A DNA stretch of 62,554 bases, the filler included, from Basidiobolus ranarum (taxonomy: Eukaryota): NCBI GenBank assembly GCA_040143965.1. It is 34 parts of 34 records of this genome, joined end to end, with 100 filler letters (N's around TTAATTAATTAA, not from the genome) between each part and the next. Parts side by side here need not be neighbours in the genome. Positions count along the whole stretch, not along the records: positions 44,281 to 46,019 come from JASJQH010011312.1; 33 more parts are not named here. One strand, written 5' to 3'. Every line of letters starts with the position of its first letter. Position 1 is the stretch's first letter. Under the pieces are notes generated by a model. It made no database searches and had not been told where the DNA came from. It was given only the letters and a program-made list of their open reading frames with translations. The position numbers were made by a program, and so were the translations under genes. This document shows positions 1 to 62,554 of this stretch, piece by piece.

Positions 1-544
1 TACTATTTCGTAGTCGTACAGAACTAAATTAACTCAGCTTTAGACTGAATTTGGATGGCATTACGAGCACTATGAGTTAAGAGATTTTTTTAATTTGATC
101 CATGATTCATCTATTTAATTTCAGTACAAATTCGTGTATTTGACTTTGTAATCGACATTATGCACGCAATGATCACACTGTTGATCGAAACACAAATTAG
201 GGTTAGGGTTAAAGATCCACAAAATATCATCAAACCAACTCGAACTTGAAAATCATTTGAGTATTGTAAAATAGTAATACTTATACCTTCGATTATAACT
301 ATTCAAAGTCCGTCTTCAAGCCTTTACTGGCTTTAGCCTACATACTTCAACGTAGTGTCATTTCATAGCAATATTTAGTTACTTCTATATAACTATCACT
401 TGTTCTTCATCTGCTGAAATAAATGAAGCCACAACCCGCAAGTGTGGACATGGATCTTAATCATGAAAGGTTTGAACGATTACGTTGAATCAAATGTCTT
501 TTATCTACATCAATTTATATTCCCTTATTCACGTCATAATAACT

Positions 545-1739
545 ATGAAATTTAGCACCCACAACCACTATGCTAGTACTTTAACCTCAGCGATGGCCTA
601 CTATCAATCCCTTTCTTCCGTTACTACTGGTTGGAGGCCCGTTAGTATGCCTCCATCTGGTTCCAAATTCCCAGTTCACATTGCAAAGCGTACTGTTCCT
701 GGGAAAACAACCGAGGTAGTTCGAGGAACAGCTCTTATTAAAGGAAAGGAGTTCGCTTTGGATGATTGGAAGGCTGTGTTGGAATGTACAGGTGCTCGTA
801 AGATATGTACGTATCAATTTTTCAAGGGAAATTACAATAGAAATATCTGAACTTAGCGAAATTCCTCATAGGGGATAAATTTGTTGAAAGTTCTTCCATG
901 CTTGAAACTTTAAATCCAAATACTCGAATCACTAGGACGATATTAAAGACTGGTTGGCCTAAAAGGTAAAGTTTTCCATTCCTCTCCCTAATGAAAATTA
1001 ACCTTTCACTCATTATGTATTCAATTTTTTTTATCGTTATAGTCAGCGAGATTTGGTCGTAATTGAAAACACAATGATAGAAGATGATAAGGTGCTCTTT
1101 ATTGCCACATCAATCCCATCCACATCTAACGACCCGGTCTTCTTACGAAAAGCACCGAATTACATACGAGCTAATTTGGATTTAATGGCCATTTGTATTG
1201 AAACAGTCACCAAATCTCCAGCTGACAATGGCTCTCTCTCCGAGCTTGGAATGGTTATCCATAAAGCCCTACAGGTGACCGTCTACTATCAAGTGGACTT
1301 GAAAGGCTGGAAATCATCATCCTCAGTGGCACTTCAATCACCGCTATGTATTAATGAGATCTATTCATATCTAAATGATTTTGGAGTACCGCCGCATGTA
1401 TTCAGATATGGCAAATGGATTCAAGTGAACCAGAACGATTACCACCATGAAGATCGTTTGTTTGAATTGAGTTACTCAGTGGTTGAAATCGACGATATCG
1501 ATGCTTCCAATTTTGGTAGTAAAGGAAGTTCCAGTGGTTCGGAGTTGGATTTAGATGATATCATTGAGATTAGTATAGATGGAGAAAGATGGTGCTCGGG
1601 AAATGTTCAGGCTCATATCTCTGTAAATGGGAAGGAGGATCCTCAGTTCGTACAAGATTGTGTAGAGTGCTTTAAGCATCCAGGGATTATGATGGGAAGT
1701 TTAGTGATGATCGGTTTTCCATCAGCGGACCAAAGCTAA
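545..1739 (+). CDS. START/SRPBCC lipid-binding domain protein; exons about 545-806, 872-965, 1043-1739
   Basis: Introns GTACGT..CATAG (807-871) and GTAAAG..TATAG (966-1042) join three segments in frame. The product reads VLECTGARKIWDKFVESS...KTGWPKSQRDLVV...YIRANL...VTVYYQVDLKGW, which fits START motifs (R..WD, WP..RD.V, QVDLKGW). The 3' end is uncertain because the stop is 12 bp from the contig end. Confidence 0.75.
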
Positions 1740-1751
1740 CCAGATATAAAG

Positions 1752-1851
1752 NNNNNNNNNNNNNNNNNNNNNNNNNNNNNNNNNNNNNNNNNNNNTTAAT
1801 TAATTAANNNNNNNNNNNNNNNNNNNNNNNNNNNNNNNNNNNNNNNNNNNN
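1752..1851. other. Artificial contig spacer (44 N + TTAATTAATTAA + 44 N), first of 33
   Basis: The identical 100-bp block recurs every ~1.84 kb (3603, 5453, 7302 ... 60720). The 12-mer puts stops in all six frames, and the contigs shrink steadily in size. Confidence 0.99.
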
Positions 1852-1890
1852 ATCCCCCATGTACACCCTTCTCACAATATACTCAAGTCA

Positions 1891-3490
1891 CTAGTATATG
1901 GGAAGAATTGGGCTTGCCCAAATTTTCCAAAGGTCAGATCTCTGACCTTTGACATCCCTGAGGAAGAGACACTGTTTCCAACATTATAACACAGCCTATT
2001 CTAGCTTTCATAATTTTTATGAATTTAGAGAAATTTCTCAGATATTGAATATTTTTTTAATTTTTGTAAATTTGCAAGTCTCTGGGAAATCAAAGTGCAG
2101 ATGTTTTCCTTCAGACTCTGAAAGCTTTTAAGTATTATAATTTTACCATAAGTAAACTGGCTACTTTTTAGCTTAATAATTCATAAATTACTTATTGAGA
2201 ATATGCTTTATAAACTATTGAGAGTAATGAGGAAACTCAATTAACATTATGAATCAGTAATATTTGTAAGAACTTTGTGATGTTTACAAGATTAAATAAA
2301 GAAGAAAGTGAATATTAGATATATCATAATTATATTACAAATCTAGAAATATTGAAAGTGTTGATAAAAGCTTTCTACTCATGTTTTACAAATATTGACA
2401 TACTACTAGCACTAAGCTCCATACATGTTTATTTATATACAAAACAACAAAATAGTCATTAAAATAAACTTTTGGACTATGTACCCTGTGCAGCACAAAG
2501 GTGCTACAAATTTAAAATGTTGTATAAAGTGCAATGTATTTGTAACTAAGGTATTCTAAATAATATAAATAAAAGCAACGTGCACTATAGAACCCTCTAT
2601 AATTTCAAAAACATACTTACTTTCAAGCTGCGTAGTACTGGAAACATGCCTTTATGCATTGCCCCTGATTTTATAGGGGCTATATTGGTGGTAGACTGTC
2701 AACACACACTACAAATGTGAGCCTCTTCCTAAAAACTTGTTTACTTCCATAGTATGTATAACTGTTACCACATCATTATATTGTATCTCTGACTTTACAG
2801 GAGTCACAAAGACTGCTCATCCCTCAACATGCACTACAAACGTAAGCCTCTTTTTAAAAGCATATTTACTTTTGGCATGTATAGCTGATACCATGTCATT
2901 ATTTTTTACCTTTGACTTTACAGGAGTTACAAAGACCACTCATCCCTCAACACGCACTACAAATGTGAGTCTCTTTTTAAAAACATATTTACTTTTGGCA
3001 TGCATATAACTGATACCACATCATTATTTTTTACCTTTGACTTTATAGGAGTTACAAAGACCGCTCATCCCTTGACGTGCACTACAAACATGAGCCTCTT
3101 TTTAAAAACATATTTACTTTTGGTGTGCGTATAACAGATACCACATAATTATTTTTCCCCTATGATTTTAAAGGAGTTTCAAAGACCACTCATCCCTCAA
3201 TGCATACTACAAATGTGAGCCTCTTTTTAAAAACATATTTACTTTTTGTGTGCATATAACTTAGACCATGTTATGATATTTTTTACTTTTGAATTTAAAG
3301 GAGTTACAAAGACTTCTCATCCCTTGATGCACACTACAAACATGAGTCTCTTTTTAAAAACATACTAACTTTTGGCATGCATATAACACATACCCTGTAA
3401 TGATATTTCACTTTTGACTTTATTGGGGTTACAAGATTATACATCTCTAATGCACACTACAAATGTCAGTCACTTTTTTATAAAAACCTG
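1891..3490 (-). mobile_element. Non-autonomous Helitron-like element, 3' end at 1891
   Basis: The minus strand reads hairpin TTGGGC-AA-GCCCAA (1908-1921), 13 nt, CTAG (1891-1894), then T, the canonical Helitron 3' end. A second perfect 10-bp palindrome lies at 1929-1950. The 5' end is not seen. Confidence 0.6.
2700..3480. repeat. Tandem array of ~124-bp units, about 6-7 diverged copies
   Basis: The anchor CACTACAAA..TGAGCCTCTTTTTAAAAACATATTTACTTTTGG recurs near 2708, 2833, 2955, 3080, 3205, 3333 and 3456. Confidence 0.92.
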
Positions 3491-3493
3491 AGT

Positions 3494-3602
3494 TGTGTCC
3501 AAGAGAAAAGTGGATAAAAAGTCTTGAACTTTACTGAACCAAAGAAACAGTTAAGTGCAGAATCTTAGAACTGTTTAAGCAGGATATATAAGCAGAGCAG
3601 AT
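3494..3602 (+). repeat. Dispersed repeat (family E) starting TGTGTCCAAGAG, possibly an LTR; second copy at 7101-7301
   Basis: About 110 bp are near-identical to 7101-7210. Both copies start at TG, contain TATATAA and run to the contig end. Confidence 0.7.
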
Positions 3603-3702
3603 NNNNNNNNNNNNNNNNNNNNNNNNNNNNNNNNNNNNNNNNNNNNTTAATTAATTAANNNNNNNNNNNNNNNNNNNNNNNNNNNNNNNNNNNNNNNNNN
3701 NN

Positions 3703-5262
3703 GAGCCCGGTAAGGTTTCAACATGATTGCTGATATCAATTCACCAAACAGTCAGTCTAACATCAAACTTGGTGTTAGCCATAAGCCTAAGATTATATAG
3801 CCAAAGGGGATCAGCAGGAGCCAGAGCTTCCCATTAGGCACTATGCACTTACTATTTAACAATATTTGGATACTACTTACTAAGCTATATATTGGAAAAT
3901 TCAATTTGAATTAGCCATTCAAGATAGGATCAAAGTGTGAGTTAATTGGAAAATACTTGAAAACATCAAGATACCTTCATATTTTACAAGGACTCCCATC
4001 AATATATGCTCATCCATGCATTTATTCAAATGCAAAGACTGGAAGTATTGAATTTGTATACATTCAAGTGGAATTTTGAAAAGATTTCTGCCTGATGAGT
4101 ATTGGCTACATTTGGAGTTGTTTCTCAGTATTGTTAATATATTCTTATGGCATCAACTCACATTGGCAGATCTCAGGCAGATACTGTGACTGTGCAAAGA
4201 TTTTGATATTAAATATGAAAAACTTTACTACAGGTTGAAAGAAGATGGACTGAATCTATGTTAGTATTCAACACATTCCCTGCTGCATCTTTCACAATGC
4301 TTAGAGATTTTAGGCCCTTGCTATACATTTTGGGAGTTCCCAATGAAGTGCACCTGTGGTGAAATAATGCTAAGTGTGAAATTGTCAGTTTTACCATTTG
4401 CTAATTGTTAAAGCATTTGGGAGCCTGTTGGAAATGTATTGGAGAAATAGAGGAATTGGTGGTTTTCACTTATTTATTTATTGAGTAGAAAGTTGACATT
4501 TGTAGTTTTGTCAAGATGTAAACAAACTAACATGTAGAATGTGTTAAGGAAGGTCCCAGGAACATGTGTGCAGAGTTTAGGGCTTCTAGCACAAGTTTGA
4601 AAATATACATATTTATCTGAGAATTTGTGGGTTGGTAAAGATATTCCAAGTAAATTCTGATTGAGAATAATTGATAATAGCTTAGTAAGTTATAAGATTA
4701 TCAAGTACTGAGTTATGTATGACTATATAGATGTTTAGGGAATGCTAATTTCAACACTAGTCTGACTAACAATGTATCAGCAAAATCAGTGATGGATGTA
4801 ATGCAATGGGTTAAGGAGACTCCAGAGCATATTACCCTTCCAACAAAGGGCTCAATTCAATGTGCTTACTGGTTTTTGCATTGTTTGAGCACAATAAAGG
4901 CAACAAAGCCCAATCCATGGACACAGAGTAGGTACCTCTATAATTTGGACTAAATTGTTTGTGTAATAATCTGACAGTATTGTTACAAAAGCTGCAAGAC
5001 AGACTTCTTGGTGAGATAGATCAAGATACACAGTATTATTGTTTTAGCCTTGGGTTAATCTATTCAGGCTATGACACATCCACTTGTGGCAGGACATTTG
5101 TTGACCGCAAGTTGGGGATATATTGGCTGAATTCTTTGCAGAAGTTTCACAAAATCCAAGAACTTATTCTCATTGTCAAAGCTAACAAGAGTCAGCTATT
5201 TGCCAAGTGTCAGTGTTCTTTAAAATTTCAGATGATTAGCAATTTTTCCACCATTTGTTTAC
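3703..5262 (+). mobile_element. CACTA/CMC transposase pseudogene (middle to C-terminus), split by a solo LTR
   Basis: Remnants of FPLGTMH, FKCKDWKYW, HSLLH and FWEFPM with stops and frameshifts; homologous to many other copies in the window. Confidence 0.85.
4406..4756 (-). mobile_element. Solo LTR, copia family A, with 5-bp TSD CTAAT/CTAGT
   Basis: TGTTA...TCAACA termini. Removing it restores the transposase consensus GCTAATCTGATTAACAATG seen near 8251. Confidence 0.9.
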
Positions 5263-5552
5263 TGGTAGAGATAAACAGAGTAGCAAAATATTGGAAGATA
5301 CCCACCAGATAGCTGGAAGAATGTTGATTCCCCAACATTGATGTAATAGTGGGCTTTGATGGAGATGTTGATACAAACTTGTGTTGGGTATGAGCTAAAC
5401 CTTGGGTATGAAGAACTATATAAAAATATTCAGGAGAATATATCAAAGAGACNNNNNNNNNNNNNNNNNNNNNNNNNNNNNNNNNNNNNNNNNNNNTTAA
5501 TTAATTAANNNNNNNNNNNNNNNNNNNNNNNNNNNNNNNNNNNNNNNNNNNN

Positions 5553-5840
5553 ATGTTGCCTAATTCGTTAACTTCACCATAAAAGTCGTCAAATCTGTTG
5601 CTCCTCTTGGTGCGGTTCTAGTTGATGCGGTTTATGCAAAACTTAAAAAATTCAACATTACTTGGCAAGCCATGGCTACTCTCCACGAAGGTCAAACCGG
5701 GAAGGTTGTGGAGGACATTTGTGATCTTGATGTAAATAGCTCTCAGATCAAGTATTATAAGGATATATTGACACGTTATATTGGTCGTCCCTTGACAAAA
5801 TATTATGATGAACATATGATCAAATACCTGGGTTTGGTTG
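5553..5840 (+). CDS. Host gene fragment of unknown function
   Basis: CpG-retaining open frame (...AVLVDAVYAKLKKFNITWQAMATLHEG...YYDEHMIKYLG), followed by intron-like sequence and an LTR. No family recognised. Confidence 0.35.
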
Positions 5841-5927
5841 TAAGATTTACACTGATATCTCCAGAAAGAAGTCTAAGGTTGATGCTCTTTTTGTTTTTGT
5901 TGAATCTACTTTGATTTGGGCAGTAAG

Positions 5928-6274
5928 TGTTAAAGTACTTGGGAGCCTGTTGGAAGTTGTTTGAAGAATTAGAGAAATTGGTGGCTTTCCCTTATTGATT
6001 TATTGAGTTGAAAGTTGACATATAGAGTTTTGTCAAGATGTAAGCAAACTAACGTGTAGAGTAGGTCAAGGTAGATCCCAGGAACATGTGTGTAAAGTTG
6101 GGGGTATCTAGCACAAGTTTGAAAAATTGAGATATCTGTGAACCTTTAAGTTGGTAAAAATATTTCAAGTAAATTCCAATGAGAGTAATGGGTAATAGCA
6201 TAGTGAAATATAAGATAACTGAACACTAAACTATATATGACTATACAGGTGCTTAGCCAATGCTAATTTAAACA
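5928..6274 (-). mobile_element. LTR, copia family A
   Basis: Full-length match to 4406-4756 with TG...CA ends; no clear TSD. Confidence 0.88.
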
Positions 6275-7401
6275 AAGAGGACTTGCTTTCTCTGGTTGAA
6301 TTTTTGCCTTGCCCAGTCTGTAATTATATAAATACAATGCTACCAAAAACACTCAGATTAAGTGCATAGGTTTATTAATGGACTTGGTGTGACATATGTT
6401 GTAGTCAGGCATTTGATATAGAGCAGTCAAAATGCTATATGGAGAGTATGTGGCAAGCCTGCATTTGTGTAACAAGTGTGATGACAGAAACAGGGTCTCA
6501 GAATTCATTTTATCTAGTGATAAGAATATCCACCTATTTTAGCCATGTTTAGCATTCTTTTGCATGAGATAAATGCCTAAAAGCTATTGTAAGGCTATTT
6601 TTTAATATCTCTCACCTCTCACTATCAAGACAATCAGTAGCTGCTCATTGCCTACCTATGTCCCTATTTATATTTGATTGAAGTATTTCTGACCAGTTTC
6701 TCTAACTTGATTGATTCTGCCATGGGTGCTTGAGATAAAATGATTTTATAGTCAAAGGTAATGAATTTGTAGGCATATGTAACAGGAAGTACAAAGATTA
6801 CTACCTTCCAGAGTATGAGACCAGTTGTGACATTTTTATAATACTCTTAGTACCCCATGTCAGAACCCCAATGAAACTTTCACTGGACTTGTTCCATTGT
6901 GCCAAGATTTATTGGACCTTGGATTAATATATTAGAGTAAATGTGATTGAAATTGATCAAGACAGAGGGTGATGGATAGTGCCTAATTGTGCTACATAAG
7001 TTTTGGAATACTTTATCCAATATGATATATATAGCACAATCTGGCACTATCACAGTGAACAAGTCCACTACTTATCATGTGGTTATTTATTACTGAGTGT
7101 TGTGTCCAAGAGAAAAGTGGATAAAAAGTCTTGAACTTTACTGAACCAAAGAAAACAGTTAAGTGCGGAATCTTAGAACTGTTTAAGCAGGATATATAAG
7201 CAGAGCAGATCTAACTAATATATGTCTTGGGAATAGCAGTGGGTTGCTATGTTATGGTAGAGAGTAGGTTTGCTAGGCAGCTAGGCTTGGTGTTCTGTAG
7301 ANNNNNNNNNNNNNNNNNNNNNNNNNNNNNNNNNNNNNNNNNNNNTTAATTAATTAANNNNNNNNNNNNNNNNNNNNNNNNNNNNNNNNNNNNNNNNNNN
7401 N

Positions 7402-7580
7402 GATTCAGTGCTTTTAGATCATTTGTGGCTAGAATCAAGTCATCCACATATAGTGCCAAGATCAGGATGCTATTTCCGGCTGTTTTGAAGTAAATACTGT
7501 GATCTGCTGTGCGTTTTCAGAACTTCAATGAGTCCAAATAGGTATTGATCTTGTTGTACCATGCCCTCGGTGCTTGCTTG
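7402..7580 (-). mobile_element. Copia RT fragment
   Basis: The minus strand encodes a KQAPRAWYNKINTYL...ADHSIY-like RT segment. Confidence 0.75.
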
Positions 7581-8772
7581 CTGATATCAATTCACCACAT
7601 AGTCAGTCTAACATCAAGCTTGGTATTAGCCATAAGCCTAAGATTATATTGCTAAAGGGGATCAGCTGGGGCCAGAGCTTCCCATTAGGCACTATGCACT
7701 TACTATTCAACAACATTCCAATACTATTTACTCAGCTATATAGTTGAAATTTCAATATGAATGAGCCATTTGGGATAGGATCAAAGTGTGAATCAATTGG
7801 GAAAATGCTTGAAAACATCAATATACCTTCATATTTTACCAGGACTCCCATCAATATCCACTCATCTAGGCCTTTATTCAAATGCAAAGACTGGAAGTAT
7901 TGGATTTTTATGTATTCCAGTGGAATTTTGAAAAGATTTCTGCCTGATAAGTATTGGCAGCACTGGGATTGTTTGTCAATATTGTTAATATATTCTTATG
8001 GCATCATCTCACATTAGCAGATCTCAGCCTGATACAGCAACTGTGCAAAGATTTTGTAATTGGATATGAGAAACTTTATTACAGGTTTAAAGAAGATAGA
8101 CTCAATCTATGCTGGTATTCAAAACATTCCCTGCTGCATCTCTTACAGTTCTCAGAGATTATAGGCCCTTGCTATACATTCTGGGAGTTCCCAATGGAGT
8201 GCAACTGTGGTGCAATGATGCTCCATATGAAACTGTCAGTATTACTGTATGCTAATCTGATTAACAATGCATCAGCAAATCAGTGATGGATGTAATGTGA
8301 TGGGTTAAGGAGACTCCAGAATATATAAACCTTCTAACTTAGGGCACTTTTCAATGAGCTCACTTGTTTTTGCATTGTTTGAGCACAATAACTGCAACAA
8401 AGCCCAATCCATGGACAGAGAGTAAGTACCTCTATAATTTGGACTAATTTGTTTGCGTAATAATCTGATGGTATTTTTAGTAAAGCTGCAAGACAGAACT
8501 CTGGGTGAGATAGATTTAAATATACATTATTATCATTTAAGCCATGGGGTAATATATTCAAGCAATGACACATATAATTGTAATGGGACATTTGTTGACT
8601 GCAAGTTGGGGATATATTGGCTGAATTCTTTATGGAAATTTGCCAAAATCCAAGAGCTTATTGTCATTGTGAATGGTAACAAGAGTCAGCTATTTGCCAA
8701 GTGTCAGTGCTATTCAAAATTTCAGATGTTTAGCAATTTTTCCACTGTTAGTTTGCTGGTAAAGGAAATTGA
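7581..8772 (+). mobile_element. CACTA/CMC transposase pseudogene (C-terminal half)
   Basis: ORF pieces 7757-8824 contain FKCKDWKYW, HSLLH and FWEFPMECNCG. Confidence 0.88.
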
Positions 8773-9149
8773 CCCTATCAGAAATTTGAGGATTGTTATC
8801 ATAGGAAAACTGTCACAATTTTAATCCATTTGGGATTGACTGCTTACTTACTGTCATAAAATCATCAAGTTAGATTGGATTTTAATCAATTTTTTCAGTT
8901 TCAGAAGTGAAATTTCAAGATCTTGCAAAATAGTTGTGCATGATTGGCTAAAATCTCAGAGAACTATGGATCAACACATGTGCAAAAAAAGTAACTCAAA
9001 TTTTACACAATTATCACTTGAACACTAATTTGTCACCTTTGAAATCCCTAGTCTCTTTGATATATTCTTCTGACTATTTTTGTAGAGTTCTTTATACCTA
9101 AGGTTTAGCTCATACCCAACGCAAGTTTGTATCAATTTCTCCATCAAAG
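8773..9149 (+). mobile_element. CACTA left terminus (CCCTATCAGAAAT) plus the 3' end of the second ORF on the minus strand, nested in a transposase copy
   Basis: Same terminal sequence as the ends at 27732, 39532 and 46761; abrupt junction inside the transposase. Confidence 0.8.
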
Positions 9150-9249
9150 NNNNNNNNNNNNNNNNNNNNNNNNNNNNNNNNNNNNNNNNNNNNTTAATTA
9201 ATTAANNNNNNNNNNNNNNNNNNNNNNNNNNNNNNNNNNNNNNNNNNNN

Positions 9250-9390
9250 TAATATATTCTACACATTAGTTTGTTGACATCTTGACAAAACTATAAATGT
9301 CAACTTTCTACTCAATAAATCAATAAGTGAAAACCACCAATTCCTCTAATTCTCCAAACCTCTTCCAACAGGCTCCCAAATACTTTAACA
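9250..9390 (+). mobile_element. LTR end, copia family A, inserted in a copia RT
   Basis: Reverse complement of the family A LTR, ending TTTAACA at 9390. Confidence 0.85.
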
Positions 9391-10996
9391 ATCTTGAATT
9401 GGACTGATAGATCTCTTTTGGTGTTCCTGATAGCCTTATCATTATTGATAGCTATAATCAGATCATCTACATATAAGGCAAGTAACACCTTACTGTCCTT
9501 ATCTATCTTACAGTAGATTCCACAATCCACCATACTCTTTTGGAAGTCAGGTGTTTCCAAGTATGTTACTATCTTAGTGTACCAGGCCCTGGGTGATTGT
9601 TTAAGTCCATAAAGTGATTTTTGAAGTTTACACATGTCCTCACAGTGCTTAGGATCCACAAAACCATCTGGTTGATCCATGAATATATCCTCTTCCAAGT
9701 CCCCATTCAAAAAAGCCGTTTTAACATCCTTTTGATGGATTTTCAAGCTGTGTTTGGCTGCTACTGCTAGTACAATTCTGATGGAATTAAACTTTACTAC
9801 AGGAGCAAATGTTTGACTGTAGTCCACTCCTTCCATTTGAGAGTATCCATTAGCCACAAGTCTGGCATTATATCTTTCTACAGATCCATCAACTTGCTAT
9901 TTAACCTTAAACACCCATTTGCATCCAATTGATTTTTGGCCATCAGGTAACTTAACAAAAGTCCAAGTTTGATTATCTATGAGTGACTGATACTCCTCAG
10001 CCATTGCAGCACTCCAAAACTTTGTGTTGGGACTCTCTATAGCCTCCTATAATGATTTGGGTTCATCAGAAAAGGCTAAATTAGCACTAGGCTCCATTTG
10101 GCTAGTGTGAGAGTAGTAATCAGGTGGAGATCTGATCTGATGGGATCTCCTAAGATGGAAAGTTGGCACTGCAACTTCTGGTACCAACTTAGGCAGTGAA
10201 ACCACCTCAGCTTGGTTGAGGAGACTGCGGTGAGGAATTTTCAATATTTTTCTCACTGATTAGGATCTGTTGAGAGAAAGAAGAATTTACATCAATTTTT
10301 GGTTGTTTTCTTGATCCTGGATTGTTTTGATTGAAAATTTTTCTTCTTCAGCAAATTCCATGTCCCTTGACTTGATTAGCCTCTTATTTTCAGTGTCATA
10401 TAGTCTGTACCCTTTTGTTCCATCACAATATCCCAAAAAAAGACATTTCTGGCTTTTTTGGTCTAATTTTGATCTCTTCTGGTCTGGAATCATTGCATAT
10501 GTGATACTTCCAAAAACTCTGAGATTAGCCACATCAGGTTTACTTCCAAACCAAGCTTGATAAGGTGTCATAGCTAATAAAGACATATAAGGACATATAT
10601 TCCTAATATATACTGCAGTTGCAAGCAATTCAGCCCAGAACTGTTTGGTACATCTTGATCATGAAGCATTGATCTTGCCTTTTCCATTATTAATCTGTTT
10701 CCAGATTCTGCTACTCCATTCTGCTGTGGGGAATATGGTACTGTAGTCTGCTGCTTTATCCCATGTGTTGAGCAGAAGTTAGAGAAGAGTTTTGTGGTAT
10801 ATTCCCCTCCATCATCAGTACGGATTATCTTAATCTTTTGACCTGTTTCAGTCTCCACCATTGCCCAGAATTTCTTGAAGGTATCAAAGGTTTCATCCTT
10901 ACTGGCCAGAAAGTACACCCAAGTATACTTTGTCTTATCATCAATAAAGGTCATAAACTACCTTTTTCTGCCTAAGGATTTTGTCTTCATTGGGCC
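9391..10996 (-). mobile_element. Ty1/copia pol remnant: integrase then RT
   Basis: Integrase IRTDDGGEY and YSPQQNGVAE; SH3-like CLFLGYC; RT DVKTAFLNG, LYGLKQSPRAW and LYVDDL. Integrase before RT is the copia order. Confidence 0.97.
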
Positions 10997-11131
10997 NNNN
11001 NNNNNNNNNNNNNNNNNNNNNNNNNNNNNNNNNNNNNNNNTTAATTAATTAANNNNNNNNNNNNNNNNNNNNNNNNNNNNNNNNNNNNNNNNNNNNGAGT
11101 TGCACAATCTGACCTGGTCCAATGGAACAAG

Positions 11132-11463
11132 TAATTTGACGGATATCACTAACAGAATCTGAAAAGTCAAGGTTTCTTTGAGAGCACATATGATTATGCA
11201 TTTGCATTGGCTCTGAATGGTTTCTCATTAAACAAATATATAGTTGAAAAGGCTTGCTGGCTAATAATTTTAATTAACTCAAATCTTCCTCCTTCTGAAC
11301 AGTATAAGAGTCATAATATTTTGGCACTATCCATCATATCTGGACCTAAATCCCCAGTGCTCATAGATAGCTTCTTGGAGTCTTTGATTGTGGTCTTTGA
11401 ATGGTCGTCTACTGGGGTATAGATGGATGAATATTTTATAAAAGCCAATATCATTGTATGTAT
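11132..11463 (+). mobile_element. CACTA/CMC transposase fragment
   Basis: ALNGFS, CWLIILIN, LPPSEQYK and GPKSP motifs (Tnp2/Transposase_21-like). Confidence 0.85.
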
Positions 11464-12843
11464 CCCTAACAAAAATAAAATTGATTTGATCCAAAGGAGA
11501 TCCACTCTCCAAAAGAGCAAAACCATCAGAGCACTGTCACAATATTAGTGGCTTGCATTCTGCCAGGGATGTTGATGCTTTGATGGTGGTTTCTTGAGGG
11601 TATCTTGACAGTATTCATACATGTTAAAATATTGATCCTCAAGTTTGGCATGCCTTATTCAATATCCGGCAATTTTTGCAAAAAGATAATTTTCAAATGG
11701 CAAATTACTGAGTTTACTGCTGTAATAATTTGAATCAATATGCATGCCTTTATTTAGTTATTTTAGGCTTTGTATTCCGGCCATAATGATGATCAAAAAA
11801 TACAAGAATCTTGTTGTGTTTAGTTTCTACATATGCACATACTTGACTGATTAGACATAACTCAATAACATCAATATGCTTTGCCAGCAAACTAATGGTG
11901 GAAAAATTGCTAAACATCTGAAATTTTGAATAGCACTGACACTTGGCAAATAGCTAACTCTGGTAACCATTCAAAATGAGATTTAGCTCTTGGATGTTGG
12001 TAAATTTCCATAAAGAATTCAGCTAATTTATCCCCAACTTGCAGTTAACAAATGTCCTGCCACAAGTAGATGTGTCATTGCTGGAATAGATTACCCCATG
12101 GCTAAAACCATAATATTGTGTATCTTGATCTATCTCACCAAGAAGTCTGTCTTGCAGCTTTCCTAAAATTACCATCAGATTATCACACAAGCAAATTAGT
12201 CTGATAATAGAGATACTTACTCTGTGTCCATGCATTTGGCTTTGTTACTGTTATTGTGCTCAAACAATGCAAAAACCCATGAGCAAATTGACAAGAGCCC
12301 TTTGTTGGGAAGTTAATATACTTGGGAGTCTCCTTAACCCATTGCATTACATCCATCACTGATTTTGCTGCTACATTAGTAATCAGCTTAGCATACAGTA
12401 ATACTGACAATTTCACACAAAGCATCATTTCACCACAGATGTGCTCCATTAGGAACTTCCAGAATGTATAGCAAGGGCCTATAATCTCTAAACATTTTGA
12501 AAGATGCAGTGGGGAATGTATTGAAAACTGGCATAGATTCAATCTATCTTCTTTAAACCTGTAATAAAGTTTTTCTATCCAGTTAAAAAATCTTTGCACA
12601 GTTGCTGTATCTGCCTGAGATCTGCCAATGTGAGCTTATGCCATAAGAATATATTAACAATATCAACAAACAACTCCCAATGTTGCCAATACTTATCAGG
12701 CAGAAACCTTTTCAAAATTCCACTCAAATAAATACAAATCCAATACTTCCTGTCTTTGCATTTTAATAAATGCCTGAATGAGTGGATATTGATAGGAGTC
12801 CTGGTAAAATATGATGGTATTGTGATGTTTTCAAGCATTTTCC
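11464..12843 (-). mobile_element. CACTA right terminus plus transposase C-terminus, nested in another copy
   Basis: CCCTAACAAAAATAAAAT terminus at 11464, followed by reverse-strand transposase remnants. Confidence 0.88.
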
Positions 12844-13031
12844 NNNNNNNNNNNNNNNNNNNNNNNNNNNNNNNNNNNNNNNNNNNNTTAATTAATTAAN
12901 NNNNNNNNNNNNNNNNNNNNNNNNNNNNNNNNNNNNNNNNNNNTCACCCTCTGGCATGATCAATTTCAATCACATTTACTCTAATATATTGATCCAAGGT
13001 CCGATAAATCTTGGCACAATGGAACAAGTCC

Positions 13032-14690
13032 ATTGGTTTTCTTACACTTTTACCACAGTTGATTGGCAACTGTAGCTTGCCACAGACCTGGGACAAGTGG
13101 AAAACACTTGTCAATTTTATGACTTATAATCCTTAAGTAATTAAACTACCTTCATGTCCAAATGGTTGTTTGGCTTGCACCAGTGATCCAAAAAACTTGA
13201 AGTCATGTACTGTTTGCACACAATTGGCAATCACTGAATCATATAAATAATGATCATATTTGGCTTACATACCATTGATACCCCATCTTAAAGTTTTGAT
13301 GAAATCACCCAAATATAGATCATGGATCCAATACCAAAGAACTCTCTGTAAAGTTGATGGTATTACTAACATACTTGATGGATATCACTACCAGAATCCT
13401 AAAAGTCAAGGTTTCTTTGAGAACATGTATGATAATGCATTTGCATTGGCTCTGGATGGTTTCTCACTGAACAAATATACCATTTCAAAGGCTTGTTGGC
13501 CAATAATTTTAATCAACTTACATCTTCCTCTGTCTGAAAGGTATAAGAGTCATAGTATTTAATACTATCCATCATAGCTGGACCTAAATCACCAGTGCTT
13601 ATAGATAGCTTCTTGGAGCATTTGATTGCAGATTTTGAATGGTTATCTAATGGGGTTCAGATGGGTGAATATTCTATTAAAGCTAATATCATTGAATGTA
13701 TTGGTGACACTCCTACCATCAGTAAACATGGAGCTTTTCATGGGCACAATGCATTATCTTGCTGTAGATATTTTCAAATCAATGGAGTTTACTCTAACAG
13801 GCATCTGCATTACTAATATCCAAATACAACAATAAACTTCATGATTTTATAATCAAGAGCCCAGTCAGATTTCAATATAATCATTGATATTAACTTACCA
13901 AGTGGTCAGTCTAACATCAAACTTGGTATTAGCTGTAAACCTAAGATTATGTTGCTAAAGAGGATCAGCTGGAGCCAGAGCTTCCCATTAGGCACTATGT
14001 GCTTGCTATTCAACAACATTTCAATACTACTTACTCAGCTATATAGTGAAAAATTCAATATGAATGAGCCATCTGAGACAGGATCAAAGTTTGAATTGAT
14101 TGGAAAATGCTTGAAAACATCAAGATACCATCATATTTTACCAGAACTCCCATCAATATCCACTCATCTAGGCATTTATTCAAACACAAAGACTGGAAGT
14201 ATTGGATTTGTATATATTCAGGTGGAATTTTGAAAAGATTTCTGCCTGCTAAGTATTGGGAATATTGGGAGTTATTTGTGGATATTGTTAATATGTTCTT
14301 ATGGCATCAACTCACATTAGCAGATCTCTTGCAGATATAGTAACGGTGTATAGATTTTGTAATTTGATATGAAAAACTTTATCACAGGTTCAAAGAAGAT
14401 AGACTGAATCTATGCTGGTATTCTATACATATATACAAAGCCTAAAATAACCAAATAAAGGCATGCATATTAATTGGAATTTCTACAGCAGTAAACCCAG
14501 TAATTTGCAATTAAAAAATTAGTTTTTTGCAAAAATTGCCGGATACTGAATAATGCATGCCAATTTTAAGGATCAATATTTTAATATATATGAATACCAT
14601 CAAAATACCATCAAGAAACCATCATCACACCATCAAAATCCCTGGCAGAATGCAAGCCACCAATATTGTGATGGTTCTCTGATGGTTTTG
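13032..14690 (+). mobile_element. CACTA/CMC transposase pseudogene with an internal deletion and right subterminal region
   Basis: YIPLIP, ALDGF, IGDTP, CCRYF, GTMC and KDWKYW motifs. Confidence 0.9.
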
Positions 14691-14790
14691 NNNNNNNNNN
14701 NNNNNNNNNNNNNNNNNNNNNNNNNNNNNNNNNNTTAATTAATTAANNNNNNNNNNNNNNNNNNNNNNNNNNNNNNNNNNNNNNNNNNNN

Positions 14791-16537
14791 TTGGGCTGAA
14801 TCTGTCTCCACTGCAGTCTATATCAAAAACAGATGCCCAACAAGATTGCTACAAAATTCTACTCCATTTGAAGCCCTATATGGATCAAAACCAAGTGTGG
14901 ATCATCTCAGGATCTTTGGTTGCACAGCATATTGCCTAATTCCAGCTCAAAAATGCTCAAAATTGGAACCCAAAAGCAGAAAATGCATATTTCTTGGTTA
15001 CTGTGATGGATCCAAGGCCTACAGACTGTTTGATACCAAAAATCAGAAGTTAATTAAGTGCAGAGATGTGATTTTTGATGAAAAAGCAAATTTTTCACCT
15101 CAAATCACAGTTCTTGATCCAGAAAACACAATCAGCACTATCAAGGAAGTGTCTGATGGAACTCCAGCTGTATCTGAGCCCCACTCAGCCCAAACTCCAG
15201 TCCCAATAACATCAGAGGATGATTTAGGCCCTAGAAGATCATCCAGAAGGAGGAATAAGCCAGGAAACTGTTGAAATCTATCCAATAATGATTTATATGC
15301 GTATGCAGCATTCTGTGATGAGCTCCAGACTCTAGATCAAGCTCTGGGGTGTCCAGTATCCAAATTATGTGAAAAAGCAATGTTAGATGAGTTTTCTTCA
15401 CTTCAGGACAGCACAACATTAGTTTTAGGTCCTCTTCCATCAGGGAGAGTGCCAAGAGGCTGCAAATGGGGCTACAGAGTCAAAAACCCAACTGATGGTG
15501 CCATAGAAAGGTACAAAGCAAGATTAGGCACAAAAGGCTACTCCCAGATGCCAGGAGCTGATTTTAAACAAGCCTTTGCTCCAGTAGCTAGGTTTAGCTC
15601 CATTGGATCAATCCTTGCACTCTCCGCTGTCTGTAACCCTCATTTACATCAAATGGATGTAAAATTAGCCTTTCTGAATGGAAATCTCAAAGAAGAGATC
15701 TATATGGAGCAACTAGATGGATTTGTTGGTTGAAAACATTCTGATATTGTCTGTATGCTGGAAGAATTGCTATGTGGACTCAGGCAAACACCCAGGGCAT
15801 GGTACAACAAGATAGATACCTATTTGCAACTACCAGAATTCTGAAAATGAATAGCAGATCACAGTATCTACATCAAAATAACCGGAAATTGGATCCATAT
15901 CTTGGCACTGTATATGGATGACTTAATCATAGTCACAAATGATTGAAGAGCACTAAATCAAACAAAAAGCAGCTTATCAAACCAATTTCAGATGACCAAT
16001 ATTGGAGAATCAAGTTATTTTCTTGGAATCCAAATCAAGAGAGATAAACCCAATCAGAAAATCATGCTGAATCAGTCTAGATACATCCTAGATATCCTAC
16101 AATGCCTCAACATGGAGAATAGCAAGCCTGTATCAACACCAATGGATTCCAATGTTCAGTTATTCAAAATTTCATCTGATTTGGCCCAAAAAGACTGAAA
16201 TTAAAGCCAGGGGCTCCCTTATCAATCCAAGGTGGCAAGTTTAATGTATGCAATGGTTGGAAAACATCCAGATATTGCTGTGGAAGTGGGAACTGTCAGC
16301 CAATATCCCAAAATCCAGGATCTGCACACAAAAATGCAGTAAAACAATTATTCAGATTTTGGAGAGGAACCGTAGATCAAGTACTGGAATATTCTGCCAC
16401 TCCTGATGCATGAATTTTTGAAGGCTACAGTGATGCAGACTGGGGAAGAAACCTTGATGATAGATGATCACCAACTGGATACTCTTTTCTCTAAGATAAT
16501 GAAGCCATAACTTGGAATAGTAAGAAGCAACTAACCA
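14791..16537 (+). mobile_element. Ty1/copia pol remnant (integrase end, RT, RNase H start)
   Basis: LRIFGC, CIFLGYC, YKARL, HQMDVKLAFLNG, YFLGIQI and GYSDADW, with many stops. Confidence 0.97.
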
Positions 16538-16637
16538 NNNNNNNNNNNNNNNNNNNNNNNNNNNNNNNNNNNNNNNNNNNNTTAATTAATTAANNNNNNN
16601 NNNNNNNNNNNNNNNNNNNNNNNNNNNNNNNNNNNNN

Positions 16638-16767
16638 ATCTAATTGATATTTCTATCAATTAGAGCAATAAACACACGTTTTTGAATGACAGAATTGAGT
16701 ACTAAATAATCAGAATATGAATAAACTAGCTACTAAATAATGAGTTGCTATTTACCTAATTTCAACA
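16638..16767 (-). mobile_element. LTR, copia family C (partial); other copies at 26474-26815, 36779-36818, 49798-50064
   Basis: Shared sequence ending TTTCAACA. The 49798 copy adjoins a polypurine tract and RNase H. Confidence 0.8.
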
Positions 16768-18331
16768 GGAATTTTGATTTTGAGTCCACTAAGACACAAT
16801 TAAAGTCACATTTTCCCTTGTATGGACTGGAAGCAACTGTTGCAGCTTCAACTTTAGAGACAAAAGATGTTCAAAATTGATCTTTACCACTACTCAATGA
16901 GACTTTGCAGCAATTGTTGATGGAGGTTGCTGAGTTCAAAACTCATTTCAGAACATTATGGCAAGAGTAATCATCAGAGATGAAAGAGAAAAGCCAGACA
17001 ATTTATTGAATCAGAAGATATTCCCAAAAGTAAATCGGAGCAGTCTAGACCATTGCACAGTCATACTAGATCACCTCAAGTCAAAGAGACTCCTGACAAA
17101 GTATCTTTTTACAAGAAGAATCTACACAACTTGCTTCTAGAATTGAGGTAATGTCTCCAACAAGGGCAAGAGCCTAATGAGTTGGTTCATCATCTAGTAG
17201 TACACATCAACAGCAACACCAGCTTGGAAGAGTCTGTGATGTTACTCTCACTTTTGATGAGGAGCAAGCAGCTGATGATGTGCCAGAAAGAGTAAGGCCT
17301 GCATTCTCATGCATCATAGCATGCAATTTACCTGATTCAACCAAACCAACCTGTGAGCTTGTTACATCTGGAGAAGTCTCAGCTCCAAGGAGCATGCCAC
17401 CAGAACAACATACCAGTTTCTTGTGTACTATCACACAACAGCAATAAAGGCCAATCACAAGAATTGTTGAGCCTTCCACTTTGTTGGATGAAGATCAGAC
17501 ACCTAAGAGCAATCTACTAAGACAGTGATCCATTACAATGCATAGCCCTATGATACAAAGACAATGGGTGCTTGAGAGAGATAGTGAAGCTCTTACTGAG
17601 CTTGAAGAAGCCACAACAGTTGAACACAACCTCAAGGTAGACAATATGCTCCAATGCATTCCATCATGCAACAGAGGTCACAGTAGCTAGTCCAAAAAGA
17701 TGAAGCTTCTACCATGGTTGAAGAGGCAAGAACTCCCAAGTGCAAACCTCAAGGTAGATGACTTGCTCAAACACATACTGCCATGCAACCATGGCTGTGG
17801 CCAGTCAAAAAAGATGAAGCCTCTACTGTGGTTGAAGAGGCAAGAACTGCCAAACACAAACCTCAAGGTAGATTTGTCACCAATGAGCCAAACCTACTGG
17901 TGTTTTGTAATGCAGGAGCTGTTGAGCCCAATTGAAAATCAGGATATTGTGTTAATGAGGGACAGATGATTGGCCTAGAAACATGTGAATGTCTTAGTTA
18001 TACATTTGATTGGGTAAGTTACATTTTAAATTGTTTATTGTTAAACATTCAGTAATTCATAAGTTACAAATTAGGAGATGAACATGTTTTGTCAGGTTAC
18101 CCAGTATCTGAATTTGGCCATACTAAATTGGGTAACTTGGTACAGACTGGCATGTTATCTCCAAAAAAATCATTGTGTCTGATTGTGGTGGGATAGTACC
18201 ATATTGTTTCTCAGAGTGTCTGATAAAGTGTTATAGGATGCAGCCATGGAATTGACAGAATGTGCCGGATGGTGTACTAGCAGGCTGGATTAAGTGGCAC
18301 AATCTGACCTGGTCCAATGGAACAAGTCTAG
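16768..18331 (+). mobile_element. Unclassified repeat family F, possibly Helitron-like, 3' end ...GGAACAAGTCTAG
   Basis: Homologous pieces at 40209-40500, 46763-47200, 26876-27240 and 11097-11131. It contains a ~120-bp internal repeat (17570-17870) and ends CTAG|T. Confidence 0.5.
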
Positions 18332-18483
18332 TGTATATGCCAAATATGAACAATGTTTACTTGATTCAGGCAATTTTGTGCACNNNNNNNNNNNNNNNNN
18401 NNNNNNNNNNNNNNNNNNNNNNNNNNNTTAATTAATTAANNNNNNNNNNNNNNNNNNNNNNNNNNNNNNNNNNNNNNNNNNNN

Positions 18484-19412
18484 ACCTTCCTTTCTGCTTA
18501 CCACCTTTGCACCTTAACACTATATTTACATCCTCTGAGCTTGATTACATTGGTCATCAGGTTAAGTATGGATATGATTCAGTATTGTCACAATTTCTCA
18601 AAAGATTGATGTCTTGATTGTCACTTTGCTTAGATTAGTATTTAAGCTAAGTAAAGTCTACACCATCTGGTGCTTTTCATCCCCCTAAGAATCAGATTTG
18701 GACTATATTATATCAAAGCTTCTTGTACAAATCCACTCAGAGACTTAGTAGCAGCAATTGAATGCAAGACAGTTATTGCTTGTCCAACCTCACTTGTGAT
18801 AGCAAAAATTCATAAGCCAGATGGATTTCAGAAGTATCTCAAAGAAAATGAAAAACATGCCCCTGGTATTCTAGTTCCTCACACAACAGCTATGGCTGAG
18901 AGAAAATCACAAAACATCTCAAGAGTCTTTAGCAAAAGAGATAGAGTAGGAAAGATAGCAGCAACTAGTAGACACTCACATAGCCATGCAGATGTATTTT
19001 TATATATTAACAATACATTCTTTTCCTTTCAGGCAATCTGGTAGCAAATGAATACACTGTGCATAGGATCCAAATGCCCCAGGTGTCAGCAATATTTCTA
19101 CTTTAATCAAGCTGAAAAGTGCTTTGGCTTCAAGGATACTGATGCCCTTTTTCAGTTCCATAGTCAAAAAGCACAAAAGTTAAGGCTGGCAGCCTTGATT
19201 TGGGCCATCAGACCTGAGTTGTTATGAATATTCCATTGAAGTGTAAGTTATATAAATCTAAGAATCTCCCTTTCCATATCAAGCTGTTTTCATGCAATTG
19301 ACAAAATTTTGGTACATATATCCCCACAAGATTAATAGTTCTTTCCCTATAATAAATTTGTAATCACAATATGATATTCCCAATAAAGATTCTGAAAGCC
19401 TAACCCTAAGTT
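18484..19412 (+). mobile_element. Decayed non-LTR (LINE-like) 3' region ending AATAAAGATTC...CCTAACCCTAA
   Basis: C-terminal Cys-rich remnant (MNTLCIGSKCPRCQQYF..C). The terminal motif is shared with the LINE at 37985-38659. Confidence 0.45.
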
Positions 19413-19779
19413 AAGAGCAGTCATAGGTTTTAGTAAATATAAGGACAATGCCAAATAAAAATTGAAGGATGGTATAGGATAAAAAATCTTTCTTCAACAT
19501 CTTGATTAGTTGTTTTATGACACATATACCAGAAACAGAAAGCAAATTATCTATAACCTCTATATCCAAATTAGTAATATCTCTATATGTATGTAACATG
19601 TGTGCATTAGTACCCCCACTTTTCTGTTTTATTTTATTACACAAAGTCCCAACTATCTCAAACAATTCATTTACTTCTGTATTATATCAATGACCATATT
19701 CACTTAATAATAAAGTAACTAAAACACTATTCTAAGTTGCCTCTGAAACAAAGTCTACCCTATTATGCCAAGATCATCA

Positions 19780-20192
19780 CACAGAAAAGTTCCAGAAAGT
19801 TGAGAGGTAGACATTATGGGGAATGCAAGCTTGGGGCTCAGAACCTGTTAAAGTATTTGGGAGCCTTTTGGAAGTGGTTTGGAGAATCAGCAAAATTGGT
19901 AGTTTTCACTTACTGATTTAATATGTTGAAAGTTAACATTTGTAGTTTTGTCAAGATGTAAGCAAACTAGCATGTAGAAGGTTTTAAGGAAGGTCCCAGG
20001 AATCTGTGTGCAAAGTTTGGGGCTTCTAGCACAAGTTTAACAATCCATATAGCTGAGAACTTGTAAGTCTGTAAAAATATTCTAATTATATTCCAATTGG
20101 GAATCATGGGAAGTTTCCTGGTGAAATACAGGATACCTAATAACTAAGTTATATATGACTATATAGATGTTGCAGCAATGCTAATTTCAACA
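19780..20192 (-). mobile_element. Copia family A 5' LTR (19846-20192), PBS and gag start
   Basis: On the minus strand the LTR is followed by GGTTCTGAGCCC (19834-19845). Confidence 0.85.
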
Positions 20193-20329
20193 CAAAAAGA
20201 TGATTTTAGTGTGCCTAAAGTAGCTTTACNNNNNNNNNNNNNNNNNNNNNNNNNNNNNNNNNNNNNNNNNNNNTTAATTAATTAANNNNNNNNNNNNNNN
20301 NNNNNNNNNNNNNNNNNNNNNNNNNNNNN

Positions 20330-21540
20330 TCTAACCCCATTATGTCAAGATCCTCCAACATGGTAGCAGCAAGTGAACAAGAGTCTTCTTCCCAAAAGGA
20401 GATTACTAATTTTCCAACATTCAATGGGGAAGATTTCCATGAATGGAAATTCAAGATGCAACTTGTGCTCAAAGGGAAACATATCTGGGAAGTAGTTAAA
20501 CCAGATGAAGAAGAAGAAACATCTCAAGAAGAAATTATAGATTCAGATACTGAAACAAAGAAGCCAACACATAAAGAAGCCAGGGCAGCCTATGTCAAGA
20601 AGAATTTAAAAGGAAAGACAAAGGTCAGCTTGTAGATGAAACAAAAACTGCACAAGCATCTTATTCTCAAAATAGCCAACCAGAATGGAGCACTGTGAAA
20701 TGTTACAAATGTGGAATATTAGGACATATAGCTTGTTACTGCAGATCCAAGAAGAAATGGGTATCAAAGAAAAAGGAAGCATATAACATCACTAAAAGAG
20801 CAAATAAACACTAGGTACTTTTGGCAACCTCTAAATCTGGAAACAACTCTGCTGATGTATGGATTCTAGATTCTGGTGCAAGTGATCATATGTGTCACAA
20901 TAGAGACAGAATTCATGGCTATAAGGAAATAGAACCTCTGGACATCATGGTAGCTAGAAGAAACAAACTGGTTGCGTATGGAATGGGAAAGGTCACACTT
21001 GACTTACAAATAAGTAAAACCCAAAGTGTAACAGTAACCTTGGAAGATGTCTTATATATTCCATCATTTGTAACAAATCTGTTTTCAATTGGAGCAATTG
21101 AAAAGAAACATTATGATGTTGAACTCAGCCAAGGAAAAGCAACCATATACAAATCACAGGACTTGATAGTAGCAACTGGAACCAGAAGTGGAAATCTATA
21201 TCACCTGGATATTGCACTGATAATGGAGACTGTTTCTAACTTTGCAACAATTACTTCTGAAAACTTCATGACTTGGCATCAGTGCTTGGGTCATTGAAGC
21301 TATAATAGAGTGAAACTATTATATAAAAGTAGCCTATGTACTGGACTGGATCTTTAGGCCTCAGAATTTACTAAATGTGAAAGCAGTATTCAAGGGAAAT
21401 CACCAGAAAACCATTTCCAAAAGAAGGAGCTAGCAAAGCCAAAGATTTATTGGATCTTATTAATACAGACATATGTGACCCAATGCAAACTCTGTCACCA
21501 AGTAAGTGATGATATTTACTCATCTTAATTGATGATAAAT
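20330..21540 (+). mobile_element. Copia family D: LTR end, PBS TGGTAGCAG (20361), gag, protease and integrase start
   Basis: FNGEDFHEWKFKMQLVL (gag), CYKCGILGHIACYC zinc knuckle, WILDSGASDHM protease, WHQCLGH. Other family D LTR pieces lie at 19520-19780, 31394-31590, 55106-55212 and 57149-57382. Confidence 0.95.
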
Positions 21541-22074
21541 TGTTGAAGTTTATTGTCTTTATCATATTTGTTATCTCTATCTTTATAGACCTAACTATTT
21601 CATATATCACATATAAGTTAGTTAACAATACTTAGTAAAATATCACTTAGCTGAAAATCGGAACATATATTATATATATGTGATTAATGTGAGAATCAGC
21701 AATTCCATATTGCAAATTTCAAACTTGTCCAAAATTACCCTAAAGTTAGCTCATTTTACTCCCACAGATGTTCTGAACACAACCCCAGTATTAGTTTTCT
21801 GTATTTCCACCAAAATGTATAAATGCTTTATTTCTGGAAAATCAATAACTATATCACAAAGCTATTCACAACTCCACTTTTCTAAAGTTCCTCCAAACAG
21901 CCCATATTTTCCCAACAGGCTATGTGCCCCATGTTCTATCCTTTACAGCATGACAGAAACCACTACTACCACTTCTATCCACTCAAGTGTTGAAAAGCTT
22001 AAGGGAGAAAATTAAAATTTCTGGAAGTTCAAGATGCAAATCATGCTGGAAGACAGGCAGCTTTGGGATGTAGT
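21541..22074 (+). mobile_element. Copia family B 5' LTR (21541-21917), PBS and gag start, nested in the family D integrase
   Basis: TGTTGAAG...CCCAACA, then GGCTATGTGCCC, then MTETTTTTSIHSSVEKLKGEN*NFWKFKMQIMLEDRQLWDVV. Confidence 0.9.
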
Positions 22075-22174
22075 NNNNNNNNNNNNNNNNNNNNNNNNNN
22101 NNNNNNNNNNNNNNNNNNTTAATTAATTAANNNNNNNNNNNNNNNNNNNNNNNNNNNNNNNNNNNNNNNNNNNN

Positions 22175-23919
22175 TAATGCTTCATCATTACTTGAGTTAG
22201 TTGTGGCAGGTTAATGCCTTCCAAAGTGGATAGTTGATCACTAGGCTGCTCATCAATTGAGTCCTCTGTTCTTGCTGGTTTTTTTCCTTTCCTGCCAGCA
22301 GGCTTTGGCTTCAAAGCCAATTTTGACTTGGATTTTGAACACGTTTTCAATGGTATTGAAATTTTCAGATGGTAAACTTGGTGTAATGAAATTGCTTAGA
22401 TACAGCTTATGATAAACCAAAATTGCCATTCATTACCGCATATATCTTGTAAATCCTCTGATAACTCATCTGTGGCACCATCTCAAAATCAGCTGATGAT
22501 ATTGATGGGCTATACCCAAAATAACACCCTTAGGTAGGACATATTCTTTTTTCTACAATATCCTTCTCATGCCGCCACAAAAATGTTTCAAGAAGCCCTG
22601 CTATTTTTGTCACAGATTCTTGTTCTACAAAAGCCGGAGGCTTCATAGAAAAAATAATCACAAGCACAGTCACTGTACAAAGCCACCAGCTGCACAAAAC
22701 CTTGTGTATAACAACAGTAATAAGTGCACTAAATTGACTTCAGTTTTGCCTCTTTAGTCCACTGACTGTAGTTTACCTCAAAGTTTTGGTAACACTGCAA
22801 AAAGTCAAGATACCGTGGAGTTACCACAGTTATATGATCAGAATGATATTGGTAAAAATTCAACTTTGGTCCAACCAGTAAGTCCAGACAACTTTAAAGA
22901 CTTGCTGCAAGATGTTGACCTTGGTTATTCCAGTACTGATGGTGGTATATCAGAAGTTGAAGAAGAAGACAACAGTTCTGTTATAGACTCTTTGATATTG
23001 GCAACATTAGTGCACTAATAACACTTACAGTAAAGGTAGCAGCTTTGATTATTGGGGAGTTGAGAGTTCAATTCTATCTTAGCAACCAGGTGTTTATTGG
23101 TTTTCTTACACTTTTACCACAGTTGATTGGCAACTGTTACTTGCTACAGACCTGGTACAAGTGGAAAACACTTGTCATCATATGACTTTTAATACTTCAG
23201 TAATTAAACTGCTTTCATGTCCAAATGGTTATTTGGCTTTCACCAGTTATCTGAAAAACCCAAAGTCATGTACTGTTCGCACACAATTGGCAATCACTGA
23301 ATCAGGTACTTATTGTTCATATTTGGCTTACATACCATTGATTCCCCATCTTAAAGTTTTGATGAAATCATCCAAATATAGGTCATTGATCCAATACCAA
23401 AGTACTCACCATAAAGCTGATGGTATTGCCAATATACTTGATGGATATCACTACCAGAATCTGAAAAGTTAAGGTTTCTTTGAGAACACATATGATCATG
23501 CATTTGCATTGGCTCTGGCTGGTTTCTCACCAAACAAATATACCGTTGGAAAGGCTTGCTGGCCAATAATTTTAATTGACTTAAATCTTCCTCCTTCTGA
23601 ATGGTATAAGAGTCATAATATTTTGATACTTTCCATCATATCTGGACCTAAATCACCAATGCTTATAGATAGCTTCTTGGAGCCTTTGATTGCGAAATTT
23701 GAACGGTTATCTAATGGGGTTCAGATGAGTGAGTATTTTATTACAGCTAATATCATTGTATGTATTGGTGACACTCCTGCCATCAGTAAGCTTGGAGGCT
23801 TTTGCAGGCACTATGCACTATCTTGCTGTAGATTTTGTCAAATCAATGGAGTTTACTCTAACAGGCATACACATTACTACTATCCAAATACAACTCTAAA
23901 CTTCATGATTTTACTGTCA
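22175..23919 (+). mobile_element. CACTA/CMC central region: transposase 5' half (ATG 22569, +) and divergent second ORF (22350 and leftwards, -)
   Basis: MPPQKCFKKPCYFCH leads on to YIPLIP, CWPIIL, IGDTPA and CCRFC. The minus ORF KPKPAGRKGKKPARTE is homologous to 34062+. Confidence 0.85.
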
Positions 23920-24251
23920 NNNNNNNNNNNNNNNNNNNNNNNNNNNNNNNNNNNNNNNNNNNNTTAATTAATTAANNNNNNNNNNNNNNNNNNNNNNNNN
24001 NNNNNNNNNNNNNNNNNNNCCTAAAGTTTAGTAATGATTTGTCCAGTAGTTCTGGAGATATTTGCATTTCTTTGCTTGTTTCGGTGATTGTGAGACGTGT
24101 AGGAAAGGTGTAGATATGAAACTGGGTGACTGGCAAGGTTTGCTTATGTGCTTTATGTGTACGAAATATTGTGTTGATTGAGACATTATGTTGTCTCCAA
24201 AATTGCCATCGCTTTTGTCTGATAATCCAATTTCGTAACAATAGCATACAA

Positions 24252-24324
24252 GGACTGGTAGCTCAGTCGTTAGAGCACCTTGCTAGAGTGAAGGAGGCCC
24301 CAGGTTCAAATCCTGGCCAGACCA
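24252..24324 (+). tRNA. tRNA-like sequence or pseudogene, anticodon AGA with a short variable loop
   Basis: 73-nt cloverleaf: GGACTGG/CCAGACC (one mismatch), GCTC/GAGC, CCTTG-CTAGAGT-GAAGG (one mismatch), CCAGG-TTCAAAT-CCTGG. A and B boxes are intact. Confidence 0.7.
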
Positions 24325-24344
24325 ATATTTCTCTCTAAATAATT

Positions 24345-25763
24345 TCAATAATATCTTAATAATTCACATTGTGCTTTAGCTAGGTTTGTTTTAGATGTCG
24401 GCAATCATATCTTCAGTAGGGAATAGACAAGCTCAATTATATCATTCTCTATTGCTTCTCCAACAAAATGGTGCCTAATATATATATGTTTTGTTCTAGC
24501 ATGAAATGTAGTGCTTTTAGCTAACAAAGTAGAACTTTGATTATATTCAAATACAGTAATAGCACATTTTTTGCTTGTATACCAAGTCTGTAAATAACTT
24601 CCTTACTCACATAGCTTTTGGTGTAGTAGCAGAGGCAGCCATATACCCTGCCTCTGCATTGGAAAGTGCTATGGTTGGCTGCTTCTTACAATTCCAAGTT
24701 ATGGCTCCATTACCCTAGAGAAAAGTGTACCCGGTTGTTGATCTTCTGTCATCAAGATTTCTTCTCCAGTCTGCATCACTGTAGCCTTCAAAGTTTTGTG
24801 CATTAGGAGTGGCAGAGTATTCCCAAACTAGATCTACAGTTCCTCTCAAATACCTGAATATTTGTTTTACTGCACTTCGGTGCTCAAATCCTGGATTTCT
24901 GAGATAATGACTGACAGTTTCCACCACCACAGCAATGTCTGCACATGTTCTAACCATTGTGTATATTATACTACCCACCTTGCATTGATAAGGGAACTCC
25001 TGGCTTTGATTTGAGTCATTATGGGACAAATTGAATGAAATGTTGATTAATTTCACATTGGGATCCATTGGTGCTGTTACAGGCTTGCTATTCTCCATGC
25101 TGAAGCGTTTTGAGATGTCTAGGATGTATCTAGACTGATGCAGCATGATTTTCTGATTGGGGTTATCTCTCTTGATTTGGATTCCAAGAAAATAACTTAA
25201 TTCACCCATATCGGTAATCTGAAATTGGTTTGATAAGCTGCTTTTTGTCTGTCTAAGAGCTTCTATATCATTTGTGGCCATAATCTAGTCATCCACAAAT
25301 ATTGCCAAGATAAGAATCCTATTTCCAGTTGTTTGAAGTAAATACTGTGATCTGCTGTGTATTTTTGGAATTCAAGTGATTCCAAATAGGTATCTATCTT
25401 GTTGAACCATGCCCTGGGTGCCTGCTTAAGTCTGTATAGTGATTTTTGTAGTTTACAGACCACATCAGGACATTTTAGGTCAACAAATCAATCTAGTAGC
25501 TCCATATAGAACTCTTCTTCCAGATTTCCATTCAGAGAGGCTGTTTTTACATCCATTTGATGTAGATCAAAGTTATGGACACCTGACAATGCCAGCATTG
25601 ATCTAATGGAGCTAAACTTAGCTACTGGAGCAAAAGTTTCCTTAAAATCAACTCCTGGAGTCTGGGATTAGCCTTTTGCAACTAATCTTGCTTTGTACCT
25701 TTCTATGGTCCCATCAGCTTGGTTCTTGACTTTGTAACCCACTAGCAATCTATTGGGTTTCTT
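24345..25763 (-). mobile_element. Ty1/copia RT and RNase H remnant
   Basis: LKQAPRAWF, YFLGIQI, GYSDADW..DDRRSTTGY and EDMIAD motifs. Confidence 0.95.
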
Positions 25764-28700
25764 NNNNNNNNNNNNNNNNNNNNNNNNNNNNNNNNNNNNN
25801 NNNNNNNTTAATTAATTAANNNNNNNNNNNNNNNNNNNNNNNNNNNNNNNNNNNNNNNNNNNNTTATACATTTCACTATTGTAATGGAGTAATAATTTGG
25901 AATAGCAAGAAGCAATCAGCTATAGTACTTTGTATTACAGAGGCAAAGTATATGGCTGCCCCTAATACTGCACTAGAAGCTACAATAAAGTAATGTGATT
26001 TGAGATGAAAAAATGCTGTTGCATTGAATATCACATCTATGTGCTTAACCAGCTTTGGATCTTGGGTATCAAGCAGTCTGTAGGTCTTAGATTGATCATT
26101 GCTACCACACAATGTATACTTACTGCTCTTGGGTTGTAATGCATAGCATTATGGAGCTGGAATTAAGCATTATGTTAAATAACCAATGAACATAATATGA
26201 CCCTCAGTGGGTTTTGATTAATATAAGGCTTCAAAATGAAGGATAATTTGTTGCTATTGTGTTGGGCAACTGATTTGGATATAGACTGCAGTGGAGACAG
26301 ATTCAGCCCAATATTGGTAATCTAACTTTTGATGATGTATTCCATCATATTCAGACTTGATATTTATTTTGGAATGATTGTGGCAGCTTGTAGCAGGTTA
26401 TCTAATTTATTATTGCCACTATGAGATTTTGGGTAACTGACAATTTAACTTCATGCTCTTGTTTTCGTAAAAGTGTTCAGGAGAATTGGAGTTATTTTGG
26501 ACAAGATCTTGATTTGTGTATTAGACACTTAAGTTTTGTTTAATTGAATATGTCCTATTTATGGTTTACTATGAAATAGTGCAATTGGACATGCTGCAAT
26601 CATAAAAAGCATGCCAGTAATGCATGGGTGAAGATTTGAGGTGATTTGGAGAAGTTTTTGTGAAAATAGTGAAATTGGTAATAGTGATCTAATTGATTTT
26701 TCTACAAATTAGAGTAATAAGCACATGTTTTCAAATGGCAGAATTGAGTGCAAAATAATCAGGAAATGAGTAACTTATTACAAAATATTGAGTTGCTACT
26801 TTTCTAATTTCAACAAGCTTTACCTTACCAATTACTGAATTTATAACAATTAGCAATTTATAGTGTAATTCCTCAATCAAATGTAAAACCAACATACTTT
26901 CACATCTTATTTAACAATAATTTTTCTCTTACTCATACTATGTACTGATTTTCAATTGGGTTCAATAGTTCCTACATGAAGAAATACCAGTAGTTTTGGC
27001 ATACTGATGGCAAATCACTGCACTCTGCAATAGATTGTCCTTCAATAGAATGCTCCCAATCATGCTCACTTGTAACATCATTTTCATGTTTGCAAAATAT
27101 TGATTGAATCTTATAAGCTTCTGATTAGGTGTTAGGATGAGTGAATTGAGTGATATCAAGCCAACACAGCTGCCCAAGCTTGTTATTGATAGATGTTTTC
27201 ATTTATTTTGTAATTAAATTGCTTGAATTGTTTGAAATACATAGCATTTTTTGATATATGCCTATTTTTCACTATTAGTGCTTCATAGAGACCAAAGTGA
27301 TTGTGATTTAACTAGAGCTGTTTATAAGACTTGTCCCATTTTATTGAGCCAGATCAGGCCAGCTAAAAAGTGTGCCAGCACAAATTGGCATGATCAGGCA
27401 CTATCTGGCATGATGTTATTCACCGTTTTGGAAACAATTTATTTTATTTATGTGGTATATTTAAGAAAAGTACTTTTGGACATAATTGCACATTCAAAAG
27501 ATGATGAAAGCTTTGTTCATAGTGTCTTAAGTCTAGAGCTCTCAATGGATATCTTTGAGTATGAATGTATTGTGAATTAATCAAGATTTTGACTACTTTG
27601 CCTAAGTNNNNNNNNNNNNNNNNNNNNNNNNNNNNNNNNNNNNNNNNNNNNTTAATTAATTAANNNNNNNNNNNNNNNNNNNNNNNNNNNNNNNNNNNNN
27701 NNNNNNNAACAATCCTCAAATTTCTGTTAGGGACCAGTGATGACAATGTTTATACTCAAATCTGAAGAGACCTTAAATATAGAAGCACCTTAAGGTAAAT
27801 ACTTCATGGGAGCTTTCCACATGTACTAGTTAATGACCATTTACAGCTGAAAATCACATGTGGTATTAAAATATGATAGCCTGTAAATGCTTGGTTGCTC
27901 AGATTAGATTATACTCTCCACTTCTCAATAATATAGGCTACTTGTTGAACTGTAAGAGCTATCACTGGATGAATGTTTGCTGACAACAATGAAGCATATA
28001 TCAAACTAGTGTTTCCATCTTCATCAGAGGCATTGGTATCAGGGATGTGATAAATATTAGGACAACAAAATCCTTTGCATCAGGTAGGATGCTATTGAAG
28101 GCTTATAAGCTTACAAGCTTCCAAAACCAGCACTTCTTGCAGCACAGTATTAATCATACAACCAAGATAACTCCATTATATCTCAACCCTGACATTTATC
28201 AGTTACTCTTTAGGTGAAGAAGAGTGTAGTCAAGGAGCAAACTAGCTATTGGTTTAATTACTTATTATCCATTGAATCTATAGGCCATCATGAGGTAGTC
28301 AATTTATACAGAGAAAATGCCTACAACTGTGCCTTTTCCAAAGCTTCTTGCTATTATAGCACTATAGTTGATGATGGCAATACCAAGGCTTCTTCAATAC
28401 CCCAGCCACCACACTAAAGAGTAATTTTATCAGCTTCACAACTACATATTATTGATACACTGATTATAATATATCAAAAATGAAAGCTGGTTTTATACAT
28501 GGCTAAAAATGAGATAGCATGATACTGAGAAGAATAATCAGTATTATGCTACTGCTCTGCTCTTTTTGTTCATTTCAAAGCTATTTAACCACTCTAGTTA
28601 CCTATCTTGAAACAACTTGAATCTATGTTAGCCTCAGGGATCAAGATCAATAACATCACATGAAAAATAGCAATGATTGCCAATTTGGTGGCTGGTGAAC

Positions 28701-29166
28701 AGTCATTCATTTTTTCACACACTGGTGGAGATTTTGAGAAGTTGCACACTAGCACCAAAAGTCATAAACTTGTACTTGAGCAGCCTATCATGTTAATGCC
28801 AAGTGATGATGTAGGGTGAGTCATAGTATCTCCAGCTCAAACAGAGTCAGCATTTGAAGAGGTATTTGTATAAGCAACATTATCAAGACCATCAGACACA
28901 TACTTTGCAAAGATTTTCTCTCAATGGCAGATTAAATTGATATTCCCTTGGTGAAGAATATAAGAATTTGTATTAGATCTTAGATTAGAACCTGGATAAT
29001 AATATATTAGAGTTAAAGAGCAACAAATCTGCATTAATATAATAAAGGTAGCATCTAAAAATACTACATCATTGGAGTGCATGGGATACATGGAGAAACT
29101 CTAAAAGGTGAAGTTCAAATTTAATTGCAAGATTAGTTAGTTATTGAGTAGAAACAATGTGCTACT

Positions 29167-29450
29167 CCCTAACAAAAATAAAATCGATTTGATCCGGATC
29201 AGATCCACCCTCCGAAATAGCAAAACCGTCAGAGAACCGTCACAATATCATTGGCTTGCATTCTGCCAGGGATTTTGATGGTGTGACGGCGGTTTCTTGA
29301 CGGTAACTTGGCGGTATTCATACATGTTAAAATATTGATCCTCAAATTTGGCATGCGTTATTCAATATCCAGCAATTTTTGCAAAAATATAATTTTCAAA
29401 TGGCAAATTACTGGGTTTACTGCTGTAGGAATTCAAATTAATATGCATGC
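29167..29450 (-). mobile_element. CACTA right terminus, young copy with CpG retained
   Basis: CCCTAACAAAAATAAAATCGATTTGATCCGGATC, with subterminal CCGTCA and TGACGG repeats. Confidence 0.88.
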
Positions 29451-29550
29451 NNNNNNNNNNNNNNNNNNNNNNNNNNNNNNNNNNNNNNNNNNNNTTAATT
29501 AATTAANNNNNNNNNNNNNNNNNNNNNNNNNNNNNNNNNNNNNNNNNNNN

Positions 29551-30721
29551 TAAAGGATAATAAAGTGTAGCCACTCCAACCATTATAGTAGGAGCTATAA
29601 CACCGAGCCAGAATAACGATGCAAAAGAATGCTCCTGGAAGTAGCCACTAGCAAATAAAAGCAGTGTTGTGGAGACTCCGGTTAATAAAGAGGTTTTCTC
29701 CGGAGAATAGAATAGTTGACCACCAGTCTTCAAGGTAACACCATGAACGAAAGTACGAAATTTAGTGCCTAGATATTCTTTCTTGGCAACAAAAACTGGA
29801 AAGTAAACTGGAGAAACCAATAGATCTACCAGCTCGACCTCTAAGTGCAACAAACGAACGTTATCAGCACGATAAGTTTGCATCAAAAATTGCTCAGCTT
29901 GACGTTCCTCTTGAAAATTTACGTATCTACGAATGGTCTCCACTGCAATGTTTGGCTTAATGTTGAACATGTCTATGTGGCTAACCTCCGTCCGATCTGG
30001 CAAGGTTAAGAGAGTTGGATCAAAATCTCGTACTTGTTCCATCACATCCTCGCCACCTTTAATTGGGTTGATATATCCCTTTTTGTACTTGTAAGCGCCA
30101 TAGATTTGCATCTGAGGATCGGAACTTGCGTATTTTCCTTCCAGAGTGAATTGACGATCAATCCAGGCCCATCGAGTTTCTATAGTGGTTTCGTTACGCC
30201 TTGTCGCGCGATTGTATCGAGTAACTGTTTGATTGTAGCCCTTGAAGTTCATAATAAGTTTTTTTGTTCAGAAGAATCCCCTTGGGAAGGAAATATTACA
30301 ATTCTTGAAACATTACCACTTGAGCTGAGACTATATTTGATATGACCGAAGTGGATCCTATCCAGAAAGGTACGTATCTGGCATCCATCTTATCTGGGTC
30401 TATATGACCAGCGGAGAACCAATTTTTACCATGGTGTCGACTGAACGCCTTGGTAGATTTCCTTAGTTAATTCTGTATATCTGAACATAAATCCTCTCAA
30501 TTAATCCATACCTCAAGTGCTTCTTGTTTGGTTCTAGTGAATGGAATAGCCTTGAGTTTAGTTTTTTTAGGTCCATGTTTTCCGTCCGGGAACTTCGTAG
30601 TGTATTGACGGACCAAAAATCCCCTGAGAGGGAATCGTGTAGCATTTACTGAAAAACATCTGAGTGTATTGGAGAAGGCCGAAATACCCAGAATGCACGG
30701 ACGAGTATTAGTCAAAGACAT
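29551..30721 (-). CDS. Intron-containing gene for a probable mitochondrial membrane protein, 3' truncated
   Basis: The N-terminus is R/S/L-rich and acid-poor, like a presequence. A GTATGG donor lies at 30511. Motifs IPF, YVPFW, TIETRW and PVF...VHGVTLKTGG...YS are followed by two hydrophobic segments. CpG is retained. The exon structure is not fully resolved. Confidence 0.65.
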
Positions 30722-31651
30722 CTAAATTAGTCTGCTGAAATGTTTGCTTTCTCTAAATTCTACAGGAAAATCTTGGTTAATATGGACATGATAAAGAGGG
30801 TACTTACAACCACTTATTTATTTGCAACTCGAAATCCCCCTTTTCGTAAACCCCCGTTTCGTACCTGTCCTACTATAGCGTCATGATCAAATCTATATTG
30901 GGGTTGTGACGTGATTTCTACAAGCCAATTATTTATTTATTCATTGCCCAGCACTTACAATGTTTTAATCTAAAATGACGAATTAAAAAAATCAATTAGA
31001 CATTCATAAAATAAATGGGACGATCGCAAACAATTTGAGAAAAGTGAAGACACATGGCAAAAGAAAAAGTGTTCGAAGACTTGCTCCGTATCAAGAGTTT
31101 AGTGCTGCGATAACCTTACAGGATTGTTTGCTTTTTCTGTTGGTCGACTGCTGCTAGCTGACGAGATACCCTTTCTTTTATAGCCGGTGGAGAGAGGTTC
31201 CTTCAATCTGCAATAACGTTCTGGTCTTTCTCCATTTTCCGGTTATCACAATTCTACAGGAACTCTGAAAGGAGCATTTAGTGTAAATGCATANNNNNNN
31301 NNNNNNNNNNNNNNNNNNNNNNNNNNNNNNNNNNNNNTTAATTAATTAANNNNNNNNNNNNNNNNNNNNNNNNNNNNNNNNNNNNNNNNNNNNTAGTTTA
31401 TTCTTAAGAGTATATGGTGACTTATATAGTAGAAAAGTAAATCAATTGTTTGAGATATTCAGGAATTTGTGTAATAAGATATAATAGATAAGTGGGGGTA
31501 ATATGACATACTTGCTATATAGATATAGAGATATACCTATTTAGAATATAGGGGCTATAGATATATTGCTTTCTGTTTCTGATATATGTATCATAACTAA
31601 AGTTAACTATGATGTTGAATAAAGATTAATTATCCAACACAAAGTCTAGTA

Positions 31652-32270
31652 ATGGCTATAGAATCAAGAACTGTAAATTTGACCTTAAATTATATATTTG
31701 GCAGACTTCTGGATGAAGATTTATGCAAATTGGGATCCAACCAAAAGAATGGAGAAAATGCACTAATAGGCTATGGGAAACCTTTCAGTAAAGGTGAAAA
31801 GCACTTTAAGAAGAGAAGTAACACATTCCATGATTACTTTTATGCAAAGAATGCTTTAAAAGAATTGCAAAAGAAGTAAACATATTGAATCTAGAAATGC
31901 AATTACAATAGAAGATCACTTGTTCTTATCTGCTCTATCTATGATTATCAACAAGGATTCTCAGATATGATATATTGATTCTGGAGCCTCTCAACATTTC
32001 ATAAATGAAAATGTTGGTTTGTGGATTATGAAGAAATCCCAATTAGAAAGGCATTCAAGGGAGATGACCACACATTGGTTACATTGGATTGGGAACTATT
32101 CAAGTCAGTTTAACTGGAGTTTCTGAAGAGAAAATGCATACTTTCAAGGATGTACTTCATGTTCCAGATATTGCCAAGAATTTAATATATGTATGCAAGG
32201 CCACTGCAGAAGGGCTGAAATTCAAATTTAACAAGTCAGGATGCACTATCACCAATCAAAATGGAATTAG
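31652..32270 (+). mobile_element. Copia family A gag-protease remnant
   Basis: Homologous to 35078-35900; YIDSGASQH and DVLHVPDIAKNL. Confidence 0.88.
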
Positions 32271-32271
32271 T

Positions 32272-32910
32272 TCTTAAAGTTAGCACTGCCTAAGTACCTA
32301 TATAGTCATATATAACTTGGCACTTAGTAATCTCATAATTTACTAGGATATTATTAATCATTCCCAATTGGAATTTAATTTGAATATTTTTACCAACTTG
32401 AAGGCTTTCTGATATATAGATTTTTCAAACTTGTGCTGGAAGCTGCAAGCTTTGCACATATGCTTCTGAGACCTTCCACAGCATATTTTAGAGGTTAGAT
32501 TAATTACTTCTTGACAAAACTATAAATGTCAACTTTCTACACAATAAATCAGTGAGTGAACACCACCAATTCCTCAAATTCTCCAAACCATTTCCAACAG
32601 ACTCCCATATGCTTTAACAGGTTATAAGCCCCAAGCTTGAACTCTCTGTCATGTCTACTTCTCAAACTTATAGAACTTTTCCCTCTCCTGAAAAATTGGA
32701 TGGAACCAATTATCAAGTTTGGAAAATTAAATTTAAAATGCTACTGTAAGAAAAAGAACTTTGGGACACTGTTGTAGGAGAGAGAAGCAATGCAAAACTA
32801 TCTGAAACCAAAGTTTTACTCCAGGTTAAAAAAGAACAGAGTGCCTTTAACACAATTTAGCTTAATGTTAAAGACAAATTGCTAATTCAAAGTTCAAGAG
32901 CTAAAACTTC
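32272..32910 (+). mobile_element. Copia family A 5' LTR (32272-32619), PBS GGTTATAAGCCC and gag start
   Basis: LTR ending TTTAACA, PBS, then EKLDGTNYQVWKIK. Confidence 0.9.
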
Positions 32911-33235
32911 CAAGTAATGGGAAAATATGGGCTGTTTGCAGGAACTTTAGAGAAGTGGAGTTGTGAATAGCCTTGTGAGATAATTGTTTATTGTCCAGAA
33001 ATAAAGCATTTATACTTTTTGGTAGAAATACAGAAAACTAACACTGGGGTTGTGTTCAGAACATCTGTGGGAGTAAAATGAGCTATCTTTGGGGCAATTT
33101 GGACAAGTTTGAAATTTCCAATATGGAATTGCTAANNNNNNNNNNNNNNNNNNNNNNNNNNNNNNNNNNNNNNNNNNNNTTAATTAATTAANNNNNNNNN
33201 NNNNNNNNNNNNNNNNNNNNNNNNNNNNNNNNNNN

Positions 33236-34977
33236 CAATTGTGTGCAAACAGCACATGACTTCAGGTTTTTCAGATCACTGGTGAAAGTCAAACAACCAT
33301 TTGGACATGAAGGTAGTTTAAATACTTGAGGATTATAAGTCATTCAATTGACAAGTGTTTTCCACCTGTACCGGGTCTGTGGCAAGCAACAGTTGCCAAT
33401 CAACTGTGGTAAAAGTGTAAGAAAACCAATAAATACCTGGCTGCTAAGATTGGATTGAACTCTCCACTCCTCAATAAGCAAAGCAGCCTCCTTTATAGCA
33501 AGTGTTATGAGTGGACTTATGTTTGCCAATAATACAGAGTCTGTAACAAAACCATTGTCTTCTTCTTCAACTTCTGATGTACTACCATGGGTACTGGAAT
33601 AAACAATGTCAACATCTAGCAGCAAGTCCTTGAAGTTGTCTAGACTTACTGGTTTGACCAAAGTTGCTTTTCTACCCACATCATTTTGGCCTTATAACAG
33701 TGGTAACTTCATGGTACCTTAACTTTTGGCAGTGTTGCCAAAATTTTGATGCAAAGTACAGTCAGTGGACCCAATGGGCAAAACCAGAGTCAATTTATTG
33801 CACTTATTACTGTTGTTATACACCAGGCTTTGTGCAGTGACCATGCTTGTGATTATTTTTTACATGAAGCCTTTGGCTCTCACAGCACAAGAATTTGTGA
33901 CAATAATAGCAGAGCTTCTTTGAATGTTTGTGTTGTAGCATGAGAAGGATATTGTTAAAAAAAGAACACCTCCTATGTAAGGGTGGTATTTTAGGTATAG
34001 CTCAAATTTACCATCTGAAAATTTCAATACCATTCAAAAAGCACTCAAATCTATATCAAAATTGGCTTCCAAGCCAAAATCTGCTGGCACAAAAGGAGAA
34101 AAACCAGCAAGAACAGAGCACTTATTTGATGAGCCATTTAGCAATCCACTATCCACTTTGAAAGGCATTAACATTGTGGAAACTAACTCAAGTAATGATG
34201 AAACATTAATCAATTTACCAGATGTGTTCCTTTCCAGCAATAGTGCAAGTGAAGAGATTGTAATCCCACAAATATGTAGTAAATCAATTGTTGAGCAAAG
34301 TTCAACCAAAACACTGTCAAGACCATCAACTTCCAAATTGGCTACTTTGCCACCATTGAAGAACCATCAGTAGAAAAGTTGGATAGAATAATCACAACAA
34401 GGGAATTGCAGGCAGAACACCATAACAATTTATATGCAATCACAGGTATAAACTACAAAGTTGCTATATAGACCATGACAAGCAATAATGCTGCAATATC
34501 ATAATTAATGCAGCATTTGGAAGCAACTAGTCAACAGTTAGAGAGTCACTCAACAACAATACAAGATCTTCAGAATGCTGTACTTGAGTTACAGCAACAT
34601 GCTGCTCCCTGCATCCATTGGAAAACTGGCAAACCAAATGACTCTGAATGTCAGAGCAGCTATATCTAGCTCTGATGATGAGTGGTTTAACATTTTGGAA
34701 GCTGTGTGGAATATTGCCCAAAATCACCTAGATTTGAGCCAATTGTGAAATAACCAAAAACTGGGCATTACCCTGAAGGTTCTTGTCTTATTTTGTGCCA
34801 CTGATCCTGGGTATTTGCATGCAAATGGCAATTGGGCTAGTATAGGCCTATTCATGAGACAACTCAAAAAAGTAAGCAATTATCAACCTGGAAAGAAAGA
34901 AAAGCAGCCAAAGAAGTACTCAAGGAGCAGGAAGTTAGTAAAACCAAGGGAGAAGCAAAGGAGCCAGTGATTTTAGG
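33236..34977 (-). mobile_element. CACTA/CMC central region, second copy: transposase 5' end (-, ATG 33941) and divergent second ORF (+, about 34010-34977)
   Basis: Reverse-complement homology to 22175-23300. The plus-strand remnant continues about 1 kb with stops. Confidence 0.8.
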
Positions 34978-35077
34978 NNNNNNNNNNNNNNNNNNNNNNN
35001 NNNNNNNNNNNNNNNNNNNNNTTAATTAATTAANNNNNNNNNNNNNNNNNNNNNNNNNNNNNNNNNNNNNNNNNNNN

Positions 35078-36757
35078 TTAGGCAATTTTTGATCATTTTG
35101 CTCAAATAATCAAATCCAATATGACCAAATCTCTTATGCCACAATTGAATAGTTTCTTGATTGGAATAACTTATATTTACACATAAACCTCTTGGATTAT
35201 ATGTAAGTTTGTATAAGTTCTGATCCTTTTCTCCCAAAGCTGAATAACTCCCATTTTGATCAGTGATGGTGCATCCTGACTTGCCAAAATTGAATTTTAG
35301 CCCTTCTGAGGTGGCCTTGCATACAGATATTAAATTCTTGGCAATATCTGGAACATGTAGTACATTCTTAAAAGTATATACTTTCTCTTCAGAAGCTCCA
35401 GTTAAATTGACTTGAATTGTTCCCATTCCAATAGCATCCAAAGTGCCATCATCTCCCATGAAAACCTTTCTAATTGGAATTTCTTCATAATCCCCAAGCC
35501 AATGTTTATCATTTGTCAAAGGTTGGGAAGCTCCAGAAGCAATATACCTTGTCTGGGAATCCTTGTTGGTAGTTGTAAATAGAGCAGATATGAACAAGTG
35601 ATCTTCTGTTGTAACCACATTTCCAGATTCAGTATGTTTTTCCTCATTTGCATTTCTTTTAAAGCAATCTGGGCATAAATGCCCAGTTCTTTTACAGTAT
35701 CACAGAAGGGGGTACTCCTCTTCTTAAAGTACTTTTGCCCTTTATAGGAAGGCTTCCCATCACCTGTTACATCATTTTCTTCATCCTTTTGGTAGGATCC
35801 TGATTTGTGTAAACTTTCATCCAGAAGTCTGCCAAATACATAATTTAAGGTCAAATTTTCAGTTCTTGATTCTAGAGCCATTTCTAGGCTCTGAAACTTG
35901 TATGGCAGGCTATTCAGGACTGTGACTATGATATCCTGATCAGTAGTAGGTACTCCAATGCATTCTATTTCATCCACTAAAATAGTGACTCTATTAATTC
36001 ATGATCAAATATCTTCTCCTGGCTTCATATTGAGGTTAAAGATTTGTCTTCTGAAAAACATCTTGTTGGCAGCAAAACCTGTTTGGTAGGTGTCTTCTAA
36101 GGCTTTTCCATACCTTCTTAGCAGTTTTAGCTCTTGAACATTGAATTTGCAATTTGTCTTTAGCATTAAGACAAATTGTGTTAAAGGCACTTTGTTCTTT
36201 TTTAACCTGGAGTCAAACTTTGGTTTCAAATAGTTTTGCATTGCTTTCTTCTCCTGCAACAGTGTCCCAAAGTCCTTTTTCTTGCAACAGCATTTTCATT
36301 TTAATTTTCCAAACTTGGTAATTGGTTTCATCCAATTTTTCAGAATAGGGAAAAGTTCCATAGATTTGAGAAGTAGACATTACAGAGAGTGCATGCTTGG
36401 GGCTCATAACCTGTTAAATTATTTGGGAGCCTGTTGGATGGGGATTCAATTATTTGGAGGTATTGGTAGTTTTCACCTACTGATTTATAGAGTAGAAAGT
36501 TGACATTTATAGTTTTGTCAAGATGTAAACAAACTAACATGTAGAAAGTGTTAAGGAAGGTCCCAGGAACATGGGTGCAAAGTTTGGGGCTTCTAGCACC
36601 TGTTTGAAAAATCTTTATTTCTGAGAACTTTCAAGTTGTAAAATATCCAAAGTAAGTTCCAATTGAGAATAATGGATAATACCTTGGTGAATTATACAAT
36701 AACTAAGTACTAAGTTATATATAACTATATAGGTGTTTAAGCAATGCTAATTTCTAT
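35078..36757 (-). mobile_element. Copia family A: 5' LTR (36412-36757), PBS GGTTATGAGCCC (36400-36411), gag, protease, GAG-pre-integrase
   Basis: KLDETNYQVWKIKM, LNSLP, YIASGASQ, NVLHVPDIAKNLISV and LWHKRFGHIG. Confidence 0.96.
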
Positions 36758-37984
36758 CGAAACTATTTAGGGAGAAACTGTTGAAATTAGGTAAATAGCA
36801 ACTCATTATTTAGCAGTTNNNNNNNNNNNNNNNNNNNNNNNNNNNNNNNNNNNNNNNNNNNNTTAATTAATTAANNNNNNNNNNNNNNNNNNNNNNNNNN
36901 NNNNNNNNNNNNNNNNNNGAAGCGAGAAGATTCTTCGCTATCGAAAAAGTATAGATTACTGCACGCAAGTATATTATGGAATTCAGGTTGTAGAGATAGC
37001 CTCAATGGTTTTGAATTGCATAGATTATCAACATCGAGCTGATATAATTCTTAGCCGTGAACATTCGGGATAGGTTCATTCGAAGTGGATTCCAAAGTCG
37101 GATTATCTCTAGGGCAAATAGAGAACTCGAGTCAGCTGACACATACATTTGTGAGCTAATCTAATCAATGTAGTTTACTCTCAACAAATAATCCAGCTTG
37201 CCATATGTCTATTTTTCGTGATGAAGCGGTTATCCTAAATTGTTGATGAGTCCGAAGTTATTACTGATTTACTGGAGTCTGATACAGGCCCAATCCCCAC
37301 AAGCCGTCCAATCCAAATACCCAATGCCCAAGGTCCATATGTTTCAAAGTAATAAACGAGATTCTCATCAAACATAACCCTTACTCACAGCGGGAAGGAC
37401 TCAGGGTGTAGTTGGGCGTCTTAATTCGCCAGACTGAGGGAAACCAGGACTGTGTTGCAGCAAATGTTGGGGTGGGATGGTAAAACATCCCCCATGCTGC
37501 TTGTTCATTCAATTTTGCTCTTGGCCGATGTTCCATTGCTCTAAAGGCTTGATTAAGTTGCCTTCATACAATGTGAGGTAGTATATAGGACGCCATTATC
37601 GCTTTACTGGTGGATAATTTAGTGAATGTAGTAAGATCTTGGCACTTAATTGTAGTATGAAACCCTCCTGCGTATCATCAATTCGAGGAAGTTAGATGCG
37701 TATGTTTAGCGTTATTCATTCTCCGAAGGAATTTTAATTAAATCTGGTTATCCTGATTAATTGCTCACTATTCCGGTAAAACTGGTGCAATCTAGCTGGG
37801 TTGCGGTTATAATCAGCTGAAGGGAATATTTTATCTGAACATTAACATGTGCTTTTGACACACGTTTGATTTCCTTCTAAAATACTTATCCAAACCCTAC
37901 CGCATCTGATAAATCAAATAAATATAGCGCTTTAATATCCATACTTTGTTAGCAGACATGGGTTCACACTTATTGTATGTCTGA

Positions 37985-38659
37985 ACTTAGGGTTAGGGGG
38001 GAGACAGTCACCAACTGGTGGAATCTTTATTTCAAACAAAACAAAGAAGTCATAACTACTTTTATAGTTTCTTAACTAATGTATGGAGATCAGGAGTATT
38101 GGTATGAATGTTGCAAAGTAGAAAAGTTAAGTCAGTAGAGTGGGAGGGAGATATAAAGCATAAAGGGAGTATGTTTCTGAAGATATTGCTGCCAAAGGTC
38201 CACCAAGTATTCCTTGTAGGCAAGGGAGGGCTTCTCAGCTTGTTCTATAAAGGAAGCAAATTTTCTGACTTCATGATCTCCTAGCAGTATTCTCCAGCAA
38301 GAAGAGGAATTAGTCAAGTGGGAGCTTCTCCAGGACTTAATCAGAGGGTTCTGACTCTTGCAAATTCTGATGAACAGTCTAGTCTTGAGGTAGAGAATTC
38401 TAAGACTATATGGAAGTAAACCAAAAGCCCCAAGAATGGCATGTCTGTAAGGGCACTCAGGCAGATGAGGAACTAGGGAAGTGATACACCAAACAACAAA
38501 TCTGTCAAGTTTGGTGAAGTCCCTGGAAGTGAGAGAAAGAAGAGGTAAGCCAAATTCTAGAACTGGAAAAACAAACTGTTTGAGGAGAAGTAGGCAACTG
38601 GGAGCAGAAGTAGTAGGTGGAGTAACAGCCAGTAGCTTGTGAAGAGCCTGCCTTGCCAA
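37985..38659 (-). mobile_element. Non-LTR retrotransposon 3' portion: post-RT region, AATAAA, stem-loop and CCCTAACCCTAA tail
   Basis: LLKQFVFPVLEFG matches the LYK.FVRP.LEYG motif that follows LINE RT domains. The region is CpG-depleted. AATAAA at 38031-38026; TTAGGGTTAGGG at 37987-37998. Confidence 0.7.
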
Positions 38660-38759
38660 NNNNNNNNNNNNNNNNNNNNNNNNNNNNNNNNNNNNNNNNN
38701 NNNTTAATTAATTAANNNNNNNNNNNNNNNNNNNNNNNNNNNNNNNNNNNNNNNNNNNN

Positions 38760-39532
38760 TACTGAATTCTTCACACCATTACAAAGATCAGCAACTCTAG
38801 AGTCAGATATACTGGCAAAAAAGCTTATCTTCACCATGGAACTGGGTACACCAGTTGGAACAGTGCTAAATTTGGAAGTTTATCCAACACCTGGCTTCTT
38901 TCAACAAGCCCAAGCTCCAGCAAATAAAACTCAAGGCTCTCCAACTTCAACTGGTACTTTTCAAAGTGTTGAAGTTAACCTTCAAGTTCAAGGCAAGCAA
39001 AAAGCCACACAAACACTGCAAAGCACCCTCAGTAGGGTCATACTACAAGGATATACAAAAATAGTCAAAGTGCTTGAGGAGTATTACCAAAAGTATGAAG
39101 GGAAAAATGCAGTGCAAGTATGCAGAAAGTGGCTTCAGAAGAAGAACATTCAACTTGACATTGAGTCTGGTTTGGGCCGTGCAGATATCTGGGAAGAACA
39201 TAATCCAGAGTGGCACAATATTGCAGGGTATCTGCCAGATAGCTGGAAGAATGTTAGGGATTTTGAAGGTGACAAATCAGCATTCAAGTGGTAATTGTGT
39301 AAAATTTGAGTTATGTTTTTCACACATGTCTTGATCCATAGTTCTCTGAGATTGTAGCCAATTATGTGCAACTATTTTGCAAGATCTTGAAATTTCACTC
39401 CTGAAACTGAAAAAGTTGATTGAAATCAAATCTAACTTGACATTTTTTTGACAGTAAGTAAATGGTCAATCTCGAATGGATTAAAATTGTGAAGATTTTT
39501 CTACAATAACAATCCTCAGATTTTTGTTAGGG
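38760..39532 (+). mobile_element. CACTA second-ORF C-terminus running into the left terminus (...TGTTAGGG)
   Basis: ORF 38836-39294 is homologous to 46120-46480, 5270-5452 and 61760-62002, and ends at the TIR. Confidence 0.8.
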
Positions 39533-40208
39533 AGCCGTAATGTGTATGCCAGATAGAGTAGACCCTGTTGGTTTAACAAAATCTACAGCAAGATGGTGCA
39601 TTGAGCCTGCAAAAACCTTCAAGTTTACTGATGGCAGGAGTGTCACCTATACATACAATGATAGGAGCTTTAATTAAATATTCATCCATATGAACCCCAT
39701 TAGATAACAGTTCAAATTCCACAATGAAAGGCTTCAAGAGGCTATCTATAAGCAATGGTAATTTAGGTCCAGATATGATGGATAGTATCACAATACTGTG
39801 ACTCTTGTACCATTCAGAAGGAGGAAGATTTAATTTGATTAAAATTATTGGCCAGCCAGCCTTAGCAACAGTTTATTTGTTTAGTAAGAAACCATCCAGA
39901 GCCAATGCAAATGCATGATCATATGTGTTCCCAAAGAAACCTTGACTTTTCAAATTCTGTAGCAACATTCATCAAGTAAATTGGTAATACCATCCGCTTC
40001 ATAGTGGGTGCTTAGGTATTGGATCAATGATCTATATTTGTGTGATTGCATCAAAACTTAAAGAAGGGGAATCAATGGTATGTAAGCCAAAAATGAATGA
40101 GATTTGTCTGATACAGTGATTGCCAATTGTGTGCAAACAGTACATGCCTCCAGGTTTTTAGTTCACCAGTGAAAGCCAAACAACCATTTGGACATGAAGG
40201 TTGTTTAA
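39533..40208 (-). mobile_element. CACTA/CMC transposase fragment
   Basis: IGDTPAISKL, CCRFC and CPNGCLAF motifs. Confidence 0.88.
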
Positions 40209-40600
40209 TAGACTTGTTCCATTGGACCAGGTCAGATTGTGCCGCTTGATCCAGCCTGCTAGTACACCATCTGGCACGATCTGTCAACTACCATGGCTGG
40301 GTCCTATAACACTTGATTGGACACTATCAGGAACAATATGACACTATCCCACCACAATTGGATATGATAATTTCTTTGGAGATATTGTTCCAGCCCATAC
40401 CAAGTTACCCAATTTAGTATTGCCAAATTACAATTTTGGGTAACTGACAAAGTAAGTTCATCCCCTAGTTTGTAACTTACAAATTACTGAATGTGTAACA
40501 NNNNNNNNNNNNNNNNNNNNNNNNNNNNNNNNNNNNNNNNNNNNTTAATTAATTAANNNNNNNNNNNNNNNNNNNNNNNNNNNNNNNNNNNNNNNNNNNN

Positions 40601-42340
40601 AATCAAAAAATTCAAGAATGTTGTTGTGTTTAGTCCCTACATATGCACATACTTGGCTGATTAGACATAACTCAACAACATCAATATGCTTCAACAGCAA
40701 ACTAATGGTGGAAAAATTGCTAAACATCTGAAATTTTGAATAGCACTGATACTTGGCAAAGAGCTGACTCTTGTTGCATTGACAATGAGAATAAGCTCTT
40801 GGATTTTGGCAAATTTCTATAAAGAATTCAGCCAATATATCCCTGACTTGCAGTCAACAAATGTCCTGCCACAATAGATGTGTCATTGTTGGAATAGATT
40901 ACCCCATGGCTAAAACAATAATACTGCGTATCTTGATCTGTCTCACCAAGAAGTCTGTCTTGCAGCTTTCCTAAAGATACTGTCAGATAATCACACAAGC
41001 AAATTAGTCCAATTATAGAGGTACTTACTCTGTGTCCATGGATTGGGCTTTGTTGCTGTAGTTGTGCTCAAACAATGCAAAAACCCATGAGCATATTAAA
41101 AAGAGCCCTTTGTTGGCAGGTTAATATAATCTGGAGTCTCCTTAACCCATTGCATTACATCTGTCACTGATTTTGCTGATACATTGTTAATCAGATTAGC
41201 ATATGGTAATACTGATGATTTCACACAGAGCATCATTTCACCACAGGTGTGCTCCATTGGGATTTGAATAAATGCCTAGATGAGTAGACATTGATGGGAG
41301 TCCTGGAGAAATACAATGATATCTTGATGTTTTAAGCATTTTCCCAATCAATTCAAAATTGGATCCAATCTCAAATGGCTCATTCATATTGAATTTTCCA
41401 CTATATAGCTGAGTAAGTAGTATTGGAATGTTGTTGAATAGTGAGTGCATAGTGCCTAATGGGAAGCTCTGGCTCCAGCTGATCCCCTTTGGCAATAAAA
41501 TCTTAGTATTATGGCTAATACCAAATTTGATGTTAGACTGACTAATTGGTGAATTGATATCAGTGATCATGTTGAAATCTGATCAGGCTCTTGATGATAA
41601 AATCATGCAGTTTAGTGTCGTATTTGGATAGTAGTAGTGCGTATGCCTAATAGAGTAAACTCCATTGATTTGACAAAATTTCCAGCAAGATAGTGCATTA
41701 TGCCTGCAAAAACCTCCAGGTTTACTGATGGCAGGAGTGTCACAAATACATATAAAGATATGAGCTTTAATAAAATAATCACCCATCTGAACCCCATTGG
41801 ATAACCGTTCAAATTCCACAATCTAAGCCTCCAAGAAGCTATCCATATGTACTGGTGATTTAGGTCCAGATATGATAGATACTATCAAAATATTATGACT
41901 CTTTTACCATTCAGAAGGAGGAAGATTTAAGTTGATGAAATTATTGGCCAGCAAACCTTTCCAATGGTATATTTGTTTAGTGAGAAACCATCCAGAGCCA
42001 ATGCAAATACATGATCATATATGTTCTCAAAGAAACCTTGACTTTTCAGATTCTGGTAGTGATATCCATCAAGTATATTGGTAATACCATCAGCTTTACC
42101 CTAAAAAAAATAAAATCAATTTGATCCGGATCGGATCCACCCTCCAAAATAGCAAAACCGCCAGAGAACCGTCACAATATTGTTGGCTTGCATTCTGCCA
42201 GGGATTTTGATAATGTGACGGCGGTTTCATGACGGTATCTTGGCGGTATTCATACATGTTAAATTATTGATCCTCAAATTTGGCATGCATTATTCAATAT
42301 CCAGCAATTTTAGCAAAAATATAATTTTCGAATGGCAAAT
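40601..42340 (-). mobile_element. CACTA transposase pseudogene (40601-42098) with a young right terminus nested at 42099
   Basis: GTMH and CCWKFC motifs; CCCTAAAAAAAATAAAATCAATTTGATCCGGATCGGATCC at 42099. Confidence 0.88.
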
Positions 42341-42440
42341 NNNNNNNNNNNNNNNNNNNNNNNNNNNNNNNNNNNNNNNNNNNNTTAATTAATTAANNNN
42401 NNNNNNNNNNNNNNNNNNNNNNNNNNNNNNNNNNNNNNNN

Positions 42441-42710
42441 GGCATATCTGATACCTCCCTTGACTGGGAGCTTGTGACGGGAGTGCTCGGCACGATAGGC
42501 ACGAACAATCTCAGTCTCACCATCTTCACGCTCGATGGGGAAGGTGACGCTAAGGACAGCGTCGACACCTCTGATGGTGTTCAATAAAGATTTCTTGACT
42601 CCACTAGCCTTGGCGGCAATATCAAAGAATTCTTCAACACATTGAAGGAAGTTAGGCTCGTGGGCCTCGCATGCGGCATTTTCGTTTCCTTGGTATTTAG
42701 TAGTGGACAT
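42441..42710 (-). CDS. GDH: Glutamate dehydrogenase, animal GLUD-like, copy 1, N-terminal 90 codons
   Basis: EPNFLQCVEEFFD...VLSVTFPIEREDG..EIVRAYRAEHSRHKLPVKGGIRYA parallels GLUD1 DPNFFKMVEGFFD...[37 protein letters not shown]. TATA-like sequence at ~42783-42791. Confidence 0.95.
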
Positions 42711-43916
42711 TTTCAGATGTTCTTTGTTGTTGAATAGAATATTGACAACAGTATTGATGAGTAGAGTTATGGTGTATCTTACTTATATATACACATTTTT
42801 TTACCGACTTTGGAGTACACTAGGCCGTATAAGGTAGGAAATCTGGCCAAGTATATTTCCATTGATCTTTTGGTAGTTCATCATGACCCTGATTTAACCA
42901 GTGTTTGATGCTCCTATGACTAGTACTCTTATCATGCTTAAATTTGGCTCTATCAGTTATCCATTGAATTTATTTGACTATATTAAGTAATATATTACCA
43001 CGAGCATTCTTAAATCACAAACCCTACATGTTTACGCTGAGGCACATCTTTAATCGACGTTAATCTGTGTCTTTTCGACTGTTGGTTCTATGCTTTGGTG
43101 TTACATGTACTTGAGCCTCATGATGGGCCCTTGTAACAATCGGCAGTGGTTTTTCCTGCGAACAGGTATTGCTATTTTGTATCGATGAAGACCTGCCGAC
43201 ATAATCGATCCAGCTACCTCCATTCCGTTAGTTCAAAGATAAGATAAGAGGTAGGACAAATCCTGTGAGGTGATATGGTTGTACCAGGTAAAGAATACTA
43301 TTATTTTCTACGTAATCTAGACTATATTCTAAGCACTATCCCGAGAATGTTACACCCAGTAAAGTATTCTACAAGTCGTTCAATGGCACTTTTTCAATTA
43401 GCGGACTTTCCTTTTAAATTGAATACCTTGAGACCTAATCATGTTATCTTTTCAAGTAATTCTCCTGTATAATAGTAGTTTTGTACTTAGTGATGCTCCC
43501 ATAGAGCTCCGATAAATGATTAACATTCCTTTAAATGGACAAAGCACAATGACTGCTTTACTCAAATTTAAGGCGATTGCCTTGTTTTGATGATGATTCT
43601 ACCGAATCGTTTACGCCTGATCTCGCAATCGGAAAACTAAAGAAGGTAGGGAATGGGAAAATCCACATGAAAAGTTACACCATGATCAAAATAATCCATT
43701 TTCCTGTCATCAACCAAACGGTAATGCCCGAATGTCTTCCCCGTCCAAATTTGAAGAAAATAGGCGCCGGGAAAACCCGTAGGTAGGGAGGGAAAATTGA
43801 TCAGCAAGATAATGTTCAAAGTAGTAACTAACGATTGTATACCGCTTATCGTATAGGATAAACTATATAAAGAACCCATCAGAGAGTAAAAAAATCATCA
43901 TCTACAAATCATAACA

Positions 43917-44180
43917 ATGTCAAAGTATCACGGAAATGAAAATGCCGCTTGTGAGGCCCACGAGCCTAACTTCCTTCAGTGTGTTGAGGAGTTCTTTGAT
44001 ATTGCTGCCAAGGCTAGTGGAGTCAAGAAGTCCTTGTTGAACACCATCAGAGGTGTTGACGCTGTGCTCAGCGTCACCTTCCCCATCGAGCGTGAAGATG
44101 GTGAGACTGAGATTGTTCGTGCCTATCGTGCCGAGCACTCCCGTCACAAGCTCCCAGTCAAGGGAGGTATCAGATATGCC
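43917..44180 (+). CDS. GDH: Glutamate dehydrogenase, animal GLUD-like, copy 2, N-terminal 88 codons
   Basis: Protein identical to copy 1 from GNENAA onward. TATATAAA at ~43864. Confidence 0.95.
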
Positions 44181-45693
44181 NNNNNNNNNNNNNNNNNNNN
44201 NNNNNNNNNNNNNNNNNNNNNNNNTTAATTAATTAANNNNNNNNNNNNNNNNNNNNNNNNNNNNNNNNNNNNNNNNNNNNTACTGGCAGTGGTGTATCCT
44301 TCCTCTGGCATCAATAGAGTCATTGTTAAATAAAAAAGAAATTCAGAGTAGACGAACTATCTGCTGTGCAGATGTTCAAATTTCACAAATAGAAAAGACA
44401 AGCAATAAATTAAGAGCTATTTAAAAACATCTTCATCGAATCAAGTCCAATTTAACTTCTTACAGTGTTGTAGGATATTCTCCTTGATATTGGCCTACTT
44501 TTTCATTATTGATATATACATGTAAAAGCGAAAATGCAGTATATTGGAAGAAAGCAAGCCCGATTTCTTGAATCCTTATTGAGATTCATTAAATTTGTGA
44601 TCAGATCTAGCCGGATTGATCGCTAATCGCATTTATGGAGGCAGTCCAATACGGCTATTTCTATATTCAGTCACAACTGTACAAATCAAGTAAATTTTAT
44701 ATACAACGTAAAATGGCCCAAGATAATGGAACAAAGGTCTGTGATTTGCATTGGCCAGCCTGCATACCAATTCCCTCATTTAACATTACTAACTTTTAGT
44801 TCATTAACAAGTAAATTTGGATCCATTAAGAGTTCCTTATTTATTTAATTCGAATCACATTTTTTGGTACAATCTGGACAGGTGGATCGGGACCTAAACG
44901 TGTATAGCCTAAATGAACTCATTAGCACCACACAGTGTGTGTATCCGAGTAGGATTTTGCAGAATCACTATGAGGTTACAACTTCCAGATTATCGAAGCG
45001 GACTGATACAACTGGCACTCATAACAAGTTTGTCTACAATATTTTATCTTCGTCTTGTTCCCGCATTGTTTCCAAGATCGTACCTATCCGCACACTGAGT
45101 AGTGGAGTGGTTATTGAATGTGGTCCAATATTGAACATTTATGACGAGCACTCGCAAGCTCATGATGTGTTTTATTGAAATAGGCTATAAAGCAATATCC
45201 ACTAGTTCTATCATCCCTGTATAACGAATAAATATTAGCCCAAGTGTGTATGCCAGCAACGTAATTTCTAAGAGTAAGTTAGAATTCGTACCATTTCTTT
45301 CAACATCGATAGTAACGCTACTATTTTGTCAATTAATAATATACTTTAAATTTATTGGACTAATCGGTTCACAGTTAACATAATTAGTTTACATATGTTC
45401 ACAATCTATACCTCCACTAATAGCCTCTCAAGCCATATCGGATTGAATCTTGATTCGCTAAAGTACTTGTCAATAAATGGAACGTAGAGTATTCGTAACC
45501 ATAGAATTATATCATGGATCTCGAAGTCAGTGCATCTTTCAATATGGAAAAAGGTGGATTGGGATCTGGGAGTCACGTTGACAGATTTTCACCATACGTG
45601 GAGAGTGGAGGTAAAAATATATAAAGCGGCGGTGGATGCTCAGTTATAGATCAGTACTGAATTACTATTAGAAACATACTACTAAACATCAAA

Positions 45694-46019
45694 ATGGTCA
45701 ATCTTACATCTGCTTTATCCTGCGTGTTCCTCGCAGCTGCCACTTTCATAGCCTCTTCCGTTGAGGCCTTACCAACTCACAATATAGTCGCCGCTCCTAG
45801 TTCCTCAAACCAAACTGAGATAGCTAGCACATCCAGTAAACTCGCTAATATCAGCGTGCTGGCCTATTGCTCTCGCAGCTTCCGCTTCAACAATGGCCAA
45901 TGTACCGACTGGGCTGATGCCCGCTACTATGAACTCACTTGCCAACATACGGAGTGGTGGGGTGATGCTCGCACCTGGCCCAACAGTGCCCGCAATGTCA
46001 ACGGATGGGTTGTCTCTAG
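45694..46019 (+). CDS. Secreted CHAP-domain (Cys/His amidohydrolase) protein, 3' truncated
   Basis: Signal peptide ending VEA|LP, a Ser/Thr linker, then GQCTDWADARY...WWGDARTW...GWVVS, the CHAP GQCT / WG[ND]A..W pattern. TATATAAA at ~45619. The catalytic His would lie beyond the contig end. Confidence 0.85.
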
Positions 46020-46119
46020 NNNNNNNNNNNNNNNNNNNNNNNNNNNNNNNNNNNNNNNNNNNNTTAATTAATTAANNNNNNNNNNNNNNNNNNNNNNNNN
46101 NNNNNNNNNNNNNNNNNNN

Positions 46120-46761
46120 CAAAGCACCCTCAGTAGTATCACACTACAAGGATGTACAAAAATAGTCAAAGTGTTTGAGGAGTATTTTCAAAAGTATGAA
46201 GGGAGAAATGCAGTGCAAGTATGCAGAAAGTGGCTTCAGAAGAAGAACATTCAACTTGACATTCAGTCTGTTGTTGACCATGCAGATATCTGGGAAAAAC
46301 TTAATACAGAGTGGCACAATATCACAGGGTATCTGTGAGATATCTGGAAGAATGTTGATTCAGCAACGTAAATACAATGGTGCACTTTGATGGAGATATT
46401 GACACAAACTTGTGTTGGGTATGAGCTAAACCTTGGGTCTGAGGAACTCTATAAAAATATTCAGGAGAATATATCAAAAAGACTAGGGATTTCAAAGGTG
46501 ACAAATTAGTGTTCAAGTGGTAATTGTGTAAAATTTGAGTGATGTTTTTTGCACATGTGTTGATCCATAGTTCTCAGAGATTTTAGCCAATCATTTGCAA
46601 CTATTTTGCAAGATCTTGAAATTTCACTCCTGAAACTGAAAAAGTTGATGAAAATCAAATCTAACTTGACAATTTTATGACAGTAAGTAAACAATCAATC
46701 CTAAATGGATTAAAAATGTGATGGTTTTCCTACAACAACAATCCTCAAATTTCTGTTAGGG
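46120..46761 (+). mobile_element. CACTA second-ORF C-terminus plus left terminus
   Basis: Homologous to 39020-39532 and ends TTTCTGTTAGGG. Confidence 0.82.
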
Positions 46762-48409
46762 ATCAAATGTATAACCCAGACATTTGTATGTTTTTATGCA
46801 ATCATTTGTCTCTCACTCACATATTATCCTGATCTTCAATTGAGCCCAGTGGCTCCTGCATTATGAAACACCAGTAGTTTTGGCACACCAGTGACAAATG
46901 ACAGCACTGGATGATGGATCAAGCTGCAGTAAAAGAGTAATGATCAGGATTGCTTGATTCATCATTTTTTGATCAGCAAATTATTCATTCAATCATATGA
47001 GCTTCTAGTTGGGTGACAATGTGAATGGATTGAGCCATATTGAGCCAATACAGCTCCATAAGCTTTTTCTTGATGGACATTTTTCATTTAATTGTAGTGC
47101 AATTGCTTGCATTGATTGGTTATGATTGATTTTTTTGATACATGATGATTTCATGCTGGAGTTGTTATAGGGTGTGAGCAGTAACCATAACTGCAATATC
47201 CTAAGGGTTTTGTGAGGTGTCCAAAGAGTGCAATATTCATAGTTGAATAGCTCTGGGATATACTGTAATTTGGGTCTGTCTCTTGCCTCTTGAATCTTTG
47301 TGAAAGGGAACCAAGCCTCTAGAAATGTCTAAAGATTGATAAACTACAATATAATGTCCAGCTTTCTGTTGAATAATATGCTTGCTCTTGACAAAAGAAT
47401 TACTGGCTTCAATGTCCTTTGAGAATGATCAGATAAAAAGGGTATAGCCAATCAAAAACAGCTTTAAACTCAGCTTGCAGGGTCTTGATCAAGGAAGTAC
47501 TAGTAGTGATTAATGCAAGGATATGAAAAGTGTGTTGCCTATGCAGGCAAAGCTAGGTAAAAATATAGAAAACATCAGGAATATAACATCTACTTGTCAG
47601 TACTTGCTCTGACCCAGTCAAGTCCTTTCTAGTCATCCAGTAGCCTGTAACTATCTCTGGTAGTCTCTCTTGAGCTTCCTCTTTAAAGGTCTTCTAAGCA
47701 GTGATGAAAATAGGGGGTGATCACAAGTAGTATATATAGGCCAAAAACCAGGATTATTTTTATTGAAAAGGTATGGCTCCTATTTATACTTTTCTGAAGA
47801 TAGAAATGGTTACTGATGAGAGGTTCTGGAAAGTTCCAGAGAAATCTATTGGTGGTGANNNNNNNNNNNNNNNNNNNNNNNNNNNNNNNNNNNNNNNNNN
47901 NNTTAATTAATTAANNNNNNNNNNNNNNNNNNNNNNNNNNNNNNNNNNNNNNNNNNNNGTATGACGTGAGTGTAAATCCATAATGATCACCGTAATACTT
48001 TGTTATTTCAGTGATGGTACCATTAACGCAATCAGGATCTAAGCACTTGTGCTCCAATTTTCCAAACCCTGATAAAAAATCACTAACAGGAAGACCTTCT
48101 GCACTCAACATTTCTACCGCAAGATTCATCGCTTTACTAACGACATTTTTACCCCAAGATCCATCGATTTATACTATCATACAATTACGGTGAAAGCAAG
48201 GTACTCTTAATTCTCCATGTTTTATGAAAATGCTGGGAAAGTTATCGAAGGTTGCATAGTTGATGGTGTCTGATTATTTTCATGGTTGAATTTTATCCTC
48301 TCATATTCTATATTTCGATGTGGATACTTTCGTGGGTAGAACACATGGCTTAGGTTACCCTGTTAAGTCAATAATTGCAACAGTTACAAATTACCGTTGA
48401 AAGGATGAA

Positions 48410-48590
48410 AGTTTTGAATGTTTGGAAAGAATACGAACAGTCTCAGCACCAAGCCCTCCTCATGTAGCACCAGTCAATAAAATAACCTTTTCATCGATTT
48501 GGTTAGAGAACTTGTCTGCTCCTTTTTTTTCACCTGATGTAGGATGCTATGTTTACTGAAGTTCAATCCGTGGCAGTGGCATGAGGGCAT
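48410..48590 (-). pseudogene. Short-chain dehydrogenase/reductase N-terminal remnant
   Basis: ADKFSNQIDEKVIFI-(frameshift)-TGAT*EGLGAETVRILSKH resembles the fungal SDR GKVILITG..GGLGAETARALA Rossmann motif. Confidence 0.55.
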
Positions 48591-49797
48591 TTTATACTAA
48601 ATTTGTTGATGTCTTTGTTACCTGTTTACACCAAAGCAAATAGTCCATCCTAGAATTGCGTGGGTGCTTTATTATCAGATCATTGGGTGTGGATCCGGAA
48701 ATGAATGGCCCGAGATGCGGCTTGCTTAATGATTTTCCTGATACGAAGTTTACACTGTGCTTTAGTCAATGTTTATATCAAAATACGATATGGCATGCAC
48801 AACTATAACGTTCAGATCTCCTAACTATATCAGGTATTCAAAACCTTCAGCCTTGGGTAACTGCTATTGTTACTACCCTTCAACATCGTGTTTTTGCTGT
48901 GCAAATTTATAAATTTACCAGGTGTCGTATGGCGAGTATAATATTATCCTTATTGGATACAAGTTGATGTGAGACGAGCACGGCATGTTTCTATAGGTGT
49001 TGAATGTACACCTGTACATCTAATACTTCAGGAAGTCTCCTATAGCTTATTTCTGGCCATCGCTGCCATGTTACTAACAGTATGTTTTCAATTATTGGTT
49101 CAATGAGTACGAGAAAAGTGTTGCTACTATTGGTCGAATTTTGCAGTATTAGCTGACATAATGCGCTATGTAGGCACAAGGTTTTGATATGAATGCTCCT
49201 TGTACCAGTTCGTAAAATCTTAAGGGCTTAGATTATTCAAGATGGATTCAACTTGATATCATGGTATCTCCGTGGTTGTTTGCAATTAACTGATGCTCAA
49301 TATCTTTGCTACTGTTTTGTCTGAGCATATCTTGATACTTTTATCGAACGACGATACTTTAAAAGCACCAATGAAACCCAATAGTCAAATATGGTTGTAG
49401 TTGCTCATTACAGGCAAACAAGCGGCTGTCAACAAAGCTCTCTACCCCGAATTTACATTTGCTGTGTTGAATATTGCAATTGCGACAAACTGTCCTGCAA
49501 GACTGACCATGTGGAGCTTAGAGATCAACCAAACCAGAGAAAAATACAAAGTGGATGTAAGTCTAAATTTATTGAACAATTAATACGGATTCGAATACAA
49601 CACATATAGTAATCTAGTAGTCAATGTTCTCAAAAGGGTTCATGGTAAATGGAGCCTTATAGCCATTTTTTGGCTTCATAGGGAGCGCCACACTACTNNN
49701 NNNNNNNNNNNNNNNNNNNNNNNNNNNNNNNNNNNNNNNNNTTAATTAATTAANNNNNNNNNNNNNNNNNNNNNNNNNNNNNNNNNNNNNNNNNNNN

Positions 49798-51536
49798 ATG
49801 TCCTGTATATAGCTTACTATGGAATAGGACTATTGGATGTGCTAGGATCATAGCAAACATGCCTGTTAAGCCTGGATGAAAATTTGAGGTGATTTGGAGA
49901 AATTTTGAGAAAATAGTGAATATTGGTAAAATTAATCTAATTGAAATTTCTATCATTGAGAGCAATAAACACACATTTTTGAATGACAGAATTGAGTGCT
50001 AAATAATCAGAATATGAATAAACTAACTACTCAATAATGAGTTGCTCTTTATCAAATTTCAATATTACCACTCAACTGATTATTTTGTATTTCTCTTAAA
50101 CCCAACTTATATATCAATAATTTAAATTGTGCTCTAGCCAAAGGTTTGGTTAAGATATCAGCTAAAATTTCTTCAGTAGGGCAATAGACAAGTTCAATTG
50201 TACCATTTTCTATTGCATCTCTAACAAAATGATGCCAACTATCTGTATGTTTTGTTGTAGCATGAGATTAAGGGTTTTTAGCTCATGATCTGAGTATTTG
50301 TTTTACTGCATATTTGTGCTCAGATCCTGGATTTTTGAGATATTGGCTGATATTTCCTACTGCCACAGCAATGTCTGGACATGTTCCAACCATTGCATAC
50401 ATTAAACTACCAACCATGGATTGATAAGGGAACTCCTGGCTTTGATTGGAGTCATATGAGTCAAATTGGATGAAACTTTGATCAATTTCACATTGGGATC
50501 CATGGGTGTGGATACAGGCATGCTATCTCCATGTTGAAGCATTTTTGGATGTCTAGGATGTATCTAGACTGTTTCAGCATGACTTTCTGATTGGGTTTAT
50601 CTCTCTTGACTTGGATTCCAAGAAAATAACTTAATTCACTCATATAAGTCATCTGAGTTAGTTTGATACACTGCTTTTTGTCTGATTAAGTGCTTCTAGA
50701 TCATTTGTGGCTATGATTAAGTCATTCACTTATAGTGCCAAGATAATGATCCTATCTCCGGTTGTTTGGATGTCTATACTGTGATCTGCTCTGCATTTTT
50801 GGAATTCTAGTGATATCAAGTAGATATCTGTCTTGTTGTACCATGTCCTGGGCGCTTGCTTGGGTCCATATAGAAATTTTGCAGTTTACAGACTGTATGA
50901 GGATATTTTGGGTCAACCAATCCATCTTGTTGCACCATATGGATCTCTTCTTCTATATTTTCAATCAGAAAGGCTGTTTTTACATCCATTTGATGTAGAT
51001 CAAGGTTATGGATGGCTGAGAGTGCCAGGATTGATCAAATGGAGCTAAACGTAGCTACTGGAGCAAAAGTTTCATTAAATCAACTCCCTGAGTCAGGGAA
51101 TAGCCTTTTGAAACTCATCTTGCTTTATACCTTTCTATGGTTTCATCAGCTTGTTTTTTGACTTTGTAGACCCATTTGCAACCTATTGGCTTTCTCTCTG
51201 ATGGAAGAGGAATTGAAACCCATAGTTTATTGTTTGATCTACAGTTTGTGGCTTGTCACAGAATGCTGCATAAGCATATACATCAACATTGCAAGTGTTC
51301 CACCAGTTTTAAGGCTTATTTCCCCTTCAGGATGATCTCCTGGGTCCTAAATCATCCGCTGATGTAATTGGGACTGGAATTCAAGTTGAATAGGGCACAG
51401 ATACAGCTGGAATTTTGTCAGACACTTCCTTAATAGTGCTGATGGTGTTTTCTGGATCGAGAACTGTGATTTGAGATGAGAAATTTGCTTTTTCATCAAA
51501 AATCAAATATCTGCACTTGATTAACTTCCAATTTTT
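49798..51536 (-). mobile_element. Copia family C 3' half: integrase end, RT, RNase H, polypurine tract and 3' LTR (49798-50064)
   Basis: Homologous to 14791-16537 and 24345-25763; AGTTGAGTGG tract next to the LTR. Confidence 0.92.
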
Positions 51537-51946
51537 NNNNNNNNNNNNNNNNNNNNNNNNNNNNNNNNNNNNNNNNNNNNTTAATTAATTAANNNNNNNN
51601 NNNNNNNNNNNNNNNNNNNNNNNNNNNNNNNNNNNNAACCAAAGACCTACAAGTACTGTACACTGTCTCTAATAATCAACTTTACACTCACTTTTTTATG
51701 TGGTTTCACCTCCCTTTAAGCAGGGTTTGGAAATTAGTAACATTACAAGTTGATAATTTATCTCCTAATTCGCAAATGTTAAAAAGAAAAAATCTACAGT
51801 TTTCTGAGTGATCTTCAGCGTTGCGGACACCAATTGGTAACCTCTCACCACTAAGCCTATAACTTCTTATTTACATCTCAGAAGGATACATTGATTCTGC
51901 CTATAGTACACCAGTGCTCAAATTACTCACTTCTTTACGCACATTT

Positions 51947-52161
51947 TGTTGAAGTATTTCGCAGTTGTTGCAGAAATAGAGAATATTGTTTTCACTTACT
52001 GATTTACTGAGTGCAAATTGCTATTTGTACTTAAAGTTGGTGTCTATATTCTAGGTAAATTCCTCTTGAGAATAATAGATGTTACCTTAGCTCAATATAG
52101 GATAACTAAATACTATGATATATATGACTATATGGGTTTTTAGGCAATGCTAATTTCAACA
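51947..52161 (-). mobile_element. Degenerate, internally deleted family A LTR
   Basis: TGTTGAAGTATT...TTTTCACTTACTGATT...GCAATGCTAATTTCAACA. Confidence 0.7.
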
Positions 52162-54239
52162 TTGCCTAGCATATCTCACATGGATACTAAATAGATGTCA
52201 AAATGCACAACTAGCTAATACTTGACTGAATAATATTAATCACATAAGATGTAATCTTAACTAGAGTTAGATATCTGGGTATATTGATACCATATATGTA
52301 ATGATCGGAAATACTGTTTGATTACAGATTTACATAAATGAGATGCTTATACTCAGCGAGTATCAAGAAAACAGTATTCTGACTTGTCAGCAGTCAAATT
52401 TCAATAAGCCTAGCAAACTTGATGCTTTTGAGATATGCCTAAGGGGCGATTGAATATATTTGTGACCATAAAAGAAGCTTGAAGCTTACTAACAGGGTAT
52501 TACTAATTTATCAAAAAAAAACTAATTTCAAAGTGCCTGGTAGCAGAAATAGACCAGTACATTAATGGTCAGCACATATACTATATTTAATACATAATAA
52601 ATGACTTGGTTGGCCTGAGTATCCTAGCAAAGATGGAAGTTTACATAAGCAGTTACCAGAAATATCAAAATCCAAGGATAAACAACTAAATAGTTGTAAA
52701 AGCAGAGTAGGAATAGCAAATTTAACATATTAGCGCACACTTGAACACTACAATTCTCAAAAAAGAATTGAAGCCATACTAAAGTGTTACTTACAGAGTC
52801 AACTGAATCATATTTTTAGCATATGTGAGTCATACGACCGGAAATAATAACAAAACATATCAAAGCTGTTAAGAAAAAACAAAGTTTTTGCATTCATAAG
52901 TTTTCATTGATTTGTTACTTCTGTATCATTTCAGAAAAAGAGTATCATGATAGGTTTCTGCATGTATAACGTATATAAATAACAACACATGATCAACTCA
53001 CAAAGCTGCTCATCCAAATATGTGTAAATATTTCTGGCATCTCAACCAACACCGCAACCCAGACCAACCGGACGCTAACAGTTGTATTGGAAGCTTTAAC
53101 TTGGCACCTACAAGCACCGATACTGAATTGAATCAATTTCTGTTTCTTACGTAACCACATCCACCATTGTCACCATTGTCACTATCATCACAACCTGAGC
53201 AGCAATTTTTAACGCTTAGGGTTAATGTGGTATTTTCGCCACCGTAGTCAGTGCTAGAACTGTCAACTAGATTCTTCAAATGGCTATCTATGCAGTTCTC
53301 CTCGGTATTATACATCACCCATAGTACTAACATTTTATCAGTTACTAACCTAGAATATTGATGTCATAGTTTCTNNNNNNNNNNNNNNNNNNNNNNNNNN
53401 NNNNNNNNNNNNNNNNNNTTAATTAATTAANNNNNNNNNNNNNNNNNNNNNNNNNNNNNNNNNNNNNNNNNNNNCTGGTTCGTAAGAGCAGCACTGAAAG
53501 TACTTATCCCGATACTTGAGTATTAAATCTTTATAGGCTCTTGATTCTGTCGAAGCTTTCTGTTTGCTTGGCTTGTAGTTATTGAAGAGTGACACAAAGA
53601 CTTCTTTAAAAAAGTCAATATTAATGAAATATTCCGAAAGAAATTCAGAATTATGTTCCAGTTCATGAGTAAAGATGTACTACAAAAAGGAAAACATATG
53701 TGACATAAGGGTATGAACGTTAGCTACAAGTGACATAGGTTGTGAAAAATATTGTAACTTCCACCCATCACCAGCGATTGAGCTTTTGACTGCTATAATC
53801 TTTAGAGGTAGTTCCATAGAGAGAAGAAGAGAAAAAGTGAATTGACCTTTTTTTCAGCTTACGGATAGAGAATTTTGTCAAGCATATACTCTCAAAAAAA
53901 ACTGATGAGTTACGGCAATGAATTAGCCAATTTGTCTACAATTCGTTTGTTCACTTATATCATAGTAGGTGCAAGATGGTGGCTTAGGCACAAGAATGGA
54001 TGCTAACATGAGAGTGTAGTGGGTATATAATCAGACCAGACTCTTTCTCCAAACTCATTCACTTTGAGGAAATAAACACAAACTCTTTACGATGAATAAT
54101 ATCTAAAAATCCACCATCTACTTCGATTTTCTCTCTCTTCTCTGAACTATAGTATAATCCTCACCTACTGTGAAACTTTAATAATATTTCAATCTAGCCA
54201 TATCCTACTCTTTTTCTACACCATTAATTTAAATGAACA

Positions 54240-54690
54240 AGAAAACTTCTCTAATTGGGTACCTTATGAAATAAATATCAAGCACAAAGCCAATATCTTT
54301 GTATCTACAACAAAAACGCTGATAGCGGGATTAGTCCTGCAGATTCTGAAGTAACTCAAGACTTCGAGAAAGATTTCCAAGCCAAAAGTATACCTTACGA
54401 AAGCATAGCATTCCCTTACTATGGATCAGTTATTGGACTTTTTGCTGCTGCAGGAATTCCTTCCTGTGGCTCAATATCAGGCGCATTGAGGATCAAAACA
54501 GAAGTTCAAGTTAAAATCTTTGGTGGAACTGCAGGCAAGTCGTTGGATGAATGTTTTCACTTTATCTGTGATACCACCAAAAATCTTAATGCCTAGGCTT
54601 TCTTGATTAACTCCAGTAGTATTGCCGATGCTGTGTCTCGGTACTCACAAGTATCAGCAGTAGTGAAAGCAAATGGTCGTCATTAACTTG
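54240..54690 (+). pseudogene. M28 aminopeptidase (aminopeptidase Y/LAP-like) C-terminal remnant
   Basis: AAGIPSCGSISGALRIKTEVQVKIFGGTAGKSLDECFHFICDTTKNLNA*AF fits the M28 GIPAGG..TGAE.IKT......FGG.AG..YD.CYH..CDT..NLN pattern. It has an in-frame stop and a frameshift. Confidence 0.8.
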
Positions 54691-55312
54691 CTACCTTTTG
54701 CTTATTACCTCTGGAATATGTGAATTATGACTAAATCAACTATTTAATGCATCACATGGCAATAGATACAAACACATTCCATTTTCAATCAAACATTACT
54801 TCAATGAATGCATCCCAAGTATAATAATACTCTAGTTATATGCTATATCTCATTTCTCATACATCTATATCCAATTCTCGATACTGTTTTAGATTAAAGC
54901 AGTAATCTCCAGGTGGGCAGGTGAAAAAGCTACCAGGCTAAAGAAATCAATGAGTATAAAAGAAGGAAGGGCAATTTTACACAGACACAGGTACTCAGTC
55001 TACTTGTAATCTCATTTTAGTATGTTTGTCTTTCAAGAAAATCGGCTTTGTAGAATTACAAGAGCGATGGATTTTAGTATTAGAGTTTTCCTGTGAGTTT
55101 GTATTTGTTGGAGGATCTTGACATAATGGGGTAGACTTTGAGTATTAGAAGCAACTTATGATAGTGTGTTTTAGTTAGTTTATTCTTAAGAGTATATGGT
55201 GACTTATATAGTNNNNNNNNNNNNNNNNNNNNNNNNNNNNNNNNNNNNNNNNNNNNTTAATTAATTAANNNNNNNNNNNNNNNNNNNNNNNNNNNNNNNN
55301 NNNNNNNNNNNN

Positions 55313-55427
55313 CCATCAAAATCCCTGGCAGAATGCAAGCCAATGATATTGTGACGGTTCTCTGACGGTTTTGCTATTTTGGAGGGTGGATCCGATCCGG
55401 ATCAAATCGATTTTATTTTTACTAGGG
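55313..55427 (+). mobile_element. CACTA right terminus inserted in a copia RT
   Basis: Ends GGATCCGATCCGGATCAAATCGATTTTATTTTTACTAGGG, then FKMTNIGE. Confidence 0.88.
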
Positions 55428-56472
55428 TTCAAGATGACCAATATAGGAGAACTTCTGTGTTTTTTGGGGCTGCAGATCCATACAGATATATTGAGCAAAT
55501 CTATTACTCTGAATCAATCTAAATACATCTCAGACACTCTCATATATTACAGGATGGACAGTTGTAAGTCAGTAGCAACTCCCATTGATCCAGGTGTGCA
55601 ACTTGTTAAAAGCCCATCAAATATGATAAAAATTGCCAAATATATCTTAAAATATGTCATTTGAAAGCCCTGAGTTCCCTTATCAGGGTATGGTAGGTAG
55701 ATTGATTTAGGCTATGACTAGAACCGGATCAGATATCTCTTTTGCAATGGGAGTAGTTAGCCAACATGTGCAAAACTCAGGACCTGAGCATCATGCAGTA
55801 GTTAAACAATTCAACCACTTGGGCATTTTTCAAAGTTCACTCACCATAATTGTCAAGGATAATCAAAGTAGTATTTCTTTAGCTAAAAACCCCAAATTTA
55901 TGCTAGAAGTAAGTGCATTGACATTCAACAACACTTTGTCAGGGAAGCTATTGAGAATAAGCACATCCAAATACGGTACTATCTAACTGGGACATGATTG
56001 CTGATATCCTTACCAAACCATTACCCAAGACAAAATTTGAAGAATTAAGATTTAAGTTATGTTTAAGATATATGAATATTTAGTTGAGTGGGAGTGTTGA
56101 AGTATAATGTCTTTATCATATTTGTTATCTATATCTTTATACACCTGACTACTTCATATATCATATATAAGTTAGTTAAGATTACTTAGTTAAATAATAC
56201 CTCACTGCATATTGTAACATATACTTTTTATATTTGTGAATAGTGTGAGAATTAGCAATTTCATATTGAAAATTTCAAACTTGTCCAAAGTGCCCCAAAG
56301 ATTGCTCAATATAGTCCCACAGTTGTTCTGAGCACAACCCCAATTTTAGTTTTCTGTATTTCCACCAAAATGTATAAATGATTCATTTTGCATAATAAAT
56401 TACTATGTCACAAAAGCTGTTCATGACTTCACCTTTCTAAGGTTCCTCCAAACAGCCCATATTTTCTCAATA
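55428..56472 (+). mobile_element. Copia family B 3' end: RT/RNase H remnant, polypurine tract, 3' LTR (56095-56472)
   Basis: FLGLQI, DNQSSI and MIADILTKPL; TTGAGTGGGAG precedes TGTTGAAG; the LTR matches 21541-21917. Confidence 0.92.
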
Positions 56473-56970
56473 GGATCCATTTTTTTTCTTAACAAATCAG
56501 ATTGGAGAGCCTATTGCGGACTATCAATATTGGATACATCCTTTCTCCCGATTTTCTGCAATGTGCACTTTCAGAATGTTGAGTTCTGGCTGGGTCAGCA
56601 TATAGACAGGCCCAAATGGTGGTTTTTGTCATTCTAGTAGATCTATAAGGCAATCGTATGGGTGGTGAGCTGGAAGTATTTCAGATTTCTTCCTGTCAAA
56701 GACATCAGCAAAGGCTAAGTATATGAATGGGAACTGATGAACCATTAGTTTGGTTTTTTTCAGCCCTCAGCAATGCTGTCAATGGATATTGGCTTCACAG
56801 GTGATTTGAGGATTTGGGCCAATGATGACCTGAATACTTTGCAGTTGGCAAATACGGATAATGAGGTGGAGTTTGCTTGACTATAATGACCCTCATCTTC
56901 TAGCTGATCACTGGGTTGCACTGCACAAGCCATGAGATACCAAGGATGACAGGATGGTGAGAGGAAGAAA
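56473..56970 (-). mobile_element. Ty3/gypsy protease end and RT start remnant, interrupted by copia B
   Basis: Minus strand: HPVILGISWL..NPVI, FADVFD..KSEILPAHHPYDCLIDL, PPFGPVY.L...EL, FVKKKNGS. Confidence 0.88.
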
Positions 56971-57382
56971 TGATATGTATTGGAGCTATAAGTACGATTG
57001 CCTCCCTATTATCTACAGAGCTAGATAATAATGAATCGATCTCGAAAGNNNNNNNNNNNNNNNNNNNNNNNNNNNNNNNNNNNNNNNNNNNNTTAATTAA
57101 TTAANNNNNNNNNNNNNNNNNNNNNNNNNNNNNNNNNNNNNNNNNNNNTATAGCCCCTATGTTCTAAATAGGAATATCTCTATATCTATATAACAAGTAT
57201 GTCTTATTACCCCCACTAATTGATTATATCTTATTACACAAACTCCTCAATATCTCAAACAATTGATTTACTTTCTACTATACAAGTCCCATATACTCTT
57301 AAGAATAAAGTTACTAAATACACTATCATAAGTTGCTTCTAATACTCAAAGTCTACCCCCATTATGTCAAGATCCTCCAACA

Positions 57383-57950
57383 GTTATTCCAGTAATGATG
57401 GCAGTATATTGGAAGAAGAAGAAGATGATTGTTTTGTTATGGACTCTTTGTTATTGGTGAACATTAGTTCACTCATAACACTTAGAGTAAAGAAAGCAGA
57501 TTTCATTATTGAGTAGTGAAGAGTGCAATCCAATCTTATCAACCTGGTGTTGACTAGTTTTCTCACACTTTTACCACACTCAATAGGCAACTGTTGCTTG
57601 CCACAGACCTGGTACAAGTGGAAGCCACTTGTCAACTGCATGATTCTAATCTTTCAGTAATTAAACTATTTTCATATTCAAATAGTTTTTAGCCTTAACC
57701 ATTGACCCAAAAACCTTGAAGTCATTTATTAATTGCAAACAATTGGCAATCACTGAAGCAGTTATATTGTTGCTTATATTAGGCATACATACCATTCCTT
57801 CTTTGTCTTACAGTCTTGATGAAAATGCCCAAATACAGATTATTGATCCCATACCAAAATACTCACCATAATATGATGGTATTAAAGAAATACCTGATGG
57901 ATAGCACTACCAGAATCTGAAAAGTGAAGGTTTCTTTGACAACATACATA
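57383..57950 (+). mobile_element. CACTA transposase N-terminal fragment between two LTRs
   Basis: Homologous to 22920-23490. Confidence 0.8.
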
Positions 57951-58768
57951 TGTTAAAGTTTTTGGGAGCCTTTTGGAAGTGGTTTGGAGAATTAGAGGAA
58001 TTGGTGGTTTTCACTTATTGATTTATTGAGTATTCAGTTGACATTTAAAGTTTTATCAAGATATAAGCAAACTAATGTGTAGAATGTGTTAAGGAAGGTC
58101 CCAGGGACATGTGTGCAAAGTTTGGGGCTTCTAGCACAAGTTTGAAAAGTCTATATATATAAGAACTTCTAAGTTGGTAAGAATATTCAAAGTAATTTCC
58201 AATTTAGAATAATCAATAGTATCTTTGTGAATTATAAGATATCTAAGTACTAAGCTATATATGACTATATAGGTGCTTAGGCAAAGCTACTTCCAATTCT
58301 CTCCCTCAACTAAATAGTCATATAAACTAATCCTAATAGAGGTCTAAATTTTTCAAATTTCTGTCTAGCTCACGGTTTGGTTAATATATCAGCAATCATA
58401 TCTTCTGTAGAACAATAAGTTAAGTCAATAACTTTATTCTCTATAGTCTCTCTAATGAAGTGATGCTTAATGTCTATATGTTTGCTTCTATTAAGAAATT
58501 TGTGATTTTTAGCTTAATTGATACAAGTATGATTATCTTGAAATATTTTCCTTGGTGAATTTAGAAAATAACCCAAATCTGTTAAGAGTTTTCTTAACCA
58601 TATTGCTTCTTTTGTTGCTTCTCTGGTAGCCATGTTTTCAGCTTCTGTTGTTGAAAGTGCTATGGTAGGTTGTTTCTTTGAATTCCAAGAAATAGCTCCA
58701 TTACAGCAAAGAAATAAGTATCCTGATGTAGATCTCCTGTCTTCAATACTTCCTCCCCAATTTGCACC
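57951..58768 (-). mobile_element. Copia family A 3' LTR (57951 to ~58296), polypurine tract and RNase H
   Basis: GAISWNSKKQPTIALSTTEAE, KHIDIKHHFIRE and EDMIADILTK; GTTGAGGGAG tract. Confidence 0.92.
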
Positions 58769-58779
58769 TTAACATGTAG

Positions 58780-58867
58780 ATGCTCATTTCAATGCTGATC
58801 AACTTGCAGTTGCCATTCAAGATTTTTTGATTTGTTTCGAGATGATATTTGCCGCCATCGGCCACTG
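58780..58867 (+). CDS. Exon of an organic solute transporter OST-alpha/TMEM184 family gene
   Basis: TAG acceptor and GTGAGA donor flank AHFNADQLAVAIQDFLICFEMIFAAIGH, which matches the family QDFLICIEM..AA..H motif. Confidence 0.75.
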
Positions 58868-59540
58868 GTGAGAATTTGGTTTATNNNNNNNNNNNNNNNN
58901 NNNNNNNNNNNNNNNNNNNNNNNNNNNNTTAATTAATTAANNNNNNNNNNNNNNNNNNNNNNNNNNNNNNNNNNNNNNNNNNNNACTATAAATGTCAACT
59001 TTCTACTCAATAAATCAATAAGTGAAAACCACCAATTCCTCTAATTCTCCAAACCACTTCCAACAGGCTCCCAAATACTTTAACATAAAATATGTTGAGA
59101 AAGGTCCCAGGAACATGTGTGCAAAGTTTGGGGCTTCCAGCACAAGTTTGAAAAATCTATATATCTCAGAACTTCTAAGTTGGTAAAAATATTCCAAGTA
59201 AATTCCGATTGAGAATAATTGATAATATCTTAGTGACTTGTTAGAACAAACATTACCCTATGTTATCACATTTAATATTATCTGTCAAGTGGTCAGCACC
59301 ATTCCGCTGAATAGAACTGACCCTCAGGCTCATATCATTTGCTTGTATTCTTCAACTATGTCAAAAATATTTCACTTTTTTTTCACCAATATTGGGTAAA
59401 TTGTGAAAACGTTAGAGAAAAGCATTACTTCAGGAGTTAATCTCCAATCATTAATTCCTAACAAACTGTATTTATTTAATATGTATAAAAAACTTCATTA
59501 TAAACACCCACCTATTATTATTTGATTTGGAGAGATTCAA

Positions 59541-59972
59541 TTAGTATTGGCACACAAAATTTATATGGGCCATGCAGTGACAATGACTAAAACCATAATA
59601 CTGAAAGTTCAGATCTTTAATACATAGTATTTGAAAAATACTCAAAAATGTACAATTTTGATGAGAAAAACATGTTGAGCTCCAAACTACTGCACTAATG
59701 ATAATAAGTATAAATATATGTAATATCACCAAGAGTAGTGGAATCACCTGCATAATATCAAAGACCACTATTTATGCTCTTCGATTGAATGATAAATATA
59801 AAGTAGTCACATGAAGCAAATGCAGAAATATTGTCATTTGAAAAATAAATGCAAAAAAAGGTGAATCCATTATGGGTGCTAGTGTAGTTATTTGTACTAT
59901 TATCATGAATATACTAACGCATAGAAAATACCTATATGGTACATCAATCCCTAGACTGGAGATAAGCCTCAC
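59541..59972 (-). pseudogene. Possible decayed multi-pass membrane protein
   Basis: Two hydrophobic ORFs in the same frame separated by one stop. No family recognised. Confidence 0.25.
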
Positions 59973-60363
59973 CTTCCTCTTTATCTCTCACCTCAATAGT
60001 ATCTTTACCACCGAAAACATGGTCCTCAAATCAAGCTAGCAAGGTTTGGATTCTCTAACTTTATGATCATTAGTTAACATTTGCAGCTAAGTTTTCTTTA
60101 CTTTGCCACGAAACCAAGATTCCATCTGTTGTGACTGTCTTAACTCTTTGGGAACATTGGAAAGTAAAGTGTTTTCCATCAATACGGTATATTGGTAAGT
60201 TGAACTAGATATACTTGCGGAATAATGTATTTCCCAACCAATACTTCTACGCATTCCATATATTGAGATTGTTCTTTTTTGGATTATCTTATTTTGAAGT
60301 TGATGATATAAAAGTGGTTAGAGTTAGGGCAGATTTTATAACATAAAAGTAGGAGGTTTTCCT

Positions 60364-60719
60364 ATGAGAGATCCTCAGAGTATGTCAGCTAATAATGCAA
60401 TTTCAAATGAAGCACCGGCGGCGGTGATGATACCTGTAGCAAACGAAACTGAAGCACCGGCGGCGGTGATGGTACCTGTAGCAAACGAAACTGAAGCACC
60501 GGCGGCGGTGATGGCACCTGTAGCAAACGAAACTGAAGCACCGGCGGCTGACACGATACCCATAACAAAAGAAATTATTAAAACTCTTGGTTTACGCCTT
60601 TCGCACAGTCGTCAAGCATGTCTTGCTTGTCCCAATGCCATTCCGCACCAGAGCTCATTCTCACAGCAGGATGTACCTGATCTCCGTCAACAGAAGGTGG
60701 TTGATGGGGATCATCTGAC
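60364..60719 (+). CDS. Hypothetical protein N-terminus with 14-aa repeats (EAPAAVMxPVANET), 3' truncated
   Basis: 42-bp units start at 60409, 60451, 60493 and 60535 (partial). The frame is open to the contig end and CpG is retained. Confidence 0.5.
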
Positions 60720-60819
60720 NNNNNNNNNNNNNNNNNNNNNNNNNNNNNNNNNNNNNNNNNNNNTTAATTAATTAANNNNNNNNNNNNNNNNNNNNNNNNN
60801 NNNNNNNNNNNNNNNNNNN

Positions 60820-61410
60820 CATTTGTTGACTGCAAGTTGGGGATATATTGGCTAAATTCTTTACGGAAATTTGCCAAAATCCAAGAGCTTATTCTCATTG
60901 TGAATGGTAACAAGAGTCAGCTATTTGCCATGTGTCAGTGCTATTCAAAATTTCAGATGTTTAGCAATTTTTCCACCATTAGTTTGTTGGTAAAGCATAT
61001 TAAGGTTGTTGAGTTATGTCTAATCAGTCAAATATGTGCATATGTAGAGACCAAACACAACAAGATTCTTGTATGTTTTGATTCTCACTATGGCTGGAAT
61101 ACAAAGCCTAAAATATCTAAATAAAGGCATGCATGTTAATTCAAATTTCTACAGCAGTAAACTCAGTAATTTGCCATTCAAAAATTGTATTTTTGCAAAA
61201 ATTGCTGGTTATTGAATAATGCATGCCAAATTTGAGGATCAATATTTTAACATTTATGAATACCATTAAGATACTGTCAAGAAACTGCCATCACACCATC
61301 AAAATCCCTGGCAGAATGCAAGCCAGCAATATTGTGACAGTTCTCTGATGGTTTTGCTATTTTGGAGGGTGGATCCAATCCGGATCAAATCGATTTTGTT
61401 TTTGTTAGGG
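60820..61410 (+). mobile_element. CACTA transposase C-terminus and right terminus, inserted in copia RNase H (61411-61570)
   Basis: ...NTKPKISK* then ~285 bp to TTTGTTAGGG; followed by AIS*NS.KQPIVALSTTETEYMAA. Confidence 0.9.
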
Positions 61411-62002
61411 GAGCTATTTCTTAGAATTCAATTAAACAACCTATTGTGGCACTTTCAACAACAGAAACAGAGTACATGGCTGCCTGTGAAGCAACAAAAG
61501 AAGCAATATGGTCAAGAAAACTGTTAATAGATTTAGGTTATTCTAAAAATTCACTAACTAAAATATTTTGCCACAGTAAATGCCCTATTTGGTACAATAT
61601 CAGTTGTTGTTGATCAAAGAAGCCTTAGTACTTGATACGGATCAAAGGATGTTGATACCAGCATATTCTTTTTACATTGCACCAATCATTTCTTCAACAG
61701 GAAGTTGGACATTGCATTTTATTATCATTCCTAGAGAAACTTGCGGTTGTAAAACAAACGTAACTCAAATTTTATGCATTTACCAATTGAACACTAATTT
61801 GCCATCTTCAAAATCCATAGTCTCTTTGATATATTCTTCTGAATATTTTTATAGAGTTCTTCATACCCAAAGTTTAGCTCATACCCAACATGAGTTTCTA
61901 GCAGTATCTTCATCAAAGGCCACCATTGTATTAACATTGCTGAATCATCATTCTTCCAGCTATATGGTGGATACCCTACAATATTTTGCCACTCTATATT
62001 AA

Positions 62003-62554
62003 CCCTAGAAAAATAAAATCAATTTGATCCAGATTGGATCCATGCTCCAAAATAGAAAAACCATTGCAGAACCATCAAAATATTGTTGGCTTGCATTCTG
62101 CCTGGGATTTTTATGGTGCGATGGTGGTTTCTTGACCATATCTTAATGGTATTCATTCATGTTAAAATATTGATCCTCAAATTTGGCATGCATTATTCAA
62201 TATCCAGCAATTTTTGCAAAAATATAATTTTCAAATGGCAAATTACTGGGTTTACTGCTGCAGGAATTTGAATTAATATGCATGCCTTTATTTAGATATC
62301 TTAGGCTTTGTAATCCCGCCATAAGGAGAATCAAAAAATACAAGAATCTTGTTGTGTTCAGTCTCTACATATGCATATATTTGACTGATTAGACATAACT
62401 CATCAATATCAATATGCTTTACCAGCAAACTAATGGTGGAAAAATTGCTAAACATCTGAAATTTTGTATAGCACTGACACTTGGCAAATAGCTTACTCTT
62501 GTTACCGTTCACAATGAGAATGAGCTCTTGGATTTTGGCAAATTTCTGTAAAGA
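62003..62554 (-). mobile_element. CACTA right terminus and transposase C-terminus, nested in the second ORF of another copy (61760-62002)
   Basis: CCCTAGAAAAATAAAATC at 62003; reverse-complement match to 60880-61410. Confidence 0.88.

Follow-up and report, generated by a model that had tools for sequence, protein, structure and literature searches.

Bacterial wall hydrolases that have been transferred to eukaryotes are known in kind. Trichomonas vaginalis has nine laterally acquired genes for NlpC/P60 peptidoglycan hydrolases, with antibacterial activity established by experiment according to the text of PMC10461829. In Saprolegnia parasitica, secreted CHAP proteins encoded by seven genes were judged to be bacterial acquisitions that expanded by duplication, as stated in the text of PMC3681718. 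Basidiobolus is already known for heavy uptake of bacterial genes, and discussion so far has centred on secondary-metabolite genes. Tabima et al. 2020 counted 806 HGT candidates in B. meristosporus CBS 931.73, or 5% of its genes; most lack introns and resemble fungal genes in composition, and the emphasis was on secondary-metabolite genes and gut-associated donor phyla (PMC7466969). The main text of that article mentions no CHAP, peptidoglycan, Chloroflexi or Ktedonobacter, and its supplementary tables S4 and S5 may list the family described here. Neither CHAP nor peptidoglycan hydrolases are mentioned for Basidiobolus in the text searched of PMC7466969, PMC11291939, PMC8778642 and a 2025 Basidiobolus preprint with 19 new genomes; the matches to 'chap' in PMC8778642 are 'chaperone' words.

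The window, the whole stretch of 62,554 nucleotides from B. ranarum analysed here, consists of 34 unlinked segments of 1735-1751 bp each, separated by artificial joiners, and many transposon pieces are found across it. The ORF at 1002-1739, on a separate contig of the window, has a B. meristosporus START-domain protein as its sole match (78% identity). The contig at 44281-46019 is part of a fragmented Basidiobolus-type assembly, and no matches to it were found in the rest of the window.

The ORF on this contig probably represents a nuclear Basidiobolus gene for a small secreted CHAP (peptidase C51, papain-like Cys-His-Asn) peptidoglycan hydrolase that came from a single old bacterium-to-fungus transfer and was then expanded. 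It opens with the ATG at 45694 in the + strand frame MVNLTS...GQCTDWADARYYELTCQHTEWWGDARTWPNSARNVNGWVVS and runs for 108 codons, through 46017, to end without a stop where the contig is cut at 46019. Its match to P0003, a 179-aa Basidiobolus CHAP protein and the best full-length relative, is not due to chance, since it has E = 2.8e-46 with 73% identity over 100% of the query. The 108 codons are colinear with P0003, with no gap (79/108 identical, 91/108 positives), and the ORF makes up the 5' 60% of a Basidiobolus gene. The earlier note had called the gene intronless, which holds for these codons and is shown for these only. The start context, ATCAAAATGG, is graded good, and the TATA box that had been proposed is likewise present as a sequence match (Table 1).

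The signal peptide and the S/T linker with NQT and NIS sequons, also proposed earlier, are supported, the former as a eukaryotic-style leader by hydropathy and the -3/-1 rule and the latter as a glycosylatable stretch. The hydrophobic core covers residues 7-20 (Kyte-Doolittle up to 2.5), V23-E-A25/L26 is compatible with the -3/-1 rule, and MVxL...EALP is conserved among the closest paralogues. An N-terminal hydrophobic leader is seen in 19 of the 24 family rows and in none of the other five; these calls were made by hydropathy and the -3/-1 rule. A third sequon, NLT at residue 3, lies within the hydrophobic N-terminus. The linker is probably disordered, with a pLDDT of 50-66 over this region in the P0003 model.

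Table 1. Features of the contig that carries the CHAP gene, in coordinates of the window
Feature	Position	Strand	Remarks
Contig with the CHAP gene, 1739 bp	44281..46019		Only real linkage unit around the finding; GC 0.385
Tail of a second, upstream CHAP copy: last 11 codons (TGSGVSFLWHQ) and TAG	44282..44317	+	tblastn match of P0003
Spacer between the two CHAP copies, 1376 bp, AT-rich	44318..45693		Includes what lies 3' of the upstream copy, and the downstream copy's promoter region
TATA-like element TATATAAA	45618..45625	+	76 nt upstream of the ATG; sequence match only
Predicted signal peptide, residues 1-25	45694..45768	+	Cleavage predicted after VEA (hydropathy, -3/-1 residues)
S/T-rich linker, residues 26-61	45769..45876	+	Sequons NQT (39) and NIS (52); subclade-specific Cys59
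N-terminal part of the CHAP domain, residues 62-108 and 2 bases	45877..46019	+	Cut by the contig end; the boundary is the analysts' placement
Artificial joiner between contigs, not biology	46020..46119		N44-TTAATTAATTAA-N44; an unrelated contig comes after

The window contains 47 residues of the CHAP domain; Pfam matches fragment residues 65-106, and BLASTP aligns residues 63-108 to protein P0002. With Pfam CHAP (PF05257) the fragment reaches 16.6 bits over profile positions 6-40 of 81 (E = 0.012), short of the gathering cut-off of 26 because half of the domain is missing, and with NCBIfam it gives a sub-threshold match only (E = 0.073). All seven full-length relatives tested pass the Pfam cut-off (50.5-58.7 bits), and Pfam finds CHAP alone in full-length relatives, with no SH3b or LysM wall-binding module. 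Among solved structures, the CHAP domains 2k3a and 5t1q are matched by the family profile with E near 2e-11, and the database auto-label of family proteins is 'Peptidase C51 domain-containing protein'. P0003, on which the fold was judged rather than on the fragment, is predicted to adopt the papain-like alpha+beta CHAP fold. Its AlphaFold model has a pLDDT mostly above 90 across the CHAP domain, the aligned Cys70 heads helix 70-82, and the top Foldseek matches are all CHAP domains, from staphylococcal amidases and phage lysins (5t1q, 9eum, 9euf, 2k3a and 4olk; probability 1.00). The CHAP identity first read from the fragment is thus upheld through its full-length relatives and this model fold. 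The catalytic Cys70 lies in NNGQCTDWA (codon TGT, 45901-45903) and is invariant in one alignment with relatives. Counted over the Basidiobolus rows, the catalytic residues are present in 21/23 (Cys70), 21/22 (His131, in GHVA) and 19/20 (Asn148).

The CHAP fold is also known in glutathionylspermidine and trypanothione amidases, which rank further down among the Foldseek matches (3a2z, E = 9e-3; 2vob, E = 0.11). A protein of bacterial origin that is secreted but has a substrate other than living bacterial walls, acting in muropeptide scavenging for nutrition, in trimming the fungus's own surface proteins or glycopeptides, or as an amidase of a small thiol-amide compound in the manner of the glutathionylspermidine amidase CHAP domain, would also agree with the lack of a cell-wall-binding module. 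The window subclade has gained Cys59, Cys83 and Cys126, which are absent in all 126 Ktedonobacteria-type rows and could accompany a changed active-site environment. Such a substrate is nonetheless unlikely, since peptidoglycan amidases and endopeptidases give the best matches in both sequence and fold, and a secreted enzyme is more in keeping with an extracellular polymer than with a cytosolic thiol conjugate. CHAP is also combined with lytic transglycosylase (SLT) domains in the nearest bacterial relatives (SLT+CHAP+TM), as in wall-cutting proteins. The preferred reading is a peptidoglycan hydrolase.

At least 23 database proteins make up the family; they come from B. meristosporus and B. ranarum and are the only close relatives. 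The family is one clade within the CHAPs of Ktedonobacteria (Chloroflexota). In the near-length search eight of nine candidates were Basidiobolus CHAP proteins, as was the single match of the longer-length search. The earlier note had proposed a horizontally acquired bacterial enzyme; the bacterial origin stands, but the gene is not private to this genome and is one member of a genus-wide family. At the contig start, 44282-44314 is 10/11 identical to the P0003 C-terminus (residues 169-179; E = 0.01-0.04 within the window). The contig start therefore carries the end of another CHAP copy on the same strand, which indicates that the CHAP genes are arranged in tandem. Family members in B. ranarum also have consecutive locus tags: a 19-kb contig carries 005993, 005994 and 005995, and another, of 3.3 kb, carries 016307 and 016308. 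A weak, stop-interrupted tblastn match at 45174-45260 (14/30 identical, E = 0.39) was treated as chance.

Catalytic residues are missing from some paralogues, so not every copy is an enzyme: Cys is replaced by Phe in P0060 and P0173, and His by Tyr in P0019. With at least three such database paralogues, five without a leader, and an assembly that ends inside the gene in a window full of transposon pieces, the copy studied here might be a dead fragment, a paralogue truncated or in decay within repeat-rich DNA. The C-terminal CHAP half was not found on the other 33 contigs when five family proteins were searched against the window by tblastn. It is, however, quite unlikely that the copy is dead, since 108/108 codons stay open and follow P0003 colinearly, differing by conservative changes, and the fragment retains the catalytic Cys and each of the 26 family-invariant positions that it covers. 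The TATA-like element and the good start context are in place, and assemblers break contigs at near-identical tandem copies. The preferred reading remains a gene of the expanded family, and this copy is not called intact, since the assembly stops at codon 108.

Bacterial contamination of the fungal assembly, with the ORF as an ordinary bacterial autolysin gene, is very improbable. CHAP is overwhelmingly a bacterial and phage domain, and the three Protein Atlas clusters listed for P0003 are all 100% bacterial (generic CHAP, scores below 0.9). The contig is short and unlinked, and the ORF, at a GC of 0.519, lies in the range of Ktedonobacteria homologues (0.507-0.597, 12 loci). However, the closest whole-length proteins, leader and linker included, are from Basidiobolus, with the B. 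meristosporus relatives on contigs of 84-177 kb, while bacterial relatives match the CHAP domain only, at 61% identity or less, and have a different architecture. The gene is also flanked by 1.4 kb of DNA unlike the dense coding of bacteria: spacer 44318-45693 has a GC of 0.351 vs 0.519 in the ORF, no ORF above 61 aa and no Rfam family. The TATA-like element upstream of the gene and the START-domain ORF elsewhere in the window are further signs of fungal residence. Since the 1.7-kb contig is linked to nothing, nuclear linkage of this copy rests on the relatives in other assemblies.

The origin of the family was traced with an exhaustive profile search of 1.84 billion representatives, which gave 1529 proteins at E <= 1e-3. 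The 28 distinct representatives looked up are 13 from Basidiobolus, three from Ktedonobacteria and 12 without an organism name, and the best-scoring 12 of those looked up (P0011-P0022) are all Basidiobolus. All 13 named eukaryotes among the 28 belong to this genus, with no broad fungal clade and no oomycete among these top representatives; the count leaves out representatives P0080-P0159 and 1379 further matches. A first scan of prokaryote genomes with narrow patterns from the fungal alignment alone gave 47 pattern matches and no relative. A second scan used a mixed alignment on 185,579 prokaryote species genomes, and among the 77 loci it gave, the best 70 all belong to Chloroflexota, with 57 titled as Ktedonobacteria-class and 13 as Chloroflexia or Chloroflexota only. 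Identity to P0003 runs from 61% down to 39% in the Chloroflexota loci, and Bifidobacterium comes next at 38-44%. Ktedonobacteria are soil bacteria, and their CHAPs carry GQCTYWA[ND]xRYHxLTG, in agreement with the earlier remark that the W-A-D-x-R-Y-x-x-L segment recalls soil-bacterial CHAPs. Within Ktedonobacteria the subfamily occurs in five families or more, and genomes carry several paralogues each.

In a 59-row tree the 17 Basidiobolus rows form one clade (100/99), recovered in 200/200 bootstrap trees, which is nested in a 96/86 clade with five named Ktedonobacteria. The closest non-fungal rows, P0033 and P0046, come from assemblies without an organism name. Holding the 38 bacterial rows together was rejected by the AU test (p = 0.022), with the group chosen after the first tree had been seen. 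The trees rest on 115 columns, and many inner forks are unresolved. The bacterial origin suggested earlier is thus borne out by a fungal clade nested among Ktedonobacteria CHAPs, and no outcome that the earlier note named as refuting occurred: the family has the GHVA His, the flanking DNA is not dense bacterial coding sequence, and the eukaryotes named are of one genus. A reverse transfer, with Ktedonobacteria as recipients of a fungal gene, or descent from an ancient eukaryotic gene that all other lineages lost, is hardly credible: the unrooted tree alone gives no direction and the Bifidobacterium root was placed by choice, but the subfamily is widespread and multicopy in Ktedonobacteria, its peptidoglycan substrate is bacterial, one eukaryote genus alone has it among the representatives looked up, and the fungal clade arises within bacterial diversity on one long stem (0.43-0.48).

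Under the preferred reading, a single ancient transfer would have brought the gene from a Ktedonobacteria-like soil bacterium, or its mobile element, into an ancestor of Basidiobolus, with tandem duplication afterwards. The mature enzyme would be secreted and possibly glycosylated, and may cleave peptide or amide bonds of bacterial peptidoglycan with Cys70 as the nucleophile and the His and Asn coming from the C-terminal half that is missing here. Basidiobolus is found among bacteria, in amphibian and reptile guts and dung. Antibacterial activity of the Basidiobolus CHAP proteins is inferred, and the hydrolase may help the fungus to kill bacteria, to compete with them or to digest them in dung, gut and soil.

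A more specific proposal is possible but tentative. The donor may have been a filamentous soil Ktedonobacterium, or its phage or conjugative element, and not a gut bacterium. One module would then have been given a signal peptide and a glycosylated linker, with new cysteines in one subclade, to become a tandem arsenal of at least 20 secreted bacteriolytic enzymes that shape the bacteria of herptile gut and dung. A Ktedonobacterium or its mobile element is named as donor in this proposal because of the SLT+CHAP+TM and CHAP+TM make-up of the nearest bacterial relatives. The phage or conjugative vehicle stays a guess, since PHROGs returned a single weak family, its function unknown, for the nearest bacterial relatives and no match for P0003, and Pfam gave no match on the neighbours of the L061 gene. 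The Ktedonobacteria donor signal suggests that some foreign genes were acquired in a soil or dung phase and not in the gut. If the preferred reading is true, secreted peptidoglycan hydrolases would be a second, enzymatic route by which Basidiobolus acts on bacteria, and the family would be a source of small, single-domain, eukaryote-adapted lysins.

Compared with solved enzymes, the Basidiobolus family shares its fold with the staphylococcal CHAPs 2k3a and 5t1q, LysK CHAPk (4csh), LysGH15 (4olk) and the phage phi812 hub (9eum), with the catalytic Cys and His at equivalent places. The relationship is distant, with 26-29% identity for the best five Foldseek entries, and the third catalytic position is Asn in the Basidiobolus family but Glu in 2k3a. 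The Basidiobolus CHAPs have no SH3b or amidase partner domain, and bond specificity is not transferable to them from the staphylococcal CHAPs.

The Ktedonobacteria CHAPs, such as WP_112429574.1 of Thermogemmatispora tikiterensis and GER87773.1 of Dictyobacter vulcani, belong to the same CHAP subfamily, with up to 61% identity over P0003 residues 64-178. Both groups have the motifs GQCT.WA..RY..LTG, PSIIV.QPG.QG and GHVAVVE.IN.DGSVYTSN.N and the C-terminal PG.GVSF.W. The Ktedonobacteria proteins either have 290-360 aa, in which the domain is preceded by a long N-terminal region with an internal hydrophobic anchor, or are SLT+CHAP+TM proteins. Among 30 bacterial representatives, 25 place a hydrophobic, membrane-anchor-like segment internally, ahead of a C-terminal CHAP, and the remaining five have CHAP and then a C-terminal hydrophobic segment. 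The bacterial N-terminal region and membrane anchor are absent in the fungal proteins (170-320 aa), most of which instead have a hydrophobic leader and a short S/T/N-rich linker, and the window subclade adds its three cysteines.

The Trichomonas vaginalis NlpC/P60 proteins are similar in that a papain-like bacterial wall hydrolase was duplicated into a small family in a microbe that lives among bacteria. They differ in belonging to family C40, with Cys-His-His, Gram-positive donors and a parabasalid recipient, and in having activity against bacteria established by experiment (PMC10461829). In Saprolegnia parasitica, the other CHAP case, the recipient is an oomycete and the text consulted names no donor (PMC3681718). 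The principle of antibacterial gene transfer into eukaryotes is unchanged by the Basidiobolus case, and the family matches the description given of the HGT candidates in B. meristosporus (PMC7466969).

The ORF carries part of a CHAP domain and lies at the end of one of the 34 contigs of 1735-1751 bp each that make up the 62,554-base window, length-sorted and joined by an artificial N44-TTAATTAATTAA-N44 spacer. The window contigs are unlinked, so any "neighbourhood" across a joiner is without meaning. The features listed for this ORF in the earlier note were accurate, but the ORF is incomplete, ending at the contig edge, and "intronless" holds for 108 codons only. Residues 7-20 form a hydrophobic core in the hydropathy profile, followed by V-E-A|L-P, and by hydropathy and the -3/-1 rule the N-terminus fits a cleavable signal peptide. 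An S/T-rich stretch of 36 residues, with NQT and NIS inside, lies between this leader and the CHAP part, which reads FRFNNGQCTDWADARYYELTCQHTEWWGDARTWPNSARNVNGWVVS, and TATATAAA is found 76 nt upstream of the start. The ORF has a GC content of 0.519; the mean for fungal genes of B. meristosporus CBS 931.73 is given as 0.4865 (PMC7466969). The upstream spacer (1376 bp) has a GC content of 0.351, with a largest ORF of at most 61 aa, and an arrangement with such a GC-poor, ORF-poor spacer beside the ORF is eukaryotic in character rather than bacterial.

Features of the window, by position along the whole stretch
Feature	Position	Strand	Description
Contig bearing the CHAP ORF	44281-46019		25th piece, 1739 bp, GC 0.385; sole linkage unit
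CHAP ORF fragment	45694-46017	+	ATG, 108 open codons, then two bases to the contig end
Tail of a second CHAP copy	first 36 bases of contig 44281-46019	+ (same strand)	TGSGVSFLWHQ and stop
Stop-interrupted similarity	45174-45260	+	about 430 bp upstream of the CHAP gene; resembles CHAP residues 119-148
START-like open frame	1002-1739	+	245 codons
Repeated element, first region	46120-46780		contig right after the CHAP contig
Repeated element, second region	38760-39553
Ty1/copia-like long open frame	9312-9896	-	by eye
Ty1/copia-like long open frame	14791-15733	+	by eye
Ty1/copia-like long open frame	20815-21297	+	by eye
Ty1/copia-like long open frame	24715-25284	-	by eye
Ty1/copia-like long open frame	35078-35998	-	by eye
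DNA-transposon fragment	23473-23919	+	Pfam Transposase_21 (tnp2 family), 60.7 bits; DUF1258

The fragment alone scores 16.6 bits on Pfam CHAP (threshold 26 bits, E = 0.012) and covers positions 6-40 of the 81 in the profile, which is what half a domain should give; seven full-length relatives score 50.5-58.7 bits. A near-length protein search returned eight proteins from nine candidates, all from B. meristosporus CBS 931.73 or B. ranarum, and one further B. ranarum protein came from a longer-length search. The best match is P0003, a Basidiobolus protein of 179 aa. It has 73% identity to the full fragment including leader and linker (E = 2.8e-46), and may be an orthologue or co-orthologue of the window gene. 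The family profile matches the solved CHAP domains 2k3a (1.7e-11) and 5t1q (1.9e-11). The AlphaFold model of P0003 has a mean pLDDT of 80.5, and from residue 70 onward most values exceed 90; the catalytic Cys70 is predicted to head helix 70-82, and in Foldseek the model best matches the CHAP domains found in staphylococcal amidases and in phage lysins. The GHVA-type catalytic His asked for in the earlier note is present in the relatives, which in the alignment continue past ...GWVVS as PSIIVIQPGYQGCG..GHVAVVERIN.DGSVYTSNWNY...GVSF.W, while in the window gene its region is beyond the contig end. In the HMMER alignment the Glu of 2k3a, which we take to be a triad position as these are named in other CHAP enzymes, corresponds to Asn148 in the Basidiobolus family, followed by Asn150, so that the family reads Cys-His-Asn. 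The Basidiobolus proteins carry the automatic database label "Peptidase C51 domain-containing protein", and 23 belong to the family, at least 10 from B. meristosporus and at least 13 from B. ranarum; this count is a lower bound, made up of the named representatives, the nine proteins of the length-limited searches and one extra cluster member.

The family genes are arranged in tandem. The peptide at the head of the CHAP contig is identical to the P0003 C-terminus at 10 of 11 residues, and with the CHAP ORF at the other end the contig comprises one copy's tail, a spacer and the next copy's head. Its two ends may belong to separate paralogues, or may reflect one repeat unit that the assembly collapsed. 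B. ranarum family members have consecutive locus tags on one 19-kb contig (005993, 005994, 005995) and on one 3.3-kb contig (016307, 016308); B. meristosporus has two family pairs, each with matching contig size (160,813 and 176,536 bp). Near-identical tandem copies suffice as the reason for the assembly stopping inside the gene. The stop-interrupted similarity within the spacer (14 of 30 residues identical, E = 0.39 within the window) is probably due to chance, though it may be a decayed relic of duplication.

The family is of bacterial ancestry. With the family profile, an exhaustive HMMER search across 1.84 billion cluster representatives yielded 1529 proteins at E <= 1e-3, of which 37 reach E <= 1e-30. 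Among 28 distinct representatives checked for their names, 13 are from Basidiobolus, including the 12 best-scoring of those checked (P0011-P0022), and three from Ktedonobacteria (Thermogemmatispora tikiterensis, Dictyobacter vulcani and a Ktedonobacteraceae MAG); the other 12 are without organism label, four being JGI "surface antigen" entries and eight nameless. Scanning one genome per species for 185,579 prokaryote species with a mixed alignment identified 440 relatives. The first 70 of the best 77 loci are all from Chloroflexota, with 57 titled as Ktedonobacteria-class and 13 just "Chloroflexia" or "Chloroflexota", and range from 61% down to 39% identity to P0003 residues 64-178; after them come one frameshifted "proteobacterium" MAG contig and six Bifidobacterium (38-44%). 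The unusual C-terminal tail PG.GVSF.W is common to Basidiobolus and the bacterial relatives.

In a quick tree of 155 rows and 115 columns, leaving out the frameshifted locus L071 and representatives P0080-P0159, 22 Basidiobolus rows and P0060, also from Basidiobolus, form one clade (SH-aLRT 100) inside Ktedonobacteria-type sequences. A careful tree of 59 rows, hand-picked from the 155, places all 17 Basidiobolus rows in one clade (100/99; 200/200 bootstrap trees). A 96/86 clade holds this clade together with five named Ktedonobacteria and eight other representatives (P0026 is a Ktedonobacteraceae MAG), and itself falls inside a 100/100 clade against Bifidobacterium. A tree in which the 38 bacterial rows are held together as a clade is worse by 9.29 log-likelihood units (AU p = 0.022), the tested group having been chosen after the first tree was seen. 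Since the group was named post hoc and many inner forks are open in the tree, the sequences support, not overwhelmingly, a nesting of the Basidiobolus clade in Ktedonobacteria-type CHAPs.

The architecture differs between the two sides. A long N-terminal region, an internal hydrophobic segment and a C-terminal CHAP are found in 25 of 30 bacterial representatives examined, and the remaining five have a C-terminal anchor; the Basidiobolus proteins have the domain only, behind an N-terminal leader in 19 of 24 rows. Their linker is S/T/N/G-rich and 11-183 residues long by a crude measure, with three rows lacking the Cys motif set to default; read off the alignment, it has at least one N-x-S/T sequon in 8 of 9 rows of the window's subclade. 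This subclade (nine rows, the window included) carries Cys at residues 59, 83 and 126, which are non-Cys in all 126 Ktedonobacteria-type rows (mostly Gly, Gly and Ala) and in other Basidiobolus rows; a natural guess is that they form disulfides, as in a secreted protein. Some paralogues have lost a catalytic residue (P0060 and P0173, Cys to Phe; P0019, His to Tyr); these may be pseudoenzymes or copies in decay, or their gene models may be wrong.

In the tree, P0033 and P0046 lie closest to the fungal clade (92/90); both are proteins of 200 aa with an N-terminal CHAP and a hydrophobic C-terminal tail. The next group out has SLT or SLT_3, CHAP and TM, and includes a gene of a Ktedonobacterales MAG (locus L061, 1623-2702, +) encoding 359 aa with SLT_3, CHAP and a C-terminal TM, the nearest to the fungal clade among named genomes. 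A 390-aa T/G/S-rich ORF (L061 2699-3871, +) overlaps this gene by four bases, and no family match was found for it. Architectures with SLT, CHAP and TM are reminiscent of lysins encoded by phages or conjugative elements. On the neighbours of these relatives neither PHROGs nor Pfam was decisive, and the 4.3 kb of L061 showed no hallmark gene of a phage or mobile element; the ORF pair might belong to a phage or some other mobile element.

Other contigs of the window carry unrelated features. The START-like frame has a single match in a collection of 5.8 billion proteins, a START-domain protein from B. meristosporus (1470 aa, 78% identity); Pfam found nothing on this frame. The CHAP fragment's best match in that species is 73% identical, and the two values together mark the assembly as a Basidiobolus somewhat removed from CBS 931.73. 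The two regions of the repeated element match at 88-91% DNA identity, in stretches of 237 and 299 bp, and the element's open frame reads ...KIVKVFEEYFQKYEGRNAVQVCRKWLQKKNIQLDI... The five long frames resemble, by eye, parts of polyproteins of Ty1/copia-type retrotransposons (gag, integrase, reverse transcriptase).

The bacterial-type CHAP hydrolase with a eukaryotic secretion signal proposed in the earlier note is real, and that reading was essentially right; the present analysis adds the probable donor lineage, Ktedonobacteria, the descent of the family from one origin, its expansion in tandem throughout the genus, and its changed architecture. The enzyme would be secreted and glycosylated, and Cys70, acting with His131 and Asn148 from the half beyond the contig end, would hydrolyse stem-peptide or amide bonds of peptidoglycan, by which bacteria may be killed, outcompeted or digested. 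The enzyme lacks a wall-binding module and its subclade has new cysteines, which would allow for another extracellular substrate.

Bulk bacterial gene transfer has been described in Basidiobolus, with 806 candidates in CBS 931.73 whose median intron number is 0 (PMC7466969). CHAP, peptidoglycan, Chloroflexi and Ktedonobacter go unmentioned in the main text of that paper, and its supplementary tables may list the genes of the CHAP family; the other literature searched held nothing on a CHAP hydrolase family in Basidiobolus. Eukaryotes are already known to have acquired wall hydrolases from bacteria. The Dae genes of ticks and mites are reportedly one such case. In Trichomonas vaginalis, nine NlpC/P60 genes derive from two transfers, with activity demonstrated (PMC10461829), and in Saprolegnia parasitica seven secreted CHAP genes are listed as candidates for horizontal transfer (PMC3681718).
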